From positions 512,001 to 576,000 of the forward strand of contig CAVWVI010000004.1 in assembly GCA_963758495.1 (NCBI GenBank): 64,000 nucleotides of DNA, in the 5' to 3' direction. The position numbers were made by a program, and so were the translations under genes. Source of the DNA: Oligoflexia bacterium. Its GTDB lineage: Bacteria; Bdellovibrionota; UBA1018. Shown one piece after another: positions 1 to 64,000 of this stretch; within the stretch, counting starts at the first letter, position 1; every line of letters starts with the position of its first letter. The notes beneath the pieces were generated by a model. That model was not told the DNA's origin, did no database searches, and was given only the letters and a program-made list of their open reading frames with translations.

Positions 1-80
1 ACTTTAGAATAATTTGTCAGCTTTTCTACACACCCCAAAGCACTATTCAGGATTGGCATTCACTCCTCACGCAAATCACG

Positions 81-563
81 ATGAGAATTCATCATAGCTG
101 GGAAATAGAACTACTTGCTCAAGAAACTAAATTTAAAATTCAGGAAAGGCAATACAAAACAGCACTAAAAACTGCTGAACAAGCATTAAAGTTAGATCAA
201 AATAATTCCGAATCCCATATTACGATCGGCGAAATTCTGGAGCACCTCAATCAACAGGACAAAGCAGCACTTCACTATCAAAAGGCCATTCAACTCAATC
301 CTACTTTACCACGTCCGTATATTAAACTTTTTAAGCTTTGCTCTCATTCAAAAGCTTTTCATGACAAACCCCAAGATATCTTCGAAATAATCACGATGGG
401 TGTGCAGTTCTGTCCACAGAATTTGGATTTTCTCTTTTTCGCAGCAACAGAATTATTTAAACTTGGAAATAAAAGAACCTCTAAAGATCTTTTAGAGATC
501 ATTCTTAATATAGAGCCTCAACATTCAAGTGCCAAGATACTATTGAAACAAATCCAATGTTAA
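81..563 (+). CDS. TPR-repeat protein
   Basis: TPR-like helices (ALKLDQNNSESHITIGEIL; YQKAIQLNPTLPRPY); overlaps the start of the next gene. Confidence 0.75.
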   Translation: MRIHHSWEIELLAQETKFKIQERQYKTALKTAEQALKLDQNNSESHITIGEILEHLNQQDKAALHYQKAIQLNPTLPRPYIKLFKLCSHSKAFHDKPQDIFEIITMGVQFCPQNLDFLFFAATELFKLGNKRTSKDLLEIILNIEPQHSSAKILLKQIQC

Positions 564-2341
564 ATTTTTTCTTACCCATCATAACGCTTTTTTTACTGAT
601 TTTTGTAATCGACCTCTTCTTTCGTAACAGCAGAGACTTACTCTATCGTACAAATATTTTATCAGGAAAAATTCCTCTTAACGAGCAACAGCTATTGGAA
701 GTCGTTCAAAAATACGGAAACAATAGCAATTCCTTCATGACGCTTTACCCTGGCTTTGATTACTTTAAATCAAAAGATCCAACTATTCCTGGAGCTATAG
801 CATTTTTAGAAATGTCGTACGCTTGGATCGGTGGGACCGAACCTCTCACTTCTCCAGAATGTGAAAATAGGCTCCTCACTGAATTCGCCGAAGCTGCTGC
901 GAAAGTAGGAAAAACTGCTGTTTTATTGCCTGTGAATCAAGAAGTCGCCAAAAGAGCTTCAAAAGCAGGATATGGCAGCTTAATGATTGGACGTGAACCT
1001 GTCTTTGATTTATCTTTTTATCCCAAAACTGGAAACACTTGGATTGATATCATACCGACAGCTAAGCAACTTGATGCAAAAGGTGCAAGAATTATTGAAA
1101 TTTCTCCCACTCAATGCTCCCAGCAAATCAAACATGAACTCGATGCGATCACAACCGAATGGTTATCTACTAGAAAAATGGATCCATTAGGCTTTTTAAA
1201 TAAAGTAGAACCTTGGACCCTTTCTGAACATAAAAAGTATTTTTACCTTGAGCTTTCAGGAAAAATACTAGCATTTTTAGCAGCAATCCCCATTTGGCCA
1301 CGACGTGGCTGGTATCTTATTGATTTAGTGCGAAAAAAAGACACTCCCGCAGGAACTACTGAGTTACTCACCCTTCGAAGTATGCAGCTTCTAAAAAATG
1401 CAGGTGCCCAAGAGGTTACTCTAGGTGTCTCACCTCTTGCTCAACTGGACTCTGACCCTTCAAACCCAAAACTATCAGCATTTCTTCGTATGATGTACGA
1501 AAAAGGAAATCTATTTTATAATTTCAAATCTCTTTATCAATACAAACTCAAGTTTGATCCCACAAGATGCGATGCTGCTTATCTTATATTTAAAAATATA
1601 GAAACACAGCAGACTCACCTTCGACTCAAGGATGTCCTCAGCATATTTCAAGCTTTCTCTCGAAAGGGACTGATGCATGCAACGTGGTCAGGGCTCACTC
1701 GTTCCGTAAAACAAACCCATCTTTCTGAATTAATCAGAAATCAGTTAAAATTGGCAGTAGTCGTGCGTTCAGTTCCAAGATCTTGGCGCCTTCTCCTTTT
1801 GCGTTGTAAATTTACTGTGTCCATATTGGTTTTCAATTTAGTTCTGTTTTTTGCCACGACAGAATCTTCTGGATTACTGAAATCAAGCATTGAAGCCCAA
1901 TGGGGTTACCGATGGGATACTCTTCATCAATCCCCCGTCCACGCACTCGCACTTTCTCCTTTTCTTCATTGGAATTTAACTCATTTAAATATCAATTTAA
2001 TCCTACTCATTTGTTTCACTGGAGGATTAGAATATCTTGCAGGCACAGGCTTTGTGGCCCTGTGTTACCTGATTCCCATGATCCTTTCAAACCCTCTCAC
2101 CTCATTATGCCTGGGTGCAATGAATTTTCCGCTGACAGAGCTTGATGTGGGGGCGTCTTTAGGAATTTTTGGCTGTGTCGGCGCTCTGAATGGGTTTTTG
2201 CGACATGGAATCATCTTGAGCGCTAGCCTATGCGGCATCACCTTGATTCAAGCACTGGTGACGCATAATGGACTTGTTTTGAATCATTGGACGGCTCTCT
2301 TTCTTGGAACCTTAATTGGAAGACTTGCACTCAAAAAGTAA
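557..2341 (+). CDS. DUF2156 (MprF/LPG-synthase C-terminal, aminoacyl-tRNA-dependent transferase) domain fused to a C-terminal rhomboid-like membrane domain
   Basis: MprF-C motifs WYLIDLVRKKDTPAGTTE, LGVSPLA, FYNFKSLYQYKLKFDP; C-terminal TM region with SPFLHWNLTHL, VGASLG and a late His (NHW). Confidence 0.75.
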   Translation: MLNFFLPIITLFLLIFVIDLFFRNSRDLLYRTNILSGKIPLNEQQLLEVVQKYGNNSNSFMTLYPGFDYFKSKDPTIPGAIAFLEMSYAWIGGTEPLTSPECENRLLTEFAEAAAKVGKTAVLLPVNQEVAKRASKAGYGSLMIGREPVFDLSFYPKTGNTWIDIIPTAKQLDAKGARIIEISPTQCSQQIKHELDAITTEWLSTRKMDPLGFLNKVEPWTLSEHKKYFYLELSGKILAFLAAIPIWPRRGWYLIDLVRKKDTPAGTTELLTLRSMQLLKNAGAQEVTLGVSPLAQLDSDPSNPKLSAFLRMMYEKGNLFYNFKSLYQYKLKFDPTRCDAAYLIFKNIETQQTHLRLKDVLSIFQAFSRKGLMHATWSGLTRSVKQTHLSELIRNQLKLAVVVRSVPRSWRLLLLRCKFTVSILVFNLVLFFATTESSGLLKSSIEAQWGYRWDTLHQSPVHALALSPFLHWNLTHLNINLILLICFTGGLEYLAGTGFVALCYLIPMILSNPLTSLCLGAMNFPLTELDVGASLGIFGCVGALNGFLRHGIILSASLCGITLIQALVTHNGLVLNHWTALFLGTLIGRLALKK

Positions 2342-4160
2342 ACTCAATAAAAACCATGGGCCAAACGGTTAAAGAATGCCCAGTACCCTGAAGCTCCGCT
2401 TCATTCATCCGATACGCTGCCCATTGCTCTTGTAGCCATATACCTACCGTCAAAGTATCATTTAAAGGATGCGAAAATTCTAGATTTCCGCTTTGTGCAT
2501 ATCGGTAGGAAAGCCCTGTGTTTTGGTAGAGCCCCCCCACGCTTAAGCTTGCTAAATAACTTCCAAAAAACCTTTTGTGAATTCCTCCTTCTAGATAAGG
2601 TCCAAAAAATCCAAAGTTGTTAAAACCAAATTGGCTCGTAGGTTCTTCAATCACACGACCTAGATAGGAAACTCGCACACCCGCATTTAAAGTGAAATAG
2701 AATTTAGGCTGAAAAAACCTACGTACTATACCGATCAGAATTTGAGTCTCATGAGCAACCAATCTCACTTGATTCGGAACATGAGTTTCAAAATCCCCTG
2801 GTTCAACATAATTTTTATTAACGCTGATCAGTGATTCAATTGAGTAATGTGGATTGAGCCAATAATCATACTGGACTTGACCTTGAGTGAAAGTAGAAGT
2901 TTTTAAGATAACGCTAGCCGGAGAATTTGAGTCATTACCTGAAAAATAATAATTTGTATACTCACTCCCATAAAAAAGTCGAAGAGCATTCTGATGTTTT
3001 GAGTATTCATCGAACATCAGATAAGTTTCATAGGTCTCTTCAGCTCCAGTACGATTTCGCGCGGCCTGAATTTCCAAAGGCATAAACTCACTATAGGGTC
3101 CACGCTCACCTGCCGTATCGACCGCTGCCACACGCCAATAATAGAAACCAGCCGTATCGGTCTTCCAAACATACTTGATGTTGGAAACAGACCTTTCTTG
3201 AATCAAATGTTTAAATTCAGAATCTGTTGAAATTTGAATGACATAATCACGAGCGCCTAAAACAGATTTCCATTCCAACTCTACCGAGTATTTACCGCCA
3301 TTCGAACCTTCATCGGCATACGCTTCAGCAATAAATAACTGATTCAGAGTTTGCATCCATTTTCTATCGACTCTTCTTTGTTGGGCTCCTTCATTCGGAT
3401 AATGAATGACAGGTCGTTTTAAAATAGGTGGATCAATACTTTGAAGAATCACTTCGTTATTCTGAATCATTTGAATATTTACTTTCGGTCTCAAAAGCTC
3501 AGGAGGTTGAATCAAATGATGAACGATAACAGGAGGCGTCGGGCTACTTAAAATTTTATGATTTCCAGGAGTTTGAAATACGAGTCCAAGCTCTACAGAT
3601 GCCAAGCTCGAATCGGTAATTTCCACATCTCCTTGATTGATATCAATGATGGGCTCCCCTTGAACTGAGCTCTTAATTTTAAAACTTGCAGAACCGGTAC
3701 TCACTACTTTTTTACTACCCACTTGGATCTCAAGAGAAGCTCGATTTTCCCCTTGCTTATTTAAATCTTGCTGCACTGTCCCCTTCACTAAAGTCAAAAT
3801 AAATGCCCGACTATTCAACGATGGCGTCTTTCGCAGCATCACTACCGAATCAGGACCGAGGCTTACCGATTGACCATCTATAAACTTCAAGGTGACGGCG
3901 GATGAAGCTCCCGTCATAATTTCGTCTCCCTCAAATAAGCTCATTCCTTCCTTAATTTGCTTCCAATAGAGCTGATGCCTCGAATGACTCTTCGCTGTTC
4001 GAGACACTGATTGGACTTGAGCAATACGAACTGCTTGAGAATGCCTATCGGTAGGTTTCCACAAAAAATGGAAATTAGAAAATAGCATCCACACTTCAAT
4101 TACCAATGCAAATAAGATGAGTACTACCCATTTACGCTCTACATAATTCAAAAACTTCAC
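2331..4160 (-). CDS. FecR-domain protein with FN3-like domain and C-terminal beta-barrel-like region
   Basis: N-terminal TM; FecR-like LFEGDEIMTGASSAVTLKFIDGQSVSLGPDS; FN3-like YYWRVAAVD; terminal Phe. Confidence 0.65.
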   Translation of the reverse strand: MKFLNYVERKWVVLILFALVIEVWMLFSNFHFLWKPTDRHSQAVRIAQVQSVSRTAKSHSRHQLYWKQIKEGMSLFEGDEIMTGASSAVTLKFIDGQSVSLGPDSVVMLRKTPSLNSRAFILTLVKGTVQQDLNKQGENRASLEIQVGSKKVVSTGSASFKIKSSVQGEPIIDINQGDVEITDSSLASVELGLVFQTPGNHKILSSPTPPVIVHHLIQPPELLRPKVNIQMIQNNEVILQSIDPPILKRPVIHYPNEGAQQRRVDRKWMQTLNQLFIAEAYADEGSNGGKYSVELEWKSVLGARDYVIQISTDSEFKHLIQERSVSNIKYVWKTDTAGFYYWRVAAVDTAGERGPYSEFMPLEIQAARNRTGAEETYETYLMFDEYSKHQNALRLFYGSEYTNYYFSGNDSNSPASVILKTSTFTQGQVQYDYWLNPHYSIESLISVNKNYVEPGDFETHVPNQVRLVAHETQILIGIVRRFFQPKFYFTLNAGVRVSYLGRVIEEPTSQFGFNNFGFFGPYLEGGIHKRFFGSYLASLSVGGLYQNTGLSYRYAQSGNLEFSHPLNDTLTVGIWLQEQWAAYRMNEAELQGTGHSLTVWPMVFIEFTF

Positions 4161-4242
4161 GTATACTCGACTCCCCCCCTTAATGCAGGTAATATACTAT
4201 TAAAGTTTCAATAATTTTAAACTTATTCAAGAGTATAACTGC

Positions 4243-6342
4243 ATGAGATGGTCATTACGGACAAAAATATTAATCATTCTTTCGACTCTTTTATTAATTG
4301 TAGTCACAGCACACCTTATTTTATCTGAAAAAATACTCCGTGAAGATAAAGAATTACTTATTTATGATAGTAATCGATCCAATACTGAGCAACTTGCAAA
4401 CGAACTCGACAATTCAATGCATCGAGTTATCGACAAAATGGAGCTTCTTGCGGAGCTAGTTCTCAATAATTCAAACTTATCTAAAAGCAATGGCAAAGTG
4501 CTTGCTGAGCTTTTCATCGAAAAGGATCCAGATCTACTTGTCTTTCAAATCATCCAACCTAAAAAAAGCCACACCCCCATACAAGGGGAGCTTTTATCCA
4601 AAAAGAAAATCCAAGCAATCAAATTAAGCTTATCGCAAATTCATAATAATCATATTTTACCCATTTCATTTGATTCTTCTCAAAGTGAAATTTCAATAGA
4701 AAATCGCTCTATTGCAAACACCATTCTTTATTTAATTCGAGTACCGGTTCAGATCAATGGAACCAAGAAGCAAGAACCCATTTTTGCACAAGCCTTAATC
4801 GATGGCCGCTCCTTGGAACTGATTTTTCGTGAAAGTCAGTCGTTAGCAGTAAATTTTGCAGTCACCCACACTGGACAAATTTTCACACACCCAAACCTCG
4901 ACTGGGTGACCTCAAGAAAGAATTTAAATAATCTAGAAATCGTAAAAAAGGCCCAACTTCAACAATTCACGATGCAGCAGATGGTCTTTGATTTTGAGAA
5001 AAAAAGCTATATGGGAGTTTACCAAAAAACTACCCTGGGGTCTCTAACAGTGATCTCTATGATCGATAAAAGCATCGCTCGAAGAGCAAGTCGTATTCTT
5101 CTTGAAAAGACTATGATTCTTTCGCTCATTATTGTCACTGTCGTATTATTGATCAGTTTATTTTTTGCGGGATCTTTAAGCACCCCTCTCTTGAGTCTCG
5201 TGGATGCTACAAAGCAAATTTCTTTAGGCAATTTCGACACTCCGATTGACGTTCATACTCAGGACGAGATTGGAGTCCTCGCTCTCGCATTTTCAAAAAT
5301 GACAAAAGAACTTAAGTCCTCACGATTGCTACTCGAAGAATATAATCGAGATCTCTCTCTTAAAGTTCATGAACGAACCCAAGAACTCGAAAGCAAAAAT
5401 GCTGCAATTCGTCAACAGCATGAAGTCCTGATTCAATCGACTCATTTAGCTACCCTGGGAGAAATTGCTGGAAAAGCTGCACATGAAGTTCTCAACCCCC
5501 TTACGGCTATGATTTCCAACCTCGAAAAGTTATTGAACTATACAAAGCAACTGAGTCAATCACCCTCTACTTCGCTTTCATTATTTAAAACCATCTTAGA
5601 TAGCTGGAGAGAAGCTTATCATTTAGGAGGTCTTCAAGCTTGGTTGGAGAATGTCAAACAGCCCAGCCGCATACTCCCAGGAAAATCCCTCCTTGAAGAG
5701 GATATCGAAAACTTAAATTTAATCTTAGGGCAGTTCAGTAGTTTTACTCAAAAATCCAATTCGGACTTACAACTGATTCTAAGCGAATCTCACCGAATCT
5801 CCAGAATCGTGGATCAATTGAGAGGACTGAGCCGAACTACCCGATTGACCTCACCTATAGATATCAATACGATTATTACTGATAGCATTCAAGTTACTGA
5901 AGATCTGCTCGCCCGTTATAAAATCAAAATCGAAACTCGACTCGATGAGTCACCTCTTTATATTGTAGCTAATGACGATGAAATGAGACAAATTTTCTTT
6001 AATCTCATTAAAAACTCTATGGATGCCATTCATGCTTCAAACTCTCATTCCGGTGGAAGAATTCAAATCACCACCCAAGCATTAAAAGAACAAGTCAAAC
6101 TGAACTTTTGGGATAATGGTATTGGGATTCCTTTAAAAAACCGGGATAAGATTTTTGAGTCCGACTTTAGCACTAAAGGAGCCTATGGGACGGGATTCGG
6201 TTTAGGCATCTGTCGCCGTTTTGCACGTGCAGCTGGAGGAGAAATTATCGTGAAAGCAAGCGAGCCAGGAAAATTTACGGAATTTGAACTTACTTTTCCT
6301 CGTGGATACCCACCTAACTCTCTTGAACCAGAAAAGAAATAA
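4243..6342 (+). CDS. Membrane sensor histidine kinase (Cache-like, HAMP, HisKA, HATPase)
   Basis: Two TMs, HAMP (DEIGVLALAFSKM), H-box AHEVLNPL, N-box NLIKNSMDA, DNGIG, GTGFGL. Confidence 0.9.
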   Translation: MRWSLRTKILIILSTLLLIVVTAHLILSEKILREDKELLIYDSNRSNTEQLANELDNSMHRVIDKMELLAELVLNNSNLSKSNGKVLAELFIEKDPDLLVFQIIQPKKSHTPIQGELLSKKKIQAIKLSLSQIHNNHILPISFDSSQSEISIENRSIANTILYLIRVPVQINGTKKQEPIFAQALIDGRSLELIFRESQSLAVNFAVTHTGQIFTHPNLDWVTSRKNLNNLEIVKKAQLQQFTMQQMVFDFEKKSYMGVYQKTTLGSLTVISMIDKSIARRASRILLEKTMILSLIIVTVVLLISLFFAGSLSTPLLSLVDATKQISLGNFDTPIDVHTQDEIGVLALAFSKMTKELKSSRLLLEEYNRDLSLKVHERTQELESKNAAIRQQHEVLIQSTHLATLGEIAGKAAHEVLNPLTAMISNLEKLLNYTKQLSQSPSTSLSLFKTILDSWREAYHLGGLQAWLENVKQPSRILPGKSLLEEDIENLNLILGQFSSFTQKSNSDLQLILSESHRISRIVDQLRGLSRTTRLTSPIDINTIITDSIQVTEDLLARYKIKIETRLDESPLYIVANDDEMRQIFFNLIKNSMDAIHASNSHSGGRIQITTQALKEQVKLNFWDNGIGIPLKNRDKIFESDFSTKGAYGTGFGLGICRRFARAAGGEIIVKASEPGKFTEFELTFPRGYPPNSLEPEKK

Positions 6343-6365
6343 GTGACCAGGAGAAGAAATTAGCT

Positions 6366-7628
6366 ATGCCGACAGTTACGCGTCATCATCATAATAACCT
6401 TCTAAACAACATATTCAATAATCGCATTCTGATAGTCGAAGATGAGCCTAATATTCGAGAGGGGTATCGAAGTATCTTAACACCTACCCAAATTCCAGAA
6501 CTCAGTAGTTCCCGCATTTCTTCCCCAGCTCTCTCCCCTAATCCCGTGCAACACTCCCCCTCTACTTTAAGCTTTGAGATCGTAGAAGCAGAGAGTGGAG
6601 AAAATGCCTTAAAAACTCTTTTGACAGATCTGCAAGAAGGGCGTCGCTTTGCAGGAGCCATTGTCGATGTAAGAATGCCTGGAAAGTTAGATGGACTCCA
6701 ATTTATTCAAGAAGCCTGGAAAAATGATCCAGACCTCATCGTGGTGGTGGCCACCGCCTACCAAGATCGCTCTGTCGACGAAATCCATAGACTCTTCACC
6801 GAATCCTTTCAAGACCAGTGGGATTATCTGAATAAACCTTTTACTGCCGGGGAGATTACTCAAAAAGCGAGGAATCTCGTCTCCACTTGGAATCGGAGGT
6901 ATCGAGAAAAGGAATATTTGAGACAAATTAAAGAACAGCAACAAGCTTTAATAGGTCAAGAAAAACTAGCTGCTGTAGGAAGACTCGCAAGAAGCGTGGG
7001 CCATGAATTTGGAAATATTTTACAACCGCTCATATCCACTCTTGAGCTTACTAAAGAACAAGTGAAATTAGGGGAATTGAATTCAATTGAATCATTCGTG
7101 GATGAAATGCTTGAAATAGCTAGCCTGGGTGCAAATATTTGTCAGGATTTACTTACATTTTCCGACGAAAATCTAAACCCAAAAACTCAATTAAATAAGG
7201 TTCTCATTGAACCGATCATCGAAACTTCCACTCGACTCTTAAGACATGAGATCAAAAAGCATGATATCCATATTACCACTCTCATCGAAAAAAACCTTCA
7301 AGGTCTTATAGATGAATCTCGCTTGATCCAAATATTAGTGAACTTATTAAAAAATGCTTTAGATGCACTCCCCGATGGTGGAATCATAGAAATTCGTGGT
7401 TACTCAACTCCTCAAAATGCAGTCTTGGAAATTAAAGATTACGGTTGTGGCATATCTGACACAGATTTACCCAAACTTTTCCAGCCTCTATTTTCCACAA
7501 AAGGCAACTGCGGTAATGGCATCGGATTGATTGCGTGTAAGCAAATCATGGAAGAACACGGTGGTGAAATTTTAATCCAATCCAAGCTTGGCATTGGCAC
7601 TACTGTCATGCTTAAGTTTTCTCTCTAA
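6366..7628 (+). CDS. Hybrid response regulator-histidine kinase
   Basis: Receiver ILIVEDE...DVRMPG...YLNKPF; H-box GHEFGNIL; DYGCG, GNGIGL. Confidence 0.9.
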   Translation: MPTVTRHHHNNLLNNIFNNRILIVEDEPNIREGYRSILTPTQIPELSSSRISSPALSPNPVQHSPSTLSFEIVEAESGENALKTLLTDLQEGRRFAGAIVDVRMPGKLDGLQFIQEAWKNDPDLIVVVATAYQDRSVDEIHRLFTESFQDQWDYLNKPFTAGEITQKARNLVSTWNRRYREKEYLRQIKEQQQALIGQEKLAAVGRLARSVGHEFGNILQPLISTLELTKEQVKLGELNSIESFVDEMLEIASLGANICQDLLTFSDENLNPKTQLNKVLIEPIIETSTRLLRHEIKKHDIHITTLIEKNLQGLIDESRLIQILVNLLKNALDALPDGGIIEIRGYSTPQNAVLEIKDYGCGISDTDLPKLFQPLFSTKGNCGNGIGLIACKQIMEEHGGEILIQSKLGIGTTVMLKFSL

Positions 7629-8090
7629 AATCAAAAAGCTATAAGAAAACTGCCCGGTGTGGTCTTCTCGACTGATTTCACGAAATTCACTTAATTTAAA
7701 ATCGGGAAAGAACGTATCCCCATCCATATCTTGATGAATTAAAGTCAGATAAAGCCGCTCAATACGAGGAAACGCTAATCGATAAATTTCCGAGCCACCT
7801 ATGATAAATAGTTCTTCTTCTTTATGCTGATAATAGTCTATCGCTTGTTCAAGGGATTGAACTACACGAGCTCCTTGAACATGATAACCCGCTTGCCGCG
7901 AAATAATCACATTCTCACGATGAGGTAATACTCGGCCAATGGATTCAAATGTCTTTCTTCCCATCACGATAGGATGCCCTGAAGTGATCTCGCGGAATTT
8001 TTTTAAATCTTCGGGTAACTTCCAAGGTAGCTGGTTTTTGTTTCCAATCACTCGATTTTGTGACATCGCAACAATAGCTGAAAGCCTCAT
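7572..8090 (-). CDS. folA: Dihydrofolate reductase
   Basis: VIGNKNQLPWKLPEDL, MGRKTFESIGRVLPHR, IIGGSEIY, GDTFFP. Confidence 0.97.
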   Translation of the reverse strand: MRLSAIVAMSQNRVIGNKNQLPWKLPEDLKKFREITSGHPIVMGRKTFESIGRVLPHRENVIISRQAGYHVQGARVVQSLEQAIDYYQHKEEELFIIGGSEIYRLAFPRIERLYLTLIHQDMDGDTFFPDFKLSEFREISREDHTGQFSYSFLILERKLKHDSSANAKLGLD

Positions 8091-8102
8091 AAACCATTTT
8101 CC

Positions 8103-9281
8103 TTATACAACGGCTTCGAAAGGGAAAAACTCAATCCCATTTTCTTGGTATGCTTCCGAAAATGGCCCTACTCCAACAAGCCGAATTGAAGTTGATGAAG
8201 GGACCTTTTCACGAAGTTTGTTCAAAATCAAAATATCCGTTTTTCGGACACGAGATTCGTCAAAGATTTTTATCGCGCAAATCTCGGAATCAGTATCAAT
8301 AATAAAGTCAATAGAGCTTCCTCTCTGAGTGGAATAACAATGCATTTTCCACTTCAACTGTCCCAGATTGGTTCTCTGACTCAGTTGCTCATTCAGGAAC
8401 CAAGTTTGAATCACTCGATTTTGGCTCGCGCCTAAAAATCTGGCTAATGCACAGTCATAAATAAAAAATAGACTTTTTCCAAATCCGAGGCGATGAGGGT
8501 CCACTTGATGAATCACAAAAAGTTCCCTCAGCACTTCAAGATGCCTTTTGATTCGACGACTGTCTATTCGAAGAGCTGAGGAAATTTCAGAAATATTAGA
8601 AACGTCCAACCGAGCCACCTGCTCCAATATCTCCCGACCCAGCTCAGGGTCAAACCATTTGGCAAATCGCGCGTCACGAAATAAAATCAGATCCAGTAGA
8701 TCTGACATGGCTTGTTCACGCTCTAGATTTGAACGGATGGAAAATAATCCTGGCAAGCCTCCCTTTTCCAAATAGAGATGAAGATCTTCCCGGCAAACTC
8801 GTGGCTTATTATTTAAAAGGTGAATGCCACGAGCTGGATTCAAGGAGAGAGAAAGGCTCTCTGCAATATTAAATGGAAAGATGCGAACACGAGACAATCT
8901 TCCCGTTAATGATTCGCGAATTCTTGTGAGCCTTGAAAACTCGGTGGACCCAAGTAAGATAAACTTCCCAGGGATTCGATTCTGATCAATATTTAACTTA
9001 AGTGCGTCAAAAAGATCAGGCGATTTTTGTACTTCGTCAATAATCAGGGGTATTGCCCCCGGATATCGCAAAAGAAAATCATCCGGTGAGTGTTGAGCAG
9101 CTAACCGCAAGGCTTTTTCATCTAAACTCAGATAATGGGCCTGATTCAAATTTTTAGGAAGAATCTCTCGACCTATAAAGCTCTTTCCTGTTTGCCTTGC
9201 GCCCTGGATGGCAACGGCAGGTGCGAAAGAAAGCTTTTTTAAAATCAGTTTTATAGCGTGGCGATTTCTGGCATGAGGCAT
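8103..9281 (-). CDS. AAA+ ATPase, AAA_14/DUF4143 type
   Basis: Walker A GARQTGKS, Walker B IIDEVQ, GS..RESLTGR, GGLP, C-terminal PD-(D/E)XK-like IDFII..AIKI. Confidence 0.85.
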   Translation of the reverse strand: MPHARNRHAIKLILKKLSFAPAVAIQGARQTGKSFIGREILPKNLNQAHYLSLDEKALRLAAQHSPDDFLLRYPGAIPLIIDEVQKSPDLFDALKLNIDQNRIPGKFILLGSTEFSRLTRIRESLTGRLSRVRIFPFNIAESLSLSLNPARGIHLLNNKPRVCREDLHLYLEKGGLPGLFSIRSNLEREQAMSDLLDLILFRDARFAKWFDPELGREILEQVARLDVSNISEISSALRIDSRRIKRHLEVLRELFVIHQVDPHRLGFGKSLFFIYDCALARFLGASQNRVIQTWFLNEQLSQRTNLGQLKWKMHCYSTQRGSSIDFIIDTDSEICAIKIFDESRVRKTDILILNKLREKVPSSTSIRLVGVGPFSEAYQENGIEFFPFEAVV

Positions 9282-9288
9282 AGTCTAT

Positions 9289-9346
9289 GGGTTAAACTAT
9301 AGCATTTTCTGCTTTGATATGTCAATAAATGCTATAGCTTTAACCC
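9289..9346 (-). promoter_or_regulatory. Sigma70-like promoter overlapped by an inverted-repeat operator
   Basis: Minus-strand TTGACA (9325-9320), N18, TATAGT; inverted repeat GGGTTAAA-CTATAGCATTT / AAATGCTATAGCTTTAACCC. Confidence 0.6.
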
Positions 9347-9449
9347 TATCAGTTAGAATTGTCGTTTTCCCTTGCTTGGCGAATCCATCAAACAAATTGA
9401 GAATTCTCACTTTGATAGTTACACTCACTGATAGTGAGGATACATTCTT

Positions 9450-10946
9450 ATGTTGTTCGAATGCATGAGTCGATCAAACTGATGCAAGTGGCTCAATGGC
9501 TTAATTGTATTTTGTTTATCCATAATATCAGAACGTGATTTAATCGCCGCGCCTAAGTATGAAACCTTTCACTGCAAAGAAGGATGGAGTCTTTCAACAG
9601 AAGGGCCTCTTGGTAGACCGCTATTTACAACGAAAGGATCTGAATTAGATAAAAATATTGCAATGAGCACAATTAATCAGCTGTGTGCTCCGGGTAAAGA
9701 ATCAGAAACATGTTATTCGAATGCATCCCATCAGATTTTGCAAACTCATTTGTTTGTTTCGACAAGACGTCAACTAGAAGAAAAATTACATCGGGAGCTT
9801 TTACCAGCTGAACTCTCAGAACTTAAAGAGAGCCTGAGGCTCATGCCTCTTTATACTTGGCTTAAAGGTAATAGGGAACATAGGAGCAAACCGTATCCTG
9901 GAGTTAGTTTTGATCATCTACAAAATATCAGAAGAGAACTATCGTTAATGAAAGAATCGGGAATTCCAGGACTAGATTTCCCATCAGGAGTGATACTAGC
10001 TGCACATCTATTTGGATATGACCCCCTGGTTGCTAAGGGAGAAAATCCGTATAATGCCCCGCCTTTTCCAGCGTGTATAGATCGAGCACGTCCGTGGTTT
10101 GGTGAGCACGTTTTAGCGGCGAATCAGGAACACTCTTTTCGAGCAATGTATGATATTTTGGAGTCATATATAAAAGCCAAGCCAGAACTTCGAGCGGAGT
10201 TTCCAGATTATAACGTATATGCTTTTGAGGACAAGTCGCCGGACGGGAACAAGAGGCAATTTGATGAAATTGCCATAAAAGTTCGTAATATTCTTTCTCA
10301 CGACCCACACTATCCTTTGGCATTTGGAGCGGCAGGTCATTACGTTACTATCACTGGAATTCAGGAGTCGTGCTGTAAGCGACATGAAAGTAATGAGTTT
10401 AGTTGTGAAGACCTGTGGCAGGTAAAAAACAGCTATGGAGATGAAAACTCGGGATTATTCTCTTCGCGAGTTCTTGCAGAAAAATTTATGAATTTAGTCT
10501 TTATTAAGCCATGTGGCCAAAACGGCAAAGAAAAGTGCATGCCGGAGATTCAGGAGATATCCAAACCTTTAGAATATCTTTTGGAGATGGAGCACCCTCC
10601 AAGCCTAACAGAAGAAGACTTTGAAAGAATCGGACTTGCTCAATTGGAATCTCCGAATCAGCTCGGTAGTACGGCGATTGAAACTGCCATTGCAAAAGGT
10701 AATTTACAGTTTGCGCAAGTTGCTATCAGATATTTAATTAAGCATAATCTTTTTGAACATTTTATGCGCAGCAAAAGGAAAATTCCAGACTACAGTGTGC
10801 AAAAGGTAGATCTTGCTGGAGAGCCGATCTATCAGTTTAAAGAGACTGAAGAGACTATGGGTAGGTTTATCGAGCGGTCTATTACTACCGAAGTCAACCC
10901 AGAATTAAACAAATTAGTTCGAGAAATTAACGGAAAAACCCCCTAG
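9450..10946 (+). pseudogene. Secreted papain-like (C1) cysteine protease with an ankyrin-like repeat, interrupted by an in-frame TGA at 9480-9482 (intact downstream ORF 9663..10946)
   Basis: GAGGA then ATG 9450 in frame with 9663; signal-peptide-like WLNGLIVFCLSII; triad-like TCYSNA / GHYVTITG / VKNSYG; ankyrin-like NQLGSTAIETAIAKGN. Confidence 0.6.
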
Positions 10947-10983
10947 TAACCAATAAATCAACAAGCCAACTATTTAGTTTCAG

Positions 10984-11073
10984 CTAGGTGTGTAAAGTTT
11001 TCCATAGGTTTAGCCTGTGGGCTTCAATTACGACGTTTGCATCAAGCAGAAGCAACTTCGATTTCATTTTCAT
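10984..11073 (-). pseudogene. N-terminal remnant of a PIN-like partner of the IrrE/ImmA gene
   Basis: Reads MKMKSKLLLLDANVVIEAHRLNLWKTLHT*; overlaps the IrrE gene end; LLLDANVVI is a PIN-type first strand. Confidence 0.55.
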
Positions 11074-11890
11074 CGGCTCCCTCTGGGAAGCCGTTATTCT
11101 CGAAGAATTCGGGCAAGTCTACCAGCGGTATTTTTAACATGGTGGAAACCTTGGTACGAGAGATTTTACTCTGAGCACACGCTTGAAAAGCTAGTCTAAT
11201 AAACCGATCAGGGAACTCCGGCGGAGTATTCCACTGATCATGCATATTTTCACGATACTCTCGTTGAAACTCTTCATTTGCGAGAAGTTTCTTAACAGCA
11301 CTTTGAGTTAATAGTCCTATGTAAGCGAGTCGATACAGGAGTGCCGGTATTGAAACATCAAACTGCCTTGCAAGTGCGACAAGTGAAGCGGTAGAAATCT
11401 TCCCGGAGTGAGTATATTTTCCAAATTCTCGTCTGAGATGTTCAGCTGGCATGAGGAGTCCCGCAGCAAAAGCTTCAGCATATTTCTCAAGATTTTCACG
11501 AAAGTCTTGAGATTTCGAAATCTGTTCAAATACCTTGGAAGTCCAGGTAAGGAGATGAAATAGTTCATGCGCAAGACTATAGTTTCTTCTCCAGGGTGGT
11601 TCCGATTGATTTAAGAGTACGGCTGCTTCATTTCCAACACGATAAGAGGCAGCAGATCCATTATTCTCAAGGTCAGTGTAGAAAATTCTGACATCGAACT
11701 GATCTTCTAAAATTTTTGCAAGTGCTGTGGCAGGTTCATTTCCAAGGCCGAGTCGAGTTCGGGTAGTTTCAGCTAAATCATAGGCTTCTTTATAATCAAA
11801 AGTATCAGGGTCGATTTCAAAGATTTCCAGAGTATAAGCTGGTGACTGTTTTACGCTAAGGGCCCGCTCGAGAAGGTCGTATGATTTAAT
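11042..11890 (-). pseudogene. 5'-truncated ImmA/IrrE family metallopeptidase (N-terminal HTH lost)
   Basis: Frame of ORF 11042..11452 stays open upstream to ~11920 without a start codon; contains RRNYSLAHELFHLL (HExxH) and AEAFAAGLLMP. Confidence 0.8.
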
Positions 11891-11893
11891 GTT

Positions 11894-12112
11894 TTGAAGG
11901 AAGCCCAGATGAATGGATTTGGGCTAGAGCAGGTATTAGATTTTTCGCGGCATGCATCCGTATCTACTCTAATGGTGTATAGAGATTGTGACGAATGTGT
12001 GCAAGGTCAAATCGCTGAGTTGATTTCCGCCAAAATTGAAAGAACAAAATCAAACAAACTCAGTGCATTATTTATTTTAGAAACCCATTCACTGCAAGGA
12101 TTTGGGACATAG
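11894..12112 (+). pseudogene. C-terminal remnant of a tyrosine recombinase/integrase
   Basis: VLDFSRHASVSTLMVYRD resembles the terminal H...Y catalytic box; rest of the gene absent. Confidence 0.6.
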
Positions 12113-12177
12113 GTCCTCAGCACTTGTAATGAATGGGCAAACTACGATCTTTAATATTATTAGCTTTAGCGCCCAAA

Positions 12178-12678
12178 TTACTGTGCTCTGAGCAACCTAA
12201 GTACAGCTTCAGCAAAAGTATTGCCAGCAGCTAATTGATGCGAAGTACCATAGGATGGCGGAACATAAGAAGGGAGATCAAGAATTACAACTTTGCCATT
12301 CTGATTCTCAAAGAATAGGCTCTTTCCCGGCTGTTTTAGCAATAAACCCAAGGACTCAACTTCGCTTTTTTCCAAACCAAATGTTCCTTCGAAGTTATCC
12401 AAACAATTAGTAAGATTCGCAATTCCAGTTCGATCAGCCAGTTTGCATAGATCTTCGCTCAGGAGTGAACTCAGTGATTCCTGTACGCCAAAAGTTGAGC
12501 TACCATCTCGCGCTGACACATATAGGCTCGTTTCCCAATGGCTTATCTCAATATGTGAAAAACCTGGCGCTGCTATGTATTTATCTACCAAGGTTGAGTC
12601 AGCAAAAGCTGAACATGTTATAAGACTAAGTGCAATTACTACAGACGATAAGCCAAACTTCATTTTTTGTTTCCCCAA
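12178..12678 (-). CDS. Hypothetical secreted protein
   Basis: Signal peptide MKFGLSSVVIALSLITCSAFA; start probably at the ATG near 12663. Confidence 0.6.
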   Translation of the reverse strand: MGKQKMKFGLSSVVIALSLITCSAFADSTLVDKYIAAPGFSHIEISHWETSLYVSARDGSSTFGVQESLSSLLSEDLCKLADRTGIANLTNCLDNFEGTFGLEKSEVESLGLLLKQPGKSLFFENQNGKVVILDLPSYVPPSYGTSHQLAAGNTFAEAVLRLLRAQ

Positions 12679-13415
12679 GTTAAATTTGTTATAAATGTGT
12701 CGTGGATCGGCACACCCAGTTCCCTACTCAATACTCGATGACGAGGTATTGTCAAAATAAAATACCATGACGCAACGAACTACTGTCGAATGTTAGAATA
12801 TTAGCCCACATTCCAAAAGAGGATACGCTTGCGCGTGCTACTTACTCTGCAAATCGCTTTCAAAAAAGTAAGAAATATTTTTTAAACTATATAAGTGTTA
12901 TACGTATTTTAGAAAATATTATCAATTTCAATATAATATATTTACATAATAAATAACTATTATGCAGAACTTAAGTTTAAATTATAGTAAACCACTTTCC
13001 TTGGACTGAATCCGAACTTTCAATCTGGCTAACATCAAACGCGTGAACATTACTGATAAATCAGGATCATTGAAGTCCTTTTTTAGTTGATTCTTTTCTG
13101 AGTCCGAAAGGGACAGGAAGTAAGCTCGTATTCTTGATATCCTGAAGAAAGCATGCTCCCACTGACTGGTGGGGGTCTATCAAATCTTGCTCCTCACAAC
13201 TTTTTTCCTCTTCCACTTCACTTCTCGATCGCTTGCGATCAACCGTATTGAAGGTATTAGGTATTGAGTATTGGATGGCGCTCCCTAATGCTAGGCTTTT
13301 TCGCGGGACCGTAATATCTATGGAGTCGTTCAAGACTGTTTTGAGCTCGTGTCGCCTAGAGATAGCCCAAACAATCACCGGTCCCAACGGTCAATGTGCA
13401 ATATTTAATATATCC

Positions 13416-13445
13416 TTGACATGTAACCTTTAGGTTACCTATAAT
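13416..13445 (+). promoter_or_regulatory. Consensus sigma70 promoter with ArsR-type operator; probably leaderless
   Basis: TTGACA-N18-TATAAT with palindrome GTAACCTttAGGTTAC (13423-13438) in the spacer; GTG start 6 nt after the -10. Confidence 0.8.
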
Positions 13446-13451
13446 AACTAG

Positions 13452-13775
13452 GTGGACACCGATCTGGTTTTCAAAGCGCTAGCGGATAAAGGCCGACGCA
13501 CCTTACTGGACTCCCTGTGCGAGCAAAACGGCCAAAACCTGAACTCGCTCTGTGAGAACCTGTTCATGAGCCGGCAGGCTGTGATGAAGCATCTCAGGAT
13601 TCTCGAAAAAGCGAACCTGATTGCTGTTCATCGCGAGGGGCGCGAGAAATTGCATTTTCTCAACCCCGTGCCGCTCCAGGAAACATTCGGACGCTGGGTC
13701 GCCAAATACGAATGCAGACGGCTTACGGCGCTCGATCATTTAAAGACCTCTTTAGAGAAAGGAAAGTCAAAATGA
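13452..13775 (+). CDS. ArsR/SmtB family transcriptional regulator
   Basis: VFKALADKGRRTLL, MSRQAVMKHLRILEKANL, REGREKLHFLNP. Confidence 0.92.
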   Translation: MDTDLVFKALADKGRRTLLDSLCEQNGQNLNSLCENLFMSRQAVMKHLRILEKANLIAVHREGREKLHFLNPVPLQETFGRWVAKYECRRLTALDHLKTSLEKGKSK

Positions 13776-14233
13776 GTAAACCCCAATTCGTTTATACGAC
13801 CTATATCCAAACCACGCCTGAAAAACTCTGGGAGGCGCTTACCAACGGTGAGTTCACGCGCCAATACTGGGGTGGTTACCGCATCGAGAGCGATTGGAAA
13901 CTGGGATCATCGATTCAGTTTTACGGCCCAGATGGAGACTTAAGGCATTCGGATCACGTGATTAAAGCCGAAAAACCAAAGTTTTTGTCCTATACTTGGA
14001 AGCCCTTGCAAGAGGGTATGCCGGATGAGCCCGCATCAACCGTAAGCTTCGAGATAGAAAATATGGGTGCTTATGTGAAATTAACGATCACCCATTTTAA
14101 CTTCCCAGAAAATTCAAAGATGTTCCCAATGATCAGCGGAGGTTGGCCGCTTGTACTCAGCAGTCTCAAGAGCTTCTTGGAAAATAATAAGCCAATGAAT
14201 TGGAAAAAATGCACTGGAGGTAACGAAAAATGA
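13772..14233 (+). CDS. SRPBCC/AHSA1 domain protein
   Basis: YTTYIQTTPEKLWEALT...GGWPLVLSSLKSFLE; ATGA-coupled start at 13772. Confidence 0.88.
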   Translation: MSKPQFVYTTYIQTTPEKLWEALTNGEFTRQYWGGYRIESDWKLGSSIQFYGPDGDLRHSDHVIKAEKPKFLSYTWKPLQEGMPDEPASTVSFEIENMGAYVKLTITHFNFPENSKMFPMISGGWPLVLSSLKSFLENNKPMNWKKCTGGNEK

Positions 14234-14682
14234 GTTCTTTTAAAATTCTTCATGAAGTTGGAATCAAAGCATCGCCGAATTTCATCACCGAGGCACTCAC
14301 GGATACGAAAAAGCTTGCAGCGTGGTGGACATCTGACACTCGTGGAAGCGGCTCACAAGTTGGAGATGTTCTTGAGTTTTGGTTTGGCGATTTCTGTCAA
14401 AAGTTCGAGATCATTGACCTACAGCCCGGAAAGCTCGTGAAATGGAAAGCGACTCAAAAAGAGAGCATGGATGAATGGGCGGGAACAGAAATCACATTTA
14501 AACTGAGCCCAGAGAAAGACCAATGCTGGCTTAATTTCAGTCATTCGGGCTGGAAGAGCGACGAGGGAATGCTTCCTCACTGCTCAACCAAATGGGCTGT
14601 GTTTATGCTGAGCCTGAAAGATCTTCTGGAAAAAGGAAAGGGACATCCGGCGCCGAATGACATCGAAATCAACCACGACTGA
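14230..14682 (+). CDS. SRPBCC domain protein
   Basis: LAAWWT, EWAGTEITF, FSHSGW, CSTKWAVFMLSLK. Confidence 0.88.
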   Translation: MSSFKILHEVGIKASPNFITEALTDTKKLAAWWTSDTRGSGSQVGDVLEFWFGDFCQKFEIIDLQPGKLVKWKATQKESMDEWAGTEITFKLSPEKDQCWLNFSHSGWKSDEGMLPHCSTKWAVFMLSLKDLLEKGKGHPAPNDIEINHD

Positions 14683-14725
14683 TCTTGAGAGAACGCGCAA
14701 CAATCCTATATTCTAATAACGTGAA

Positions 14726-14867
14726 TTCGGGATCAGAATCGGAGGCGGTTTCAGTTCGAGTTTCGGTTCCTGTACGGTACAGTTTAGATGTTTTCTTACC
14801 AATACTGAGCCGAAACTGGACCGAAACAGCAACCAAAACTGAAACTGAAACTATCTCTTAACCCGAA
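14726..14867. repeat. Long imperfect inverted repeat built from GTTTC(A/G)-like hexamers
   Basis: 5' arm GTTTCAGTTCGAGTTTCGGTTCCTGT-ACGGTACAGTTT aligns with the reverse complement of the 3' arm GTTTCAGTTTCAGTTTTGGTTGCTGTTTCGGTCCAGTTT; closed by TTCGGG/CCCGAA. Confidence 0.7.
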
Positions 14868-14889
14868 CTCCATATATGAGGTTAATAAC

Positions 14890-15255
14890 ATGAGCAGTCA
14901 TAAAAAAGCAGGGATTCGTATGAGCTCTATTTTACTTGCCAAGTGTCCGTCCTGTCATACAGGAAAAGTTCTGGAAGGATTTTCCATTCGCGCTAGATGC
15001 CCACATTGTAATTATGATTTCTATCCGGAGCCTGGATTCTATGTCGGAGCTATCGCTGTTGGCTTTCTCATCTCAGCTATGACTACCATTCCACCTTTGA
15101 TTGTTTTGAAGATCCTCAATGTAGACATCAACCTATTGATCGCATTTCCATTCGCTGAATTTATTTTTATTGGGACCTTCTTAATGATTTACTGCCGAAT
15201 TATCTGGCTTCACCTCCAATATCGTATGACGGATCATCTAAACGGCAGAGACTAA
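14890..15255 (+). CDS. DUF983-like membrane protein
   Basis: Two CxxC motifs, EPGFYVGA, two TM helices. Confidence 0.75.
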   Translation: MSSHKKAGIRMSSILLAKCPSCHTGKVLEGFSIRARCPHCNYDFYPEPGFYVGAIAVGFLISAMTTIPPLIVLKILNVDINLLIAFPFAEFIFIGTFLMIYCRIIWLHLQYRMTDHLNGRD

Positions 15256-15278
15256 ATGAACGCGCCCGTTTTATAGCT

Positions 15279-15487
15279 CTACACCGCAATCGGCGCAACA
15301 ATATGCGGATGAGGATCATATCCCACGATCTCGAAATCATCGAACCTGTAATCGAAGATTGAATCCGGTTTTCGTTTGATCACCAACTTTGGAAGGGATC
15401 GAAACTCACGAGTTAGTTGAAGCTTGGCCTGAACCAATGGTTAAAATAACATCCCCAGGTTCATATCCACACTGTTGTGGCCACCAT
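15279..15487 (-). pseudogene. thyA: Degenerate duplicate of the thyA 3' end
   Basis: Reads [18 protein letters not shown](deletion)[50 protein letters not shown], parallel to the thyA C-terminus at 16953-17190. Confidence 0.9.
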
Positions 15488-15551
15488 ATAAATTCCAAAT
15501 GAAAAACTCGCTTTTTATTATCAAACATGACTTTTTTGAACTTTGTGTGCT

Positions 15552-15743
15552 TCATTTGAGTCCCTCCTTCATCAGCTCTTTGAGAATCTTCCGAATACGA
15601 CGGTCGATCTTCCCTTCCATGAGCGTCAAGTGCTCATCGAGTTCAACCTTCGCGAGTAATTTACGATCCTTCAACACATGAACATGCCTAGGCGAATGAT
15701 CGCCAACCCAGAACTCGAATAGATATCCACCACGTTCGTACAT
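15552..15743 (-). CDS. DUF4160-like small toxin-type protein
   Basis: DHSPRHVHV motif, 63 aa; ATGA-coupled downstream partner (ATG 15555) is truncated at the thyA remnant. Confidence 0.7.
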   Translation of the reverse strand: MYERGGYLFEFWVGDHSPRHVHVLKDRKLLAKVELDEHLTLMEGKIDRRIRKILKELMKEGLK

Positions 15744-15781
15744 TAGTCAGTAATGCTAAAGTATCCCTTAGTCATATTCGA

Positions 15782-16267
15782 TTACTTAAAAACGCTCTCA
15801 TCAGCCTCAAGGTGATAACCAGGTTGCATTTTTAGAAGCTCCAGTCGATTAGGTTTGACAGAAAAAATCAAGACATCTCGAACCATAAGCTGCCCGTCAT
15901 CAAAAGGCATAATCGCAACTTCTAAATTCCCATCCTGATTAATATCCGAAAAAAACTTTCCAGATTTAATTTTTAAAAAATAGGCGTAGTCCCATAAATT
16001 ATCATACTTCTGCTCGTACTCCTCGGACCAAATTACTTTATTAATCAGTCTACCTTTACTATTCTTAATCTTTTTTCCTAAGATCAGTTTGGTCTTATGC
16101 TCATCTACTTTTTTTAACCAAATCCATCTATTATGGGGAAGCTTTAAAAAGTCTCGCCATAATGGCAGGCCAATAGTTTCATAGTAAGTTAAAGATGCAA
16201 TGCTCTGGTGACAAAACAAAACTACTAATGCAAGAAAGCAGCTACTTCTTTTTAAGAGATTTTTCAT
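15782..16267 (-). CDS. Hypothetical secreted protein, partner of the SLT gene
   Basis: Signal peptide; DINQDGNLEV Ca-binding-like motif; overlaps the SLT gene end. Confidence 0.65.
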   Translation of the reverse strand: MKNLLKRSSCFLALVVLFCHQSIASLTYYETIGLPLWRDFLKLPHNRWIWLKKVDEHKTKLILGKKIKNSKGRLINKVIWSEEYEQKYDNLWDYAYFLKIKSGKFFSDINQDGNLEVAIMPFDDGQLMVRDVLIFSVKPNRLELLKMQPGYHLEADESVFK

Positions 16268-16925
16268 ATTTAGAAAACACTTCTTTAGCGTATGCGTCGC
16301 CTTCTTTTTTCCAAGATTTATAATTTTTTATTGTATTGTACAGGCTCTTTTCAGCTTCTTTTGGAATTTTAGAGTATTTATGCCCAAGTAATCTTATCCC
16401 TAATGCAATATTTACCACCGGATCAAGTTTATCGTCTTTCTTTACATGAATAAGTGCCTTGCGTGCTTCGATATAATCATCTTTATTTGCTCCCCCTCCC
16501 AAAATTCTCATCATTTGATCTGTAACCTGCATCAAGCCAGAAGCTGTACTACCTTTAGCTTTTGCATTGGGATTAAAAGTTGATTCAACTGCAATCAAAG
16601 CCTTAATCAAAAGAGGGTCTAATTTCTCAGGAAAGGCAATCCCCTCAAACTTCCAGTATTCAAGCCAAAATTGAATAAGCTCATCATACTCTGCACCCTG
16701 GTTTCCATAACCATCAATGGGATTCAAAGCAGGGTATTTCTTCTTCGAGTTCCAGAAAAGATAATGAATATTATCTTTAAGAAGTCCTGGACTAATTCGA
16801 CCTCGGTTCTTTCGAACATGCGCATGAACCCAAGCCGCAATGCCAGACTGACAAACTCGCTTGAATCCATGAACCACATGCGACCCTGGAGGACACACGA
16901 GTGTTGCATCTGGTTTTTTTAACAT
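16242..16925 (-). CDS. Lytic transglycosylase (SLT domain) protein
   Basis: LIKALIAVESTFNPNA, ASGLMQV, DPVVNIALG. Confidence 0.85.
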   Translation of the reverse strand: MLKKPDATLVCPPGSHVVHGFKRVCQSGIAAWVHAHVRKNRGRISPGLLKDNIHYLFWNSKKKYPALNPIDGYGNQGAEYDELIQFWLEYWKFEGIAFPEKLDPLLIKALIAVESTFNPNAKAKGSTASGLMQVTDQMMRILGGGANKDDYIEARKALIHVKKDDKLDPVVNIALGIRLLGHKYSKIPKEAEKSLYNTIKNYKSWKKEGDAYAKEVFSKYEKSLKKK

Positions 16926-16952
16926 GATTTTTATTCCTTTTTTATATCCATT

Positions 16953-17786
16953 CTACACGGCAATCGGCGCAGGAATATGAGGATGTGGATCATATCCCAC
17001 AATCTCAAAATCCTCGAACTTGTAATCGAAGATAGAATCCAGGTTTACGCTTAATCACCAACTTCGGAAGTGGTCGAGGCTCCCTCGTTAGCTGCAGTTT
17101 TGCTTGCTCAAGATGATTTTTATAAAGATGTAAATCACCCATGGAAATAATCACTTCGCCGGGTTCAAATCCACATTGCTGTGCAACCATGTGAGTAAGG
17201 AACGCAACACTGGCCGTATTATAACTGTTGCCAAAAATAAATCATTCGACCGAATATAGAGCAAACAGGAAAGTTTATTATTAGCTACATAAAATTGATA
17301 GAGCAAATGACATGGTGGAAGCGCCATCTTTCCATCCGCAGCATTTTCCCAAGGTTTCTTTGTCTCATCAGGAAGATAAGCAACATTCCAAGCGTGAAAT
17401 AAATGTCGTCGGCTATCTGGACGGCTTTTCAAGCCCTCAATCAAAGTCGCAATCTGATCAATGTGACCTCCTTTTCCATCTGGCCAAAAACGCCATTGAT
17501 ATCCGTATACGGGTCCTAGCTCCCCTTCTGGAGTTGCCCACTCATCCCATATCTTCACACCGTTCTCTTTTAAATACTTGATGTTAGTTTCACCCTTCAA
17601 AAACCACAAAAGTTCATGAAGAATCGATTTCGTGTGAAGCTTCTTCGTCGTAAGCAACGGGAACCCCTCAGAAAGATCGTAACGAACTTGTCTTCCAAAA
17701 ACAGACAAAGTCCCTGTTCCTGTGCGATCTGTCTTTTCAGTTCCGTTTTTCAAAACATCATCAAGTAAGTCTAAATATGCCTTCAT
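16953..17786 (-). pseudogene. thyA: Thymidylate synthase with two apparent frameshifts (~17232 and ~17040); pseudogene or sequence error
   Basis: [36 protein letters not shown]; continues in shifted frames GNSYNTAS...GDLHLYKNH and [11 protein letters not shown]...PIAV*. Confidence 0.9.
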
Positions 17787-17983
17787 GCTCTATCCTCGTG
17801 AGTGAAGAATTGACGCTACCATCCGTTCCATAAAGACTTATCCAAACCTATCCACATAGCAATTGGAGCTTATATTCTGGTTCAGCGATGCTGGAGAATA
17901 CTAGTTCAGCTCCGAATCTAAGTAAACGATCTTTAATTGTAGACGTATCTATTTGAAATTATTATATAATATAGAAAAATCAC

Positions 17984-18034
17984 TTAATACTACAAGTTTT
18001 ACTACAAAATTTGTAGTAAAACTTGTAGTATTAA
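17984..18034. promoter_or_regulatory. Perfect 25-bp-arm palindrome immediately before the Fic gene (likely operator)
   Basis: TTAATACTACAAGTTTTACTACAAA-A-TTTGTAGTAAAACTTGTAGTATTAA; four TACTACAA half-sites. Confidence 0.75.
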
Positions 18035-18038
18035 CACT

Positions 18039-19274
18039 ATGCCGGCCAATGAATTTGAATTCCTAACCTCCCCGACGTGGCTAGATTACACTCAGCATCG
18101 CTACCTTTCTCCAGATGAGATGAGGTATCGCATGAAGCAACAAAAAAGTCTGCCTACTGACTGGACTGAGCTAGCAAAAAAAGTAGTGAAATATAGAAAA
18201 TTCGGTTCAGTTCCTCTCTTCGTAGCATCCATCGATAAGAAATTCTGGTACTTTCCCTCGGATAGTCTGACCCGGAAGATTAACGAAATCGAAAGACTGG
18301 GTATCGACCTTTATCACCGGATCAATCAACAGTCCTTATTCAAACATGATTTTCTTTTAGACTCAGCCATAGAAGAAGCAATTACCTCAGCAATCTACGA
18401 AGGTGCGCACAGCACACGAGCGCAAGCACAACAACTTATTGCATCCGGAAACAAACCTAAGAATAAAGACGAATGGATGCTTGTCAATAATCTTAAAGCC
18501 ATGCAGTGGATTCAAAACAATAGAAATAGGGACGTTACACAAGAACTTATTTTGGAATTGCATCGAATTGCCACCGAACACTCCATGGAAGGCGACGATG
18601 CAAATTTCTCAGGAAAATTTAGAAATGACAAAATTTTTGTTGGACCCCACGAAGGGATTCAGCATGGACTTATAGAACAAGCGACAAACGAGGCAATCTT
18701 TTTAACAACCCAGAATCCACGCTATATCCATCCCTTGCTGAGAGGAATCCTATTTCATTACTTTATTGCCTATATTCATCCATTCTTTGATGGAAATGGA
18801 AGAACTGCACGAGCCCTCTTTTACTTCAACTCGATGCGAAATCATCTTGATTACATCCAGCTTCTTTCTGTTTCTGCTTATCTTAAAGAGCATGGATCTC
18901 AATATGAAAAGATATTTGAGAAAGTCGTATCGAATGATCTTGATATCACCTATTTTATAGATTTTTGTTTAGATTCAATTCATTCTGCGCTCTCGGTAGT
19001 ATCCGAGAAAATCAAATATTTGCTCCAAATTACGGAGTTAAGAGAAAAAGTGGGTCTATCTACTAACCAGATAGGACTGCTACAAAGAATGGCACTTCAT
19101 AAGTTCAGAACTGTAAGCATTGAGGAATATGCCGAGCAAATTGCCATGTCGAGAGAAATTGCTAGACAAGAACTCAAGTCACTCACTGACCTGGGTCTTA
19201 TTCAAGAATCTAAACTCGGCAAGAAATTAATATATGGCATCAAAAAGCCTAACCTGGATAACCTGATTAAGTGA
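18039..19274 (+). CDS. Fic family protein with C-terminal wHTH
   Basis: Fic motif HPFFDGNGRTAR; inhibitory-like SAIYEG; C-terminal SREIARQELKSL. Confidence 0.92.
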   Translation: MPANEFEFLTSPTWLDYTQHRYLSPDEMRYRMKQQKSLPTDWTELAKKVVKYRKFGSVPLFVASIDKKFWYFPSDSLTRKINEIERLGIDLYHRINQQSLFKHDFLLDSAIEEAITSAIYEGAHSTRAQAQQLIASGNKPKNKDEWMLVNNLKAMQWIQNNRNRDVTQELILELHRIATEHSMEGDDANFSGKFRNDKIFVGPHEGIQHGLIEQATNEAIFLTTQNPRYIHPLLRGILFHYFIAYIHPFFDGNGRTARALFYFNSMRNHLDYIQLLSVSAYLKEHGSQYEKIFEKVVSNDLDITYFIDFCLDSIHSALSVVSEKIKYLLQITELREKVGLSTNQIGLLQRMALHKFRTVSIEEYAEQIAMSREIARQELKSLTDLGLIQESKLGKKLIYGIKKPNLDNLIK

Positions 19275-19277
19275 GCC

Positions 19278-20684
19278 TCACCAAAACCTCGCCAGTGGAA
19301 ATCCAAATGTAATTCCTAAACTATTCGAACTGTAAGACACGGTATTAGGCTGGGCTTGCCAAGCAATATAATTCACTTCACCAAAAAGCTGCTTTCCCCA
19401 TCTGAGCCAGATATTGTAATAGGCGCTACCCGAAATCGAGGGATAAATAAAGGCCCCGGCTGCTAAATTCCTTCCTCTTTGAAAAGCGTCTCTATAAATC
19501 AATTCGAACCCTTGGGGAGCCGAGAAAACTAAGTAATATTGACCTTGCGCTTTAAATCCCATGGCATGTCCGCCAATCAGAAGATTCAGGGACGCTCTCC
19601 GATCTAAAAATCGATTATTTTCGAGTTTAAGATATAATCCAACGTCTGTGTAATTGTGAGAATCCAGCGCTGTCAGTCCGAATCCGACGACATTCACGTC
19701 TTCTGCAATAAAATAAGATCCATAGAGGGTCCCAAATACTGCAAAATTAGAAAAATCTTCTCCTCCCCCTGTAAAGCCATGGGAATAGCCACCTACTCCC
19801 ATACTCAATGAAAAAGCATGAAGTGTTTGTGCAATTTTGTAGTGAAGTAGGATTTTATGATCTTTACCCTGAAGTAACACTTGACCCGGCTGAGATTGCA
19901 GACGAAGAGGCCACATTGAGGGTGATGCAGCTTGAGTCTCCACTCCTCCTACTTGAATGGTTTGGCCCACATTATCCCAAAATGAAAATATTTCCAAACT
20001 TGCAGTCTGGCTGTTTTGGTTCATTGCACGTACTTGGCGACATCCTAAGTAAATCCAATCATCTAAACTTGGAGTCAAAGATTCAACAGAGACGCTAAAG
20101 GGTGAGCAACTCGAATCCACATAAACGTGATTGTCTGAGTTTTGCAGTTCTGTTCCAGGCTTAAATTGAACCTGTATTTTCCCTCGAAGGACTTGATCCC
20201 CTCGTTTTACACTGATCAAGATTGGATTTTTGTCACCCGAAAGCAATGCTATCGGGATTTCAGCGTGACCATGGCTTTGCTCTCCATGATCCTTGTCATG
20301 ATCCTTGTCAATGATAAGAGGTTGCGAGAACCCAGAACTGGACACCTCCCCTCCCTGCACATTTTGGACATCCACCACGAGTCTTGCTCTAGGTAAAACG
20401 AGAACTTCTCGGACCCGAACCCATTGCAAAGATCCCTTTGCTAATTGAACTTGGAGGTCAGGAATGGGATGACTCACCCATTGAAAATCAAAGTCTAACA
20501 CATCAAAATGATTTGGAGAAAAAGCCGTAGGAACCGACTCAGATAATACTTCATCGCTCAGAGAGGGAGGAAGTATAAGAACGTTCGCACTCAATTCTCT
20601 AGATGACACTAAAAAGAGTAATATCAGCACTTTATGGAAAACTCTGGAGAACAGATTATTTTTCACAGGATGGGTCACTCTCAT
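19278..20684 (-). CDS. Hypothetical secreted/outer-membrane protein
   Basis: Signal peptide; C-terminal alternating aromatic beta-strand pattern. Confidence 0.6.
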   Translation of the reverse strand: MRVTHPVKNNLFSRVFHKVLILLFLVSSRELSANVLILPPSLSDEVLSESVPTAFSPNHFDVLDFDFQWVSHPIPDLQVQLAKGSLQWVRVREVLVLPRARLVVDVQNVQGGEVSSSGFSQPLIIDKDHDKDHGEQSHGHAEIPIALLSGDKNPILISVKRGDQVLRGKIQVQFKPGTELQNSDNHVYVDSSCSPFSVSVESLTPSLDDWIYLGCRQVRAMNQNSQTASLEIFSFWDNVGQTIQVGGVETQAASPSMWPLRLQSQPGQVLLQGKDHKILLHYKIAQTLHAFSLSMGVGGYSHGFTGGGEDFSNFAVFGTLYGSYFIAEDVNVVGFGLTALDSHNYTDVGLYLKLENNRFLDRRASLNLLIGGHAMGFKAQGQYYLVFSAPQGFELIYRDAFQRGRNLAAGAFIYPSISGSAYYNIWLRWGKQLFGEVNYIAWQAQPNTVSYSSNSLGITFGFPLARFW

Positions 20685-20852
20685 GATCTGTCACTCTCTT
20701 CATTTTAGATTCGAAATTCACCAGAAGTCTATCAAAAGTCTACTGTCAAAAGTCTAATAAAGAGCTGCGGCCACTGAACTATCGGGTCTGATCTTCTGTT
20801 CTGGGCTTCTCTTCTGGCCTTCTGTTTTCATCAGTGGTTTAATGTTGGCACT

Positions 20853-21788
20853 ATGAATCAATCATGCAGTCCTTTGTCAGAAAGTCCCTCCGCGCGAAAT
20901 AATTCAACAAAAGTCATGGGCGCACTGGCACTCGTTCAAGTTTTATTTGGGATTAATTTTATTACCTCCAAAGTCATTATCCAAGTATTTCCGCCTCTTG
21001 CCTGGGCAAACTTTCGAGTATTTATTTCAGCAATTGCTTTATTAGGAATTGCGATCGCTACGGGGAAACCACATCCCCCTTTTAAAAAAGAATTTTTTGC
21101 CCCCCTCTGCCTCTATTCATTTTTGGGAATTGTAGTCAGTCAAAGCTCCTTTTTAATGGGCCTTCATTATACCACACCTACTAACGGTGCGATTTTAACG
21201 ACCCTCATTCCCATTTTTACGCTTCTTCTTGCGACCTTAAGCGGGCAGGAACCTCTTTTTAAAAGTCGTATTTTTGGCTTTTTCTTCGCTTTAACAGGAG
21301 TTCTCATCATCCGTCGAATAGAAACCTTCACTATTTCCGACCAATCTATACTGGGAGACGGGCTGATTTTATTGAATTGCTTCAGTTACAGCCTCTTCTT
21401 ACTGGTAAGCAAGAAATTTCTGGGGAAGTACCCCCCCCTATGGACGACGACTTGGTTCTTTATTATTGGAAGTCTCGAGCTCGCCATTGTAGCAGCACCC
21501 ACTTGGATTGGATTTAAATGGCCTTCTATGAACTCTTCGTTATTGGCATGTATGTTATTTTCCATTTTTGGAAGTACATTACTCGCGTATTTCCTCAACC
21601 TTTGGGCTCTTTCTCGAACTCGATCTTCCTTAGTGGCCCTCTTTATTTACCTCCAACCCGTCATTGCCAGCCTATTAAGCTGGATTTTATTTGGAGAAAT
21701 CATCTCCTCTCGAACCCTCCTCTCAAGCCTTCTCATCTTCACAGGAATGATTCTTGCCTCTACCCGAAAAAAAGTAGCTGCAACTTAG
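20853..21788 (+). CDS. EamA/DMT family transporter
   Basis: About 10 TMs; GLHYTTPTNGAIL, FIYLQPVIA. Confidence 0.9.
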   Translation: MNQSCSPLSESPSARNNSTKVMGALALVQVLFGINFITSKVIIQVFPPLAWANFRVFISAIALLGIAIATGKPHPPFKKEFFAPLCLYSFLGIVVSQSSFLMGLHYTTPTNGAILTTLIPIFTLLLATLSGQEPLFKSRIFGFFFALTGVLIIRRIETFTISDQSILGDGLILLNCFSYSLFLLVSKKFLGKYPPLWTTTWFFIIGSLELAIVAAPTWIGFKWPSMNSSLLACMLFSIFGSTLLAYFLNLWALSRTRSSLVALFIYLQPVIASLLSWILFGEIISSRTLLSSLLIFTGMILASTRKKVAAT

Positions 21789-21826
21789 AATGGAAAAAAA
21801 AGCCTTTTTGATTTAGATCTGAATGA

Positions 21827-22843
21827 ATGTCAAAATCTCAATCGATTGCTATTTTACAAGGGTCCCCTCGTAAGCTTATCATCGAATGGCTTTCTTGGTG
21901 GAATAGCCTCACTCTGCTCCAAAAGTACTCTCCTATGGTCTCCGTGAGTGCCTATTGGTTGACTCTCGCTCTTCTTAAGGGATTTCGAGGAGACCATTTA
22001 GCTGCTGGCCTGTTTATTTTAGCTTCAAGCTATTGTGGCAAAGCTGGAAGAATTTTATTAAATTTTGCCATGCCGTTTCTTCTCACTGGCATTGTGTACG
22101 ATAGTCAGCGATTTTATGCCGATTACCTCCGAGGCCCCATTCACGTTTCACAGCCTTATCTTTTTGATAAATTTTTCTTCGGAATCTCGACAGATCGTGG
22201 AGTACTCACTCCTAATGAATGGTGGCAACTCCATACGAATCCTGTGTTAGATGTCATTACAGGTTTTGCCTATTTAGTTTTTTTCAGTCTTTTCATCTTA
22301 ATTTCAGCTTATTTTGTATTTTACTTAAGTAAAATAGGAACCGCTAAACTCTCCTCAAAAGAAGTCTCACAAAAGGCCATTCGGATGCCTTGGGCTTTCT
22401 TCTGGCTTAATGTCGTGGGTTATTCTACTTATTATTGGTACGCGGCAGCTCCGCCTTGGTATGTTGCACTTTATGGTTTAGGTCCAGCACGAATGGAAGT
22501 TGCAGCCAGTTCGGCAGGTTGTGCTCGGTTTGATCTCATTCTAGGAACTCATTTTTTCTCTGAAATGTATGGTCGTGCTGCGGATGTTTTTGGTGCAATT
22601 CCATCTCTTCATGTCGCCTATCCCCTTCTCTCGGTTTATTTCGCATTTCAACTCGGTGCCGCTCGATTATTTTGTATTGGGTTTTATCTTTTAATGTGTT
22701 TTTCAGCAGTTTACCTGAATCATCATTACATTCTAGATATTGCGTGGGGATCTACGTATGCAATGCTCACAGGTTGGTTAACCAATCGATTTTATGAGTA
22801 TTCCGAAAGTAAACAACAGAAACAGCATTTAACTTTAAAATAA
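21827..22843 (+). CDS. AUR1/inositol-phosphorylceramide-synthase-like PAP2 membrane phosphotransferase
   Basis: YYWYAAAPPWY, FGAIPSLHVAY, VYLNHHYILDI. Confidence 0.82.
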   Translation: MSKSQSIAILQGSPRKLIIEWLSWWNSLTLLQKYSPMVSVSAYWLTLALLKGFRGDHLAAGLFILASSYCGKAGRILLNFAMPFLLTGIVYDSQRFYADYLRGPIHVSQPYLFDKFFFGISTDRGVLTPNEWWQLHTNPVLDVITGFAYLVFFSLFILISAYFVFYLSKIGTAKLSSKEVSQKAIRMPWAFFWLNVVGYSTYYWYAAAPPWYVALYGLGPARMEVAASSAGCARFDLILGTHFFSEMYGRAADVFGAIPSLHVAYPLLSVYFAFQLGAARLFCIGFYLLMCFSAVYLNHHYILDIAWGSTYAMLTGWLTNRFYEYSESKQQKQHLTLK

Positions 22844-22845
22844 CA

Positions 22846-23256
22846 ATGGAACTTACACCCTCCCATCATCATTCCTCCTTTTTGACTACTTTTAGCCGTT
22901 CTCAGGTGGCTTCCCTAGTCGCCACTTTATTGGATTACGCCATCCTCTTCCTCTTCACTGAAGTATTTAAAATCTGGTATGTCATCGCGACTGCCTCTGG
23001 AGCGATCGTGGGCGCTGTGACCAATTTCCTCATCAATCGGCACTGGAGCTTTCAGGCTACTCATGGAAACTGGGAGCGCCAAGCGAGAAGATATGCACTC
23101 GCATCGATAGGAAGCCTCATTTTAAACACAGGCGGAGTTTTTCTTGTCACGGAGTACGGACGGGTGCATTATGCCATTTCTGTTATCCTCGTGTCGGTCT
23201 TGGTTGGATTGATTTTTAACTACCCCATTTACCGTCATTATGTTTACCGATCTTAA
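22846..23256 (+). CDS. GtrA family membrane protein
   Basis: 4 TMs; VATLLDY, NFLINRHWSF. Confidence 0.88.
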   Translation: MELTPSHHHSSFLTTFSRSQVASLVATLLDYAILFLFTEVFKIWYVIATASGAIVGAVTNFLINRHWSFQATHGNWERQARRYALASIGSLILNTGGVFLVTEYGRVHYAISVILVSVLVGLIFNYPIYRHYVYRS

Positions 23257-23273
23257 AAAGTGAGAGGTTTTCG

Positions 23274-24626
23274 ATGATTAAAAAAGCTAAAGTCGTAACA
23301 GAAATTCCTGGACCTAAAAGCCGTGAAGTCCGTGCCCGAGAAGAAAAACACCTCGCACCTGGACTTCAACGTTTCGCCCTGATGGCCGGACTTGTCATCG
23401 AAAAAGGCCAGGGCAGTACTGTAACGGACGTAGACGGGAATGTATTCATTGATATTATTGGTGGAATTGGTGTCAATGGTTTGGGCCATAGCCACCCCAA
23501 ATACGTCAAAGCCATTCAAAACCAAGTCGAAAAACTCTCTGTAGGCAGCTTCACTTCCGAGCCTCGAGTTGAGCTCCTAGAGCGTATTGCAGAACATCGA
23601 CCTGCCCCCGATGTCCATCGAACCCAGCTTTACTCCAGTGGCGCGGAAGCAGTTGAATCTGCTTTACGTCTCGCTAAATGCGCGACTGGGAAATATGAAT
23701 TTGTAAGTTTTTTTGGCGGATTTCACGGAAAAACCATGGGTGTTCTTTCCTTAATGGGCTCAGACTTTAAAGACAAACTCGGTCCTATGGTACCCGGTTC
23801 ACACATTGCACCTTATGCTTACTGTTATCGATGTCCCTTAAAACTCAAATATCCTTCGTGCGGAATGGCCTGCGTAGAGATGGTTCGGAAACAAGTTAAA
23901 ATGAACTCCTCGGGCGCCGTAGCTGCCTTCATCGTTGAACCGATGCAGGGGTCCTATGGAAATATTATCCCTCCTCGTGAATTTTTGCCTGCCATTCAGT
24001 CGGTCGCAAAAGAAATGGGAGCTTTGTTTATTGCCGACGAAATGATCACAGGATTTGGACGAACCGGAAAATATTGGGGAATTGATCACTCAGGAGTAAG
24101 CCCTGACATTGTCACCATTGGAAAACAATTTGGAGGTGGAATTCCTGTCAGTGGCATTATCGCCAGTGACAAGATTGCTAACTCTCAACCTTGGTCAAAT
24201 CCATCTGGATCTTCCTCAAGCTACGGTGGAAATCCTCTCGTGTCAGCGGCAGGCGCTGCTGCTCTCAAAATCATCGATGAAGAAGACCTCGTCGGTAATT
24301 CGAAGAGAATGGGAGAATACTTCCTGAAAAAATTCATGCCGATGTTAGATCAATATCCCTTTGTCGGAGACGTTCGAGGCGCTGGCTTATTCCTAGGAAT
24401 TGAACTCGTAAAAGATAAAGAATCCAAAGAACCTCTCTCTAAAAATGTCACTTACAAAATTTTTCATGAGTGCCTCAACCGTGGCTTACTCACGATGTCC
24501 TATGAGGCTAAGTTTCGAATGCAACCCTCTATGACAATCGATGAAAAAACAGCAGATGAAGCGGTAGCGATCATCACGGAAGTGTTTGATGAGATGAAGG
24601 AAACTGGATACTGGAAGCAGGTTTAA
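23274..24626 (+). CDS. Class III PLP-dependent aminotransferase (GabT-like)
   Basis: SGAEAVESALR, FHGKT, VEPMQG, DEMITGFGRTG, PDIVTIGK. Confidence 0.92.
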   Translation: MIKKAKVVTEIPGPKSREVRAREEKHLAPGLQRFALMAGLVIEKGQGSTVTDVDGNVFIDIIGGIGVNGLGHSHPKYVKAIQNQVEKLSVGSFTSEPRVELLERIAEHRPAPDVHRTQLYSSGAEAVESALRLAKCATGKYEFVSFFGGFHGKTMGVLSLMGSDFKDKLGPMVPGSHIAPYAYCYRCPLKLKYPSCGMACVEMVRKQVKMNSSGAVAAFIVEPMQGSYGNIIPPREFLPAIQSVAKEMGALFIADEMITGFGRTGKYWGIDHSGVSPDIVTIGKQFGGGIPVSGIIASDKIANSQPWSNPSGSSSSYGGNPLVSAAGAAALKIIDEEDLVGNSKRMGEYFLKKFMPMLDQYPFVGDVRGAGLFLGIELVKDKESKEPLSKNVTYKIFHECLNRGLLTMSYEAKFRMQPSMTIDEKTADEAVAIITEVFDEMKETGYWKQV

Positions 24627-24631
24627 AGTTT

Positions 24632-24797
24632 GATTGTGCGCCTGCCACGAAGGATGAACTCAAGCTAAGTCATCATGATGACATCGCCTTTATTAATGAC
24701 TGTATGGTGAGTGGGCTCATATCGTCATTTTGCTTGGATGAGTATTTGAATTTTTTATGGATTTTCGCAATTCATCCTTCGTGACAGGCGCACAATG
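24632..24797. mobile_element. Putative MITE, 166 bp, with 26-bp terminal inverted repeats and 8-bp TSD
   Basis: ATTGTGCGCCTGCCACGAAGGATGAA (from 24633) vs TTCATCCTTCGTGACAGGCGCACAAT (to 24796), 25/26; TAAAGTTT at 24624-24631 and 24798-24805. Confidence 0.75.
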
Positions 24798-24948
24798 TAA
24801 AGTTTATAGTTTGTTTTAATGAAATCAATGCTGAATTTGGGAAGCACTGGACTGAGCGCACCAAGTCAGAAGATTGTATTCAGGAGCAATTATAAAATGA
24901 TGGATTTTCTAAAAAATCCCGCACTCCAATCCCGCACTTTTTCCCGAA

Positions 24949-26223
24949 TTATAATGAATCGGAATCACACTCAACAGTATCCGTCGAGTCTGTTGTAATG
25001 AGACGCGCCCCTCTTTGAAATGTCAGATAAGCCCATGCCCACTCGATCACCACCATCACTCGATTTCTAAATCCGATGAGGTAATAAATATGAACGATAA
25101 TCCATGTGATCCACGCGATGAATCCACTCATCCGTATTTTTCCGAGATCTACAATAGCGAATGATCTTCCAACGGTAGCTAAATTTCCTTTATCGAAATA
25201 TCTAAATGGTTTCAATTCTAAGAGACCACGAATCCTCTTCTGAATGACAGATGCAACATAACGCCCTTGTTGTATCGCCACCGGTGCAACACCTGGAAGA
25301 GGCACTCCATTTTGAAATAAACTTGCTGTATCACCTATTACAAAAATATTTGAATGACCGGGTACGGTCAGGTCCTCTCGCACCTTCACTCGACCCGTTC
25401 GATCTACGTCCGCTTTCAACCACTCACCCGCCGGAGAGGCCACCACTCCCGCACACCAAATCACGTTTTTTGACGCAATTCGCTTTCCAGAAATCACGAC
25501 TCCTTCTCGATCTATTTGATTCACTCGAGTATTCGTAAAAATACCCACTCCGAGTGACTCCAGTTTCTTCAGGGCCCGTTGTGCCAGACTATCTGGAAAG
25601 CTTGCTAAAATTCGGGGGCCAGCTTCGATCAGTATAATCTGAGTCAGTCGAGGATCAATATGCCTAAAATCTGATTTCAAAGCTTGGTGAGCCAGTTCAG
25701 CAATGGACCCCGCCATTTCCACTCCAGTGGGGCCGGCTCCAACTAGAACAAAAGTCAGCAGCGCTTTACGTTTTTCAGGGTCGGATTCCATTTCTGCGGC
25801 TTCGAAAGCAAGTAAAATATTTCGCCGAATTCGAGTTGCATCTACAATGGACTTCAGACCAGGAGCAAAGGCCTGCCAATCATTATGACCAAAATAACTA
25901 TACCAGGAGCCCGTTGCCACAACTAAATAATCATAATGTAATTTTTTGTCTTTCAATAAGACAAACTGTTCAATAGGATCTAATCCTATCACCTCGGCCA
26001 TGAGTACTTGCGTGTTGTCTTGCTTTCTTAACACGGATCGAATCGGCGTCGCAATATCTGCAGGGGACAATCCCGCTGTCGCGACTTGATAAAGTAGAGG
26101 TTGAAATAAGTGATAATTTCTACGATCAATCAAGGTAATGTCAACAGTCGCTTTACGCAAAGAGCGCGCCACCGTCAACCCACCAAACCCACCTCCAATA
26201 ATCACCAATTGAGGCTTCACCAT
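24949..26223 (-). CDS. ndh: Type II NADH dehydrogenase (NDH-2)
   Basis: GGGFGG, HLFQPLLYQVAT, GAGPTGVEMAG, FRYFDKGNLATVGR. Confidence 0.92.
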   Translation of the reverse strand: MVKPQLVIIGGGFGGLTVARSLRKATVDITLIDRRNYHLFQPLLYQVATAGLSPADIATPIRSVLRKQDNTQVLMAEVIGLDPIEQFVLLKDKKLHYDYLVVATGSWYSYFGHNDWQAFAPGLKSIVDATRIRRNILLAFEAAEMESDPEKRKALLTFVLVGAGPTGVEMAGSIAELAHQALKSDFRHIDPRLTQIILIEAGPRILASFPDSLAQRALKKLESLGVGIFTNTRVNQIDREGVVISGKRIASKNVIWCAGVVASPAGEWLKADVDRTGRVKVREDLTVPGHSNIFVIGDTASLFQNGVPLPGVAPVAIQQGRYVASVIQKRIRGLLELKPFRYFDKGNLATVGRSFAIVDLGKIRMSGFIAWITWIIVHIYYLIGFRNRVMVVIEWAWAYLTFQRGARLITTDSTDTVECDSDSL

Positions 26224-26271
26224 TGAACTCCCGTACTAGACTGAAGCAAGAGTGTTTGATATAATTTTGTC

Positions 26272-27459
26272 ATGAAATCCACCCGAGACTCACTTCTACA
26301 TGACATTCTTTCACAACCCACTGCCCCTTTCCGTGAAGGTCATATTATATCCAGGATCACTCAGGAATTAAAATCGGAATCTGTCCCTCATTTTATCGAT
26401 CCTATTGGCAACGTCGTCATTGGCGCCCATTCAAAAGCTGATTACCTGCGTCTCGTTCGTCAACCCACCCAAGAACCACTCCGAATTTTTATTGCCCACA
26501 TGGATCACCCCGGGTTTCATGGCGTCAAATGGAAAACCAAATTAGAACTCGAAATTAAATGGCATGGAGGATCACCGACAAAGCATCTCGAAGGGGCCCA
26601 AGTTTGGATCAGCGACTCGACAGGATATTTGGGTAAAGGCAAAATAAAAAATGCAAAACTTCTCGCGTCAGGAAGAGCAATTGAATCAGCCACTGTTATC
26701 TTGCAAAAAGAAATCGCCTCTTCATCGCAGAAAGCACTCAATCCAAAAAACTTGTTTGGAGGATTTAGTTTTCGAGCCCCTCTGTGGAAGAAAAAAGAAA
26801 TGATCTACACAAAAGCGGCAGATGATTTAATCGGTTGCTTTTCTATTACTTCACTCGCTTTGGATTTATGGAAAAAGCGCAAACAGTCTGCTCCCATTCC
26901 CTTCTTAGGACTTTTGACTCGAGCAGAAGAAGTGGGATTTATCGGTGCCATCGGCCATCTGAATTTGGGGTGGTTAAAAAAGCCTAAAAGACCGCTTCTC
27001 TGCGTCAGCCTAGAAACTTCACGCACACTGCCTGGCGCAGAAATTGGAAAAGGCCCAGTGGTTCGCCTAGGAGACAAGTTCACGGTTTTTGATTCAGGAG
27101 CCTTACGCGTTTTCTCTGACCTAGCCGTGTCAGAACTCCCTGAAAAGCATCAACGAAAAGTGATGGACGGTGGAACTTGCGAAGCCTCTGCTGCCACTGT
27201 TTTTGGTATTCCTTGCATTGGCATTTCCGTACCTCTCGGAAACTATCATAATCAAAGCTTTGAAGGAGGACCAGACGCTGCGCCTCCTCATGGCCCAGCT
27301 CCCGAATTTGTCCATTCCCAAGATATAGAAGGTTTATTGAAACTCTGTCATGCCCTACTTAAACCCAAACTCCCCTGGTCTTCACCTTGGGAAACTAAAA
27401 TGAAAGAATTGAATAAAAGTCTAAAAAATTACACGCCCCTTCTTCGTTCCGGGCCCTAA
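26272..27459 (+). CDS. M20/M28/M42-clan metallopeptidase-like protein
   Basis: AHMDHPG, ADDLIG, RAEEVG, GNYH. Confidence 0.8.
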   Translation: MKSTRDSLLHDILSQPTAPFREGHIISRITQELKSESVPHFIDPIGNVVIGAHSKADYLRLVRQPTQEPLRIFIAHMDHPGFHGVKWKTKLELEIKWHGGSPTKHLEGAQVWISDSTGYLGKGKIKNAKLLASGRAIESATVILQKEIASSSQKALNPKNLFGGFSFRAPLWKKKEMIYTKAADDLIGCFSITSLALDLWKKRKQSAPIPFLGLLTRAEEVGFIGAIGHLNLGWLKKPKRPLLCVSLETSRTLPGAEIGKGPVVRLGDKFTVFDSGALRVFSDLAVSELPEKHQRKVMDGGTCEASAATVFGIPCIGISVPLGNYHNQSFEGGPDAAPPHGPAPEFVHSQDIEGLLKLCHALLKPKLPWSSPWETKMKELNKSLKNYTPLLRSGP

Positions 27460-27462
27460 TCC

Positions 27463-28290
27463 ATGACACTAAAAAATCCACTCTTAAACAAGCTCTCTTA
27501 TTTTTTTAGAATCACCCTCCTTCGAGTACTCTTAGATACACAAACTCAAATCAAACAATCACAACTTTTAATGGTAGCTGCAAGTCAAGCTTATGTGACT
27601 ATTTTATCCATTATCCCAGCTCTAGCACTGAGTTTTGCAGTCTTTCAAGCCTTTGGTGGCATGCAAAAGCTCAATAGCATCATTGTTCCTCTCATTTTAT
27701 CGAATCTCGCAGAAGGAACGAGCGACGAAGTGGTGGCTCTGCTCCACAAATTTATAGACAACACTCATGCCGCAGCGATTGGGGTCGGCGGACTCGTCGG
27801 CTTGATTTTTACTACAATGAGCATGTTATCTAATGCAGAAAAAGCAATTAATCAGGTCTGGCAAACTCGTATTACTCGAGGTTTTCTTCAAAGAATCGCT
27901 ACTTATTGGCTGTTTATTACCTTAGGGCCATTAGCGCTTTCTATTGTGATTGGATTCGCTACGTCATCCAGTCTCCCCCTGATGCGCTTTTTCCCCAACG
28001 GTACGGGAATGTTCCTCATCTCCATTGGTCTCTTTTTTTGTATTTATAAATGGGTTCCTCAGGCCAAGGTGAAATCGACCTATGCGCTCATTTCCGCAGT
28101 CTTAACGGCATCTTGTTGGAACCTGGCCCGACTGGGATATTCCCTCTACACTGAAAAAGTAGTGACCTATAACGTTGTCTACGGCAGTTTAGGAGCAGTG
28201 CCTATTTTACTCCTATGGATCTATATTATTTGGATTATTATATTAACAGGTGCGGCCTTTACTGCCGCTCTTCAAAAGCGCGCGGGATAA
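27463..28290 (+). CDS. YihY/BrkB family membrane protein
   Basis: EKAINQVW, YNVVYGSLGAVPILLLWIY. Confidence 0.9.
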   Translation: MTLKNPLLNKLSYFFRITLLRVLLDTQTQIKQSQLLMVAASQAYVTILSIIPALALSFAVFQAFGGMQKLNSIIVPLILSNLAEGTSDEVVALLHKFIDNTHAAAIGVGGLVGLIFTTMSMLSNAEKAINQVWQTRITRGFLQRIATYWLFITLGPLALSIVIGFATSSSLPLMRFFPNGTGMFLISIGLFFCIYKWVPQAKVKSTYALISAVLTASCWNLARLGYSLYTEKVVTYNVVYGSLGAVPILLLWIYIIWIIILTGAAFTAALQKRAG

Positions 28291-28332
28291 TCAGTTGCTT
28301 TCATCTGATGACTCAAGTAATAACCATTAAAA

Positions 28333-30879
28333 ATGTCTGATCTAAATCTAACCCGTCTTTCCGGTGTCGTTGAACGAGTGACATTTCACAACGCTGAAAA
28401 TGGCTGGTCTGTTTTAAAGGTAGCGCCCTTCAATGAACCCCATAAGCTCGTTACAGTACTCATTCATCAGGCAAAGGTCTTTGCGGGTAGCTCCATGGAG
28501 TTTTTTGGAAATTGGAATCACCACGCTAAACATGGAGAACAATTTAAAGCGGATCGTGCTGTCGAAAGAAAACCTGCTTCCAGCGCCGCCCTTGAAAAGT
28601 ACCTGGGCTCAGGCTTAATTAAAGGTGTAGGGCCGAAAACGGCAGCAAAAATAGTCAAATTTTTCAACGAAAAGACATTAGAAGTATTTGAAGAGCGAAT
28701 GGACGACCTCCTGGGAGTACCCGGCATCGCTGAAAAGAAACTCTTAGATATCAAAGCTTCATGGCAAGAGCACAAGGCCATTCGAGACGTCATGCTATTT
28801 CTACAAGGGCATGGAATCAGCACGCTATTTGCCGTCAAAATTTATAAAGCCTATGGTAATAACTCCATTCCTATTGTTTCAAAAAACCCATATCAGCTTG
28901 CGAAAGACATTTATGGGATCGGCTTTTTCTCGGCGGATAAAATCGCGCTCACTATGAGTTTTGAACGAGACGGAGGCCCGAGAATTGAAGCTGGAATTAA
29001 GCATGTCCTTTCCGCTTCGCGGGAAGAAGGTCACTGTTATTTAACAAAAGACCAAATCATTGAAAACACCACTGAGCTGCTTGGGATCAATGATTCAGAG
29101 AAAATTCAACTTCTCCTCGACTCACTCTTAAACAACAATGAGATCAAGAGACGCTCACTGGACGGCACTGAAGATCACAAGCGGTTAGCCTATTATTCAA
29201 ATTCCCTTTACTTTGATGAGCGCTATGTTGCCAATAGAGTGAAGCGATTTATTACGCGCACTTTGGAAGTAGACTGGGCTCGGGTAAAAACCTGGATTGA
29301 AAACTACTGTCAAAAACAAGAAATCACGTTAAGCCTCCAACAACAATCTTCAGTCATGGGTATTGTAGGTAAATCCTTCTCGATCCTGACAGGAGGGCCT
29401 GGTTGCGGAAAAACGACCACGACTCGAGTTCTGGTTAAATTATTGCAAGCTATGAATCAAAAAGTAATTCTAGCTGCACCTACGGGTAGAGCGGCCCAAC
29501 GAATGAGTGAAGTGATTGGCTCTGAAGCGAAAACGATTCATCGACTGCTCGAAGTGAATCCTGCTCAAGGAGGATTTAAAAAATGCGAGCAAGATCCGCT
29601 CGTCGTTGATTTTTTAATTGTGGATGAATGCTCCATGTTGGATATCAATTTGGCCGCAGCCCTTCTCAAGGCTGTACCCGAATCTGCCCAAGTCCTCTTG
29701 ATCGGTGACCCTGATCAATTACCTTCGGTAGGCGCAGGAAATGTGCTTTATGATCTTCTTCAAACTCAACAAGTACCGAGTTTCTGGCTGACTCAAGTTT
29801 TTCGCCAAGCGGAGGAATCTTTGATTATTCGATTTGCCCATCAAATCAATCAGGGACAGGTTCCTAAAATTGATTCCCCCTTTCATCAACCTCAGCTATG
29901 GAAAGAAAAAACTGGCTGTATTTTTATAGATGCGGAAGAGGCGACTCAAGATCAGATTCGTTTTCTTCAAAAAGCAAAACTTGCAATTCAAAGAACAATT
30001 CATGAAGGAGAAAAACAACTTGTACAAACGGGAGATCAAATTACTGGGATCATGAGCCGAGAAGACGACGATGAAATTAAAATAGAAAATCTTTTAATGC
30101 AGGAATTTAAAAACCAGGACGAAATCCATGCCCCCGTATTTTTAATTCCTGAAAAATTCAAGCACGTAGATCTTAAACGATTTCATCATGCCCAGGGAGA
30201 TTTAGAGAAACTTAAATCCATGATTAAGTCAGTTCATCCCTGGTCAGCCCTCCATTATGGTCTATCGGCTCTCGATGTTGTTTTACGGCTGTATACCAAA
30301 ACAATTCCTGAATATTTCGGACAAAATACTGAAATTCAAGTACTGACCCCTCAGATCCGTGGAACATTAGGAACACTCAACCTAAACCAATCGATCCAGA
30401 ATAAGATCAATCCGGAACGCCAAGGCGTGAAGCAGCTTAAATTTGGAGATCGGATTTATCGAGAAGGTGATCGTGTTATTCAAACTAGAAATAATTATGA
30501 TATGGGCGTATATAATGGAGATATTGGTAAAATCATAGAAATTGATTTAGAAAATTTCCAATGCTGCATTCAATTTGGAAAGCAAGCGCCAGTCATATAC
30601 GAGAAGGAAGACTTGACTGAGATCACCCTTGCCTATGGAATTACGATTCACAAATCACAAGGGAGTGAGTTCGATGCGGTCATTATTCCTGTAGCGACCC
30701 AACACTTCAAAATGCTTTTTAGAAATCTGATTTATACAGGGCTCACTCGAGCAAAGAAATTATGTGTGTTTGTAGGCAGCAGAAAAGCACTCTCCATGGC
30801 AGTTCGGCAAATCGATCATCGTAAGCGGCAGACGGCCCTGACTTCACTGATCGACATCAATACGATAGAGAGCAATTAA
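28333..30879 (+). CDS. recD2: RecD2-like ATP-dependent DNA helicase
   Basis: YLGSGLIKGVGP, GGPGCGKT, APTGRAA, DECSM, GDPDQLPSVG, TIHKSQGSE, YTGLTRAK. Confidence 0.93.
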   Translation: MSDLNLTRLSGVVERVTFHNAENGWSVLKVAPFNEPHKLVTVLIHQAKVFAGSSMEFFGNWNHHAKHGEQFKADRAVERKPASSAALEKYLGSGLIKGVGPKTAAKIVKFFNEKTLEVFEERMDDLLGVPGIAEKKLLDIKASWQEHKAIRDVMLFLQGHGISTLFAVKIYKAYGNNSIPIVSKNPYQLAKDIYGIGFFSADKIALTMSFERDGGPRIEAGIKHVLSASREEGHCYLTKDQIIENTTELLGINDSEKIQLLLDSLLNNNEIKRRSLDGTEDHKRLAYYSNSLYFDERYVANRVKRFITRTLEVDWARVKTWIENYCQKQEITLSLQQQSSVMGIVGKSFSILTGGPGCGKTTTTRVLVKLLQAMNQKVILAAPTGRAAQRMSEVIGSEAKTIHRLLEVNPAQGGFKKCEQDPLVVDFLIVDECSMLDINLAAALLKAVPESAQVLLIGDPDQLPSVGAGNVLYDLLQTQQVPSFWLTQVFRQAEESLIIRFAHQINQGQVPKIDSPFHQPQLWKEKTGCIFIDAEEATQDQIRFLQKAKLAIQRTIHEGEKQLVQTGDQITGIMSREDDDEIKIENLLMQEFKNQDEIHAPVFLIPEKFKHVDLKRFHHAQGDLEKLKSMIKSVHPWSALHYGLSALDVVLRLYTKTIPEYFGQNTEIQVLTPQIRGTLGTLNLNQSIQNKINPERQGVKQLKFGDRIYREGDRVIQTRNNYDMGVYNGDIGKIIEIDLENFQCCIQFGKQAPVIYEKEDLTEITLAYGITIHKSQGSEFDAVIIPVATQHFKMLFRNLIYTGLTRAKKLCVFVGSRKALSMAVRQIDHRKRQTALTSLIDINTIESN

Positions 30880-30895
30880 AGAATCGAGCGGATTT

Positions 30896-32089
30896 ATGAC
30901 GAAACGAAAAATTATTCTTAGAACAGCCGGGAGAACAAGCGCACACGTCTCTTCTCGAGCACTTATTTTAGTCGATTCGAATCGCCTGAAAGCCGAAGAG
31001 CAAAAAAAGTGTCAAAAACTTTATCAAACATTGGAATCTGCTCGAAAGGCAGTCGAAATTCATGAATCTCAAAGTGTGCCTGAGTTTCAAAAATGGCTTC
31101 ATTCGACCTTTGGAAAACAACTCACTACCCTTCGAGAACTCACTCATAAAGTCATGGAGTTAGAAAACCTGATTGAAGCGGTGGAAGAGCAAAGCCTGAT
31201 GAGCGGTACTCCTCCGTGGAAAGCTTACGAAACCCTCCTTAAATATAAGGCGAGGGCCGAAAAAATCGAAGAAGACCCACTCTTTTCGTCTGAATCCGAA
31301 TCTCAAAGTGAGGAATCTAAAGAAGAACTTTTTCGATCTGCATTCGAATCCTTTTTCGGAACAAAAAAGCAGTGGAAATCCAGACATCAAGCTTACGGAG
31401 AAACTGACACAGAAACCTACGAAGAAGCCTTCGAGAGGTTTAAGAAGGAAATCGAGGGCGCTGAAGCTGAAGAGGAACCTCGTTTTGAACGCAGTCAAAA
31501 CGGTTTCAAAGAAAAACCCCATGAACCCAAATTACCCCCTGAATCTTCAACTCAAACAAAGACCTCAAATACTCGCGTAAAAGAATACTATCGCTCCCTT
31601 GCCAGAAAACTCCATCCTGATCTCAACCCAGGACTTGAACCCAAAAAACTTGAACTTTGGCATCAAGTCCAAGAGGCATACGAAGCCCATGATCTATCTA
31701 GGCTCGAAGCTTTGGCAGCCTTAAGTGAGATGTTTGAGCAAAGTTGGAATAAGATAGAAGGAATCTCTACTCTCAGGCATTTATTCCAAGAACTAAAAAG
31801 AACTCTGAAACAATTTGAAAAAAAGATCCGCTTAGCAAGAAAAGATAAATCCTGGAAATTTAATGAAACTATGAAATACCCACAACAGCTCAAAGCTCTA
31901 AAAAGTCAGATTGCAAATGAGCTTAATTTTGAACAATTGAAGCTTACGGATCATCAAGACGAATTACAATCCATCATTGATTCGTGGTCAAAACCTTCTA
32001 AAAAAAGAAAACGAAGTCGAGCTGAACGGGACCTTAAAATAGACGGCAATTTGAGTGAATTTGAGATATTTTCTGAACTTTTTCGCTAA
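30896..32089 (+). CDS. Coiled-coil protein with internal J-domain
   Basis: YRSLARKLHPDLN (HPD motif) followed by WHQVQEAY. Confidence 0.8.
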   Translation: MTKRKIILRTAGRTSAHVSSRALILVDSNRLKAEEQKKCQKLYQTLESARKAVEIHESQSVPEFQKWLHSTFGKQLTTLRELTHKVMELENLIEAVEEQSLMSGTPPWKAYETLLKYKARAEKIEEDPLFSSESESQSEESKEELFRSAFESFFGTKKQWKSRHQAYGETDTETYEEAFERFKKEIEGAEAEEEPRFERSQNGFKEKPHEPKLPPESSTQTKTSNTRVKEYYRSLARKLHPDLNPGLEPKKLELWHQVQEAYEAHDLSRLEALAALSEMFEQSWNKIEGISTLRHLFQELKRTLKQFEKKIRLARKDKSWKFNETMKYPQQLKALKSQIANELNFEQLKLTDHQDELQSIIDSWSKPSKKRKRSRAERDLKIDGNLSEFEIFSELFR

Positions 32090-32118
32090 CAGATCTTCTT
32101 CGCAACAAGGATCCTCAG

Positions 32119-32667
32119 TTATTTCACCCAATATTTTATATACTCGTCTTCATACGCAAGCCGATTCCGATCTTGAGGTAAAATATGATCTAAATAAAGC
32201 GAGCCTTGAAGATGATCCAATTCATGCTGAAAAACAGTCGATAAAAACCCTTTCACTACTAAAGACCGTTTCTGGGCATCAGAATCCAAATAATCCACCT
32301 GAATTTTTCTAGGTCTCCTCACAAATCCCCTCAATCCAGGCACCGAGAGACAGCCTTCCCAATATCCGCTCTTTTTTTCATCTAGAACTTTAATTTTAGG
32401 ATTAAATAAAATTAAAAGCGGCTGCGCTAAGGATTTCAAGAGATGGTGATATCGGGGATTATCGGAATCAAATTCTATCACCGCTAATTGCAATGATTGA
32501 TTCACTTGAGGAGCCGCTAAGCCAATCCCTTTGGCGTAATGCATGGTCTCAATCATGCTATCTACCAGTTGCCGAATTTTCGCAGACCGAATTTCTGCGG
32601 GCGCGAGCTTACGTGCTTTTTTTCTTAAAACTGGATTTCCCATTCGAACGATATTTAAGATAGCCAT
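32119..32667 (-). CDS. def: Peptide deformylase
   Basis: GIGLAAPQV, EGCLS, QHELDHLQG. Confidence 0.96.
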   Translation of the reverse strand: MAILNIVRMGNPVLRKKARKLAPAEIRSAKIRQLVDSMIETMHYAKGIGLAAPQVNQSLQLAVIEFDSDNPRYHHLLKSLAQPLLILFNPKIKVLDEKKSGYWEGCLSVPGLRGFVRRPRKIQVDYLDSDAQKRSLVVKGFLSTVFQHELDHLQGSLYLDHILPQDRNRLAYEDEYIKYWVK

Positions 32668-32779
32668 TTTTTTCCCTATACATGAAGCTCACTGACTACC
32701 TAATAAGGAGGTAGCCTCTCTATTTCAGGATATTTGAAGGCCGCGAGTCCCACTACCACTTTATGTGGTGAGCAGCTTT

Positions 32780-32806
32780 TAATTCTTATAATTCTTATAA
32801 TTCTTA
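32780..32806. repeat. 9-bp tandem repeat (TAATTCTTA)x3 just 3' of the tRNA
   Basis: Read directly from the sequence. Confidence 0.85.
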
Positions 32807-32821
32807 TAATTATTGTAAAAA

Positions 32822-32899
<78 letters not shown>

Positions 32900-33008
32900 A
32901 ATCTTTGATTTTTTTAACAGCAGGAAAGCATATACAACTACTCACCACTTCGTAGCTATCAAAAAGTGCAAAAGAGAGTATAAAATTATTTACCCCCCCT
33001 GTAAACCG

Positions 33009-34142
33009 CTATCCCAGCCACCGCATCCGCATTCCCTCGACAGACAACCCAGGGCCCATCGTGATCAAAGCACCCACTTCATTGGGAACTACCGGCCTTT
33101 CTAAAATAGATCTTTGAAGAACAAAAGCCACGGTAGGAGATGACATATTTCCATATTCCCTGAGAATAGATCTTGAGTAATTTAATTCAGTATTCCACTT
33201 TTCTGAATCTCTAGAAAGGGCGTCTCCCATCAAATCTAAAATCCTTTTACCTCCTGGATGAACCGCTACTCGAGAATTCTCGTCTAACTCCAAAAGTTTT
33301 ATCATTTGAAGCGCCAAGGGTACGATTCGATCTGGGATCTCGGAGGAAAGACGAACTTTCAGTCGACCTTGCTTTTGATTAAATCCCATATCAAAAAGAT
33401 AGCGCCCATCTCTGAGAGTTCGAAATCCTTCAATTTCAGCAACAGGCCCTCGGTTTTGATCAGCTCGGTTTTGATCAGCTCGGTTGAGATCGACCCGGTT
33501 TAGGTCGGCCCGGTTGAGATCGAATTGAGAAATATCTTCTTTTCTCGAGCTGAGAATGACCGCAGCAGCCCCATCTCCAAAAAGTGCGTTTCCGAGCGCA
33601 GTCTCTGGATCGTGATCAATCCAGTAAGTTGCAGAGCAAATTTCTGCTGATACAACGAGTGCCCTTAATCCTGGCCGAGCCGTTAAGTGATCCCACGCTC
33701 TTTCTATTGCAGGAACTAAGGAGCTACAGCCCATACCCAACAAATTTGCAGTGGGGCGATCCTCAGGCATACCCAGCGTGTATGCGAGTTCGACTGAGTA
33801 TCCTGGACAAGTATAGCCTGTGCAGGATGAGAAAACGATAAAATCCAAATCGCTCCCTTGAAGACCCGCTTTCTCTAATGCTTCTCGAGCCACTGGAGGT
33901 ACGATTTCCCGAATTCCAGAAATATAGCGGGAATGAAAATCATCGGGATCAGTAGTAGGATTATAATTTTTTTCAGATAACCACATGGCTCGACGATTCA
34001 CTCCCACTGCTCTAAAAACAGCCTGAATTCTATGACGCTCTTCGGGTGGAAAGGTTTCGTAGCCCGCATATTGAAATAATTCTTTTTGAGAAAATACTCG
34101 AGGGGGAGTCCGAGTCGCAGATGATAGCCAATAAACGCTCAT
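33009..34142 (-). CDS. Type III polyketide synthase
   Basis: Cys-His-Asn triad GMGCSS, VHPGG, YGNMSSPT; LFGDGAAA; MGPGLSVE. Confidence 0.92.
   Translation of the reverse strand: MSVYWLSSATRTPPRVFSQKELFQYAGYETFPPEERHRIQAVFRAVGVNRRAMWLSEKNYNPTTDPDDFHSRYISGIREIVPPVAREALEKAGLQGSDLDFIVFSSCTGYTCPGYSVELAYTLGMPEDRPTANLLGMGCSSLVPAIERAWDHLTARPGLRALVVSAEICSATYWIDHDPETALGNALFGDGAAAVILSSRKEDISQFDLNRADLNRVDLNRADQNRADQNRGPVAEIEGFRTLRDGRYLFDMGFNQKQGRLKVRLSSEIPDRIVPLALQMIKLLELDENSRVAVHPGGKRILDLMGDALSRDSEKWNTELNYSRSILREYGNMSSPTVAFVLQRSILERPVVPNEVGALITMGPGLSVEGMRMRWLG
33450..33524. repeat. Five 15-bp in-frame repeats in the PKS (DLNRA/DQNRA)
   Basis: TCGGTTTTGATCAGC x2 plus three degenerate units. Confidence 0.85.
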
Positions 34143-34157
34143 TCAGAGATCTCCTCT

Positions 34158-35387
34158 TCAACTGGGCCAGAGGACTTTTCCCCAAAACAAGGGAGATAAG
34201 ACCTTCCAAGTGGATAAACGATCCGCCACGGTTTCTGCTAAAGTGTGCCTAAGTTCGGGCTTCCTTCCGAGCTGCCCAATAGCATAATCTGCAACTCTCG
34301 AGTACGGTAAAAGCTTCTGTAACCCAAAACAAAATAACTCCTCTGGCCGAAATACTTTGGAATGCCAACGTTCGTATTGATCTAATGCTTTTGCGATTCC
34401 ATGCTTTTCCATTCCATACTGATTGAGCTTCTCGCTGAGTTCATCAGCGGAAACTAAAGCATGATAAAGCCCTTCTCCTGTAAACGGGTCAATGAATCCT
34501 GCGCTATCACCGACTAATACGCATCGATCTCCCACCGGCTTTTGGGGTATCCAAGCCATAGAGGACACGGTCCACATTTGATTTGAATGGGGGCGAGTTC
34601 CCTTCATTTTGCTGAGCAGCGGAGGGGGTGCATATTTTCCAGTCACATGCTCCGTTAAAAATGAAAATAATCCTGAACTTCCTCGACCCGAAAGCCGAGC
34701 CTTTAAAAGCGCAGGAGAAAGGACTGCAATCACTCCTAAAATTCCTCCAGGTAGTGGATTTAATCCAACATACCCCCATGGCGCGACATACATTTCTACC
34801 CCCAGAATGGGCACCTGTGGCATGGTAAAATGCCCCATGACCGCTGCATGCTGGAGAGAATGTTTTCGGGTAGTCCCCATCCCGAGCTGACGAGCTATAG
34901 CAGAATTTCTACCATCCGCCCCCACTAAAAAATCAGTAAAATAGCTTCTCCCATCACGGCAATGAACAACAAATCCCTCCGGACGCCTCTCAACCTGACT
35001 CACTGTAACGCCTAACTCAACTTTAACCCCTAAGGCTAAAGCCGAATCCAACAAGGCTTGATCTAAAATGGCTCTTTGAATGGTAAAAGGCTTTTCACTT
35101 CCAAATTCTAGAGAACAACGAGACCCAAAGGGACCTACTAAAGTAATTCCTTCAAGCTCTTGAATTGATGCACTCGGAATTCGAGACAAAGCCCCGAATT
35201 TTACAAGTAAATTTCGACTAGGCGGACTGAGACATTCTCCACAAATCTTTTGCTCAATTTGATCTCTCCGCTCTAGAAGGGTCACTTTCCATCCCTTGCG
35301 AGCCAGAGATAACGCAGTACTCGATCCCGCTGGACCAAAGCCAACAACAAGACATTCTTTTGAAGGGGAATGGGATCGTATTGTCAC
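34158..35387 (-). CDS. FAD-dependent oxidoreductase (GGR/halogenase-like) beside the PKS
   Basis: GFGPAG, KICGECLSP, GADGRNS, VGDSAGFIDPFTGEG. Confidence 0.9.
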   Translation of the reverse strand: MTIRSHSPSKECLVVGFGPAGSSTALSLARKGWKVTLLERRDQIEQKICGECLSPPSRNLLVKFGALSRIPSASIQELEGITLVGPFGSRCSLEFGSEKPFTIQRAILDQALLDSALALGVKVELGVTVSQVERRPEGFVVHCRDGRSYFTDFLVGADGRNSAIARQLGMGTTRKHSLQHAAVMGHFTMPQVPILGVEMYVAPWGYVGLNPLPGGILGVIAVLSPALLKARLSGRGSSGLFSFLTEHVTGKYAPPPLLSKMKGTRPHSNQMWTVSSMAWIPQKPVGDRCVLVGDSAGFIDPFTGEGLYHALVSADELSEKLNQYGMEKHGIAKALDQYERWHSKVFRPEELFCFGLQKLLPYSRVADYAIGQLGRKPELRHTLAETVADRLSTWKVLSPLFWGKVLWPS

Positions 35388-35436
35388 GAAAATACCTGCT
35401 TGAACTTCTCTGTTCCTACGAGTAGATTCGCCTTAT

Positions 35437-35691
35437 ATGTCAACGACCCCGTTTAACAAAGAGAAATTTAAAGAGAAATTTAACGAAAAATATAAAGACA
35501 AATACCTCCAAATCTTAAAGTCAGAAGGAATTTCCAAAGCCCTCACACAACTTCAGAAAGATACAGATGCGTGGGAATTAGAATCTTTTGAGGGAGATCA
35601 AGGCTATCAACCTGAAATGTGGAAGCAACTTGAATTCGTGCGGACTTTTTCACGAGAGTTGTGGGAATTAGCGTTACAAACAGAAAAGTAA
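35437..35691 (+). CDS. Hypothetical protein
   Basis: Clean intergenic ORF with helical composition. Confidence 0.6.
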   Translation: MSTTPFNKEKFKEKFNEKYKDKYLQILKSEGISKALTQLQKDTDAWELESFEGDQGYQPEMWKQLEFVRTFSRELWELALQTEK

Positions 35692-35724
35692 ATGAGCGTC
35701 AAGCCGTGAATTAATGCCCCGACT

Positions 35725-36165
35725 CTAAAGAGTCGGTATTCTCTTCGTTTTAACAATTCCTTTTTTTTCAAGCTTCCTTGTCGCATCAATCATTTTCATT
35801 TGCCCGCCTCCTATTTGAGTCAGTGTTGCGTTGGGCATTTCCAAATATTCTTTTATATCAGCCGCTACACGAGGGGTCGCTTTGGATAAAAAGCGATCCT
35901 TGATTTCCTGGCTAGCTGCATGAATGGCATAACCCGTAAATTGCGGAGGCACCTGCGCTAAAACTTCCGCCAATTCCATATCTGAAAGCTTCAAGACGTC
36001 TTCAAACGTCAACATGTATTCGAGGGCTTTCTTAGTATAGTCCTCATCTTCTTGCATCCCGACATCTATCATTTTTTGACGTCGCACCGAGGGAGTACTC
36101 TCAAGAAGTTCAACCAATTGTCTAAGGCCGTCAGGATTTTTTTTAAATCTGGTATAGACACCCAT
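35725..36165 (-). CDS. Stand-alone FliG C-terminal-domain protein
   Basis: MLTFEDVLKLSD...Q.KMI..TRKLEKKGIV pattern. Confidence 0.75.
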   Translation of the reverse strand: MGVYTRFKKNPDGLRQLVELLESTPSVRRQKMIDVGMQEDEDYTKKALEYMLTFEDVLKLSDMELAEVLAQVPPQFTGYAIHAASQEIKDRFLSKATPRVAADIKEYLEMPNATLTQIGGGQMKMIDATRKLEKKGIVKTKRIPTL

Positions 36166-36200
36166 AAAATTTAATTCCTTTTATGTTATTATAAACAAAA

Positions 36201-36548
36201 ATGAATAAATCCCAAGCTTCAATAAAAAATAAAGATAATATAAAGATTTTGAGATGGGAAAAACTTTCCCCATTAACCCAAGAAGAGGCTGAAGCACGGT
36301 TACACCAGGAAGGTTACCAATCCTTTTGCTGGTATGATGTCCCTGGAGTCATTTATCCCAAACATAAACACACTGATGATGAATGCATCTGGGTCCTGAG
36401 AGGAGTGATCCAATTCGCAATCCAAGATGAGAACTATGTAATGGAGAGTGGAGACCGTATTTATCTTCCAGCAAATACTCCTCACACTGCCACAGTACCT
36501 CCCTCCCAAGGAGTTACATTTTTAGTTGGGCAAAAGAAAATAAAATAA
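36201..36548 (+). CDS. Cupin domain protein
   Basis: YPKHKH..DE.IWVLRG; GDRIYLPANTPH. Confidence 0.85.
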   Translation: MNKSQASIKNKDNIKILRWEKLSPLTQEEAEARLHQEGYQSFCWYDVPGVIYPKHKHTDDECIWVLRGVIQFAIQDENYVMESGDRIYLPANTPHTATVPPSQGVTFLVGQKKIK

Positions 36549-36554
36549 TTTTCA

Positions 36555-37130
36555 TCAATCTTCGAAACTCTCACCTATTTTTGGAATTCCACCTATTTGT
36601 AAACTCACCCCCAGCTGGATGCCCCACTGAAAGAGAGTATCGTAGGGAAACCCAATGCGAAAAGCCCAAGCACCATCATTATCAAAACGAAAAATGCGCA
36701 AGGCGAGGAATGGATCAATTCGAAAATGAACAGGATAAGTGAAAACACCCAGAGATTCACCCGGATAATTAAAACTGGGTGCGACCACATCAGTCCCTAG
36801 ACCTACTCCGATTGCATTGACAAACCAGAGTACACCTTCAATACCCCCGTGGAAGTCGAGTCGTTTCAATGGGGAAAATCCACCGAATTGAACGCCAAAT
36901 CTCGGTCCAATCCAAAAGCCGTGATCTTCAATCGGCGAAAACAGATAGGCGCCTTCAAACTCCGCACCCAGGAGAGACGGATTGACACTCACCCAGGAGC
37001 CAGTGAACTGCACAGTTCCAGATCCATTGGATTTAAACTCATCACAAAAACCCACATGGGTCAGGTGAACAACAAGAAGTAAAACGACAGCTAAAAAAGA
37101 GACCGACGTAATATATTTTTTATAATTCAT
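36555..37130 (-). CDS. Hypothetical small outer-membrane beta-barrel-like protein
   Basis: Signal peptide; Gly/aromatic alternating strands. Confidence 0.55.
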   Translation of the reverse strand: MNYKKYITSVSFLAVVLLLVVHLTHVGFCDEFKSNGSGTVQFTGSWVSVNPSLLGAEFEGAYLFSPIEDHGFWIGPRFGVQFGGFSPLKRLDFHGGIEGVLWFVNAIGVGLGTDVVAPSFNYPGESLGVFTYPVHFRIDPFLALRIFRFDNDGAWAFRIGFPYDTLFQWGIQLGVSLQIGGIPKIGESFED

Positions 37131-37629
37131 TTTTCACTTCATGAGGTTTCACAATCGAAACCGTTCCCGCAATTAAATCATGGAGAGCTCTTTTTTCAGG
37201 ATGAAATGCTGCCATCAAAAATCCTGCTCCTAAGGGTAAATAAGATAAAATATAACCCAAACAACGAATCAATGATTGACGCAACGTAATCGGAGAAAGA
37301 TCTACCATAGAAACAACATAAATTCTAAGGACTCGCTTCCCTAGTGTTGTGCCATACCGGTAAGTCAGCCAGGTGTAGTAACCTAACGAAAGAAGTGCCC
37401 GAAGAACTCCAAATATAATTTGAAATCGAAATGGATCAATCGCCTCATAAAAGGACGTCACTCCACCTTGAGTTCCTGAATGAGATAGAATACCTATCCA
37501 GAAAAGAACTCCTACTCCCATCAACTCAAGTAAAATAGCCGCACTATCCAATATTAAACTATCTATGAAATCGGCAATTGCCCGGATCCAAAACCCTGCG
37601 TACTTTGTTTGATTATCCATATCTCTCAT
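37120..37629 (-). CDS. RDD family protein
   Basis: YAGFWIRAIADFID, GTTLGK, KRALHDLIAGT. Confidence 0.92.
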   Translation of the reverse strand: MRDMDNQTKYAGFWIRAIADFIDSLILDSAAILLELMGVGVLFWIGILSHSGTQGGVTSFYEAIDPFRFQIIFGVLRALLSLGYYTWLTYRYGTTLGKRVLRIYVVSMVDLSPITLRQSLIRCLGYILSYLPLGAGFLMAAFHPEKRALHDLIAGTVSIVKPHEVKNEL

Positions 37630-37739
37630 TCATACTTCGAATTTAACTCTTCTTGTCAACGAAGTTTCGTGACCTTGCCGTAATTACTAGCAGCCGGCAT
37701 AACATTTGCTCAAAGCTCTACTCGCGGAGGAATTGAAAA

Positions 37740-38573
37740 ATGAGCTTTAGCTTCCAAGGATGGTATCGTTTTCGGGGAGTCCTCTCGAGTACATTGATTT
37801 TTAATACGTTGGTTTTTTCTTTGAATACTTTGGCTTCGATGCCCGAGAAAGATTACAAAGCAGCTCTGCAAGTGGCAGAAGCTAAAGTCGTGAAAAAAGC
37901 ATCAGCCCTGAATCAGGCTCAAGCACTCTCAGCATCCATGATTAAGCAGTTATTCGGCCGTTATTACCAAGTCGGCGATAGTTGGGATGTCGCGGCGTGG
38001 CCGATGAATCATGCCACGATGCGTATGACGAGTGATCCGGTTCAACTTCAAAATAAATTGGGCAAAGGGGGCTTATTTCATTATGAAGTGGTTGAAGTAA
38101 AATCCGGCACTGTTCCTCAAGTGATTTTGCAAGTCACGCAAGTTCAATCTAATGATTTTACAATTGTAGACCCTAAAATTACGCGACTGATGCTCACTAT
38201 GAATGATCAATTCGCTCAAAGTAAGAAAGTTTATTTTTTTCAGAATCAGACTTCGGGTGTCGAGGTTTCTCCTGAAGGAGTTCACTCTCGAGTCACTTCT
38301 TTAGAACTTTTTCCTCTCGATGTTCCTGATGTCGTCACAGCAGATCGCCACACACATCCGTCACTCCCCACTCTTCCTCCTCAAGTGCTTCCTTTTGCAG
38401 AACGAATTCATTTCAAACCGAATCTTTCGCATTGCTTATGGTTTGAACAAGATGATTTCTTCGGACGCCCTGTTCAGATCCTTTGGCAAAAGGGTGATCC
38501 GTGGCCAACCTATTTTAAAACCTCGGGTGGGATAGCCCTCCTCGTTCAGAATGGACACATGGAGGGCTTATGA
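37740..38573 (+). CDS. Hypothetical secreted protein
   Basis: Signal peptide; ATGA-coupled to the next gene. Confidence 0.7.
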   Translation: MSFSFQGWYRFRGVLSSTLIFNTLVFSLNTLASMPEKDYKAALQVAEAKVVKKASALNQAQALSASMIKQLFGRYYQVGDSWDVAAWPMNHATMRMTSDPVQLQNKLGKGGLFHYEVVEVKSGTVPQVILQVTQVQSNDFTIVDPKITRLMLTMNDQFAQSKKVYFFQNQTSGVEVSPEGVHSRVTSLELFPLDVPDVVTADRHTHPSLPTLPPQVLPFAERIHFKPNLSHCLWFEQDDFFGRPVQILWQKGDPWPTYFKTSGGIALLVQNGHMEGL

Positions 38574-40102
38574 AAACTATTACCCCAATTACTACCCAAA
38601 TGACTAGATGGACAGCTAGCACTTCTATCGCTCTCGCCCTCCTCAGCTCCTGTGGCCCCAGCGCTTCCCAATTCGCCGATAACACGGGTACTAATATCGC
38701 AGTCACGGCACCTACGCCCGCTCAAACTCCAAATGTTCCTTATCCTAGCTTTAGAGGACAAGATTTTCATGGCGAAAAAAACTTCGCGTTCTTAATGAAT
38801 ACTTATACCCAAGGAAAAGTAGAACCCACCCCTTGGGCAGGATACTGGTGGCCCTACACAGGCAACGGAACTGCATCTGGCACTTACACAGGAGGAGGAA
38901 GCCCAGTTGGAAAATATGATGCAGCCCGAGGAGACACCACTCACGCTCAATTATGGGAAATAAAAAATCACGGAATAGGAGTTCCCAGAGTCCAACAATG
39001 GTGGGGACATTGTAATGGATGGTGTGTTGCCTCCGCTCTCTTTCCAGAACCTCACGAACCCGTTGAGGTGAATGGCATCACGTTCGGTATAGGTGACATT
39101 AAAGCACTTTTGAGCGAAGCAGGCATGTCTGCCAATGCTGATTTTTATGGAGAGCGAGTCGACGTCGACGACCCGAACTCTCCCAAGTATTGGGATACCA
39201 TTCCCGATCAATATTTTTTGGTCTTAACTAATTATATTGGAAAATTAAAACAGGCAGTTCTCATTGATCGGTATACGGGCTCACAAATTTGGAATCAACC
39301 TTTAGCCGGATACAAATTTGAATACCCAAAACCAGAAGACTATTTAGGTAACTCTCCAGAAGCGCCTCACGTTTATCGAATGATCGTGACTTCTACGCTT
39401 TGGTGGATGGACGATGGAGTGATGCCTGACGTACAAACAGTTCAATTCAATTACGAAGATGATCCTTCAGGAATGATTCAATCTAGAACTCTCAGAATGG
39501 AAGTCTGGTTGGATGCTCCTGTCGTTTTTGATGCAAACGGAAAAATGACTTCAAGTGGAGATGTCATTGTAACCCGTGATGGAGAAACCCTAACGGGGGG
39601 AGCCTGGAGGATGGGGGACGGCTACCTCGTCGATGCTTGGCCTGATTATATGTGGGTTCCTTACAGCATTATCAAGCCTACAGATCCTGACGAGGACTAC
39701 GCTAATCCTGAAGTAGATATGGATTGGATCAAAGCTCATATTCTTGTGTCCGGGGGCGCTAATGATCCTTCCGTATCACCAGGAACGGTGAGACCTGCGC
39801 CGATGCCTTATCCTTCTGGGTTTCCAACTTCTTGGCCAAGTTTTCCTGCAGGATGGCCATCAGGAAATCCACAGCCATGGCCGTCTGGGAATCCGCAACC
39901 CTGGCCCACAAGCTGGGGACCTCCCACTTCTGGAGGATCTGGGTCTACTGGTACTCCTTTGCCTGGGTCATCTGGAAATCCACAACCCTGGCCCAGTTGG
40001 GGGCCTCCTATTTCTGGAGGATCTGGCTCGACGGGTACTCCTTTGCCATGGCCGGCCTGGATTCCATCACCTCGACCTACATCCAACTATCCAGAAATTT
40101 GA
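38570..40102 (+). CDS. Lipoprotein with transglutaminase-elicitor (GP42)-like domain and Pro/Gly/Trp repeat tail
   Basis: Lipobox LLSSC; PWAGYWWP, WWGHCNGW, DIKALLS, QIWNQP; tail SGNPQPWP x3 and SWGPPxSGGSGSTGTPLP x2. Confidence 0.7.
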   Translation: MKTITPITTQMTRWTASTSIALALLSSCGPSASQFADNTGTNIAVTAPTPAQTPNVPYPSFRGQDFHGEKNFAFLMNTYTQGKVEPTPWAGYWWPYTGNGTASGTYTGGGSPVGKYDAARGDTTHAQLWEIKNHGIGVPRVQQWWGHCNGWCVASALFPEPHEPVEVNGITFGIGDIKALLSEAGMSANADFYGERVDVDDPNSPKYWDTIPDQYFLVLTNYIGKLKQAVLIDRYTGSQIWNQPLAGYKFEYPKPEDYLGNSPEAPHVYRMIVTSTLWWMDDGVMPDVQTVQFNYEDDPSGMIQSRTLRMEVWLDAPVVFDANGKMTSSGDVIVTRDGETLTGGAWRMGDGYLVDAWPDYMWVPYSIIKPTDPDEDYANPEVDMDWIKAHILVSGGANDPSVSPGTVRPAPMPYPSGFPTSWPSFPAGWPSGNPQPWPSGNPQPWPTSWGPPTSGGSGSTGTPLPGSSGNPQPWPSWGPPISGGSGSTGTPLPWPAWIPSPRPTSNYPEI

Positions 40103-40106
40103 TGAC

Positions 40107-41129
40107 TTAAAAAATCGTACCGTTCAACCACATGCCGAATGAGGCGGATTCAAGAAAAGTACTTTGTTGCCCAGTACTGGCATCGATTCTTTGAACCGCT
40201 ATGGGATAAGCACTCACAAACGGAAAAACCGTGATCGATTGCGAAAGGACATAAGTGATTCCTAAATTAATGGGAATAGCAGTCAATCGCCAAGAGTCCT
40301 TAGTTCCATTTGAGAGCAAAATCGCTTTTAATGGATTCCAATCTGAAATCACTTGTTTTCGGTAGTCAAAACTTGTCCCCACACTCAAATTTACCGTATC
40401 GCTCAAGCTATAATTTAAAGTAGGAAGAAGGGCAATAATGAACTCCGGCTTGTTTTCCGGTATATAGCCCCCAAAGGTCATTTGAGGCTCTGCTATTTTG
40501 CGGTCTGAGTAAAAAAAGTATCGCGGACTCACAACACTAAATATGGACCATCGACTTCCGGTCGGATTGTATCGAAAACTGGCAAACATTCCCGGATTAA
40601 ATAAAACAGTTCGTCTCTGAGCTTGGTAGCCCGTAAAAGGTGCTGGGAAAAAGTAAGGAAAATCTGAATTAATCGCTCCTGTTAAAGACCAATCTCTCCC
40701 AGACAATAACCGACCCGAAAGTCCGAGACGAGGCGTCTCCCAACGGAAGACGCTGAACTCAGTATTGCCGGTGCTATTATTTAAAATAATTTTAAATCGA
40801 CTTTGAAAATCTAAAGCCAAATTGCTTGAAAACTTATATCGAATTGAAAACTGATTCTGAAAATAGACTCCATCGTTCTCGGGCCTTCCCAGTTGATTGG
40901 GATTAAACAACAAATGATCCGGATGAAGTCCAGGACCGTAGAAAAAAGTGAAATAAGTAATACCTATCGTCTCTTTTAGTTTCTGATAAAAACTAACAGT
41001 TTCTTGATCTAAGAGTTGATGCTCACTCGTCAAGGACGAAACGGCAGTGTTTGCCCATGCAGAGGGCATGACTATACTAATCAATAGTATTCTTATCAAG
41101 TTTAGCACGTGGCGTGAGGTGTACCACAC
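40107..41129 (-). CDS. Hypothetical outer-membrane protein
   Basis: Signal peptide, beta-rich, terminal Phe. Confidence 0.6.
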   Translation of the reverse strand: MWYTSRHVLNLIRILLISIVMPSAWANTAVSSLTSEHQLLDQETVSFYQKLKETIGITYFTFFYGPGLHPDHLLFNPNQLGRPENDGVYFQNQFSIRYKFSSNLALDFQSRFKIILNNSTGNTEFSVFRWETPRLGLSGRLLSGRDWSLTGAINSDFPYFFPAPFTGYQAQRRTVLFNPGMFASFRYNPTGSRWSIFSVVSPRYFFYSDRKIAEPQMTFGGYIPENKPEFIIALLPTLNYSLSDTVNLSVGTSFDYRKQVISDWNPLKAILLSNGTKDSWRLTAIPINLGITYVLSQSITVFPFVSAYPIAVQRIDASTGQQSTFLESASFGMWLNGTIF

Positions 41130-41227
41130 TTAATGACTATTCTAAACTTAAATACATAAAGGATTGATTCACTAAAAAAATAGCTTTAAAATTAAGAAGT
41201 TAGTGAATTTTAAGAGTAATGATTAGC

Positions 41228-41779
41228 TCAGTTAGGGTACTTGAGATAGTAAATATCTGGGAGATTTCGACTTCGCTCCTCAAGATCTAAGCCATAACCT
41301 ACTAAAAACTGGTCATCAATGGTTCTTCCACTGTACTTAACCGATACGTCGACCACTCGCTTAGACACCTTATCAAGAAGGGTCACAATCTCTACCGACG
41401 CAGGTCCGGCAGCCATGAGTCGATCATAGAGAAACCTCAAGGTGCGACCGCTATCTATAATTTCTTCAACGATCAGGACATGCTTGCCTCGAATATCTGC
41501 TTGAATATCCTTCAAAATAGTCACAGTTCCACTTGAAGTTCTACCTTTTCCATAGCTGGATAATCGTACAAATTCGACTTCTACAGGAACATGAATTTGT
41601 CGCACTAAGTCGGCCATAAAAAGGATTGCTCCCTTGAGAACCCCAATCAGTATGATTTCTTTACCTTCGTAATCCTGATTAATCTTGTTTGCAATTGACT
41701 GAACAGCCGCTTCGATCTCATGTCGATTGAGATACTTTGTGAAATTTTTTTCATCCAGCATGACAAGAACCCTCAACAA
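41228..41779 (-). CDS. hpt: Hypoxanthine phosphoribosyltransferase
   Basis: GVLKGA, SSYG, VLIVEEIIDSGRTL, FLVGYGLD. Confidence 0.95.
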   Translation of the reverse strand: MLRVLVMLDEKNFTKYLNRHEIEAAVQSIANKINQDYEGKEIILIGVLKGAILFMADLVRQIHVPVEVEFVRLSSYGKGRTSSGTVTILKDIQADIRGKHVLIVEEIIDSGRTLRFLYDRLMAAGPASVEIVTLLDKVSKRVVDVSVKYSGRTIDDQFLVGYGLDLEERSRNLPDIYYLKYPN

Positions 41780-41884
41780 AATAATACATGGGAAATGAGA
41801 TTGCTGTAACTAATAAAAATATGCAACTAAGTTGGTTCAGAGTTCGAAGAAGAAGTGGCTTTTGAAGCACTTTTTTCGACACTC

Positions 41885-42139
41885 TCAGAACTTGACGATG
41901 GGCTTGATGATGGGCTTGATGACCGAAGTTGCCGATGACGCTGCTTGAGCAATTGCGTCTTGGTTTTTAGCCTGCTCTTCAATTTTACGAAATTTTGCCT
42001 CTTCGACGCCCGAAATCGCATCTTTAAAGTTGCGAATCGCTTTACCTAGGGTATTTCCTAGTTCAGGGAGGCGACGGGGACCAAAAATGAGTAACACAAT
42101 ACCTAAAATGAGAAGATGCTCGCCAGATATTCCAAACAT
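41885..42139 (-). CDS. tatA: Twin-arginine translocase TatA/E subunit
   Basis: LLIFGPRRLPELGNTLGKAIRNFK; ATG start at 42139 preferred. Confidence 0.9.
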   Translation of the reverse strand: MFGISGEHLLILGIVLLIFGPRRLPELGNTLGKAIRNFKDAISGVEEAKFRKIEEQAKNQDAIAQAASSATSVIKPIIKPIVKF

Positions 42140-42167
42140 AAACACTGTATACAGGTCGATAATTCCC

Positions 42168-42887
42168 GTGTCAATTGCGGTTCTCAGGTGCCTACTCTGG
42201 TTTATGCCCTACTCTACTGCAATCCCCTGCTGGGCTGATGAAATACAACCTAAAGGCACCAACGCTTACCAAATCGTTACAGGGGATGACTCTGAAGGTG
42301 ACCGCCGGCACTGGGACAAGCTTTTCAACACCCGAGCGTACATCTATGGAAAAGAGCCCTCCCCTTTCCTCAAGGACCACATTTCCTTACTGCTACGAAC
42401 CCCCTCTTCCCAGCCTTTTTTGATGCGTAATCGCCACGCGGCCGATATTGCTATGGGCGAAGGAAGAAATGCTGTCTTCTTGGCAAAAATGGGATTTTCA
42501 GTGGATGGCGTTGATATCTCTGAAGTCGCTCTTCGTAAAGCCAAGCATCTGGCTCATGAAAATGGAGTCACCCTCAATACGGTCATCGCGGATTTGAATC
42601 ACTACAAACTGAAACCAGAATTTTACCACGTCATTGTGAATATTGACTACCTTCAGAGGAACCTCATTCCCCAAATCAAACGTGGCCTTAAAAAACAAGG
42701 GATCGTTATTTATGAAAACTACACCCTCGACCAGCTCAATAATGTAGGTGGCCAATACCTCAGTAGAGATTCATTACTCAACAAAGGGGAGCTCAAAGAG
42801 CTATTTAAAGACTTTCAGATTTTAGTTTATCGAGAATCCAATGATGGAACGAATGCAAAAGCGAGTATCATTGCGAGAAAGCCTTAA
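42168..42887 (+). CDS. Class I SAM-dependent methyltransferase (TehB-like)
   Basis: YGKEPS, DIAMGEGRNA, GVDIS; start uncertain (GTG 42168 or ATG 42204; 42030 overlaps tatA). Confidence 0.85.
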   Translation: MSIAVLRCLLWFMPYSTAIPCWADEIQPKGTNAYQIVTGDDSEGDRRHWDKLFNTRAYIYGKEPSPFLKDHISLLLRTPSSQPFLMRNRHAADIAMGEGRNAVFLAKMGFSVDGVDISEVALRKAKHLAHENGVTLNTVIADLNHYKLKPEFYHVIVNIDYLQRNLIPQIKRGLKKQGIVIYENYTLDQLNNVGGQYLSRDSLLNKGELKELFKDFQILVYRESNDGTNAKASIIARKP

Positions 42888-43849
42888 CCTTTAAATCGAT
42901 ACTGAGTGGTTGCTTGAGTTCCTGTCTTAATCAATTTCTTTTCTGAAACTCCTAGCGCGAGATCCCGGCTTGCAGTTGCAGTCGAAATAGTCTTAAAGAA
43001 CTGAAGGTAATCTTTGCGAGAAAATTCACGTCGCTTAAATTCCATCTGAGCCAGCTCAAGTCGGGATTGAGGCGTCTCTGAATCTGGCTTGAGCTGATCC
43101 AAGAAGTCTTTGAGAGCATCTCGAATCGTTCCCAGTGAGAACTCAATAAAATCAGTTGAATCTCCTTTTTTGTCACACCGCTCAAGGATTGAATAATAAG
43201 ACTCTTGTCGATCTTTAATTAAAGACTCAACAGGAAGATATTCGAACACGCCCTGGTATTTCGTTAAAATCAGAGACTGCCAAAAGCGACCTATCCGTCC
43301 ATTTCCATCTGAAAACGGATGGATAAATTCCAACTCATAGTGAAATACACAGGCAAGAATGAGAGGAGACAACTCTTTCGCATTTTTTAAAAAGCTAAAA
43401 AGGTTATCCATCAGCTGAGGCACTTGCTTTGCGGGAGGTGCGAGATGAGATACCTTTTGACCTTTGAGTATCCCCACCGCTCCAAGACGGTATTTCCCAG
43501 CGTTCGGAATCAGATCTTTCATCAGAACACCATGTGCCCACAATAAATCCTTCTCTTTGATCGGATTCAACTCATAAAGCGATTCATAAAGCCTGATCGT
43601 ATTTTGAACTTCACCTATATCCCGCTTTGGGCCCTTGACTCGCTTACCTCCGAAAATCGCTGTAACCTGCTCTAGATCGAGAGTATTCCCTTCGATCGCA
43701 AGACTATCCTTGATCGTTCTCACTCGATTTTGACGTCTGAGCTTGGGCTGAGGAACTGGCGCGTGAAATCCTTCATACTTGCCCAGCAAATGACTCACTT
43801 CAGAAACAAGATTAAGAATCTTAGGCGTGAGGATAAAAGGAGGGTACAT
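42884..43849 (-). CDS. Fic family protein with C-terminal wHTH
   Basis: SLAIEGN inhibitory motif, HPFSDGNGRIGR, ISTATASRDL. Confidence 0.93.
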   Translation of the reverse strand: MYPPFILTPKILNLVSEVSHLLGKYEGFHAPVPQPKLRRQNRVRTIKDSLAIEGNTLDLEQVTAIFGGKRVKGPKRDIGEVQNTIRLYESLYELNPIKEKDLLWAHGVLMKDLIPNAGKYRLGAVGILKGQKVSHLAPPAKQVPQLMDNLFSFLKNAKELSPLILACVFHYELEFIHPFSDGNGRIGRFWQSLILTKYQGVFEYLPVESLIKDRQESYYSILERCDKKGDSTDFIEFSLGTIRDALKDFLDQLKPDSETPQSRLELAQMEFKRREFSRKDYLQFFKTISTATASRDLALGVSEKKLIKTGTQATTQYRFKG

Positions 43850-43855
43850 AGATAG

Positions 43856-43877
43856 GATAGTATCATATGATACTATC
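43856..43877. promoter_or_regulatory. Perfect 22-bp palindrome just upstream of the Fic start
   Basis: GATAGTATCATATGATACTATC. Confidence 0.7.
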
Positions 43878-43910
43878 GGATATCATAAAAAATCATTTAC
43901 CTGCAAATGT

Positions 43911-44112
43911 GCCTTTACCAAATAAATCAGACTTATTTTTAATCACCTCGTTGAAGCTTCTTTGACGAACTAACACCCACTCCAGGGTTGTTTCACGTTC
44001 ACTCGTTCCCGTTCCCCTACGCCTCCGGCTACGGGGCGATCCACCGTACCGTGAACGTGACATTGAAGAAATCCATGGAAAGATTATATTTTTTATTTTT
44101 TGGAATATTTTA
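43911..44112 (-). repeat. Left long inverted repeat of the HNH element
   Basis: Reverse complement matches 45243-45433; 43919-43994 vs 45349-45424 is 71/76 identical. Confidence 0.92.
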
Positions 44113-44165
44113 AAATATAATTTTTCGATCAAAATACCTCGTAAATTCACATTATTTTATATATT

Positions 44166-45191
44166 ATGCCTCTATCTATGATTACTTTTATTGAAGACGT
44201 TTCGGTTCTCTCAGATAAAGAATTGCTCAGCTACTCTGTAAAACTTGCTCAGCATGAAAAAGAAATTGGATTACAAATTATCATCTGTTTGCGAGAAGCC
44301 GAGAGACGAATGCTCTATTGTCAATTGGGAATGAATTCATTGTGGGAGTTTGCAACTCAACATTTGGGTCTCAGTAGCGGAAACGCACAAATGAAGATTG
44401 ATGCGATGCGCCTATCTAGAGACAATCCTATTGCACAGGAAAAAATTAAAACCGGAGAACTAAGCCTCGTAAACGCGGCAAAAGTGAATAGTTTTTTTAG
44501 ACAAGAAAAGAAGGCAGGTCATATCTATACGCCGGAACAAAAGGCAGAAGTCATTGAAAGCGTTTTGGATCTGTCTCAAAGTAAATGCGAACGGGCATTG
44601 TTGGCACGAGCTCCAGAATCTATTCCTGCAGAAAAAATTCGCCCACTGACAGAAACAAAAACAGAAGTCAAAATTGTAGTGAATCAAGAAACGATGGCTA
44701 TCTTGAAACGATTAAAAGATCTGTTGTCCAACAGGATGCCTAATGCAACCTACGCAGACCTTTTGGATTATCTCGCACGAGAAAAAGTGGAAGTTTTAGA
44801 AAAGAAACAGATGGGAGTCACGCTGGAAGAACTTGAGTGCGTTTCCACCGCTACAGGTGAGGTAACTCCAGCTAATATCACGTCTATAAAGATGGAGATG
44901 GAAATAGAAGCAGGTCCACCCCACAACGCACCCACACCTCGCAAGTACATTTCGGTTGAAGACCGTAGGTGGGCTATGAGAAGGGCTGGAGGACAATGTG
45001 AACATGTTTCTTCGAATGGGCGCCGTTGTACCAATAGACGACAACTTCAGCTAGATCACAAAATTCCTCTGGCACTTGGGGGCACGAACGAGCGCTCAAA
45101 TTATCGGATTGCGTGCAGAGCCTGTAATATATTTTATGCAAAAATGCATTTGGGTGAAGTCATGAATAAATACGTTCCCAGCTTGAATTAG
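44166..45191 (+). CDS. HNH endonuclease with a long helical N-terminal domain
   Basis: C-terminal RAGGQCE..C..LQLDHKIPLALGGTNERSNYRIACRACN. Confidence 0.9.
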   Translation: MPLSMITFIEDVSVLSDKELLSYSVKLAQHEKEIGLQIIICLREAERRMLYCQLGMNSLWEFATQHLGLSSGNAQMKIDAMRLSRDNPIAQEKIKTGELSLVNAAKVNSFFRQEKKAGHIYTPEQKAEVIESVLDLSQSKCERALLARAPESIPAEKIRPLTETKTEVKIVVNQETMAILKRLKDLLSNRMPNATYADLLDYLAREKVEVLEKKQMGVTLEELECVSTATGEVTPANITSIKMEMEIEAGPPHNAPTPRKYISVEDRRWAMRRAGGQCEHVSSNGRRCTNRRQLQLDHKIPLALGGTNERSNYRIACRACNIFYAKMHLGEVMNKYVPSLN

Positions 45192-45242
45192 GATACTTGT
45201 AGTCCACCTGCATGATAACAAGATAAAGATGGGCTTTTCTAG

Positions 45243-45433
45243 TAAAAATATTTCAAAAAATAAAAATATATTCTTCCCATGAATTTCTTCATGATCTTGT
45301 TTACGGTACGGCAACGCCGGCGCGGCCTGGACGGCCGCGAGTAAACAAGAAACAACCATGGAGTGGGCGTTAGTTCGTCAAAAAAGCTTCAACGAGATGA
45401 TTAAAAATAAGTCTGATTTGTTTGATAAAAGGC
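45243..45433 (+). repeat. Right long inverted repeat of the HNH element
   Basis: Partner of 43911-44112; stem TCTTGTTTAC/GTAAACAAGA encloses GCAA-loop and CGCGGCC/GGCCGCG hairpins. Confidence 0.92.
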
Positions 45434-45560
45434 TGGAGATGGTTCGGAAGGAGATCCTAGGTGAACTCCAGGAAAAATCCAAAGTATTATCTGAATAACT
45501 CAATCAAACCATTACTGTGAGATGAATGAGTATTTAAATTTGATCGAAGTGAATCAATAT

Positions 45561-45761
45561 TTAATTTAAATGACCTTCGATAGACTTAAAATACTGGAGT
45601 AAGTCATTTAACGTTTCAGGATATTCTTTGCATGAAATTGAGATACCAGCAAAGTTTTCCCATTCCAGGGTTACAGTACTTCCATTCAGATCATAATCAA
45701 TAAAAACTTGATCGAAGGAATCGATAACATTAACTTCTTTCGCCTTTAGTTGATCGATCAT
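45561..45761 (-). CDS. Small hypothetical protein, possibly 5'-truncated
   Basis: Acidic, protein-like ORF in AT-rich DNA; frame continues upstream. Confidence 0.4.
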   Translation of the reverse strand: MIDQLKAKEVNVIDSFDQVFIDYDLNGSTVTLEWENFAGISISCKEYPETLNDLLQYFKSIEGHLN

Positions 45762-46064
45762 TATAGATCTAATTTTTAAAAAAAGCTTGTTATCATCGCT
45801 ATCAAATAAAATTACAGGAATAGTAGTTTCAGTATGGTTCGAAATTTGGCTTGTATTAGCTGAGATCGTATCGTTCTTAAAGTATGAATATGAACTTAGA
45901 GGTTTAATGCCTAATTCAGCATTTCTTCCTGATGTTGAGTAATAAGAAAGAGCATTAGATCTTATTTTAAATTCAGCCTATCATGGTAATTCTGCTTTAT
46001 CAAATTAATATTTTACATTTAAATATTAATTTATACTAAACAGAGTAACTTGCGACTTGGAACA

Positions 46065-47099
46065 TCAAAAATTCAAATCCGCCGCCGCAGGACGCGTCAT
46101 CAGATTTTTAAGCACATCATGAACTGAAATTTTTTCGTTAATCAGACGGTTAATTCCTTCAGTAATAGGCATGGAAATCCCATGCTTGGAAGCAAATTCC
46201 CATACGGCTTGAGCGGTCCTCACTCCTTCAGCGGTGCTGCCCAAATCAATTAAAATATTTGCCAATTCTTCACCTTGAGCCAACCGAAGACCGACCCGAT
46301 AATTTCGACTCAGCGGACTATTACTTGTCGCCAGAAGATCCCCTATTCCAGCAAGTCCTAAAAAGGTAGACTCTTCAGCTCCCATAGCCATTCCAAATCG
46401 AACCATCTCGGCCAAACCTCGGGTCACTAAGAGTGCACGAGCATTCCAACCCAACTTCATTTCATCTACAGCACCTGAAGCAATCGCAAGAATGTTCTTA
46501 AGAACTCCTGCCCATTCCACCCCAATGATATCTCGACTTCGATAGACCCGAAAGCGATCGCTTGCCAAGAGCGCTTGCCCCGCATCGCAGACTTCCGTAA
46601 ACACCGAAGCAACAACAGTTGCCGCAGGTTCTCCTCGTGCAATTTCATGAGCTAAATTGGGACCACTAATGACCCCAATCCGTCGGCACGGTAATTCTTC
46701 CATTAAAATCTGAGAAATACGTTTCAAACTTCCTGACTCTATTCCTTTGGTCGCATGCAGAACCAGCTCATCCCCTTGCAGAAATGGAGCAATTTTTTTA
46801 GCCTGTTCTCGGCACACACTCGAAGGAAGAGCCCAAATCACACAATGAAGGCCCCCTTCAAACAATCGATTCAAGGAACTATAAGCATGCACTTTTTCAT
46901 TGAGCTGCAAACCCGGCACATATTGATCATTGGTTCGAGTTGAATTAATCGACTTCACCGACTCTTCATCTCGGAGCCAAACTCTGACCTCACGACAGTT
47001 CAGAGATACACTGTTTGCCAATACAGTGCCCCAGCTACCGCCACCGATCACTCCTACTTTTGAATTACGCCAAAAACCCTTGGCCATCATTTTGTCCAA
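46065..47099 (-). CDS. gpsA: NAD(P)H-dependent glycerol-3-phosphate dehydrogenase
   Basis: GGGSWGT, TKGIE, SGPNLA, LKNILAI, GLAGIGDL, SRNYRVG. Confidence 0.95.
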   Translation of the reverse strand: MDKMMAKGFWRNSKVGVIGGGSWGTVLANSVSLNCREVRVWLRDEESVKSINSTRTNDQYVPGLQLNEKVHAYSSLNRLFEGGLHCVIWALPSSVCREQAKKIAPFLQGDELVLHATKGIESGSLKRISQILMEELPCRRIGVISGPNLAHEIARGEPAATVVASVFTEVCDAGQALLASDRFRVYRSRDIIGVEWAGVLKNILAIASGAVDEMKLGWNARALLVTRGLAEMVRFGMAMGAEESTFLGLAGIGDLLATSNSPLSRNYRVGLRLAQGEELANILIDLGSTAEGVRTAQAVWEFASKHGISMPITEGINRLINEKISVHDVLKNLMTRPAAADLNF

Positions 47100-48816
47100 A
47101 TAAAGTTTGATGTTCTCCCGACTCTCTCATCCCAGATAAGCCATAGCCGGTAAGACGGTTACGATAATAATAGAGTAAGTTCATGTCTTCAGTCCAAATG
47201 ACATTTTGTTGAACTTTCACTACTGCAGAATCATGCAAAAATCCCAATTGCTTCACACCATCTTTTACCCAGCTTTCCGTATTTGAAGTTTGAAGCTCTG
47301 GAGAAAGAAAAAGCTCGCCTCGCTGAGCACGCACTTGAACTTTTTTGTGAAATATTTCTGCCGAACTCATAAAGCTAGAAAATGGCATCGATCGCTGCGC
47401 CAGTGAGAGTCTTAAAAATCGATACAATTCAAAATCCGGATATTTGCTTCGCAAAGTCTCAAACAAAGCAAACGCGACCAAATGAGAAGTTAAAACAGTA
47501 TTTTCTTTATGAAAACGATCGGCGAGCCTCACCCCTAACTCACGAGTATACTCTTGATCTCTCTGCGGCTCTCTTTTCAATTCTCCTCGGGTGGTCAACC
47601 AGCGAGTCGGATCTACCCAAGTCCCATTAGGACCTATAGATTGCCCTTCTTCATCCACCAAATTTCCAAAAATATCGAGAGGCTTTCCAATTCGGACCGT
47701 AATACCGGTTTGCGACGAAAATATTTTCCAAAAAAATCCAATCACTTTACTGAGCTGCCAAGACTCATCATCCATCGAGATGAATTTATGCTTACCCGAC
47801 TCCGCCAAATAATCCTCAATCAAGGAACTCGCCTCTAAAATAAAATGATAACTCGTTACCATCGGCACAATAAATATTTTAGATTTTGGATTCCCGGCTA
47901 ACATCCCCTCGAGCTGCGCATCGAGTCCGGTCCCTAAGAGACCCAGCTTCACGCGGCTTTCAATAGCACCACTTCGAGAACGTCCTCCCCCAGGAAAAAA
48001 AATCGAGTGAATCCCCTCTTTTAATATCCGGGTGCTGTAATTTTTTAAAGTATGTTTGTAAATTACATTCGCCTTCTGGCGGTCTACCGCATAAGCACCC
48101 AGGCGACTCATGAAAAAACTGAGTACAGGATTCGAGTAAAGATTCAGCCCTGCGCCATACGCAAAGGGAGGCAAAGACATCAGATAAATGACGTACCCAA
48201 TCAAAACACTATCAATATTGCTTTGATGTGTAGGCACTAAAAGAATAGTCCCTTTTTCCGCTAATTTTTGAAGTGCCGGAACTTCCCCAAGAATGTGCAG
48301 GCGGGAAGCCAAAGATTCCGTCATGCCCCAGGGAAGAAATCTTTTAACGCTCGCCGCATTCAGAAGCCAACTAAAACACCAGGGCACTGCCCTCACCGCA
48401 CACTGATAAACCCAAGGATCAAAGTGCCCTCCGATTTCCTGTGCATAATGATCAATCACCTTTTCAAGGAGATCATTTCGATCCAATTCGGCAGGGGGCT
48501 TAAGCAAACCTGCTTGCACCTCATTCCAAATTCTTCGATCTCCATTCAATCGAGATCGAGTAAATAAATTTCCCCGATTCCTTTTCAGCCTGAGCCGCTC
48601 CAAATAGAGCGCTTCCCCCAATAATTCTTCGGAAGGCATGCTCGATAAGTCTTCTTGGGTTTTCGTCAGAACTTCCTGAAGTAACTGTGGCCTGATTTTA
48701 TCTAATCGAGATAAAGGCCCCGCCACGACCGGAACCTGTTTAAATTGAATAGAAGGATGACTTCCTCCTCCACTCACTTGAGTCTCAACTTTCACCCCTG
48801 TGTTTCCTCTAAGCAC
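47065..48816 (-). CDS. Glycerol-3-phosphate acyltransferase, PlsB-like
   Basis: HxxxxD motif PTHQSNID; FFPGGGRSRSG; adjacent to gpsA. Confidence 0.85.
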   Translation of the reverse strand: MLRGNTGVKVETQVSGGGSHPSIQFKQVPVVAGPLSRLDKIRPQLLQEVLTKTQEDLSSMPSEELLGEALYLERLRLKRNRGNLFTRSRLNGDRRIWNEVQAGLLKPPAELDRNDLLEKVIDHYAQEIGGHFDPWVYQCAVRAVPWCFSWLLNAASVKRFLPWGMTESLASRLHILGEVPALQKLAEKGTILLVPTHQSNIDSVLIGYVIYLMSLPPFAYGAGLNLYSNPVLSFFMSRLGAYAVDRQKANVIYKHTLKNYSTRILKEGIHSIFFPGGGRSRSGAIESRVKLGLLGTGLDAQLEGMLAGNPKSKIFIVPMVTSYHFILEASSLIEDYLAESGKHKFISMDDESWQLSKVIGFFWKIFSSQTGITVRIGKPLDIFGNLVDEEGQSIGPNGTWVDPTRWLTTRGELKREPQRDQEYTRELGVRLADRFHKENTVLTSHLVAFALFETLRSKYPDFELYRFLRLSLAQRSMPFSSFMSSAEIFHKKVQVRAQRGELFLSPELQTSNTESWVKDGVKQLGFLHDSAVVKVQQNVIWTEDMNLLYYYRNRLTGYGLSGMRESGEHQTLFGQNDGQGFLA

Positions 48817-49472
48817 CGAGGCATTATCACTAACAGTTGGCCTTTTCGCAAGCAGACTTGAAAATTTCTTCTCAGGGTTCGGTTACTGAGGCCATGTGAC
48901 GATAATCCTAACCGTCCATTTTTTAAGGGATAATGAAACCCTGTTAAAGTCACACCCTGGGCAGGACTTCCAATGGGAAAAATTGACACAGTACTTCCCA
49001 CCGGCGCAGTCCCCTTCCATCGAGGAATTGCCGCCGAAAGAAAATGATACTGGCCCTCTACTCCCACCGCTTGCACACTTTTTAACTTCCCATAAACTCC
49101 GGTTGAAAACCGAGACAGATCATAAAGCATCGCCAAATGATGATCGGGTCGCCCTCCTGTCACCCCTGTGCAGACAATCTCGTGCGCACCTGCCTCAATC
49201 GCTGCAATCACCGCATAAAAAAGATCACTTCGATCTTTTTCCGTAGGCAAAGTGATATGAGGCGTACCCCATAATAGATTTTTCTTGGCGAGACTATCCC
49301 AATCACCGACTGCAAACTGGGCGCGTAAGCCCCATTTCTTTAAAATGAGAGCCCCCCCATCCACACCGATGAGCATATCCGTGGATTTGATCTTTAAAGA
49401 GACGAGCAAGTCTTTTTGCTCACGATCGGAGGGCTCGACGGGGCCCATTAAAATGGCTCTCGTTTTCTTCAT
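48792..49472 (-). CDS. thiN: Thiamine pyrophosphokinase
   Basis: GVDGG, VGDWDS, EKDRSD, GGRPDH, GFHYPL, GLSN. Confidence 0.92.
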   Translation of the reverse strand: MKKTRAILMGPVEPSDREQKDLLVSLKIKSTDMLIGVDGGALILKKWGLRAQFAVGDWDSLAKKNLLWGTPHITLPTEKDRSDLFYAVIAAIEAGAHEIVCTGVTGGRPDHHLAMLYDLSRFSTGVYGKLKSVQAVGVEGQYHFLSAAIPRWKGTAPVGSTVSIFPIGSPAQGVTLTGFHYPLKNGRLGLSSHGLSNRTLRRNFQVCLRKGQLLVIMPRCLEETQG

Positions 49473-49530
49473 TGCACAATTACTTTTTTTTCAATTATTC
49501 AATTATTCAATTATTTTTGGGGTCACTGGT

Positions 49531-52395
49531 TCAATTGTTCACTTGGCGTTGAAACTTTGCAAGCGCCGCTTCCAACTCAGTCCGCTTTGCCAGTAGCTCC
49601 TGTTCTCGGCGTCGTTCCTTCTCCACCAACTGCGGAGGAGCTTTGGCTATAAAAGTTTCCTGAGAGAGTTTATTTTGCACAAAAGCAAGATCAGCATTCA
49701 ATTTTTCAATTTCCTTTTTAATCCGCTTCGCTTCCTCTTCAACATTCACCAAACCTTTGAGATAAATTCGGAACTCCAAAGCAGGATGTGCAATCGAAAT
49801 AACTGCCTGCATATTCCCTTCTGGGTCACTTGATAAATCTCCAGCCTGAGAATTCAACATAAACTTGGAGACACGAGCGAGCAATTGAATCTTCGGAGCA
49901 TGCATTCGAATAAATGAAACGGCAAGCGCCGACCCTGGAATATAATAAACAGGGAATTCAACTTTTGGAGAAATCCCATTTTCCCCTCGGAAATTACGAA
50001 TCGCTTCAACAATACCCTGAATCGCTTCAATCGTCGTTTCAGAATCCTTGCTTTTAAATACCGACTTCGACTCAGGAAAAGACTGGAGCATGAGCGTATA
50101 AATTTCAGGCTTACGCTCAAGAACCCTATTGATGGTTTTCACGGGCTTTCTCCAGGGCAAAGACATCCATAACTCTTCAGTAAGAAAAGGCATAAAAGGA
50201 TGCATCAACCGAAAGAGCTCTTCTAGTACATAACGAAGAGTATAGATCGTTTGCAGCCTGGATTCTCCTCCATCTCGGAGGTGCTGCTTGGAAAATTCAA
50301 TGTACCAGTCACAAAGCTCGTGCCATGTAAATTCGTAAAGAGCTTGAGCAGACAGATTCAACTCAAATTTCTCCAAACCTTGTGTAACGACCTCAATCAC
50401 TTTTTGGAGTCTCGACAGAATCCAGAGATTCGCTACATGAAATTCAACTCGATGATCCAAGAGCCATTTCTCCACACCTCCAGCGGGCTCAGGAACCTCC
50501 CCTCCCTGTGCAGGCTCAAACTGCATATGAAAAAACTTCGTAGCATTCCAAAGTTTATTACAAAATGCCCGATACCCTTCGACTCGATCTAACGAGAGCT
50601 TAATGTCGCGACCTTGCCCCGCCATAATAGCCAAAGTAAACCGAAGAGGATCGGCACCATGCTGATCGATCACCACCAATGGATCAATCACATTTCCTTT
50701 GGACTTGGACATTTTCTCGCCCTTTTCGTCCCTCACCATGGCGTGCAAATACACATTCCGAAAAGGAACCTCTCCCATGAAATGAATTCCCATCATAATC
50801 ATGCGAGCTACCCAAAAGAAAATAATGTCAAAACCCGTTTCCAAAATGGAAGTAGGATAAAAAGTCTCCAAAGCTTGTGTCTTCTCCGGCCACCCCAGAG
50901 TAGAGAAAGGCCAAAGTGCAGAGCTGAACCACGTATCTAAAACATCTTCATCCTGTTTCAATTCAGAACCAGGAGCCTTGCAATGACTACATTGAAGTGG
51001 CGCTTGCTTGTCGACTGTCACTTCTTGACAATTTCCGCAGTACCAAGCAGGAATTTGATGCCCCCACCAAAGTTGGCGTGAAATACACCAATCCCGAATA
51101 TTAAACATCCAATCGTAATAAGTCTTTTCCCAGCTTTCAGGAGAGAATTTAATCTTCCCAGACTGCACCGCCTCAATCGCAGGCTTTGCTAAAGGTTCGA
51201 TTTTAACAAACCATTGTTTAGAAATCATGGGTTCAGCCACAGTCTCACACCGTTGACAAAGACCCACTTTATGAGCGTGATCCTCGACCTTCACCAAGAG
51301 GCCGGCATCTTTTAAGTCTTGAACGATTTTTTCACGGGCCTCTACAAACTTGAGTCCAGCGTAAATACCCCCTTCAGGCGTGATCCGACCTTCCTTACCC
51401 ATAACCGAAACGATAGGGAGCCCATGCCTTTTACCCAGTTCGTAATCGTTAAAATCATGAGCCGGAGTCACTTTAAGACCCCCACTCCCGAACTCCTTAT
51501 CGACATAGGCATCGGCGATCACTGGAATCAGTCTTCCCACCAAGGGAAGCACCGCCTTCTTCCCGATCAAATGTTGATACCTTTCATCTTCGGGATGTAC
51601 CGCCACTGCCGTATCACCCAAGAGAGTTTCAGGACGAGTCGTTGCAATCACGAGCTGCGCAGCACTGCCATCGGCATTCAAAACCGGCGAACCCTGATCA
51701 TCGACTATCTTATAAATGAGATGCCAAAAGTGACCTTTTCGGTCGGTCGGAACCACTTCAAGATCCGAAAGCGCCGTCTGGCATCGAGGACACCAGTTAA
51801 TGATTCTCTCCCCCCGATAAATCAAACCCTCATGATAGAGGCGGACAAAAACTTCTCGAACTGCCGCTGAAAGCCCCTCATCCATCGTGAATCGTTCACG
51901 ACTCCAATCCAAAGAAGATCCCATTCTTTTCAACTGCTTTGTAATCTGACTCCCGTGCTCTTCCTTCCAAGCCCAGGTTCGCTCAATAAACTTCTCTCGT
52001 CCCAAATCATGCCGAGAAAGTGGCCTTCCCGTCGGCCCTTTCCCTTCCTTGGCAATCGCCTTTTCTACTTGGGCTTGAGTTGCAATCCCCGCATGGTCCG
52101 TTCCCGGCAACCAGAGCGCATTATCCCCGCTCATCCTTCGCCACCGAATCAGGATATCCTGAATCGTATTTGTCAATGCATGGCCCATATGTAAAACCCC
52201 CGTCACATTGGGGGGCGGAATGACGATGGAGAACGCTTTCTGCCCAGGAGCACTCTGATCCGAGGCCTTAAAGCACTCATTCTTCTCCCAAAACTCATAA
52301 ATTTGAGATTCAAAACCGGCCGGCTCATAGCTTTTCGCTAAGGGACGTGTAGGCATTTCAATAGGCTTCGACTGCGATGACGTTTGAGAACTCAT
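49531..52395 (-). CDS. valS: Valyl-tRNA synthetase
   Basis: PPPNVTGVLHMGHA, DWCISRQLWWGH, KMSKS, C-terminal coiled coil. Confidence 0.98.
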   Translation of the reverse strand: MSSQTSSQSKPIEMPTRPLAKSYEPAGFESQIYEFWEKNECFKASDQSAPGQKAFSIVIPPPNVTGVLHMGHALTNTIQDILIRWRRMSGDNALWLPGTDHAGIATQAQVEKAIAKEGKGPTGRPLSRHDLGREKFIERTWAWKEEHGSQITKQLKRMGSSLDWSRERFTMDEGLSAAVREVFVRLYHEGLIYRGERIINWCPRCQTALSDLEVVPTDRKGHFWHLIYKIVDDQGSPVLNADGSAAQLVIATTRPETLLGDTAVAVHPEDERYQHLIGKKAVLPLVGRLIPVIADAYVDKEFGSGGLKVTPAHDFNDYELGKRHGLPIVSVMGKEGRITPEGGIYAGLKFVEAREKIVQDLKDAGLLVKVEDHAHKVGLCQRCETVAEPMISKQWFVKIEPLAKPAIEAVQSGKIKFSPESWEKTYYDWMFNIRDWCISRQLWWGHQIPAWYCGNCQEVTVDKQAPLQCSHCKAPGSELKQDEDVLDTWFSSALWPFSTLGWPEKTQALETFYPTSILETGFDIIFFWVARMIMMGIHFMGEVPFRNVYLHAMVRDEKGEKMSKSKGNVIDPLVVIDQHGADPLRFTLAIMAGQGRDIKLSLDRVEGYRAFCNKLWNATKFFHMQFEPAQGGEVPEPAGGVEKWLLDHRVEFHVANLWILSRLQKVIEVVTQGLEKFELNLSAQALYEFTWHELCDWYIEFSKQHLRDGGESRLQTIYTLRYVLEELFRLMHPFMPFLTEELWMSLPWRKPVKTINRVLERKPEIYTLMLQSFPESKSVFKSKDSETTIEAIQGIVEAIRNFRGENGISPKVEFPVYYIPGSALAVSFIRMHAPKIQLLARVSKFMLNSQAGDLSSDPEGNMQAVISIAHPALEFRIYLKGLVNVEEEAKRIKKEIEKLNADLAFVQNKLSQETFIAKAPPQLVEKERRREQELLAKRTELEAALAKFQRQVNN

Positions 52396-52430
52396 ATAAC
52401 GCAGACTTTAACACGGCCTGCTCCAGAGGG

Positions 52431-52595
52431 CTACAATGATTGGCCAGCGAATACACCAGCACGGTCAATGAGGCTCTGGTCGGGTCGAATTCCTGTATAC
52501 AGAACAAACTGCTCCACTGCCTGCAATAAAGTCACTTCAGCACCTGCAATAAGTGACTTTTTAGCTTCCCTTGCTTTTTGAATCAAGGAGGTTCC
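52431..52595 (-). pseudogene. Orphan 3' end of a shikimate-dehydrogenase-like gene
   Basis: Reads GTPLIQKAREAKKSLIAGAEVTLLQAVEQFVLYTGIRPDQ...SL*; no 5' part present. Confidence 0.75.
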
Positions 52596-52642
52596 GTGTA
52601 AGTCGTTACACGCAAGGAGTAGTTATCGAGGCGAAGAGTCTT

Positions 52643-52797
52643 TACCTGATTGGGTATATTTTATATAAACATTAAGAACTTGTACCCGATCAGGTATAAA
52701 TAGCTCAAAAAAACTAATCGATTGAAAGTGCTGCTTTCAAACCCGCTTCGACTTCAAAAAGAATCTCTTTGGAAATCATTCCAATTCTCTCATTCAA
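52643..52797. repeat. Direct repeat copy A (hip operators plus mazF tail); copy B at 56092-56245
   Basis: Near-identical ~155-bp blocks 3449 bp apart. Confidence 0.92.
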
Positions 52798-53061
52798 CTT
52801 TGACCGATCCAGCGTTGTGACTTGATGACAGAGCGCCACACTACTTTCTTTAAGGCCCGCAGTCCCTTTAGCAAGAACTATCGCAGTAGGACCTCTCCGA
52901 GCCTGCTTATCTGATGTAGAAACCGGCACTACGATAATTGAATGCCACTTCATGTTTTCATTAAAAACATCATGGGAAATAATAATAACGGGCCTCTTAC
53001 CAAACTGCTCTGAGCCCGAACGAGGATTCAGATTAGCCCAGTAAATCTCTCCTCGCTTCAC
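52714..53061 (-). CDS. mazF: MazF/PemK family toxin
   Basis: MKRGEIYWANL, GSEQFGKRP, QVTTLD. Confidence 0.9.
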   Translation of the reverse strand: MKRGEIYWANLNPRSGSEQFGKRPVIIISHDVFNENMKWHSIIVVPVSTSDKQARRGPTAIVLAKGTAGLKESSVALCHQVTTLDRSKLNERIGMISKEILFEVEAGLKAALSID

Positions 53062-53333
53062 TGTTTGCCTTCTTCAGTTTTTAATAAATGATCCACACCC
53101 GCTGCTTCGAGTTCCGGGTCAAGATCATAGCGGCTTCCAGCATTTGTTTCTACGTAAGCAACAAGCTCCTGCCGTAAAATTTCCTTCTTCCACTCTTTGA
53201 TCCATGACTCGACCACATCTCGTACAATTTGTGTGGCTGGTTTTTTTAGCCTCTCCGCAGCTTCTCGTAATGCCAAATAAGTATCGTCTGGCAAAGGCAC
53301 ATGAAAATTCTTATTTCTAATGGTGGCTTTCAT
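53058..53333 (-). CDS. Ribbon-helix-helix antitoxin
   Basis: NFHVPLPDDTY..LREAA; acidic tail; overlaps the toxin start. Confidence 0.75.
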   Translation of the reverse strand: MKATIRNKNFHVPLPDDTYLALREAAERLKKPATQIVRDVVESWIKEWKKEILRQELVAYVETNAGSRYDLDPELEAAGVDHLLKTEEGKQ

Positions 53334-53341
53334 ATGCCTTT

Positions 53342-53396
53342 ATTCTATAACGGTTATTATGCCATGTCAAGGTGCCATAAAACTATGGCATAATAA
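53342..53396 (-). promoter_or_regulatory. TA promoter with inverted-repeat operator
   Basis: Minus-strand TTGACA (53370-53365), N17, TAGAAT; inverted repeat TTATTATGCCAT / ATGGCATAATAA. Confidence 0.7.
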
Positions 53397-53531
53397 TTAA
53401 CCACACATAATGCCACAATCGGCTTAAATAAGTGCTATCAATAATTGACATCTACTCTACGGTTATTTACACTACTTACTACTCCACAGGATCATTATGG
53501 GTAACAACACATTCCTAAAATAATATTAAAA

Positions 53532-54481
53532 ATGGCACACCTACGACAAAGACACTTGCTCTATTCGATTCTATCAAATATAGAGTCGATAAAAATCGTC
53601 GCCCCGGAAGTTACTTCTTAACGGGCTCCAGTCAATTCAGTTCTAAATTAGGAATCCGAGAATCGTTAACAGGACGGATAGGACTTCTCAAACTCTATCC
53701 TTTCACACTAGCAGAAGCTCATCAAAAGCCTTTTGCAAAAGAAAAAAACAAACCCATCCATAAAGAGAAACTCGATTTTTCAACAAGCCTAGTTCCTAAA
53801 CATCTTTCTGCGGGCGGATTGCCCGTACCCTTATTCACCCATGAAGACACACTCAGAAAACAATATTATCAAAACTGGCTTGAAACACTTTTATATCGAG
53901 ATGCCGCAAGAATTTTTGGTAGAAATTATGACCCAGATCAGGCTTTTTCCATCTTACGGCAATTTGGGCAATTACTCACTGAAGGAGAATTGCCGACTCT
54001 TAAACACTTTAAACTCAACTCTCGAAAGCTCAAACGCTACCTTGAAGCCTTCGAGATGATTTTTCTTCTCACTAAAATTCCTTGCCATGAATTAGGAGTG
54101 GGATACGACGCCTGGCTCCCTTCAGACTGTGGATTAGGTGCCTATCTTGCTGGAAGCATATTTGGCGAAGGAATCAGCTTATCACTCACCCGTATCTTTA
54201 TTTTGAATGAAATTTTAGCGCTAAACGAATACTCAGGAAATCCCATCCGGCCTATTTACTTTAAAAGCGCCAGGGGCTCTCCCGTTGATTTAATTTGGAA
54301 TCAAATCCCCATTAAGGTGAGCGTAGCTTCACCAGGTCACGCTGCTTACGAAGAAAGGGCTTTAGCCGGATGCATGAAGAAACTGAACTCTCCTCTCGGA
54401 ATTCTAATCACCTCTTCAGATCAAATCGACATTCCAAAAAAATCAGGGATTGCTCATGTCCCTTGGACGTATTGGAGCTAA
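53532..54481 (+). pseudogene. AAA_14/DUF4143 ATPase with internal deletion (Walker A/B lost)
   Basis: MAHLRQRH joined out of frame to LFDSIKYRVDKNRRPGSYFLTGS..RESLTGR; compare the intact paralog at 8103-9281. Confidence 0.8.
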
Positions 54482-54506
54482 AACGCGCAAACCGTCACTA
54501 CTTGAG

Positions 54507-55487
54507 TCAATATGGACTTTCATCAAGATCACTCAAAAGGATACCGGCACGCAATTCAATCAATTCTTCGTAGCGGCTTTTTAATTCAGAAGAAAGAAAG
54601 CTTGCTTTGACTCCATCTTTTATCTTGGGAATGGCTCGTTGCAGCTTTTCAAAACTGTTCTCAATGGCTTTTTTTTGAATTTTCAGTGTTTCTCCCATCG
54701 CTTCAAAATCCTCCCGCGTAAGGCGAGCTTTTTTCCCGTTCACTGTCAGCGCCATTTCCTCGGCGTCATGAATCGGCAATAACTGAGTGGAAATCAGGTC
54801 ATACGCTGGTGCAAGACCCACCTCGCCATTCTTCCGAGTCATCAAGGAAAAATTTTTGAGATGCATATCAGCATTTCCTGTGAGAAATGAAAATAGCGCG
54901 ATATCAAAGAACGTCAGCACATCCAGCCCTGGATGAGATGAATATTTAAGAATAATCTTCCCAGCCTTCTCCATTGAGGTCTTATATTTTCGCTCCGTCA
55001 AAAGCCCACTCAGTTGACAAAAATCTTCAACGGCAACCTTCTTTATTTTTTTCCTGTCTTTCTCTCGATCAAAGCGACGTGTAACATAAGCAAATTCACC
55101 GGATTTCAGCTTGATAAGACCATGAAGCGCTGTAGTAATTCCCGCTGCTTCCGCCATATGCATGGTTACATCTTCAATTACCGGAATGTCTGGAAAACGC
55201 GAGCTGGGTGGTTTCAGAATAAAATCGCCCCATAAACCGACAATCATCAACCGATGTGACGGATCATCTTTTCGTCTTTCTAGATCAACCGAGATCTTAG
55301 GTTGAACCCCGGTAATCCCGAGATGACGACTGAGTGCGACCTTTGCGAGTTCTTCCAAATGTTCTAAACCAAAATCCACGAGAGGTGGGATCTCAGTTCC
55401 GAATAATCTTCGACTGCATCTCTTGTGATAGTCTTCAGAATCTAAATCTAAGGCCTGGTAGCAACCGAGACAATTTTTAGGCATCAC
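54507..55487 (-). CDS. HipA C-terminal kinase (HipT-like toxin)
   Basis: ITGVQPKIS, ILKP, RRFDR, EDFCQL, GNADMHLKNFS, LAPAYD. Confidence 0.92.
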   Translation of the reverse strand: MMPKNCLGCYQALDLDSEDYHKRCSRRLFGTEIPPLVDFGLEHLEELAKVALSRHLGITGVQPKISVDLERRKDDPSHRLMIVGLWGDFILKPPSSRFPDIPVIEDVTMHMAEAAGITTALHGLIKLKSGEFAYVTRRFDREKDRKKIKKVAVEDFCQLSGLLTERKYKTSMEKAGKIILKYSSHPGLDVLTFFDIALFSFLTGNADMHLKNFSLMTRKNGEVGLAPAYDLISTQLLPIHDAEEMALTVNGKKARLTREDFEAMGETLKIQKKAIENSFEKLQRAIPKIKDGVKASFLSSELKSRYEELIELRAGILLSDLDESPY

Positions 55488-55831
55488 ATTTCACCCTCAT
55501 CTTCAGCCACTACACTCACATTTCCAATGCAGTCTTTGCATGCAAGGAGTAGGAGACTCATCCGATCCCTTGGATCGATTTTCCAGTTATCGGTGATGAT
55601 GTTGAGGAGCCAACCTTCTGGAATCAATCCATCAAAAAATGGTAGCATAGCTTTCTCTTGATATGGCTCGTTCCGAAGTGGAAGAGTGAGACTAATTGGC
55701 TTAGCGCCCTCATTTTCCAAATAGATTTTGTCGTAGGTGAAAATACAGAAGCCTTCGCGTTCCTCAATCATGCCCGCAAATAGCTCGTCCACAAATACTC
55801 GACCCCGTTTGCGTTCTGTGAATACGGTCAT
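55484..55831 (-). CDS. HipA N-terminal domain protein (HipS-like)
   Basis: PISLTLP, PFFDGLIPEGW, DCIGNVSV. Confidence 0.9.
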   Translation of the reverse strand: MTVFTERKRGRVFVDELFAGMIEEREGFCIFTYDKIYLENEGAKPISLTLPLRNEPYQEKAMLPFFDGLIPEGWLLNIITDNWKIDPRDRMSLLLLACKDCIGNVSVVAEDEGEM

Positions 55832-56040
55832 TCTTCAACCTCCCGCTTTGCCGGAACGGGTCCTACGGTATGACCAAAGAGAAGCAGCACCTGCTCAACC
55901 TTATCGAGGCGAAGAGTTTTTTTATTATTTTCGAGTTCTCGTATAAAGCGCAATCCGACACCCGCTCGCTGGGCGAGTTCTGCCTGAGTGAGCTTGACTT
56001 GCTTCCGCTTCCTTCTAACAAATTCAGCTAATTCTTCCAT
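55828..56040 (-). CDS. HipB-like XRE HTH regulator
   Basis: LTQAELAQRAGVGLRFIRELE; ATG 56040 preferred because 56076 lies among the operators. Confidence 0.9.
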   Translation of the reverse strand: MEELAEFVRRKRKQVKLTQAELAQRAGVGLRFIRELENNKKTLRLDKVEQVLLLFGHTVGPVPAKREVEE

Positions 56041-56050
56041 AAGAAAATCA

Positions 56051-56145
56051 TACCCGATCAGGTATAAAAATACCAATATAGATAAATTTCGTACCCGATT
56101 GGGTATATTTTACATAAATATTAAGAACTTGTACCCGATCAGGTA
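56051..56145. promoter_or_regulatory. Three HipB-type palindromic operators
   Basis: TACCCGATCAGGTA (56051), TACCCGATTGGGTA (56092), TACCCGATCAGGTA (56132); spacing 41 and 40 bp. Confidence 0.8.
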
Positions 56146-56161
56146 TAAATAGTTCAAAAAA

Positions 56162-56326
56162 CTAATCGATTGAAAGTGCTGCTTTAAAACCGGCTTCGAC
56201 TTCAAAAAGAATCTCTTTGGAAATCATTCCAATTCTCTCATTCAATTTTTAATAAATGATCCACGCTCACTGCTTCGAGTTCTGAGTCAAGATCATAGAG
56301 GCTTCCAGCATTTGCTTCTACGTAAG
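56162..56326 (-). pseudogene. Internally deleted second copy of the antitoxin-mazF pair
   Basis: mazF tail (to 56245) fused to 56246-56326, which matches antitoxin 53078-53158. Confidence 0.85.
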
Positions 56327-56334
56327 TAGCAAAC

Positions 56335-57018
56335 CTAAAAAAATTGAGACCCATCCACTTTCTTCAGCAAATACACCCGACTGAAAACTCGCACATTTTG
56401 AAACTTCGGATTCCCTTTTGAAATCTCTGGAATCTCTTCACTCAAAACACAATTCACTTGAAATGCATCCCGATACAACTCATTCACTTCCGCGTCTGAT
56501 ACCGAAAAAGGAGGCCCTTGAGCTAAATCTTGAGGATACTCAATCGCAATCAACAACATCTGAAGCGAGCCGCATACGCCCCCTGATTCCATGAGTGCAG
56601 TCAGATGCGAAACGTATTTCCTTCTTAAATCTGGAGACAATGCAATCAGTGCAGCTCGATCATAAACGAGTGAAACACCCGCAAGATCCGTTGGTCTAAT
56701 TTTAAAAAAATCCCCACAATAGAGAGTGTAATTTGCACCCCGATAAACCGTAAACTCTCCGGAGATTTTTTTTTGGTACGGTTGGCGGATGATCTCATTA
56801 AAGAACGCCTCACACGCAATCGCACTGAGCTCAACCCCAATGACTTGATGCCCCTGCTGCGCAAGCCAAACCATATCGTAGCTTTTCCCACACAATGGCA
56901 CCAAAACCTTACTGGGAGATACTTTTGGAAAATACTCAATCAGGTCGGGCTCAAAATCCTTCTGATGAAACCCTATTTCACCAGCCTTCCAACGACTTAA
57001 CCAAAACTTGGGTTCCAT
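56335..57018 (-). CDS. tpm: Thiopurine S-methyltransferase
   Basis: W..GEIGFH, VLVPLCGKS.DM, YDRAALIAL, GPPFSV. Confidence 0.92.
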   Translation of the reverse strand: MEPKFWLSRWKAGEIGFHQKDFEPDLIEYFPKVSPSKVLVPLCGKSYDMVWLAQQGHQVIGVELSAIACEAFFNEIIRQPYQKKISGEFTVYRGANYTLYCGDFFKIRPTDLAGVSLVYDRAALIALSPDLRRKYVSHLTALMESGGVCGSLQMLLIAIEYPQDLAQGPPFSVSDAEVNELYRDAFQVNCVLSEEIPEISKGNPKFQNVRVFSRVYLLKKVDGSQFF

Positions 57019-57024
57019 CTTGCT

Positions 57025-59604
57025 CTATTCCCTCCGTCCTATGGCGGCGACCAATCTCTCTTGCAATTCTTTGGCTTGCAATTCTTTAGCTCTCAATTCC
57101 TTTCCTCGCACTTCTTTCCGCATTTCTTTGCAATGATTCGCAAGGGAAACAAGAGACTTCATTAATTTAACGTCGTTCCTATGTCTTTCACAAGCCAGCT
57201 CGTAACTTCGTCGTGTTTTGGTACAAACCAAAGTTTGAGGAGATCCCTGGCGTTCTGTAACATGTGTCATATCCAGCACTCCCCGATCAATCATCTCATG
57301 TAAATGTTGACGGCGATCCTTCCGCACTCGAAAGCGGTGAGTTTTCATAGTCGGTGCATTTGCAAATGCCAGTAGCTCTTTGCAGTCTTCACAATTGCAT
57401 GGAATTAAAACTTTTTGATCCCAGTCTCGAGGCGCTTCTGGAGGAAATTCACTGCGAGCTAATAAAAACCGGCCTGCGTGTTGCCACAGCCTATTGAAGT
57501 GAGAGTTCACATGGAGTTCTCTATTATCCTGATACAATCGAAGAAGAGCAGGAACAAGGATACTCGCCGGATCGAACGTCTTTTCATGTGAAATCATTTC
57601 CGTAGCTGCGGAATCTTGAAGCTGATCCATTTTCAGGCGCGCGAGAGCCTCCCCCAACTGAACAACGAACACCTCACTCACAAGTTTCGTATCCCTTCTT
57701 ACTCCATACCTGCTCTCATAGGGATGATCATATAAATCAGAAGTCAAGGATGGCTTGCCTATCTTTTTGAGTGAATCAATAATTGCTGTTGCGATAGATT
57801 GAGCGATAGATTGAGCAATACCTCCATCTGTAGTAATGCCCTCATCTGTCATGAGACCAAGCAGACTGACACAAGCTTCTGGATAGCGATCCATTTTTTG
57901 GTGAACCAATTTTGTAAACAGATGATTGACCAGGATAGGGTCTAAATGTCGAACAGCCACAACAAGTGCCCCATTTTCAGTACCATCGTACTGTTTCATA
58001 ACAATAGGATCGATGAAACGCTGTAATAAGGTTGGGCTTTCTAAATCACACAGAAGCTGAATCATTTCCGAACGATCGGGCTCACGGCGATTCGTATTCC
58101 AAATATTATAATGATTCTGTGACCTATTTTCCCAATGCTTGAGAATGAGTTCTGCCAGAGCTTGCAACTCTTGCTGCGTGGCCAAGGGGGAAGTGCATTG
58201 GGCCATACGCTGTTTTAAATAGGAAATAGGTCCTATTAATCCACCTTGCAACAGGACCTCAGCATAACGATCGTATCGCCAAATCAGCAGGGCTGCTCGA
58301 TGATAAGAACGCTCATACGACACTCCCTCATTACCTGTTGCTTCCATAAGGCGCTGCTGGTCCGGCAAGGCATTATCCAATGCCCCATTGGGTAATAACT
58401 CACCTTCTCCAATTGGAATCCTACCCAAATTTTCGGTACTGCTGTTGAGGCTCATCCATCCATCAACATATGTGTCTAAACTGCAAACATCGATTACTTC
58501 GAAATCCCCATTCATGCACTCTTCTTCTTCATCAGAATAATAACGACGCCCCCATCGTGACCCTCTTGAGTAAGTGGGATATTGAGGCTCTGCACTTCCT
58601 GATTCTAGGATGTGCACAATCGCAAGGTGAATAGCACAATCGGACCGAACACACGCTTGAGATAAAACCTGAGCTAATGCTGCATCTGCATTTTTTAAAG
58701 TCGTAAAAGACAACTCTGCTGAGGTGTATTGATGCTCTAATAACCAGACAATCTTAAGCGGAGCATTCTCTTCTTTTAAAGCTCCGTGTAAGGCTTTCTG
58801 TAGAATCTCTGCAGCATTTGCAATCTCCGTATCGTAAAGCGGCGCCTGAAGAGAGGCTAGAGCGTCGACTTTTTGAGCAGGCTCACGTTGAGTCGCCTGG
58901 GATTTTTGAATCAAATTATAAATCAGACAAACCCGACTCCCTGACGTAACAGGTCTAGCCTCATGTTGACAGTCAGCATAAAACGCTGCGAAGGCCAACT
59001 CTGAATTCTCTGCACTACTGAGATCGACTGTGGCTTCGTGACCAGCATGACGAATCACCAACTCCCCTCCCTGGTGAGGCGAAGGGAGAACAATGACCAA
59101 AGTACCAAACATTCCTGAAGACTTTTCGGTATCGCGATGGGATACGAAAAAGTCACCTTCTTCATAAACAAGAAATTTATAAAACTCAGCAGTCACATCT
59201 ACATCCAGGCAACCCAACCCCTCTTTGACTAAAGAAAGAATTTGATCAAAATGAGTACTCCAGGAACGCCCACTGATCCTCACCTGGTCTGGCCTCAACT
59301 GCCAAACCTTTCGGACAGACGTGTTCATGATTGTCTCTTCGCCCTGCCCATAAGGGGCACGCACCCCTTGTTGAATCAACTGCTTGATTTGCTGCGGGGG
59401 AATAGGAAAGGACAAAATACCCACACCGTCCACTTCGACCTTGGGCATGGGCAATTCTATTAAACCTTGAAAATAAAAGTTACCTGGCCGCGTAACACGA
59501 GATAAAAGATCTTCAAGAGATTGGAGGTTTTGATTATAGCTGAGCCGAATAGGTTGGGTTGTCATGCACTCATCGTTGTATGCTTTGACTGCGCTAGAAA
59601 TCAA
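57025..59604 (-). CDS. Large 2OG-Fe(II) oxygenase family protein
   Basis: HRDTEK (HxD), HQGGEL, DCQHEARPVTSGSR; likely start at ATG 59565. Confidence 0.85.
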   Translation of the reverse strand: MISSAVKAYNDECMTTQPIRLSYNQNLQSLEDLLSRVTRPGNFYFQGLIELPMPKVEVDGVGILSFPIPPQQIKQLIQQGVRAPYGQGEETIMNTSVRKVWQLRPDQVRISGRSWSTHFDQILSLVKEGLGCLDVDVTAEFYKFLVYEEGDFFVSHRDTEKSSGMFGTLVIVLPSPHQGGELVIRHAGHEATVDLSSAENSELAFAAFYADCQHEARPVTSGSRVCLIYNLIQKSQATQREPAQKVDALASLQAPLYDTEIANAAEILQKALHGALKEENAPLKIVWLLEHQYTSAELSFTTLKNADAALAQVLSQACVRSDCAIHLAIVHILESGSAEPQYPTYSRGSRWGRRYYSDEEEECMNGDFEVIDVCSLDTYVDGWMSLNSSTENLGRIPIGEGELLPNGALDNALPDQQRLMEATGNEGVSYERSYHRAALLIWRYDRYAEVLLQGGLIGPISYLKQRMAQCTSPLATQQELQALAELILKHWENRSQNHYNIWNTNRREPDRSEMIQLLCDLESPTLLQRFIDPIVMKQYDGTENGALVVAVRHLDPILVNHLFTKLVHQKMDRYPEACVSLLGLMTDEGITTDGGIAQSIAQSIATAIIDSLKKIGKPSLTSDLYDHPYESRYGVRRDTKLVSEVFVVQLGEALARLKMDQLQDSAATEMISHEKTFDPASILVPALLRLYQDNRELHVNSHFNRLWQHAGRFLLARSEFPPEAPRDWDQKVLIPCNCEDCKELLAFANAPTMKTHRFRVRKDRRQHLHEMIDRGVLDMTHVTERQGSPQTLVCTKTRRSYELACERHRNDVKLMKSLVSLANHCKEMRKEVRGKELRAKELQAKELQERLVAAIGRRE

Positions 59605-59638
59605 TCTTGTAAATTATAAATACAACACTCCTTAGCAT

Positions 59639-59726
59639 GTCAACTTTAGGTCAACTTTAGGTCAACTTTAGGTCAACTTCAGGTAAACTTTAGTTAACCC
59701 TTAGGTAAACTTCAGGTAAATTTAAC
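59639..59726. repeat. Eight 11-bp tandem units, consensus GT(C/A)AACTTTAG
   Basis: Three identical GTCAACTTTAG units, then five degenerate units ending 2 nt before the ATG at 59729. Confidence 0.92.
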
Positions 59727-59728
59727 GT

Positions 59729-59950
59729 ATGTCCAAAATAGATCCCTTCACAGAAAAGCGTTTGATTCGATTTGTGGAAAAATTTAGAATGCAAACGGGC
59801 CAGCTCCCCACCCTCAAAGATTTGAGCGAAGGAGGCTTTTCCCAGACCCAAGTTGAGTCAGCATTAAAAATGAATCTTCTTGAGCAATTCTATGTCACCC
59901 TGAGCAATGGAAGCATTGTAAAAACCTTTAAACTGCGAGTCCATTTTTAA
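59729..59950 (+). CDS. Small winged-helix protein resembling the LexA N-terminal domain
   Basis: LIRFVEKFRMQTGQLPTLKDL pattern plus a terminal beta-hairpin. Confidence 0.6.
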   Translation: MSKIDPFTEKRLIRFVEKFRMQTGQLPTLKDLSEGGFSQTQVESALKMNLLEQFYVTLSNGSIVKTFKLRVHF

Positions 59951-59960
59951 ACGAGAACTT

Positions 59961-60140
59961 ATGACTACTGAAGCCGAAGTCACTTGTCCCTTTTGTGGAG
60001 AAAATTTTTCCATCGTTGTCGATTGTTCTGTTGACCATCAGACCTATATCGAGGATTGCTTTGTCTGTTGCCGACCTATTACTTTTCAAGTTCATTGTCT
60101 GGATGGTGAACTCGTTCAGGTACAAGCGATTCGGGAATAA
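59961..60140 (+). CDS. CPXCG-motif cysteine-rich small protein (absent from the ORF track, 59 aa)
   Basis: MTTEAEVTCPFCGENFSIVVDCSVDHQTYIEDCFVCCRPITF... Confidence 0.88.
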   Translation: MTTEAEVTCPFCGENFSIVVDCSVDHQTYIEDCFVCCRPITFQVHCLDGELVQVQAIRE

Positions 60141-60166
60141 ATTTCGGAAGTACGAGAGTAAATAAA

Positions 60167-60550
60167 ATGAAAGCGAGACCTCTACTCAAAGTTAAGAAAA
60201 TAAACTCCCTCCAATGGCTCTTTGAACCTTTGGAACACCGATCTGATTTTCTGCAGAAGAAAATGTTTGGTTTCGAAGCTGCCTATTTAAACGATAAAAT
60301 AGTTCTTGTTTTAGCCGATAGTGAAGACCCTTGGAACGGAATCCTCATCCCGACTGAGCGTCAATTTCACAGCATGATTCAAGAAGAGTTCACTACCCTG
60401 GCCCCTCATCCAGTCTTAGGCAAGTGGCTTTACCTTCCGCAACATGCTCTAGATTTTGAGGAAACTGCGACGAAGGTCGTCAAATCGATTCAATCAGAGG
60501 ATCCTCGATTTGGAGTGATTCCAAAGCCAAAAAAGAAAAAACGCAAATAG
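60167..60550 (+). CDS. TfoX-N-like hypothetical protein
   Basis: KKMFG..AAYL, PWNGILIPT, HPVLGKWLYL, DPRFGV. Confidence 0.7.
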   Translation: MKARPLLKVKKINSLQWLFEPLEHRSDFLQKKMFGFEAAYLNDKIVLVLADSEDPWNGILIPTERQFHSMIQEEFTTLAPHPVLGKWLYLPQHALDFEETATKVVKSIQSEDPRFGVIPKPKKKKRK

Positions 60551-60617
60551 TCTACATTGACATTCTTGCCTCATTCGAACTAACTTCCAAAGCTGTACAT
60601 AACGGCTCGATAACGGC

Positions 60618-60707
60618 TCGGTGACAAGCTGAAGTCCGGTGAAAATCCGGCACTGTCCCGCAACGGTAAAGAGAGATTCTACTTTCTAAGTCCGATGGCC
60701 TCATCGA
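60618..60707 (+). ncRNA. Cobalamin riboswitch upstream of metE
   Basis: CCGGTGAAAATCCGG, ACTGTCCCGCAACGGT, AAGTCCG; closing stem TCGGTGA/TCATCGA; canonical context before B12-independent metE. Confidence 0.88.
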
Positions 60708-60749
60708 ACTAACCTGTGCTTTATTGCACACTCTCGGAGTAAGAGCATC

Positions 60750-63137
60750 ATGATCCATACACAAAGCACTCGTTCATCTACAAAAACTAATAATCTAGGC
60801 TTTCCTCGTATCGGCGCTCATCGAGAGCTCAAGAAAGCGCTCGAATCGTACTGGAGTGGCAAAAGCGAAGCGAGCGAACTGCATACAGCCGCTGCTGCTC
60901 TACGGAAACAGCATTGGAAAATCCAACAGGAATCTAAAATAGATCTGATTCCAAGCAACGATTTTTCGCTCTACGACCCAATGCTAGATATGGCAGTGAC
61001 TTTGGGAGCAACTCCTCGTCGCTACCAGTCCATTCAAGACCCACTTAAACGCTACTTCGCAATGGCCCGAGGTCTTCAAGATCAAAGTGCTGGAATTGAT
61101 CTTCCAGCAATGGAAATGACGAAATGGTTTGACACCAACTATCACTACATTGTGCCGGAACTTGAAGCCAAACAGACCTTCAATCTCAATGCTACAAAAA
61201 TTCTTTCTGAAATCAAGGAAGCCCGTGCATTAGGAATTGAAACTCGTCCAGTCATGATCGGCCCCGTCTCATTTCTTCTCCTTTCTAAATTTGAGTCTAA
61301 ACTGGATTCCAAGTTTGAGTCCAAACTTGAGTCTAAATTGGATTCCAAACACCATTCCAAACTCGATGAAGGAACCCCCTCTGCTTCAACCTTAGACCTT
61401 TTAGAAGCATTGCTTCCCACTTACAAAGAGCTATTCAAAGTCTTGGCTGCTGAGAACGTATCTTGGGTTCAGCTCGATGAACCTTGCCTGGTCTTGGAGC
61501 TCGACCATCGAAGCGTAAAAGCTTATGGAAAAATGTTTTCTGAAATCACTTCTTGGAAAAACCGACCCAAAATTTTCACTGCGACCTACTTTGGAACTCT
61601 CGGTAACAACCTTGACCTGGTGGCAAAATCCGGGTGCGATGCTCTCCATGTAGATTTGGTCAGAGCACCTGAGCAATTGGACCCTGTGCTCTCAGCACTT
61701 TCTCCTCATACCTTACTTTCTCTAGGCGTTGTGGACGGTAGAAATATTTGGCGAACTGATTTGGATTTAGCGCATGGTCTGATTCGTAAAGCTGTTTCAA
61801 AGCTAGGTTCCGAACGAGTTCTCATTGGACCTTCCTGCTCTCTTGTTCATGTCCCTGTCGACCTTGAGCTGGAGAAAAAGCTCGACCCAGAACTGAAAAG
61901 CTGGCTTTCCTTCGCAGTTCAAAAACTTCATGAGATTCAGGCACTCGCTCATACCGCTGAATCAGAACACCCTGTGGGACCACTGATTGAAGAAAGTCGA
62001 GCTGCGATTTCCTCTCGTCGTTCATCCACTCGAATCAGAAACAGTGTGGTGAGAAACCGTGTGCAAGGAATCACACAATCTATGCTCACTCGACCTTTCC
62101 CCTATTCCACTAGGGCGTCCCGACAACAAACTCGACTCAACTTGCCCACCTTTCCAACCACGACCATTGGCTCATTCCCACAAACCGAAGAAGTGAGAAA
62201 AGCTCGGGCGAATTGGCGCTCTGGAAAGATCACTGAAGTCGAATACCACCAGTTTCTTAAACAAGAAACAAAGCACTGCATTGAAAAGCAGGAGGCCATT
62301 GGGCTGGATGTGCTCGTCCATGGAGAATTTGAGCGAACTGACATGGTGGAATACTTTGGTGAAAAACTCTCGGGATTTGCATTCACTTCAAATGGCTGGG
62401 TCCAGAGCTATGGCTCTCGCTGTGTCAAACCACCCATCATTTTCGGTGATGTACAGCGCGACAAACCCATCACAGTTGAATGGTCCGTCTATGCACAATC
62501 TTTAACAAAAAAACCCGTTAAAGGAATGCTCACAGGACCCGTGACGATCCTCCAGTGGTCATTTGTTCGGGATGATCAGCCGCGAAGTGAAACCTGCATG
62601 GAGATCGCCCTCGCCTTGCGAGATGAAGTACGTGACCTGGAATCTGCTGGAATTTCTGTCATTCAAGTCGATGAACCAGCCATTCGTGAAGGATTGCCGC
62701 TCAGACAATCCGATTGGAAAACCTACTTAAGATGGGCCGTCGATGCATTTCGCCTAGTGACAAGCGGAGTTCGCCTAGACACCCAGATTCATACTCACAT
62801 GTGCTATTGTGAATTTGGGGATATTCTAGACTCTGTAGCAGAAATGGATGCCGATGTGATCTCCATCGAGACCTCCAGATCTCGCATGGAACTCCTCGAT
62901 GAATTTGAAAAGTTTCGCTACCCCAACGAAGTGGGGCCCGGCGTCTATGACATCCACTCCCCGCGCATTCCTACTCAAAAAGAAATCGTTGAACTTCTGC
63001 AAAAAGCAAGTCGTGTCATCCCAATCAAAAATCTATGGGTCAACCCAGACTGTGGATTAAAAACTCGGGGCTGGCCTGAAGTACAAACCGCACTTGAAAA
63101 CATGGTTGGAGCTGCAAAGTCTCTCAGGAATCTGTAA
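60750..63137 (+). CDS. metE: Cobalamin-independent methionine synthase
   Basis: LGFPRIG, KWFDTNYHY, HGEFERTDMVEYF, HTHMCY, WVNPDCGLKTR. Confidence 0.98.
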   Translation: MIHTQSTRSSTKTNNLGFPRIGAHRELKKALESYWSGKSEASELHTAAAALRKQHWKIQQESKIDLIPSNDFSLYDPMLDMAVTLGATPRRYQSIQDPLKRYFAMARGLQDQSAGIDLPAMEMTKWFDTNYHYIVPELEAKQTFNLNATKILSEIKEARALGIETRPVMIGPVSFLLLSKFESKLDSKFESKLESKLDSKHHSKLDEGTPSASTLDLLEALLPTYKELFKVLAAENVSWVQLDEPCLVLELDHRSVKAYGKMFSEITSWKNRPKIFTATYFGTLGNNLDLVAKSGCDALHVDLVRAPEQLDPVLSALSPHTLLSLGVVDGRNIWRTDLDLAHGLIRKAVSKLGSERVLIGPSCSLVHVPVDLELEKKLDPELKSWLSFAVQKLHEIQALAHTAESEHPVGPLIEESRAAISSRRSSTRIRNSVVRNRVQGITQSMLTRPFPYSTRASRQQTRLNLPTFPTTTIGSFPQTEEVRKARANWRSGKITEVEYHQFLKQETKHCIEKQEAIGLDVLVHGEFERTDMVEYFGEKLSGFAFTSNGWVQSYGSRCVKPPIIFGDVQRDKPITVEWSVYAQSLTKKPVKGMLTGPVTILQWSFVRDDQPRSETCMEIALALRDEVRDLESAGISVIQVDEPAIREGLPLRQSDWKTYLRWAVDAFRLVTSGVRLDTQIHTHMCYCEFGDILDSVAEMDADVISIETSRSRMELLDEFEKFRYPNEVGPGVYDIHSPRIPTQKEIVELLQKASRVIPIKNLWVNPDCGLKTRGWPEVQTALENMVGAAKSLRNL
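61284..61367. repeat. Seven 12-bp in-frame repeats in metE (SKxx)
   Basis: SKFE SKLD SKFE SKLE SKLD SKHH SKLD. Confidence 0.88.
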
Positions 63138-63157
63138 TCGAAAAAGGAGTCTTAATA

Positions 63158-63206
63158 GAGCTGGAAATCCGTGAGGCAATGCTTCGCTGGTTTTCCAGCT
63201 CTTTTA
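63158..63206 (+). terminator. Probable intrinsic terminator after metE
   Basis: GAGCTGGAAA...TTTCCAGCTC stem followed by TTTT. Confidence 0.6.
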
Positions 63207-63265
63207 CGTTGCTGCCAAGTCCTGAATATCGATTTTAATAAAATCCAGGCGAGGAAAAAGATCCT

Positions 63266-64000
63266 TCAAACTGATATTGGGATCTGAATTCTTGGCTTAA
63301 GAGGAATCAGAATATTTTCATATGATTGCACGACACGGTTGTAAAACTTTGGATCTTTTGGTGCAAACAAACTTACAACGAGAGCATATGGCAGTGGCTT
63401 CGGATCTTTAGTAGGGATAGCTCCAGCACGGTGGTGAAACCAGATATCAAAACAAGGTTTATGTAAAGAACCGGAACGAAAATTTTGCTCATGCCGAATG
63501 CAAGGTTCCCATTTAAATCCTTCCTCACGTAGACGGAATTCGGAAGCACGAAAAAGCTTAGACCCGGAAAAAAAAGGTTTGGTCTTAGGATGAGCCGACT
63601 TCTTCCCATCTTTTGAGGTTGTAAACTTTCTCATATCGGGGCGGAAACAGACTTCCAAACCACCACGAGTATAAGCCCCTGGATGTTCAGGGTCTACATC
63701 CGGTGCAATTGCAAGTGTGGCCCGAAGGGTTATGGGGCCTGATAGAGGGCCGATTGGAACAGGAATCATCGCGCGAAGGTGCTGCCCCAAAGGCAAATCC
63801 CCCTGATAGACTACCATCGCTTCATGGTCTTCACATGTCATCAGTACTTTCGGATTAGTGTGAAGCAGTCCCCATCCGACTTCAGTGCGCGAGTGTTTTT
63901 TTTTGCTTCCGCTCGATGTATCAAAAGGGCTCGTATAGCGAGAGAATGAAGGTCGTCTCCTGCGAAAACTCTTGTCCCTACCGCACCTCCTAAAACAAAA
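63266..64000 (-). CDS. C-terminal part of an S8 (Y4bN/IetS-like) peptidase; runs off the window; apparent frameshift at an A9 run
   Basis: AIRALLIHRA / EVGWG motif split by the T9 run at 63896-63904; PYALVVSL near the end. Confidence 0.7.
   Translation of the reverse strand, partial: FCFRRCGRDKSFRRRRPSFSRYTSPFDTSSGSKKKHSRTEVGWGLLHTNPKVLMTCEDHEAMVVYQGDLPLGQHLRAMIPVPIGPLSGPITLRATLAIAPDVDPEHPGAYTRGGLEVCFRPDMRKFTTSKDGKKSAHPKTKPFFSGSKLFRASEFRLREEGFKWEPCIRHEQNFRSGSLHKPCFDIWFHHRAGAIPTKDPKPLPYALVVSLFAPKDPKFYNRVVQSYENILIPLKPRIQIPISV

Follow-up and report, generated by a model that had tools for sequence, protein, structure and literature searches.

A multicopy HNH nuclease gene with long structured inverted repeats, a putative selfish element, in an Oligoflexia bacterium

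The HNH gene and its arms

The DNA analysed here (the window) is a stretch of 64,000 nt from an Oligoflexia bacterium, whose genome is designated G000. The unit of interest in the window, designated E1, consists of a gene for an HNH nuclease of 341 aa (44166–45191, + strand) situated between a left arm (43911–44112, + strand) and a right arm (45243–45433, − strand). The gene was assigned on the basis of its ORF, Pfam, conserved columns and an AlphaFold2 model. The arms are reverse complements of one another, the right being an inverted copy of the left, and both match the profile of a terminal inverted repeat designated type A, with E values of 1e–47 (left) and 1e–52 (right).

A repeat search resolved the arms into three inverted pairs: 43914–44012/45331–45429 (99 nt, 88 % identity), 44044–44100/45255–45311 (57 nt, 81 %) and 44090–44111/45245–45266 (22 nt, 95 %). 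All three are joined in a single alignment when the left and right flanks are compared by gapped blastn (43914–44111/45245–45429, 198 columns, 79.8 % identity, E value 6.8e–41). As previously noted, it is only in their GC-rich centre that the arms differ. The original prediction, of an HNH ORF enclosed by reverse-complement arms of approximately 190 nt that diverge only at the centre, was therefore borne out, and the divergence of approximately 20 % between the arms rules out the assembly duplicate that had been raised as a possible refutation.

The HNH gene is the only ORF of more than 90 aa inside E1, and no recognised transposase gene is present there; an HNH gene is likewise the sole ORF of that size in a copy from G029, one of three comparison genomes (G029, G031 and G032) from other Bdellovibrionota. 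No target-site duplication was seen at the E1 arm ends, which are less sharply defined than those of the copies E3 and E4 described below. Both absences had been noted previously from the DNA alone. A single perfect palindrome with arms of at least 8 was found between 43850 and 45500; it lies upstream of E1, and there is none in the ORF. Within the left arm, the inner, AT-rich portion contains a promoter-like site, TTGAAG-16-TATATT (44063–44090, + strand), which faces the ORF, matches the consensus at 9 of 12 positions and is a candidate promoter.

The E1 protein matched the Pfam HNH family (PF01844) with 28.1 bits (cut-off, 21.4). It comprises a helical, DUF222-like N-terminal region, a disordered linker (residues 225–253) and a C-terminal HNH/zinc motif formed by C278, C288, D297-H298, N312, C317, C320 and N321. 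In 20 aligned sequences C278, C288, H298, G305, G306 and C317 were invariant, and D297, N312 and N321 were nearly so. When the AlphaFold2 model (pLDDT 83.5) was compared with the PDB using Foldseek, the HNH domain alone was matched, with nothing at E ≤0.001; the nearest solved folds to that domain, 4h9d and 6ghc, are nicking or McrA-type HNH enzymes. Some relatives of the protein are named McrA-like by JGI. The HNH stretch also matched TbaIscB (E value 1e–3), and the NCBIfam guided_IscB model scored 21.1 bits (cut-off, 175) over residues 268–333 only. No RuvC or PLMP parts were found in the protein; the absence of RuvC motifs had already been read from its sequence.

The relationship to DUF222 (PF02720) is seen through relatives. 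The E1 protein itself gave no match to that family even at an E value of 10. DUF222 was matched in 2 of 20 close relatives, and at the N-terminus of 11 of 38 relatives sampled from a profile search (E ≤0.01), four of which exceed the Pfam cut-off of 24.4 bits. Residues 1–225 score 0.96 with an Atlas cluster that bears the name DUF222. Judged from these comparisons, the E1 protein, which lacks RuvC, is probably related at a distance to the DUF222-HNH (REP13E12-type) proteins. A ParB/Noc-like N-terminus was also considered and gained no support when PDB sequences were searched by profile. The protein was unmatched in PADLOC and in plasmid and phage records.

It had been proposed that relatives might reveal the empty site of E1 near gpsA. 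The unit is indeed absent from the syntenic site: neither a Fic nor an HNH gene was found at any of 17 gpsA loci of relatives, in nine of which hpt lies less than 600 nt from gpsA. An inversion and the Fic gene further distinguish the locus from that of these relatives, which belong to other genera, and none of them offered a clean empty site that differs in E1 only.

Sister copies, arm-only pairs and other genomes

Sixteen matches to the HNH family were found in G000, and five of these paralogue loci (E1 to E5) have both arms. The first four were detected in a blastn arm test, in which both arms were present at 4 of 12 loci. The arms of E5 (151 nt, 90.7 % identical) are 5.4 kb apart because this copy has an IS200/IS605 element and a group II intron nested within it; the nested IS carries the only IS200-type tnpA gene in G000. 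Three truncated copies (P133, P277 and F407) retain the arm on the surviving side, and every one of the eight matches to type A arms in G000 adjoins an HNH-family ORF. Arm type is decoupled from protein phylogeny in this genome: E5 has type A arms, and its protein is nearer to those with type B arms.

Copies E3 and E4 constitute a 1,590-bp unit that is 99.3 % identical, stops sharply at the outer arm edges and is situated in unrelated flanks, with no target duplication at its ends. Both have the same truncation of the left arm. The identity of both arms at this level, together with the shared truncation, argues that the unit was copied whole.

Four inverted arm pairs in G000 contain no ORF: M1 (642 bp), M2 (approximately 600 bp), M3 (approximately 505 bp) and MA1. 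The terminus AAGGTTGAAAT is common to five ends, and no target duplication was found at the ends of M1. One HNH gene, at C3:178493, adjoins an arm pair and is not enclosed by it.

The arm–gene–arm architecture recurs, with unrelated arm sequences, in the three other Bdellovibrionota genomes. In G029, inverted arms flank 10 of the 23 HNH loci on both sides and nine on one side, with neither arm at the remaining four; 29 of 40 arm matches lie less than 700 nt from an HNH locus, and two arm pairs lack an ORF. The immediate flanks of the 10 arm-bounded copies do not align, apart from approximately 60 nt more that is shared by three right ends. All six long arm copies in G031 abut HNH genes, and the arm in that genome is mostly on the 3′ side only; in G032, seven of nine arm matches adjoin HNH loci. 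HNH matches per relative genome ranged from 0 to 25 (20 of 31 genomes were positive), and many copies are truncated or at contig ends. Such variable copy number, together with the truncated copies, is a selfish signature.

The presence of long inverted repeats does not extend to the family as a whole, and this counts against the interpretation favoured below. The branch of the E1 protein is large (5,618 cluster representatives matched its profile at E ≤1e–30). Long inverted repeats were found at only 3 of 80 HNH loci from genome_contigs (one of just 22 nt) and at 2 of another 27 whose flanks were usable. The two closest orthologues (approximately 60 % identity), the only close ones in a metagenome scan, have neither inverted repeats nor type A arms. 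In one multicopy genome the repeated unit comprises only the ORF, up to its stop codon, and approximately 130–190 nt of AT-rich DNA upstream of it. The original prediction that paired repeats would recur with homologues thus held for the five G000 loci and for 10 of 23 in G029, and failed for most homologues elsewhere, the closest orthologues among them.

The type A and type B profiles had no matches in 110 foreign loci, and a search of the arms against the genomes of 30 relatives returned nothing meaningful, one 31-nt row (E value 1e–3) being taken as chance. The motif CACTCCG...CGGGTGA, common to arms in G000, was rejected as a wider signal, as it matched once in 80 foreign loci, far from the gene.

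Hairpin structure of the arms

The core of the right arm (45295–45350, − strand) is predicted to form a Y-shaped structure of three helices, made up of a stem of 10 bp and two hairpins of 7 and 4 bp. Folded as DNA, it has an energy of −20.7 kcal/mol (z −5.6), and none of 200 shuffles was as good. The left-arm core (43993–44060, + strand) has an outer stem of 9–10 bp, CACGTTCAC/GTGAACGTG, around a GC-rich interior; that interior is rearranged in E1 and folds weakly as DNA (z −1.6).

Both cores are supported by covariation. The type A arms keep the three-helix structure, with 89.2 % of cells paired (32–41 % in slid controls) and compensatory double changes at 12 of 19 pairs (1–4 in slid controls); the observed covariation was reached by none of 500 shuffles. 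Helix 1 is retained via compensatory changes across eight arms. The structure is retained whichever way an arm is oriented towards the gene, and the arms of E1 and E5 can be aligned despite proteins that are only 30 % identical. Double changes numbered 21 among 132 paired cells, and one-sided (G-U) changes were absent. Covariation restricted to Watson–Crick pairs fits better with a DNA structure than with an RNA. No consensus structure emerged from RNAalifold for the type B/M arms, and the structural claim is therefore limited to type A. One foreign arm folds as DNA, in single-sequence folds only.

Possible routes of spread and known systems

Taken together, the data favour, with a probability of roughly 0.5, the interpretation that E1 is one copy of a multicopy HNH (DUF222-like) element with long structured inverted repeats, which likely spreads selfishly through repair-dependent copying initiated by a nick or break. 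The HNH protein would be the enzyme that acts on the arms: it would recognise the hairpin-bearing arms (or a target) and nick or cut, and host repair or replication would then do the copying. The arms would function at the level of DNA and not as RNA, and the ORF-less pairs would depend on the HNH enzyme supplied in trans, in the manner of MITEs and REPINs. Because HNH enzymes hydrolyse DNA without being able to rejoin it, such a protein cannot be a self-sufficient transposase, and HNH-only transposition is not known to have a biochemical precedent. A self-contained selfish unit that lacks a transposase and whose repeats are tied to the HNH gene had been proposed from E1 alone; the five loci in G000, the 10 of 23 in G029 and the ORF-less pairs are in accord with that proposal.

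An alternative that we consider rather unlikely is that the arms are independent palindromic repeats, MITE- or REPIN-like and moved by another agent, which an HNH promoter-plus-ORF cassette parasitises as a target. The conserved unit across most of the family is, indeed, the cassette alone; arms are absent from the closest orthologues, arm type and protein clade do not correspond, the G031 arm is mostly one-sided and the gene at C3:178493 lies beside an arm pair. The ORF-less palindromes could then be empty targets. Against this, the E3/E4 unit was copied whole, and the HNH adjacency of every type A arm in G000, of every long arm in G031 and of 29 of the 40 G029 matches leaves no pool of empty full-length targets in the first two genomes. 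The other candidate enzyme that was sought, an IS200-type TnpA, occurs only once, in the nested element. It is still less probable that nothing here is mobile, the HNH genes being old paralogues (e.g. restriction- or repair-type nucleases) and the arms local upstream duplications of a regulatory or terminator-like kind. The identity of only 80 % between the E1 arms, which makes any insertion old, the promoter-like site within the arm and the McrA-like names of some relatives would suit such an origin. It is difficult to reconcile with a two-copy unit of 99.3 % identity and sharp ends, with 0 to 25 copies per relative genome, with ORF-less pairs that share termini, with truncated and invaded copies, with at least 10 arm-bounded G029 copies in flanks that cannot be aligned (save for the three right ends mentioned above) or with the lack of a PADLOC match.

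Equally improbable is the suggestion, made in the original prediction, that the nuclease is RNA-guided or RNA-associated. The arms would then encode structured RNAs that serve as guides or partners, on the model of IscB/HEARO or TnpB systems. The left flank of E1 does fold well as RNA (z −4.5), the left arm occupies the position of a 5′ UTR or upstream ncRNA with the promoter-like site near, and one small outer hairpin, as read from the sequence, requires G-U pairs on the sense strand. These points are outweighed by the covariation free of G-U changes, by the retention of one structure in arms of either orientation and by a protein without RuvC/IscB architecture, in which guided_IscB matches the HNH stretch alone. 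A search of Rfam at E ≤1 with 43000–46500 and five sister loci, moreover, returned no HEARO or omega RNA and only chance snoRNA-like rows. On this evidence the suggestion is unsupported, and the selfish DNA element is favoured.

With regard to systems already described, PMC10589994, which cites Gordon 1999, names REP13E12/HNH/DUF222 as a class of repeats. The DUF222-HNH genes of mycobacteria and other actinobacteria (PF02720 plus PF01844) resemble E1 in that each is a one-gene unit of approximately 1.4–1.6 kb that encodes a helical N-terminus and a C-terminal HNH domain and is dispersed in multiple copies. They differ in that the E1 protein has no DUF222 match of its own and in that the hosts here are Bdellovibrionota. 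Multicopy DUF222-HNH repeat genes are thus already known; structured terminal arms and arm-only pairs are not met in the literature searched, which yielded no long structured terminal inverted repeats or ORF-less arm pairs for such genes.

The REPIN–RAYT system, or REPtron (REPINs are defined in PMC3337134), is alike in having a nuclease gene between inverted structured repeats, dispersed ORF-less doublets and no target duplication. The enzyme here is HNH, however, and not an HUH/Y1 RAYT, the HNH gene itself is multicopy, and the arms are 130–290 nt long with approximately 8–20 per genome, whereas REPs are 20–40 bp and occur in hundreds of copies. IS200/IS605 elements with IscB or TnpB (HEARO/omega RNA) share structured DNA ends, the absence of target duplication and, distantly, the HNH motif, but the E1 unit lacks TnpA, RuvC and an Rfam HEARO match, and its ends are inverted rather than direct. 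Units of the E1 type have the terminal inverted repeats of a classical insertion sequence without a recognised transposase or target duplication. Free-standing HNH homing endonuclease genes are single selfish genes with their own promoter, as E1 would be, but the copies described here (E3/E4 and those in G029) are at unrelated sites with non-homologous flanks, so that classical allele-to-allele homing is no explanation of their spread.

A broader and more tentative reading, which is possible but less probable than the first, is that the structured-arm HNH (DUF222-like) elements are a new class of prokaryotic transposable element, in which the sole protein would be a ββα-metal nuclease that reads DNA hairpins at its own ends, produces no target duplication and supports MITE/REPIN-like riders. 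The enzyme would then be set apart from the DDE, HUH, serine, tyrosine and Cas1 types. DUF222-HNH genes are very common and have long been listed as a repeat class, the multiplication of which such a class would explain. G000 and G029 are compact test cases, with a unit of 1.5–1.6 kb, a covarying hairpin, near-identical sisters and arm-only derivatives, so that binding, nicking and mobilisation can be assayed directly. If movement is not driven by the HNH enzyme, the arms are still an uncatalogued family of structured repeats tied to one gene family; if it is, HNH-driven movement through structured ends would be a chemistry of transposition that the known transposase classes do not cover.

The HNH element and its protein

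The element under study, E1, occupies window positions 43911..45433 (window coordinates are contig coordinates minus 512000). A repeat search resolved its arms into three inverted pairs: 43914-44012/45331-45429 (99 nt, 88%), 44044-44100/45255-45311 (57 nt, 81%) and 44090-44111/45245-45266 (22 nt, 95%). Gapped blastn of the left against the right flank joined all three in a single alignment (198 columns, 79.8% identity, E value 6.8e-41). The ORF at 44166-45191 (341 aa), situated between the arms, is the sole ORF of more than 90 aa in the unit. These data confirm the original prediction of inverted arms around a single HNH ORF. The earlier observation that no target-site duplication is visible agrees with sequence inspection, in which no direct repeat was seen at the outer arm ends.

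Among Pfam families, only HNH (PF01844) was matched by the E1 protein (28.1 bits, cut-off 21.4; residues 287-321). The NCBIfam model guided_IscB scored 21 bits, far below its cut-off of 175, and its match was confined to the HNH stretch; it follows that the protein has no RuvC domain, as had been noted. In an alignment of 20 relatives, C278, C288, H298, G305, G306 and C317 never vary, and D297, N312 and N321 hardly do; judged from sequence, the catalytic motif looks intact. In the AlphaFold2 model (mean pLDDT 83.5), the N-terminal part is long and helical; two short strands, a disordered linker (225-253) and the HNH fold are also present. Foldseek searches of the PDB with this model matched the HNH part alone, to 6ghc (McrA) and 4h9d (the nicking enzyme Gme HNH), and no match reached an E value of 0.001. 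A profile search of PDB sequences gave the same picture (4h9d at 3.6e-5, McrA, IscB, Cas9 and a group II maturase).

No match to DUF222 (PF02720) was found in the E1 protein even at an E value of 10. That domain is present at the N-terminus in 2 of 20 close relatives and in 11 of 38 sampled profile-search relatives (4 above the Pfam cut-off), and residues 1-225 of the E1 protein scored 0.96 against an Atlas cluster named DUF222. A profile of the branch matched 5,618 cluster representatives at E values up to 1e-30 and 19,067 at 1e-10. The E1 protein is read as belonging to a distant branch of the DUF222-HNH (REP13E12-type) genes.

A perfect 22-bp palindrome, GATAGTATCATATGATACTATC, separates the left arm from the start codon (43849) of a Fic gene; it lies at 43856-43877 and resembles an operator for Fic more than a part of E1. 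The Fic gene itself (42884-43849) matches the PADLOC SoFic defence model (4.4e-43). A 510-aa ORF at 38570-40102 carries C-terminal tandem proline- and glycine-rich repeats (GNPQPWP..., GGSGSTGTPLP...), and from these features its product looks like a secreted or surface protein.

Distribution and duplication of the arms

In a first search of the organism's own genome (5 contigs, 3.66 Mb), the E1 arm sequence was found in its own two places alone, and the E1 protein had 16 matches. Sensitive blastn and nhmmer profiles revealed two arm families. The eight type A matches comprise both arms of E1, one arm upstream of P133 (a truncated, 73%-identical paralogue), both arms of a second element, E5 (151 nt, 90.7% identical, 5.4 kb apart), an ORF-less adjacent inverted pair, MA1, approximately 200 nt upstream of another paralogue, and one arm downstream of F407, an HNH fragment. 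Type B arms are found on both sides of the sister elements E2, E3 and E4 and upstream of the truncated copy P277. A related M subfamily forms arm-only derivatives, the ORF-less palindromic units M1 (642 bp), M2 (~600 bp) and M3 (~505 bp), as well as solo arms. Altogether, both arms are present at five HNH loci, three truncated copies still carry the arm at their surviving side, one locus adjoins an arm pair, and the full-length paralogue at C4:461409 is without arms; genome-wide arm profiles placed no arm near the small HNH fragments.

Truncation, internal deletion and invasion by other elements are seen among the copies. Nested in E5 (locus L123, G000:C1:322000-330000), at ~1616-5595 of that locus, are an IS200/IS605-type pair (tnpB, 353 aa; tnpA, 165 aa, of which the genome has no other copy) and a reverse transcriptase of a group II intron (568 aa); they cut off the HNH C-terminus of E5.

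Duplication of the whole unit is apparent from E3 and E4, which share a 1,590-bp unit, 99.3% identical, with similarity bounded by the outer arm edges. A shortened left arm is common to both, their flanks are unrelated, and no target duplication was found at the unit ends. In E3 (G000:C1:198998-200595), an 8-nt word, CTACCTTA, occurs just inside the left end and immediately outside the right end; it was not counted as a target duplication because its twin E4 lacks it. The M1 arms are 96% identical over 205 nt, and the terminus AAGGTTGAAAT is common to five ends (M1 left and right, M3 left, E2 right and P277 distal). At the last three of these a TAATAATGCCAATCA-like word of ~14 nt precedes it, which may represent either a preferred target or an extended end. 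Two identical stretches of at least 75 nt, inverted relative to each other and 6.7 kb apart at C3:1349312 and C3:1356024, came to light only through the 11-nt terminus word within them; a relation to the HNH elements is improbable.

The syntenic order in relatives is plsB-gpsA-hpt-tatA-methyltransferase. Of 17 relatives' gpsA loci, nine have hpt within 600 nt of gpsA and one more has it 1.3 kb away; for the other seven, the retrieved stretch did not show it. The window has the hpt-tatA-methyltransferase block in inverted orientation, separated from gpsA by Fic, E1 and a 66-aa ORF, which sit at a rearranged junction (41228-47099). No Fic or HNH match was found at any of the 17 loci. E1 is therefore lineage-specific at this site, but the locus differs by more than E1 alone.

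A pattern scan, with one genome per species, found 103 relatives, of which 80 were kept, all in records titled Oligoflexia, Bdellovibrionia, Bacteriovoracaceae or similar. Of 31 relatives' genomes, which have 0 to 25 matches each, 20 have a match at E values up to 1e-20. Long flanking inverted repeats are not general: they were observed at 3 of the 80 loci (61 nt; 127 nt at 91%; a weak 22 nt), some loci being cut by contig ends, and at 2 of 27 further loci with flanks of at least 300 nt (30 examined). The two closest orthologues found (59-62% identity) are without them, and in a Bacteriovoracaceae genome with at least eight copies the common unit comprises no more than the ORF and ~130-190 nt of AT-rich DNA upstream of it, and stops with the stop codon.

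Repeats that had been found were traced through their own genomes, three other Bdellovibrionota genomes. In G029, from a different family of the same order, an HNH locus is found within 700 nt of 29 of the 40 arm matches; the 23 HNH loci found by profile have inverted arms on both sides (10), one side (9) or neither (4). There are also two ORF-less inverted pairs of ~0.6 kb. All ten fetched units, eight with the gene and two without, have an inverted repeat (37-88 nt at 78-95%), all 20 of their arms contain the block CCCCAGCAAGGCGGGT, and in one unit the HNH ORF is the sole sizeable ORF. The terminus is probably ~15-20 nt beyond CCCCAGCAAGGCGGGT, in two sequence variants. Three right ends (L176, L181 and L185) have ~60 nt in common beyond the inverted repeat, so the ends are not fully defined and the true right end may be further out and asymmetric. 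In G031, each of the six long arm copies abuts an HNH gene (3′ side only in five cases, both sides at one locus), and in G032 seven of nine arm matches abut HNH loci, one on both sides. The arm-gene-arm unit thus recurs, with tight arm-HNH linkage in four genomes whose arm sequences are mutually unrelated; paired repeats recur at some of the HNH loci in these genomes, but most foreign loci are without long repeats.

Structure in the arms

The eight type A arms are alignable, and RNAalifold gave a 10-bp outer stem around a 6-7 bp and a 3-5 bp hairpin. These hairpins covary: 89.2% of 148 cells are paired, compared with 32-41% in controls with partners slid 1-3 columns, and 12 of 19 pairs have changes on both sides, compared with 1-4 in the slid controls. 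The observed values were reached by 0 of 500 shuffles, a figure that is not a probability since the arms are related sequences; the slid controls are the fairer comparison. No one-sided (G-U) change occurs in any pair, all 21 changed cells exchanging one Watson-Crick pair for another. When each arm was folded by itself as DNA, the Y shape was obtained for three of five (z -5.6 to -6.6); the E5 left arm has a z of -2.5, and the E1 left arm, whose interior is rearranged, -1.6. The G031 arm has a multi-hairpin DNA fold (z -4.3). Type B and M arms yielded no consensus structure.

Interpretation and relation to known systems

The favoured interpretation, with a probability of about 0.5, is a selfish element in which the HNH protein acts on the arms or on a target and the unit is copied by the host. 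The protein would recognise the arms, perhaps via its DUF222-like part, and would nick or cut at or near the structured core, or at a target; host repair or replication would then copy the unit, and arm-only pairs may use the enzyme in trans. HNH enzymes hydrolyse DNA without covalent intermediates, through which HUH, serine and tyrosine enzymes rejoin DNA, and cut-and-paste is therefore less plausible than a copy route that relies on repair.

The main competing explanation, which appears rather unlikely, treats the arms as a palindromic repeat family in its own right, into or beside which a promoter-plus-ORF cassette inserts. The cassette-only copies in other genomes, the orthologues without arms and a mismatch between arm type and protein clade are in its favour, but E3 and E4 were copied as a whole unit, and there is no pool of empty full-length arms for type A or in G031. 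It is still less probable that the arms are RNA partners of the HNH protein: a DNA hairpin or cruciform fits the type A arms better, because the covariation is Watson-Crick-only and kept in both orientations, although RNA obliged to fold from both strands would also be compatible. A non-mobile, regulatory role for the arms is comparably improbable. Of the element originally proposed, selfish and with a protein that acts on or is guided by its repeats, the selfish part is supported by recurrence and by the copying of E3/E4, whereas the RNA-guide branch, given the lack of RuvC and the Watson-Crick-only covariation, is not.

In architecture the unit most resembles a REPtron with its REPINs, as defined in PMC3337134. 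As a REPtron, E1 fails the defining enzyme test of that family; it also fails the tests for a classical IS, for IscB/HEARO and for a homing endonuclease gene. A full-text search, covering few subscription journals, found no paper on an HNH gene tied to terminal inverted repeats or MITE-like derivatives. At the protein level, DUF222-HNH/REP13E12 is the closest known family. A passage of PMC10589994 places 'REP13E12/HNH endonuclease/DUF222' among repeat classes, citing Gordon 1999, and one in PMC3592412 counts DUF222, found fused to some HNH enzymes, among domains whose function is unknown. The structured terminal repeats and arm-only derivatives are a new structural form of these known, unexplained DUF222-HNH repeat genes.

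What the first reader, a model, noticed from the sequence alone, without database searches (positions are those of the whole stretch)
43993..45350. Covarying stem enclosing a swappable hairpin insert inside both HNH-flanking repeats
Seen: the left copy has a perfect 10-bp stem TCACGTTCAC (43993-44002) / GTGAACGTGA (44051-44060). The right copy has TCTTGTTTAC (45295-45304) / GTAAACAAGA (45341-45350) at the homologous position. Three positions differ and all three are compensated. Read outward from the gene, both stems are followed by GGTACGG...CGCC, then unrelated GC-rich hairpins (CCCCGTAGCCGGAGGCGTAGGGG versus CGCGGCCTGGACGGCCGCG). The right copy also has a GCAA (GNRA) loop. Inference: selection acts on secondary structure, giving a conserved scaffold with a variable module. 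It could be an ncRNA or an ssDNA recognition hairpin; the inner hairpins look REP-like.
Basis: partly seen in the sequence, partly recalled or inferred. Interest (0 to 1): 0.8.

Follow-up and report, generated by a model that had tools for sequence, protein, structure and literature searches.

The report
Branched DNA repeat flanking HNH genes
The two stems are one helix of a roughly 100-letter branched repeat that flanks this nuclease gene in inverted orientation and recurs in related bacteria, changing its letters while keeping its base pairing; it likely folds as single-stranded DNA and likely marks the ends of a small mobile unit.

Summary
The stems are real and 3 of 3 differences are compensated. 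They are helix P1 of a ~100-nt repeat inside ~200-bp inverted arms around a DUF222-like HNH gene. A covariance model found 8 copies in this genome, all within 400 nt of HNH-family genes, and 55 hits in 13 genomes (20 of 21 pairs doubly changed; score 0.63, shuffles 0.15). The fold is a three-way junction (P1, optional P2, P3) plus a hairpin P4 with an AA/GC bulge. It is strand-specific (G·A 72, T·C 2), favours C-GNA-G triloops, and has about 2% G·T pairs; this points to ssDNA. No Rfam match. Copies form head-to-head doublets and lie beside HNH, RAYT-like Y1, TnpB and tyrosine-recombinase-like genes, in frame inside HNH genes, or alone. The right inner hairpin is the conserved P3; the left copy is the aberrant one. 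Best reading: a REPIN-like ssDNA end of a mobile unit. The enzyme is unresolved: Y1 in trans is slightly favoured over the HNH protein, although no RAYT-like Y1 was found in this genome.

The parts
43914..44111 (-). Left arm of the inverted repeat, read outward from the HNH gene: AT tract, pyrimidine tract, structured core, AT-rich outer tail
   Evidence: CM hit 43963-44085
44051..44060 (-). Left copy, helix P1 5' strand
44003..44050 (-). Left copy, interior of P1: GGTA linker, then an aberrant module in place of canonical P2/P3 (GC-rich hairpin at 44014-44036, unique in the genome)
43993..44002 (-). Left copy, helix P1 3' strand
43970..43990 (-). Left copy, hairpin P4 (C-AA-CC...GG-GT-G variant) and GTTAG foot motif
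44166..45191 (+). 341-aa HNH-family gene (P0001): predicted ParB/KorB-like helical domain, beta-alpha-alpha segment, disordered linker, C-terminal HNH with CxxC; DUF222-like by an atlas lead
45245..45429 (+). Right arm of the inverted repeat, read outward
   Evidence: CM hit 45270-45380
45295..45350 (+). Right copy three-way junction: P1 45295-45304 with 45341-45350; P2 45309-45319 (AAC triloop); P3 45321-45339 (TGGAC loop)
45353..45373 (+). Right copy hairpin P4 with AA/GC 2x2 bulge, and GTTAG foot motif

Best explanation
The stems belong to a strand-asymmetric, branched repeat family that occurs as inverted pairs, here enclosing an HNH gene; it likely folds as single-stranded DNA and likely serves as the recognition end of a REPIN-like mobile unit that a RAYT-like HUH (Y1) transposase would cut and rejoin in trans, with the HNH gene probably carried as cargo. 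Shown: covarying P1-P2-P3 junction plus P4; strand asymmetry; doublets; association with mobile-type genes; recent multiplication in G001 and G320. Inferred: folding as DNA on the strand read outward; shape-based recognition of P3/P4 and the GNYAG foot, leaving the P1 sequence and P2 free to vary; mobility by ssDNA cleavage and rejoining; identity of the enzyme. I put the ssDNA mobile-end part at about 0.7 and Y1 as the enzyme at about 0.55 given that.
For: Covariation: 20 of 21 pairs changed on both sides, score 0.626 against 0.154 shuffled and at most 0.09 slid (similar). Strand asymmetry: G·A/A·G 72 vs T·C 2, G·T 21 vs A·C 9 of 1024 cells; outward strand more stable in 44 of 52. P2 loops: C-GNA-G triloops in 16 of 32 distinct auto-parsed hairpins, no GNRA or UNCG. 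GNA mini-hairpins are very stable in DNA, and the RNA counterpart quoted is much less stable (PMC13037366 passages). P4 has an AA/GC bulge, and its S pair is complementary in 26 of 27 distinct parses; E. coli REPs carry a conserved AA-GC bulge needed for TnpA-REP activity (PMC8266576 passages). Head-to-head doublets occur in G000, G001, G236 and G243, as for REPINs. Copies lie directly upstream of RAYT-like Y1 genes at 4 loci in G001, plus one remnant, and 1 locus in G003. Y1-family genes were found in most repeat-bearing genomes tested. Repeat-linked HNH proteins are scattered on the tree (8 changes, at least 4 forced; quick tree), as expected of cargo. Stand-alone copies exist, also in G243, which has no HNH-family match. 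One filled/empty pair: a 90-102 nt in-frame indel ends exactly before the GTCAG foot.
Against: No RAYT-like Y1 was found in this genome (92% complete); the only Y1 is an IS200 TnpA nested in one element. None was found in G101 or G072 with this query either. All 8 copies here lie 37-397 nt from HNH-family genes, which favours an HNH link. 0 of 33 and 0 of 10 other Y1 loci carry the repeat. The Y1 family is in 24 of 41 family genomes and in only 4 of the 7 with the repeat in that sample, so no enrichment. No GTAG/GTGG/CGTC foot (2 of 52). The Y1 genes score far below the NF047646 cut-off. The filled/empty pair is one event and, with L267 as outgroup, looks like a loss. Alignments were fitted to the model and many copies are near-identical kin. 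No biochemical or expression data.
Confidence: 0.42

Rival explanations
1. The repeat is the cognate end or origin of the HNH element itself. The predicted ParB-like domain would bind the arm, the HNH domain would nick, and host strand-displacement synthesis would release a folded ssDNA that is reinserted. The repeat and different HNH lineages would exchange ends.
For: 8 of 8 copies in this genome are next to HNH genes, while only 0.5% of the genome lies within 500 nt of one. HNH adjacency recurs in G001, G113 and G320, and in frame in G236. In G320, 9 near-identical copies (90-100%) were found; the arm's outer end is identical in the 8 anchored copies and one fragment, the inner end varies, and 2 copies lead into an HNH N-terminus. 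The model shows a DNA-binding-like domain plus an intact-looking HNH motif.
Against: The HNH family is very large (4095 representatives at 1e-30) and multiplies without the repeat: 0 of 86 and 0 of 20 loci, including 59-62% identical relatives. The link is polyphyletic. G243 has doublets but no HNH match. HNH nucleases have no known rejoining step (recalled).
Confidence: 0.27
2. The repeat is a structured RNA transcribed outward from the gene: either a guide scaffold for the HNH nuclease that reads into flanking DNA, or a CsrA-type GGA-loop regulator.
For: Two nGGAn loops per copy resemble Csr/Rsm sites (recalled). The outward strand also folds better with RNA parameters (41 of 52). Bioinformatics cannot reliably separate ssDNA from RNA motifs (PMC5737381 passages).
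Against: About 2% G·T pairs, GNA triloops and no GNRA or UNCG loops. Orientation relative to neighbouring genes is inconsistent. The GGA of P4 is lost or changed in several copies. No outward promoter-like site or terminator at the arms. No Rfam match. The protein lacks IscB features beyond the HNH part (21 bits vs cut-off 175).
Confidence: 0.14
3. The repeat is mainly a landing pad: a REP-like element whose doublet centre or flanks attract unrelated mobile genes. Part of its covariation would come from template-switch correction of palindromes rather than selection.
For: Neighbours include HNH, Y1, TnpB, an rve_3 integrase-core gene, a group II intron and a tyrosine-recombinase-like gene. The same IS-like end abuts the AT-rich centre in several G001 copies. 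Watson-Crick pairing is near perfect in P1.
Against: Conserved non-Watson-Crick features (tandem G·A, AA/GC, GNA loops) would be erased by palindrome correction (inference). This genome has no free copies. It does not explain how the repeat itself spreads.
Confidence: 0.11
4. The repeat is an unusual attC-like folded ssDNA recombination site for a tyrosine recombinase that inverts or excises the enclosed gene.
For: In G101 two outward copies (94% identical over 157 nt) start at the stop codons of a tyrosine-recombinase-like gene and its partner. Shape-based, strand-specific recognition is an attC trait.
Against: attC R boxes in 0 of 52. Copies are inverted, not in tandem arrays. The recombinase link was seen in one genome only, and Pfam and PDB sequence searches did not confirm the family.
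Confidence: 0.06

Closest known systems
REP / BIME / REPIN repeats and REPtrons (RAYT, TnpA-REP)
   Same: Strand-specific imperfect hairpins; AA-GC bulge as in E. coli group 2 REPs; inverted homo- and heterodimers; placement beside Y1 genes; occasional insertion inside genes.
   Different: About 100 nt and branched rather than a 20-40 nt hairpin; no GTAG/GTGG/CGTC foot; 1-24 detected copies per genome; most often beside an HNH gene; the associated Y1 family is multi-copy and below the RAYT cut-off.
TnpA-Y1 subclass 2.6 and class 3 'atypical secondary structures' (Quentin 2018, PMC6006769)
   Same: Non-canonical structured flanks next to Y1 genes that resemble both IS and REPtron.
   Different: Reported mainly from Bacteroidetes, Planctomycetes, Acidobacteria and Proteobacteria; class 3 has a CnGA foot; 'Bdellovibrio' does not occur in the main text. 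I did not see their supplementary table of structures.
Integron attC sites
   Same: Structure conserved over sequence, variable interior, one active strand.
   Different: No R boxes (0 of 52), inverted rather than tandem, branched.
OMEGA IscB / HEARO
   Same: An HNH-containing protein next to a structured non-coding element.
   Different: Only the HNH part matches NF040563; no Rfam match; the repeat is optional and often points away from the gene.
DUF222-HNH (13E12 repeat family) proteins
   Same: Multi-copy genes with a helical N-terminus and C-terminal HNH; DUF222 atlas lead; weak Pfam DUF222 hit in one paralogue (E 0.009).
   Different: No Pfam DUF222 hit for P0001. The 5 papers listed with DUF222 and HNH showed no such flanking repeat in title or abstract start (listing only). 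The link of DUF222 to the 13E12 family is recalled.

Membership tests
REP/REPIN (RAYT system) | 20-40 nt hairpin with a GTAG/GTGG/CGTC foot 0-2 nt 5' of the stem | tested here: not met
   foot before P1 in 2 of 52; complementary foot after P4 in 0 of 52; core ~100 nt and branched
REP/REPIN (RAYT system) | Inverted doublets | tested here: met
   G000 C3:177992-178257; G001 L060, L065, L067, L069, L070, L079; by eye in G236 and G243
REP/REPIN (RAYT system) | Flanking a cognate RAYT/TnpA-REP gene | tested here: inconclusive
   upstream of RAYT-like Y1 genes in G001 and G003 (NF047646 22-29 bits, cut-off 80); none at 43 other Y1 loci; no such gene found in G000
REP/REPIN (RAYT system) | Strand-specific stem irregularity (AA-GC bulge of group 2 REPs) | tested here: met
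   P4 pattern CAA-S-C...G-S-GCG in 35 of 52 copies; strand asymmetry
REP/REPIN (RAYT system) | Cleavage of the ssDNA at C|T by the HUH enzyme | not testable with these tools
   only a lead: GNYAG foot in 38 of 41 parsed copies places a CT on the complementary strand
Integron attC | RYYYAAC and GTTRRRY boxes at the ends | tested here: not met
   0 of 52
Integron attC | Direct-orientation sites separating gene cassettes | tested here: not met
   inverted pairs or single copies, mixed orientation to neighbours
TIR insertion sequence / MITE | Terminal inverted repeats | tested here: met
   window arms 79% over 198 nt; also the C1 element and G101
TIR insertion sequence / MITE | Target-site duplication | tested here: inconclusive
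   only 5-6 nt matches near uncertain ends for two elements; none evident by eye in G320
TIR insertion sequence / MITE | DDE transposase between the repeats | tested here: not met
   the enclosed gene is HNH
OMEGA IscB/HEARO | IscB architecture and an upstream omega RNA | tested here: not met
   NF040563 21 bits vs 175, HNH part only; no Rfam hit
Csr/Rsm sRNA | Multiple GGA hairpin loops on an expressed RNA | tested here: inconclusive
   two nGGAn loops per copy, variable in P4; expression untested
Intrinsic terminator | GC hairpin followed by a T run | tested here: not met
   T run after P4 in 3 of 52; scan finds none at the arms
DUF222-HNH protein family (P0001) | DUF222 N-terminal domain plus HNH | tested here: inconclusive
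   HNH met; DUF222 only as an atlas lead (12% of cluster members) and a weak hit in a paralogue

The most novel reading that the evidence does not exclude
A class of mobile element in which a DUF222-like HNH nuclease, not an HUH or DDE enzyme, spreads genes bounded by branched single-stranded DNA ends; the ends also multiply as REPIN-like doublets and are exchanged between HNH lineages.
Probability: 0.22. Interest if true: 0.88.

Novelty: new variant of a known kind. Interest (0 to 1): 0.62.

Why it matters
Natural ssDNA signals more complex than a hairpin are described as rare (PMC5737381). This one has a covarying three-way junction plus a REP-like bulged hairpin and occurs across more than one class of a phylum. 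It gives a defined ~100-nt substrate for two open questions: how REP-like repeats spread, and how the large multi-copy DUF222-like HNH family (up to 74 matches in one genome) moves without a recognised transposase. A simple in vitro test can separate the Y1 and HNH models.

Tried and rejected
Rfam at gathering threshold on the window (tRNA only) and by E-value on 10 loci (nothing over the repeats). Viral contigs: no relative. Metagenome scan: 2 close HNH relatives, neither with the repeat. Strict pattern scan of all GTDB genomes: 7 loci, 5 in two known relatives and 2 chance hits in coding DNA. Sequencing runs: no RNA holder listed; the one DNA run barely covered the locus and was uninformative. 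Inner hairpins as independent REP families: rejected. GNRA loop: rejected. Terminator and promoter scan: nothing at the arms beyond chance-level sites. Target-site duplications: not convincing. Fold search: no Foldseek match at E 0.001; VIA-align Z up to 7.6 for HNH and 6.8 for ParB/KorB-like domains, in the range where common folds appear. The careful tree did not finish; the quick tree was used. Weak CM hits treated as doubtful: L076, L229, L230. Three rows dropped before counts on A6: a reverse-strand shadow (L088), a truncated copy (L070) and L076. Earlier-findings look-ups returned nothing. Paper searches: none found; listings without a matching description.

Full report
Observation. Both stems are present as described. 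They sit at homologous positions in ~200-bp imperfect inverted arms (43914-44111 and 45245-45429; 79% identical) around a 341-aa ORF with a C-terminal HNH domain. Three positions differ per strand and all are compensated. One such stem is unremarkable (718 in the genome), so the case rests on further copies. The right copy folds well (z about -4) into P1 enclosing two hairpins; the left folds weakly (z about -2) apart from P1. The claimed GCAA tetraloop is better read as a 4-bp stem with an AAC triloop.

The repeat family. Iterative search gave 8 copies in this genome. A covariance model from them hit 10 of 116 genomes of the order. A refined model hit 7 of 41 family genomes, 4 of 151 phylum genomes and 8 of 151 genomes in the class of G236 (a few are weak). 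These searches score only a capped number of candidates per genome, so misses are not absences. The lineage is probably Bdellovibrionota: the nearest atlas clusters are mostly from it, and one relative's record is titled Bacteriovoracaceae. On 55 hits from 13 genomes, 20 of 21 model pairs show double changes; the covariation score is 0.626 against 0.154 for shuffles and under 0.09 for slid controls. The alignment was fitted to the model and many G001 copies are near-identical, so these figures overstate independence; the MAFFT-only alignment of the 8 local copies gave the same picture.

Anatomy, read outward from the gene. An AT tract and a pyrimidine tract precede P1 (10 bp, nearly free in sequence). 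Inside P1 are a short linker, an optional P2, and P3 (7 bp, often with tandem G·A/A·G, loop mostly nGGAn). After P1 come P4 (C-AA-S-C-loop-G-S-GC-G) and a GNYAG foot (38 of 41 parsed). P2 is missing in one G001 subtype, and extra hairpins are inserted after P3 or in P4 in others. The window's right copy is canonical and close to the copy beside its nearest paralogue (81% over 166 nt). The left copy has lost canonical P2/P3, and its inner hairpin occurs nowhere else. Its P1 core resembles that of the C1 element's copies, so the three compensations may partly reflect a swap of the whole P1 domain (inference).

DNA or RNA. On 52 kept rows, G·A mismatches outnumber T·C 72 to 2 and G·T outnumber A·C 21 to 9, so the structure works on one strand; G·T is only 21 of 1024 cells. 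P2 loops are C-closed GNA triloops in 16 of 32 distinct auto-parsed hairpins, with no GNRA or UNCG; some parses were wrong. GNA mini-hairpins are very stable in DNA and the quoted RNA counterpart much less so (PMC13037366, passages). The AA/GC bulge of P4 matches in type the bulge that TnpA-REP needs in E. coli REPs (PMC8266576, passages). Rfam has no match, and no terminator or consistent gene orientation was found. I read this as ssDNA at about 0.7. Weinberg et al. warn that the two cannot be told apart reliably by computation (PMC5737381, passages), and no RNA run was available.

Context. In this genome all 8 copies lie 37-397 nt from HNH-family genes (0.5% of the genome is that close). Two elements have the form arm-gene-arm; one of them is interrupted by an IS605-type element and a group II RT. 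One head-to-head doublet lies upstream of a gene, and two copies are single arms. G001 has 24 hits: doublets or single copies upstream of 4 HNH genes and 4 RAYT-like Y1 genes, and many at contig ends. G113 has one upstream of an HNH gene. G236 has three in frame in HNH linkers and three intergenic. G320 has 9 near-identical copies; the arm's outer end is the same in the 8 anchored copies, and two copies run into an HNH N-terminus. G101 has an outward pair around a tyrosine-recombinase-like gene. G096 has one upstream of a TnpB-like gene. G243 has doublets and no HNH match. An orthologous HNH gene in G313 lacks the in-frame copy, and the 90-102 nt gap ends exactly before the GTCAG foot; an outgroup keeps a decayed copy, so this is probably a loss, and it is one event.

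Against an obligatory partner. No repeat was found at 86 and 20 further HNH loci or at 33 and 10 further Y1 loci. Repeat-linked HNH proteins fall in several clades (12 of 78 rows; 8 changes, at least 4 forced; quick tree). The Y1 family is in 24 of 41 family genomes and was not found in this genome.

The protein. AlphaFold (pLDDT 85, pTM 0.53) gives a helical domain with modest similarity to ParB/KorB DNA-binding domains (Z up to 6.8), a beta-alpha-alpha segment, a disordered linker and an HNH domain closest to phage HNH nucleases (Z up to 7.6). These Z values are only suggestive. It is not IscB. The family is large and multi-copy (32 of 41 relatives).

Mechanism. Most likely the outward strand folds when exposed as ssDNA; an enzyme reads P3, P4 and the foot by shape; inverted pairs move as a REPIN-like unit, empty or with cargo. 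I favour a RAYT-like Y1 in trans because HUH enzymes cut and rejoin folded ssDNA and because the HNH link is polyphyletic. The margin over the HNH model is small, since this genome has no such Y1 and has no free copies. Confidence: Y1-driven ssDNA end 0.42, HNH-driven 0.27, RNA 0.14, landing pad 0.11, attC-like 0.06.

Comparison and novelty. It works like REP/REPIN ends but fails the defining foot and size, so I do not file it as a REP; it is not attC, an IS with a DDE transposase, or OMEGA. Papers seen: PMC6006769 (part 2 of 10 and passages); PMC8266576, PMC13037366, PMC5737381, PMC8632094, PMC3733652 and PMC3116915 (passages); others as search listings only. Searches found no paper; others listed none describing this repeat by title or abstract start. 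Subscription journals and supplements were not covered. Verdict: a real, apparently undescribed structured repeat family; a new variant of the REP/REPIN kind with an unexplained tie to HNH genes; interest 0.62.

Noticed in passing
G000:C1:199460-200431 and C1:253813-254784 (L039, L040): Two HNH elements 99.3% identical over 1590 nt, bounded by short inverted repeats unrelated to this family; a sign of recent mobility, with no consistent target duplication.
   Followed up: partly
G000:C4:117546-118556 and C3:276714-277076 (L037, L038): A third HNH subfamily with its own ~200-bp inverted arms; the second copy is 93% identical and truncated.
   Followed up: partly
G000:C1:323258-328977 (L035): Nested element: arm-HNH-arm, with the HNH gene interrupted by an IS605-type TnpA/TnpB pair that itself holds a group II-type reverse transcriptase ORF.
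   Followed up: partly
G017 loci L137-L152; G039 loci L157-L167; G000 HNH genes: HNH paralogues share only ~100-200 nt upstream, often starting at TTGAC about 185-250 nt before the start (7 of 9 G000 genes), and several G017 copies are followed by short tandem repeats; a possible conserved left end.
   Followed up: partly
L122:1459-4800 (G101:C128): Outward repeat pair around a 324-aa unknown ORF and a 581-aa tyrosine-recombinase-like ORF with no Pfam hit; an 88% identical second copy on another contig.
   Followed up: partly
L093, L095, L121 (G236); L117 (G072): Repeat lies in frame in intact HNH linkers, with P1 and P3 pairing kept, and overlaps the 3' end of an integrase-core transposase ORF.
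   Followed up: yes
L066, L068, L081, L083, L089, L105 (G001): The same IS-like end abuts the AT-rich side of five copies at contig breaks, and another sequence truncates the copy in L105, suggesting insertion into doublet centres.
   Followed up: no
L096-L107, L197-L223: A multi-copy RAYT-like Y1 family (NVGNHLHLL motif; up to 19 matches per genome; 24 of 41 family genomes) below the NCBIfam RAYT cut-off, mostly without recognisable flanking repeats.
   Followed up: partly
window 42884-43849 (-): A Fic/DOC-family gene lies just outside the left arm.
   Followed up: no
window 45359-45499 (+): A short ORF of about 46 codons starts inside P4 of the right arm (read by eye); probably chance.
   Followed up: no
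G000:C3:177524-180435: Three similar ~124-141 aa ORFs flank the doublet and HNH gene at this locus; no Pfam family for the two scanned.
   Followed up: no
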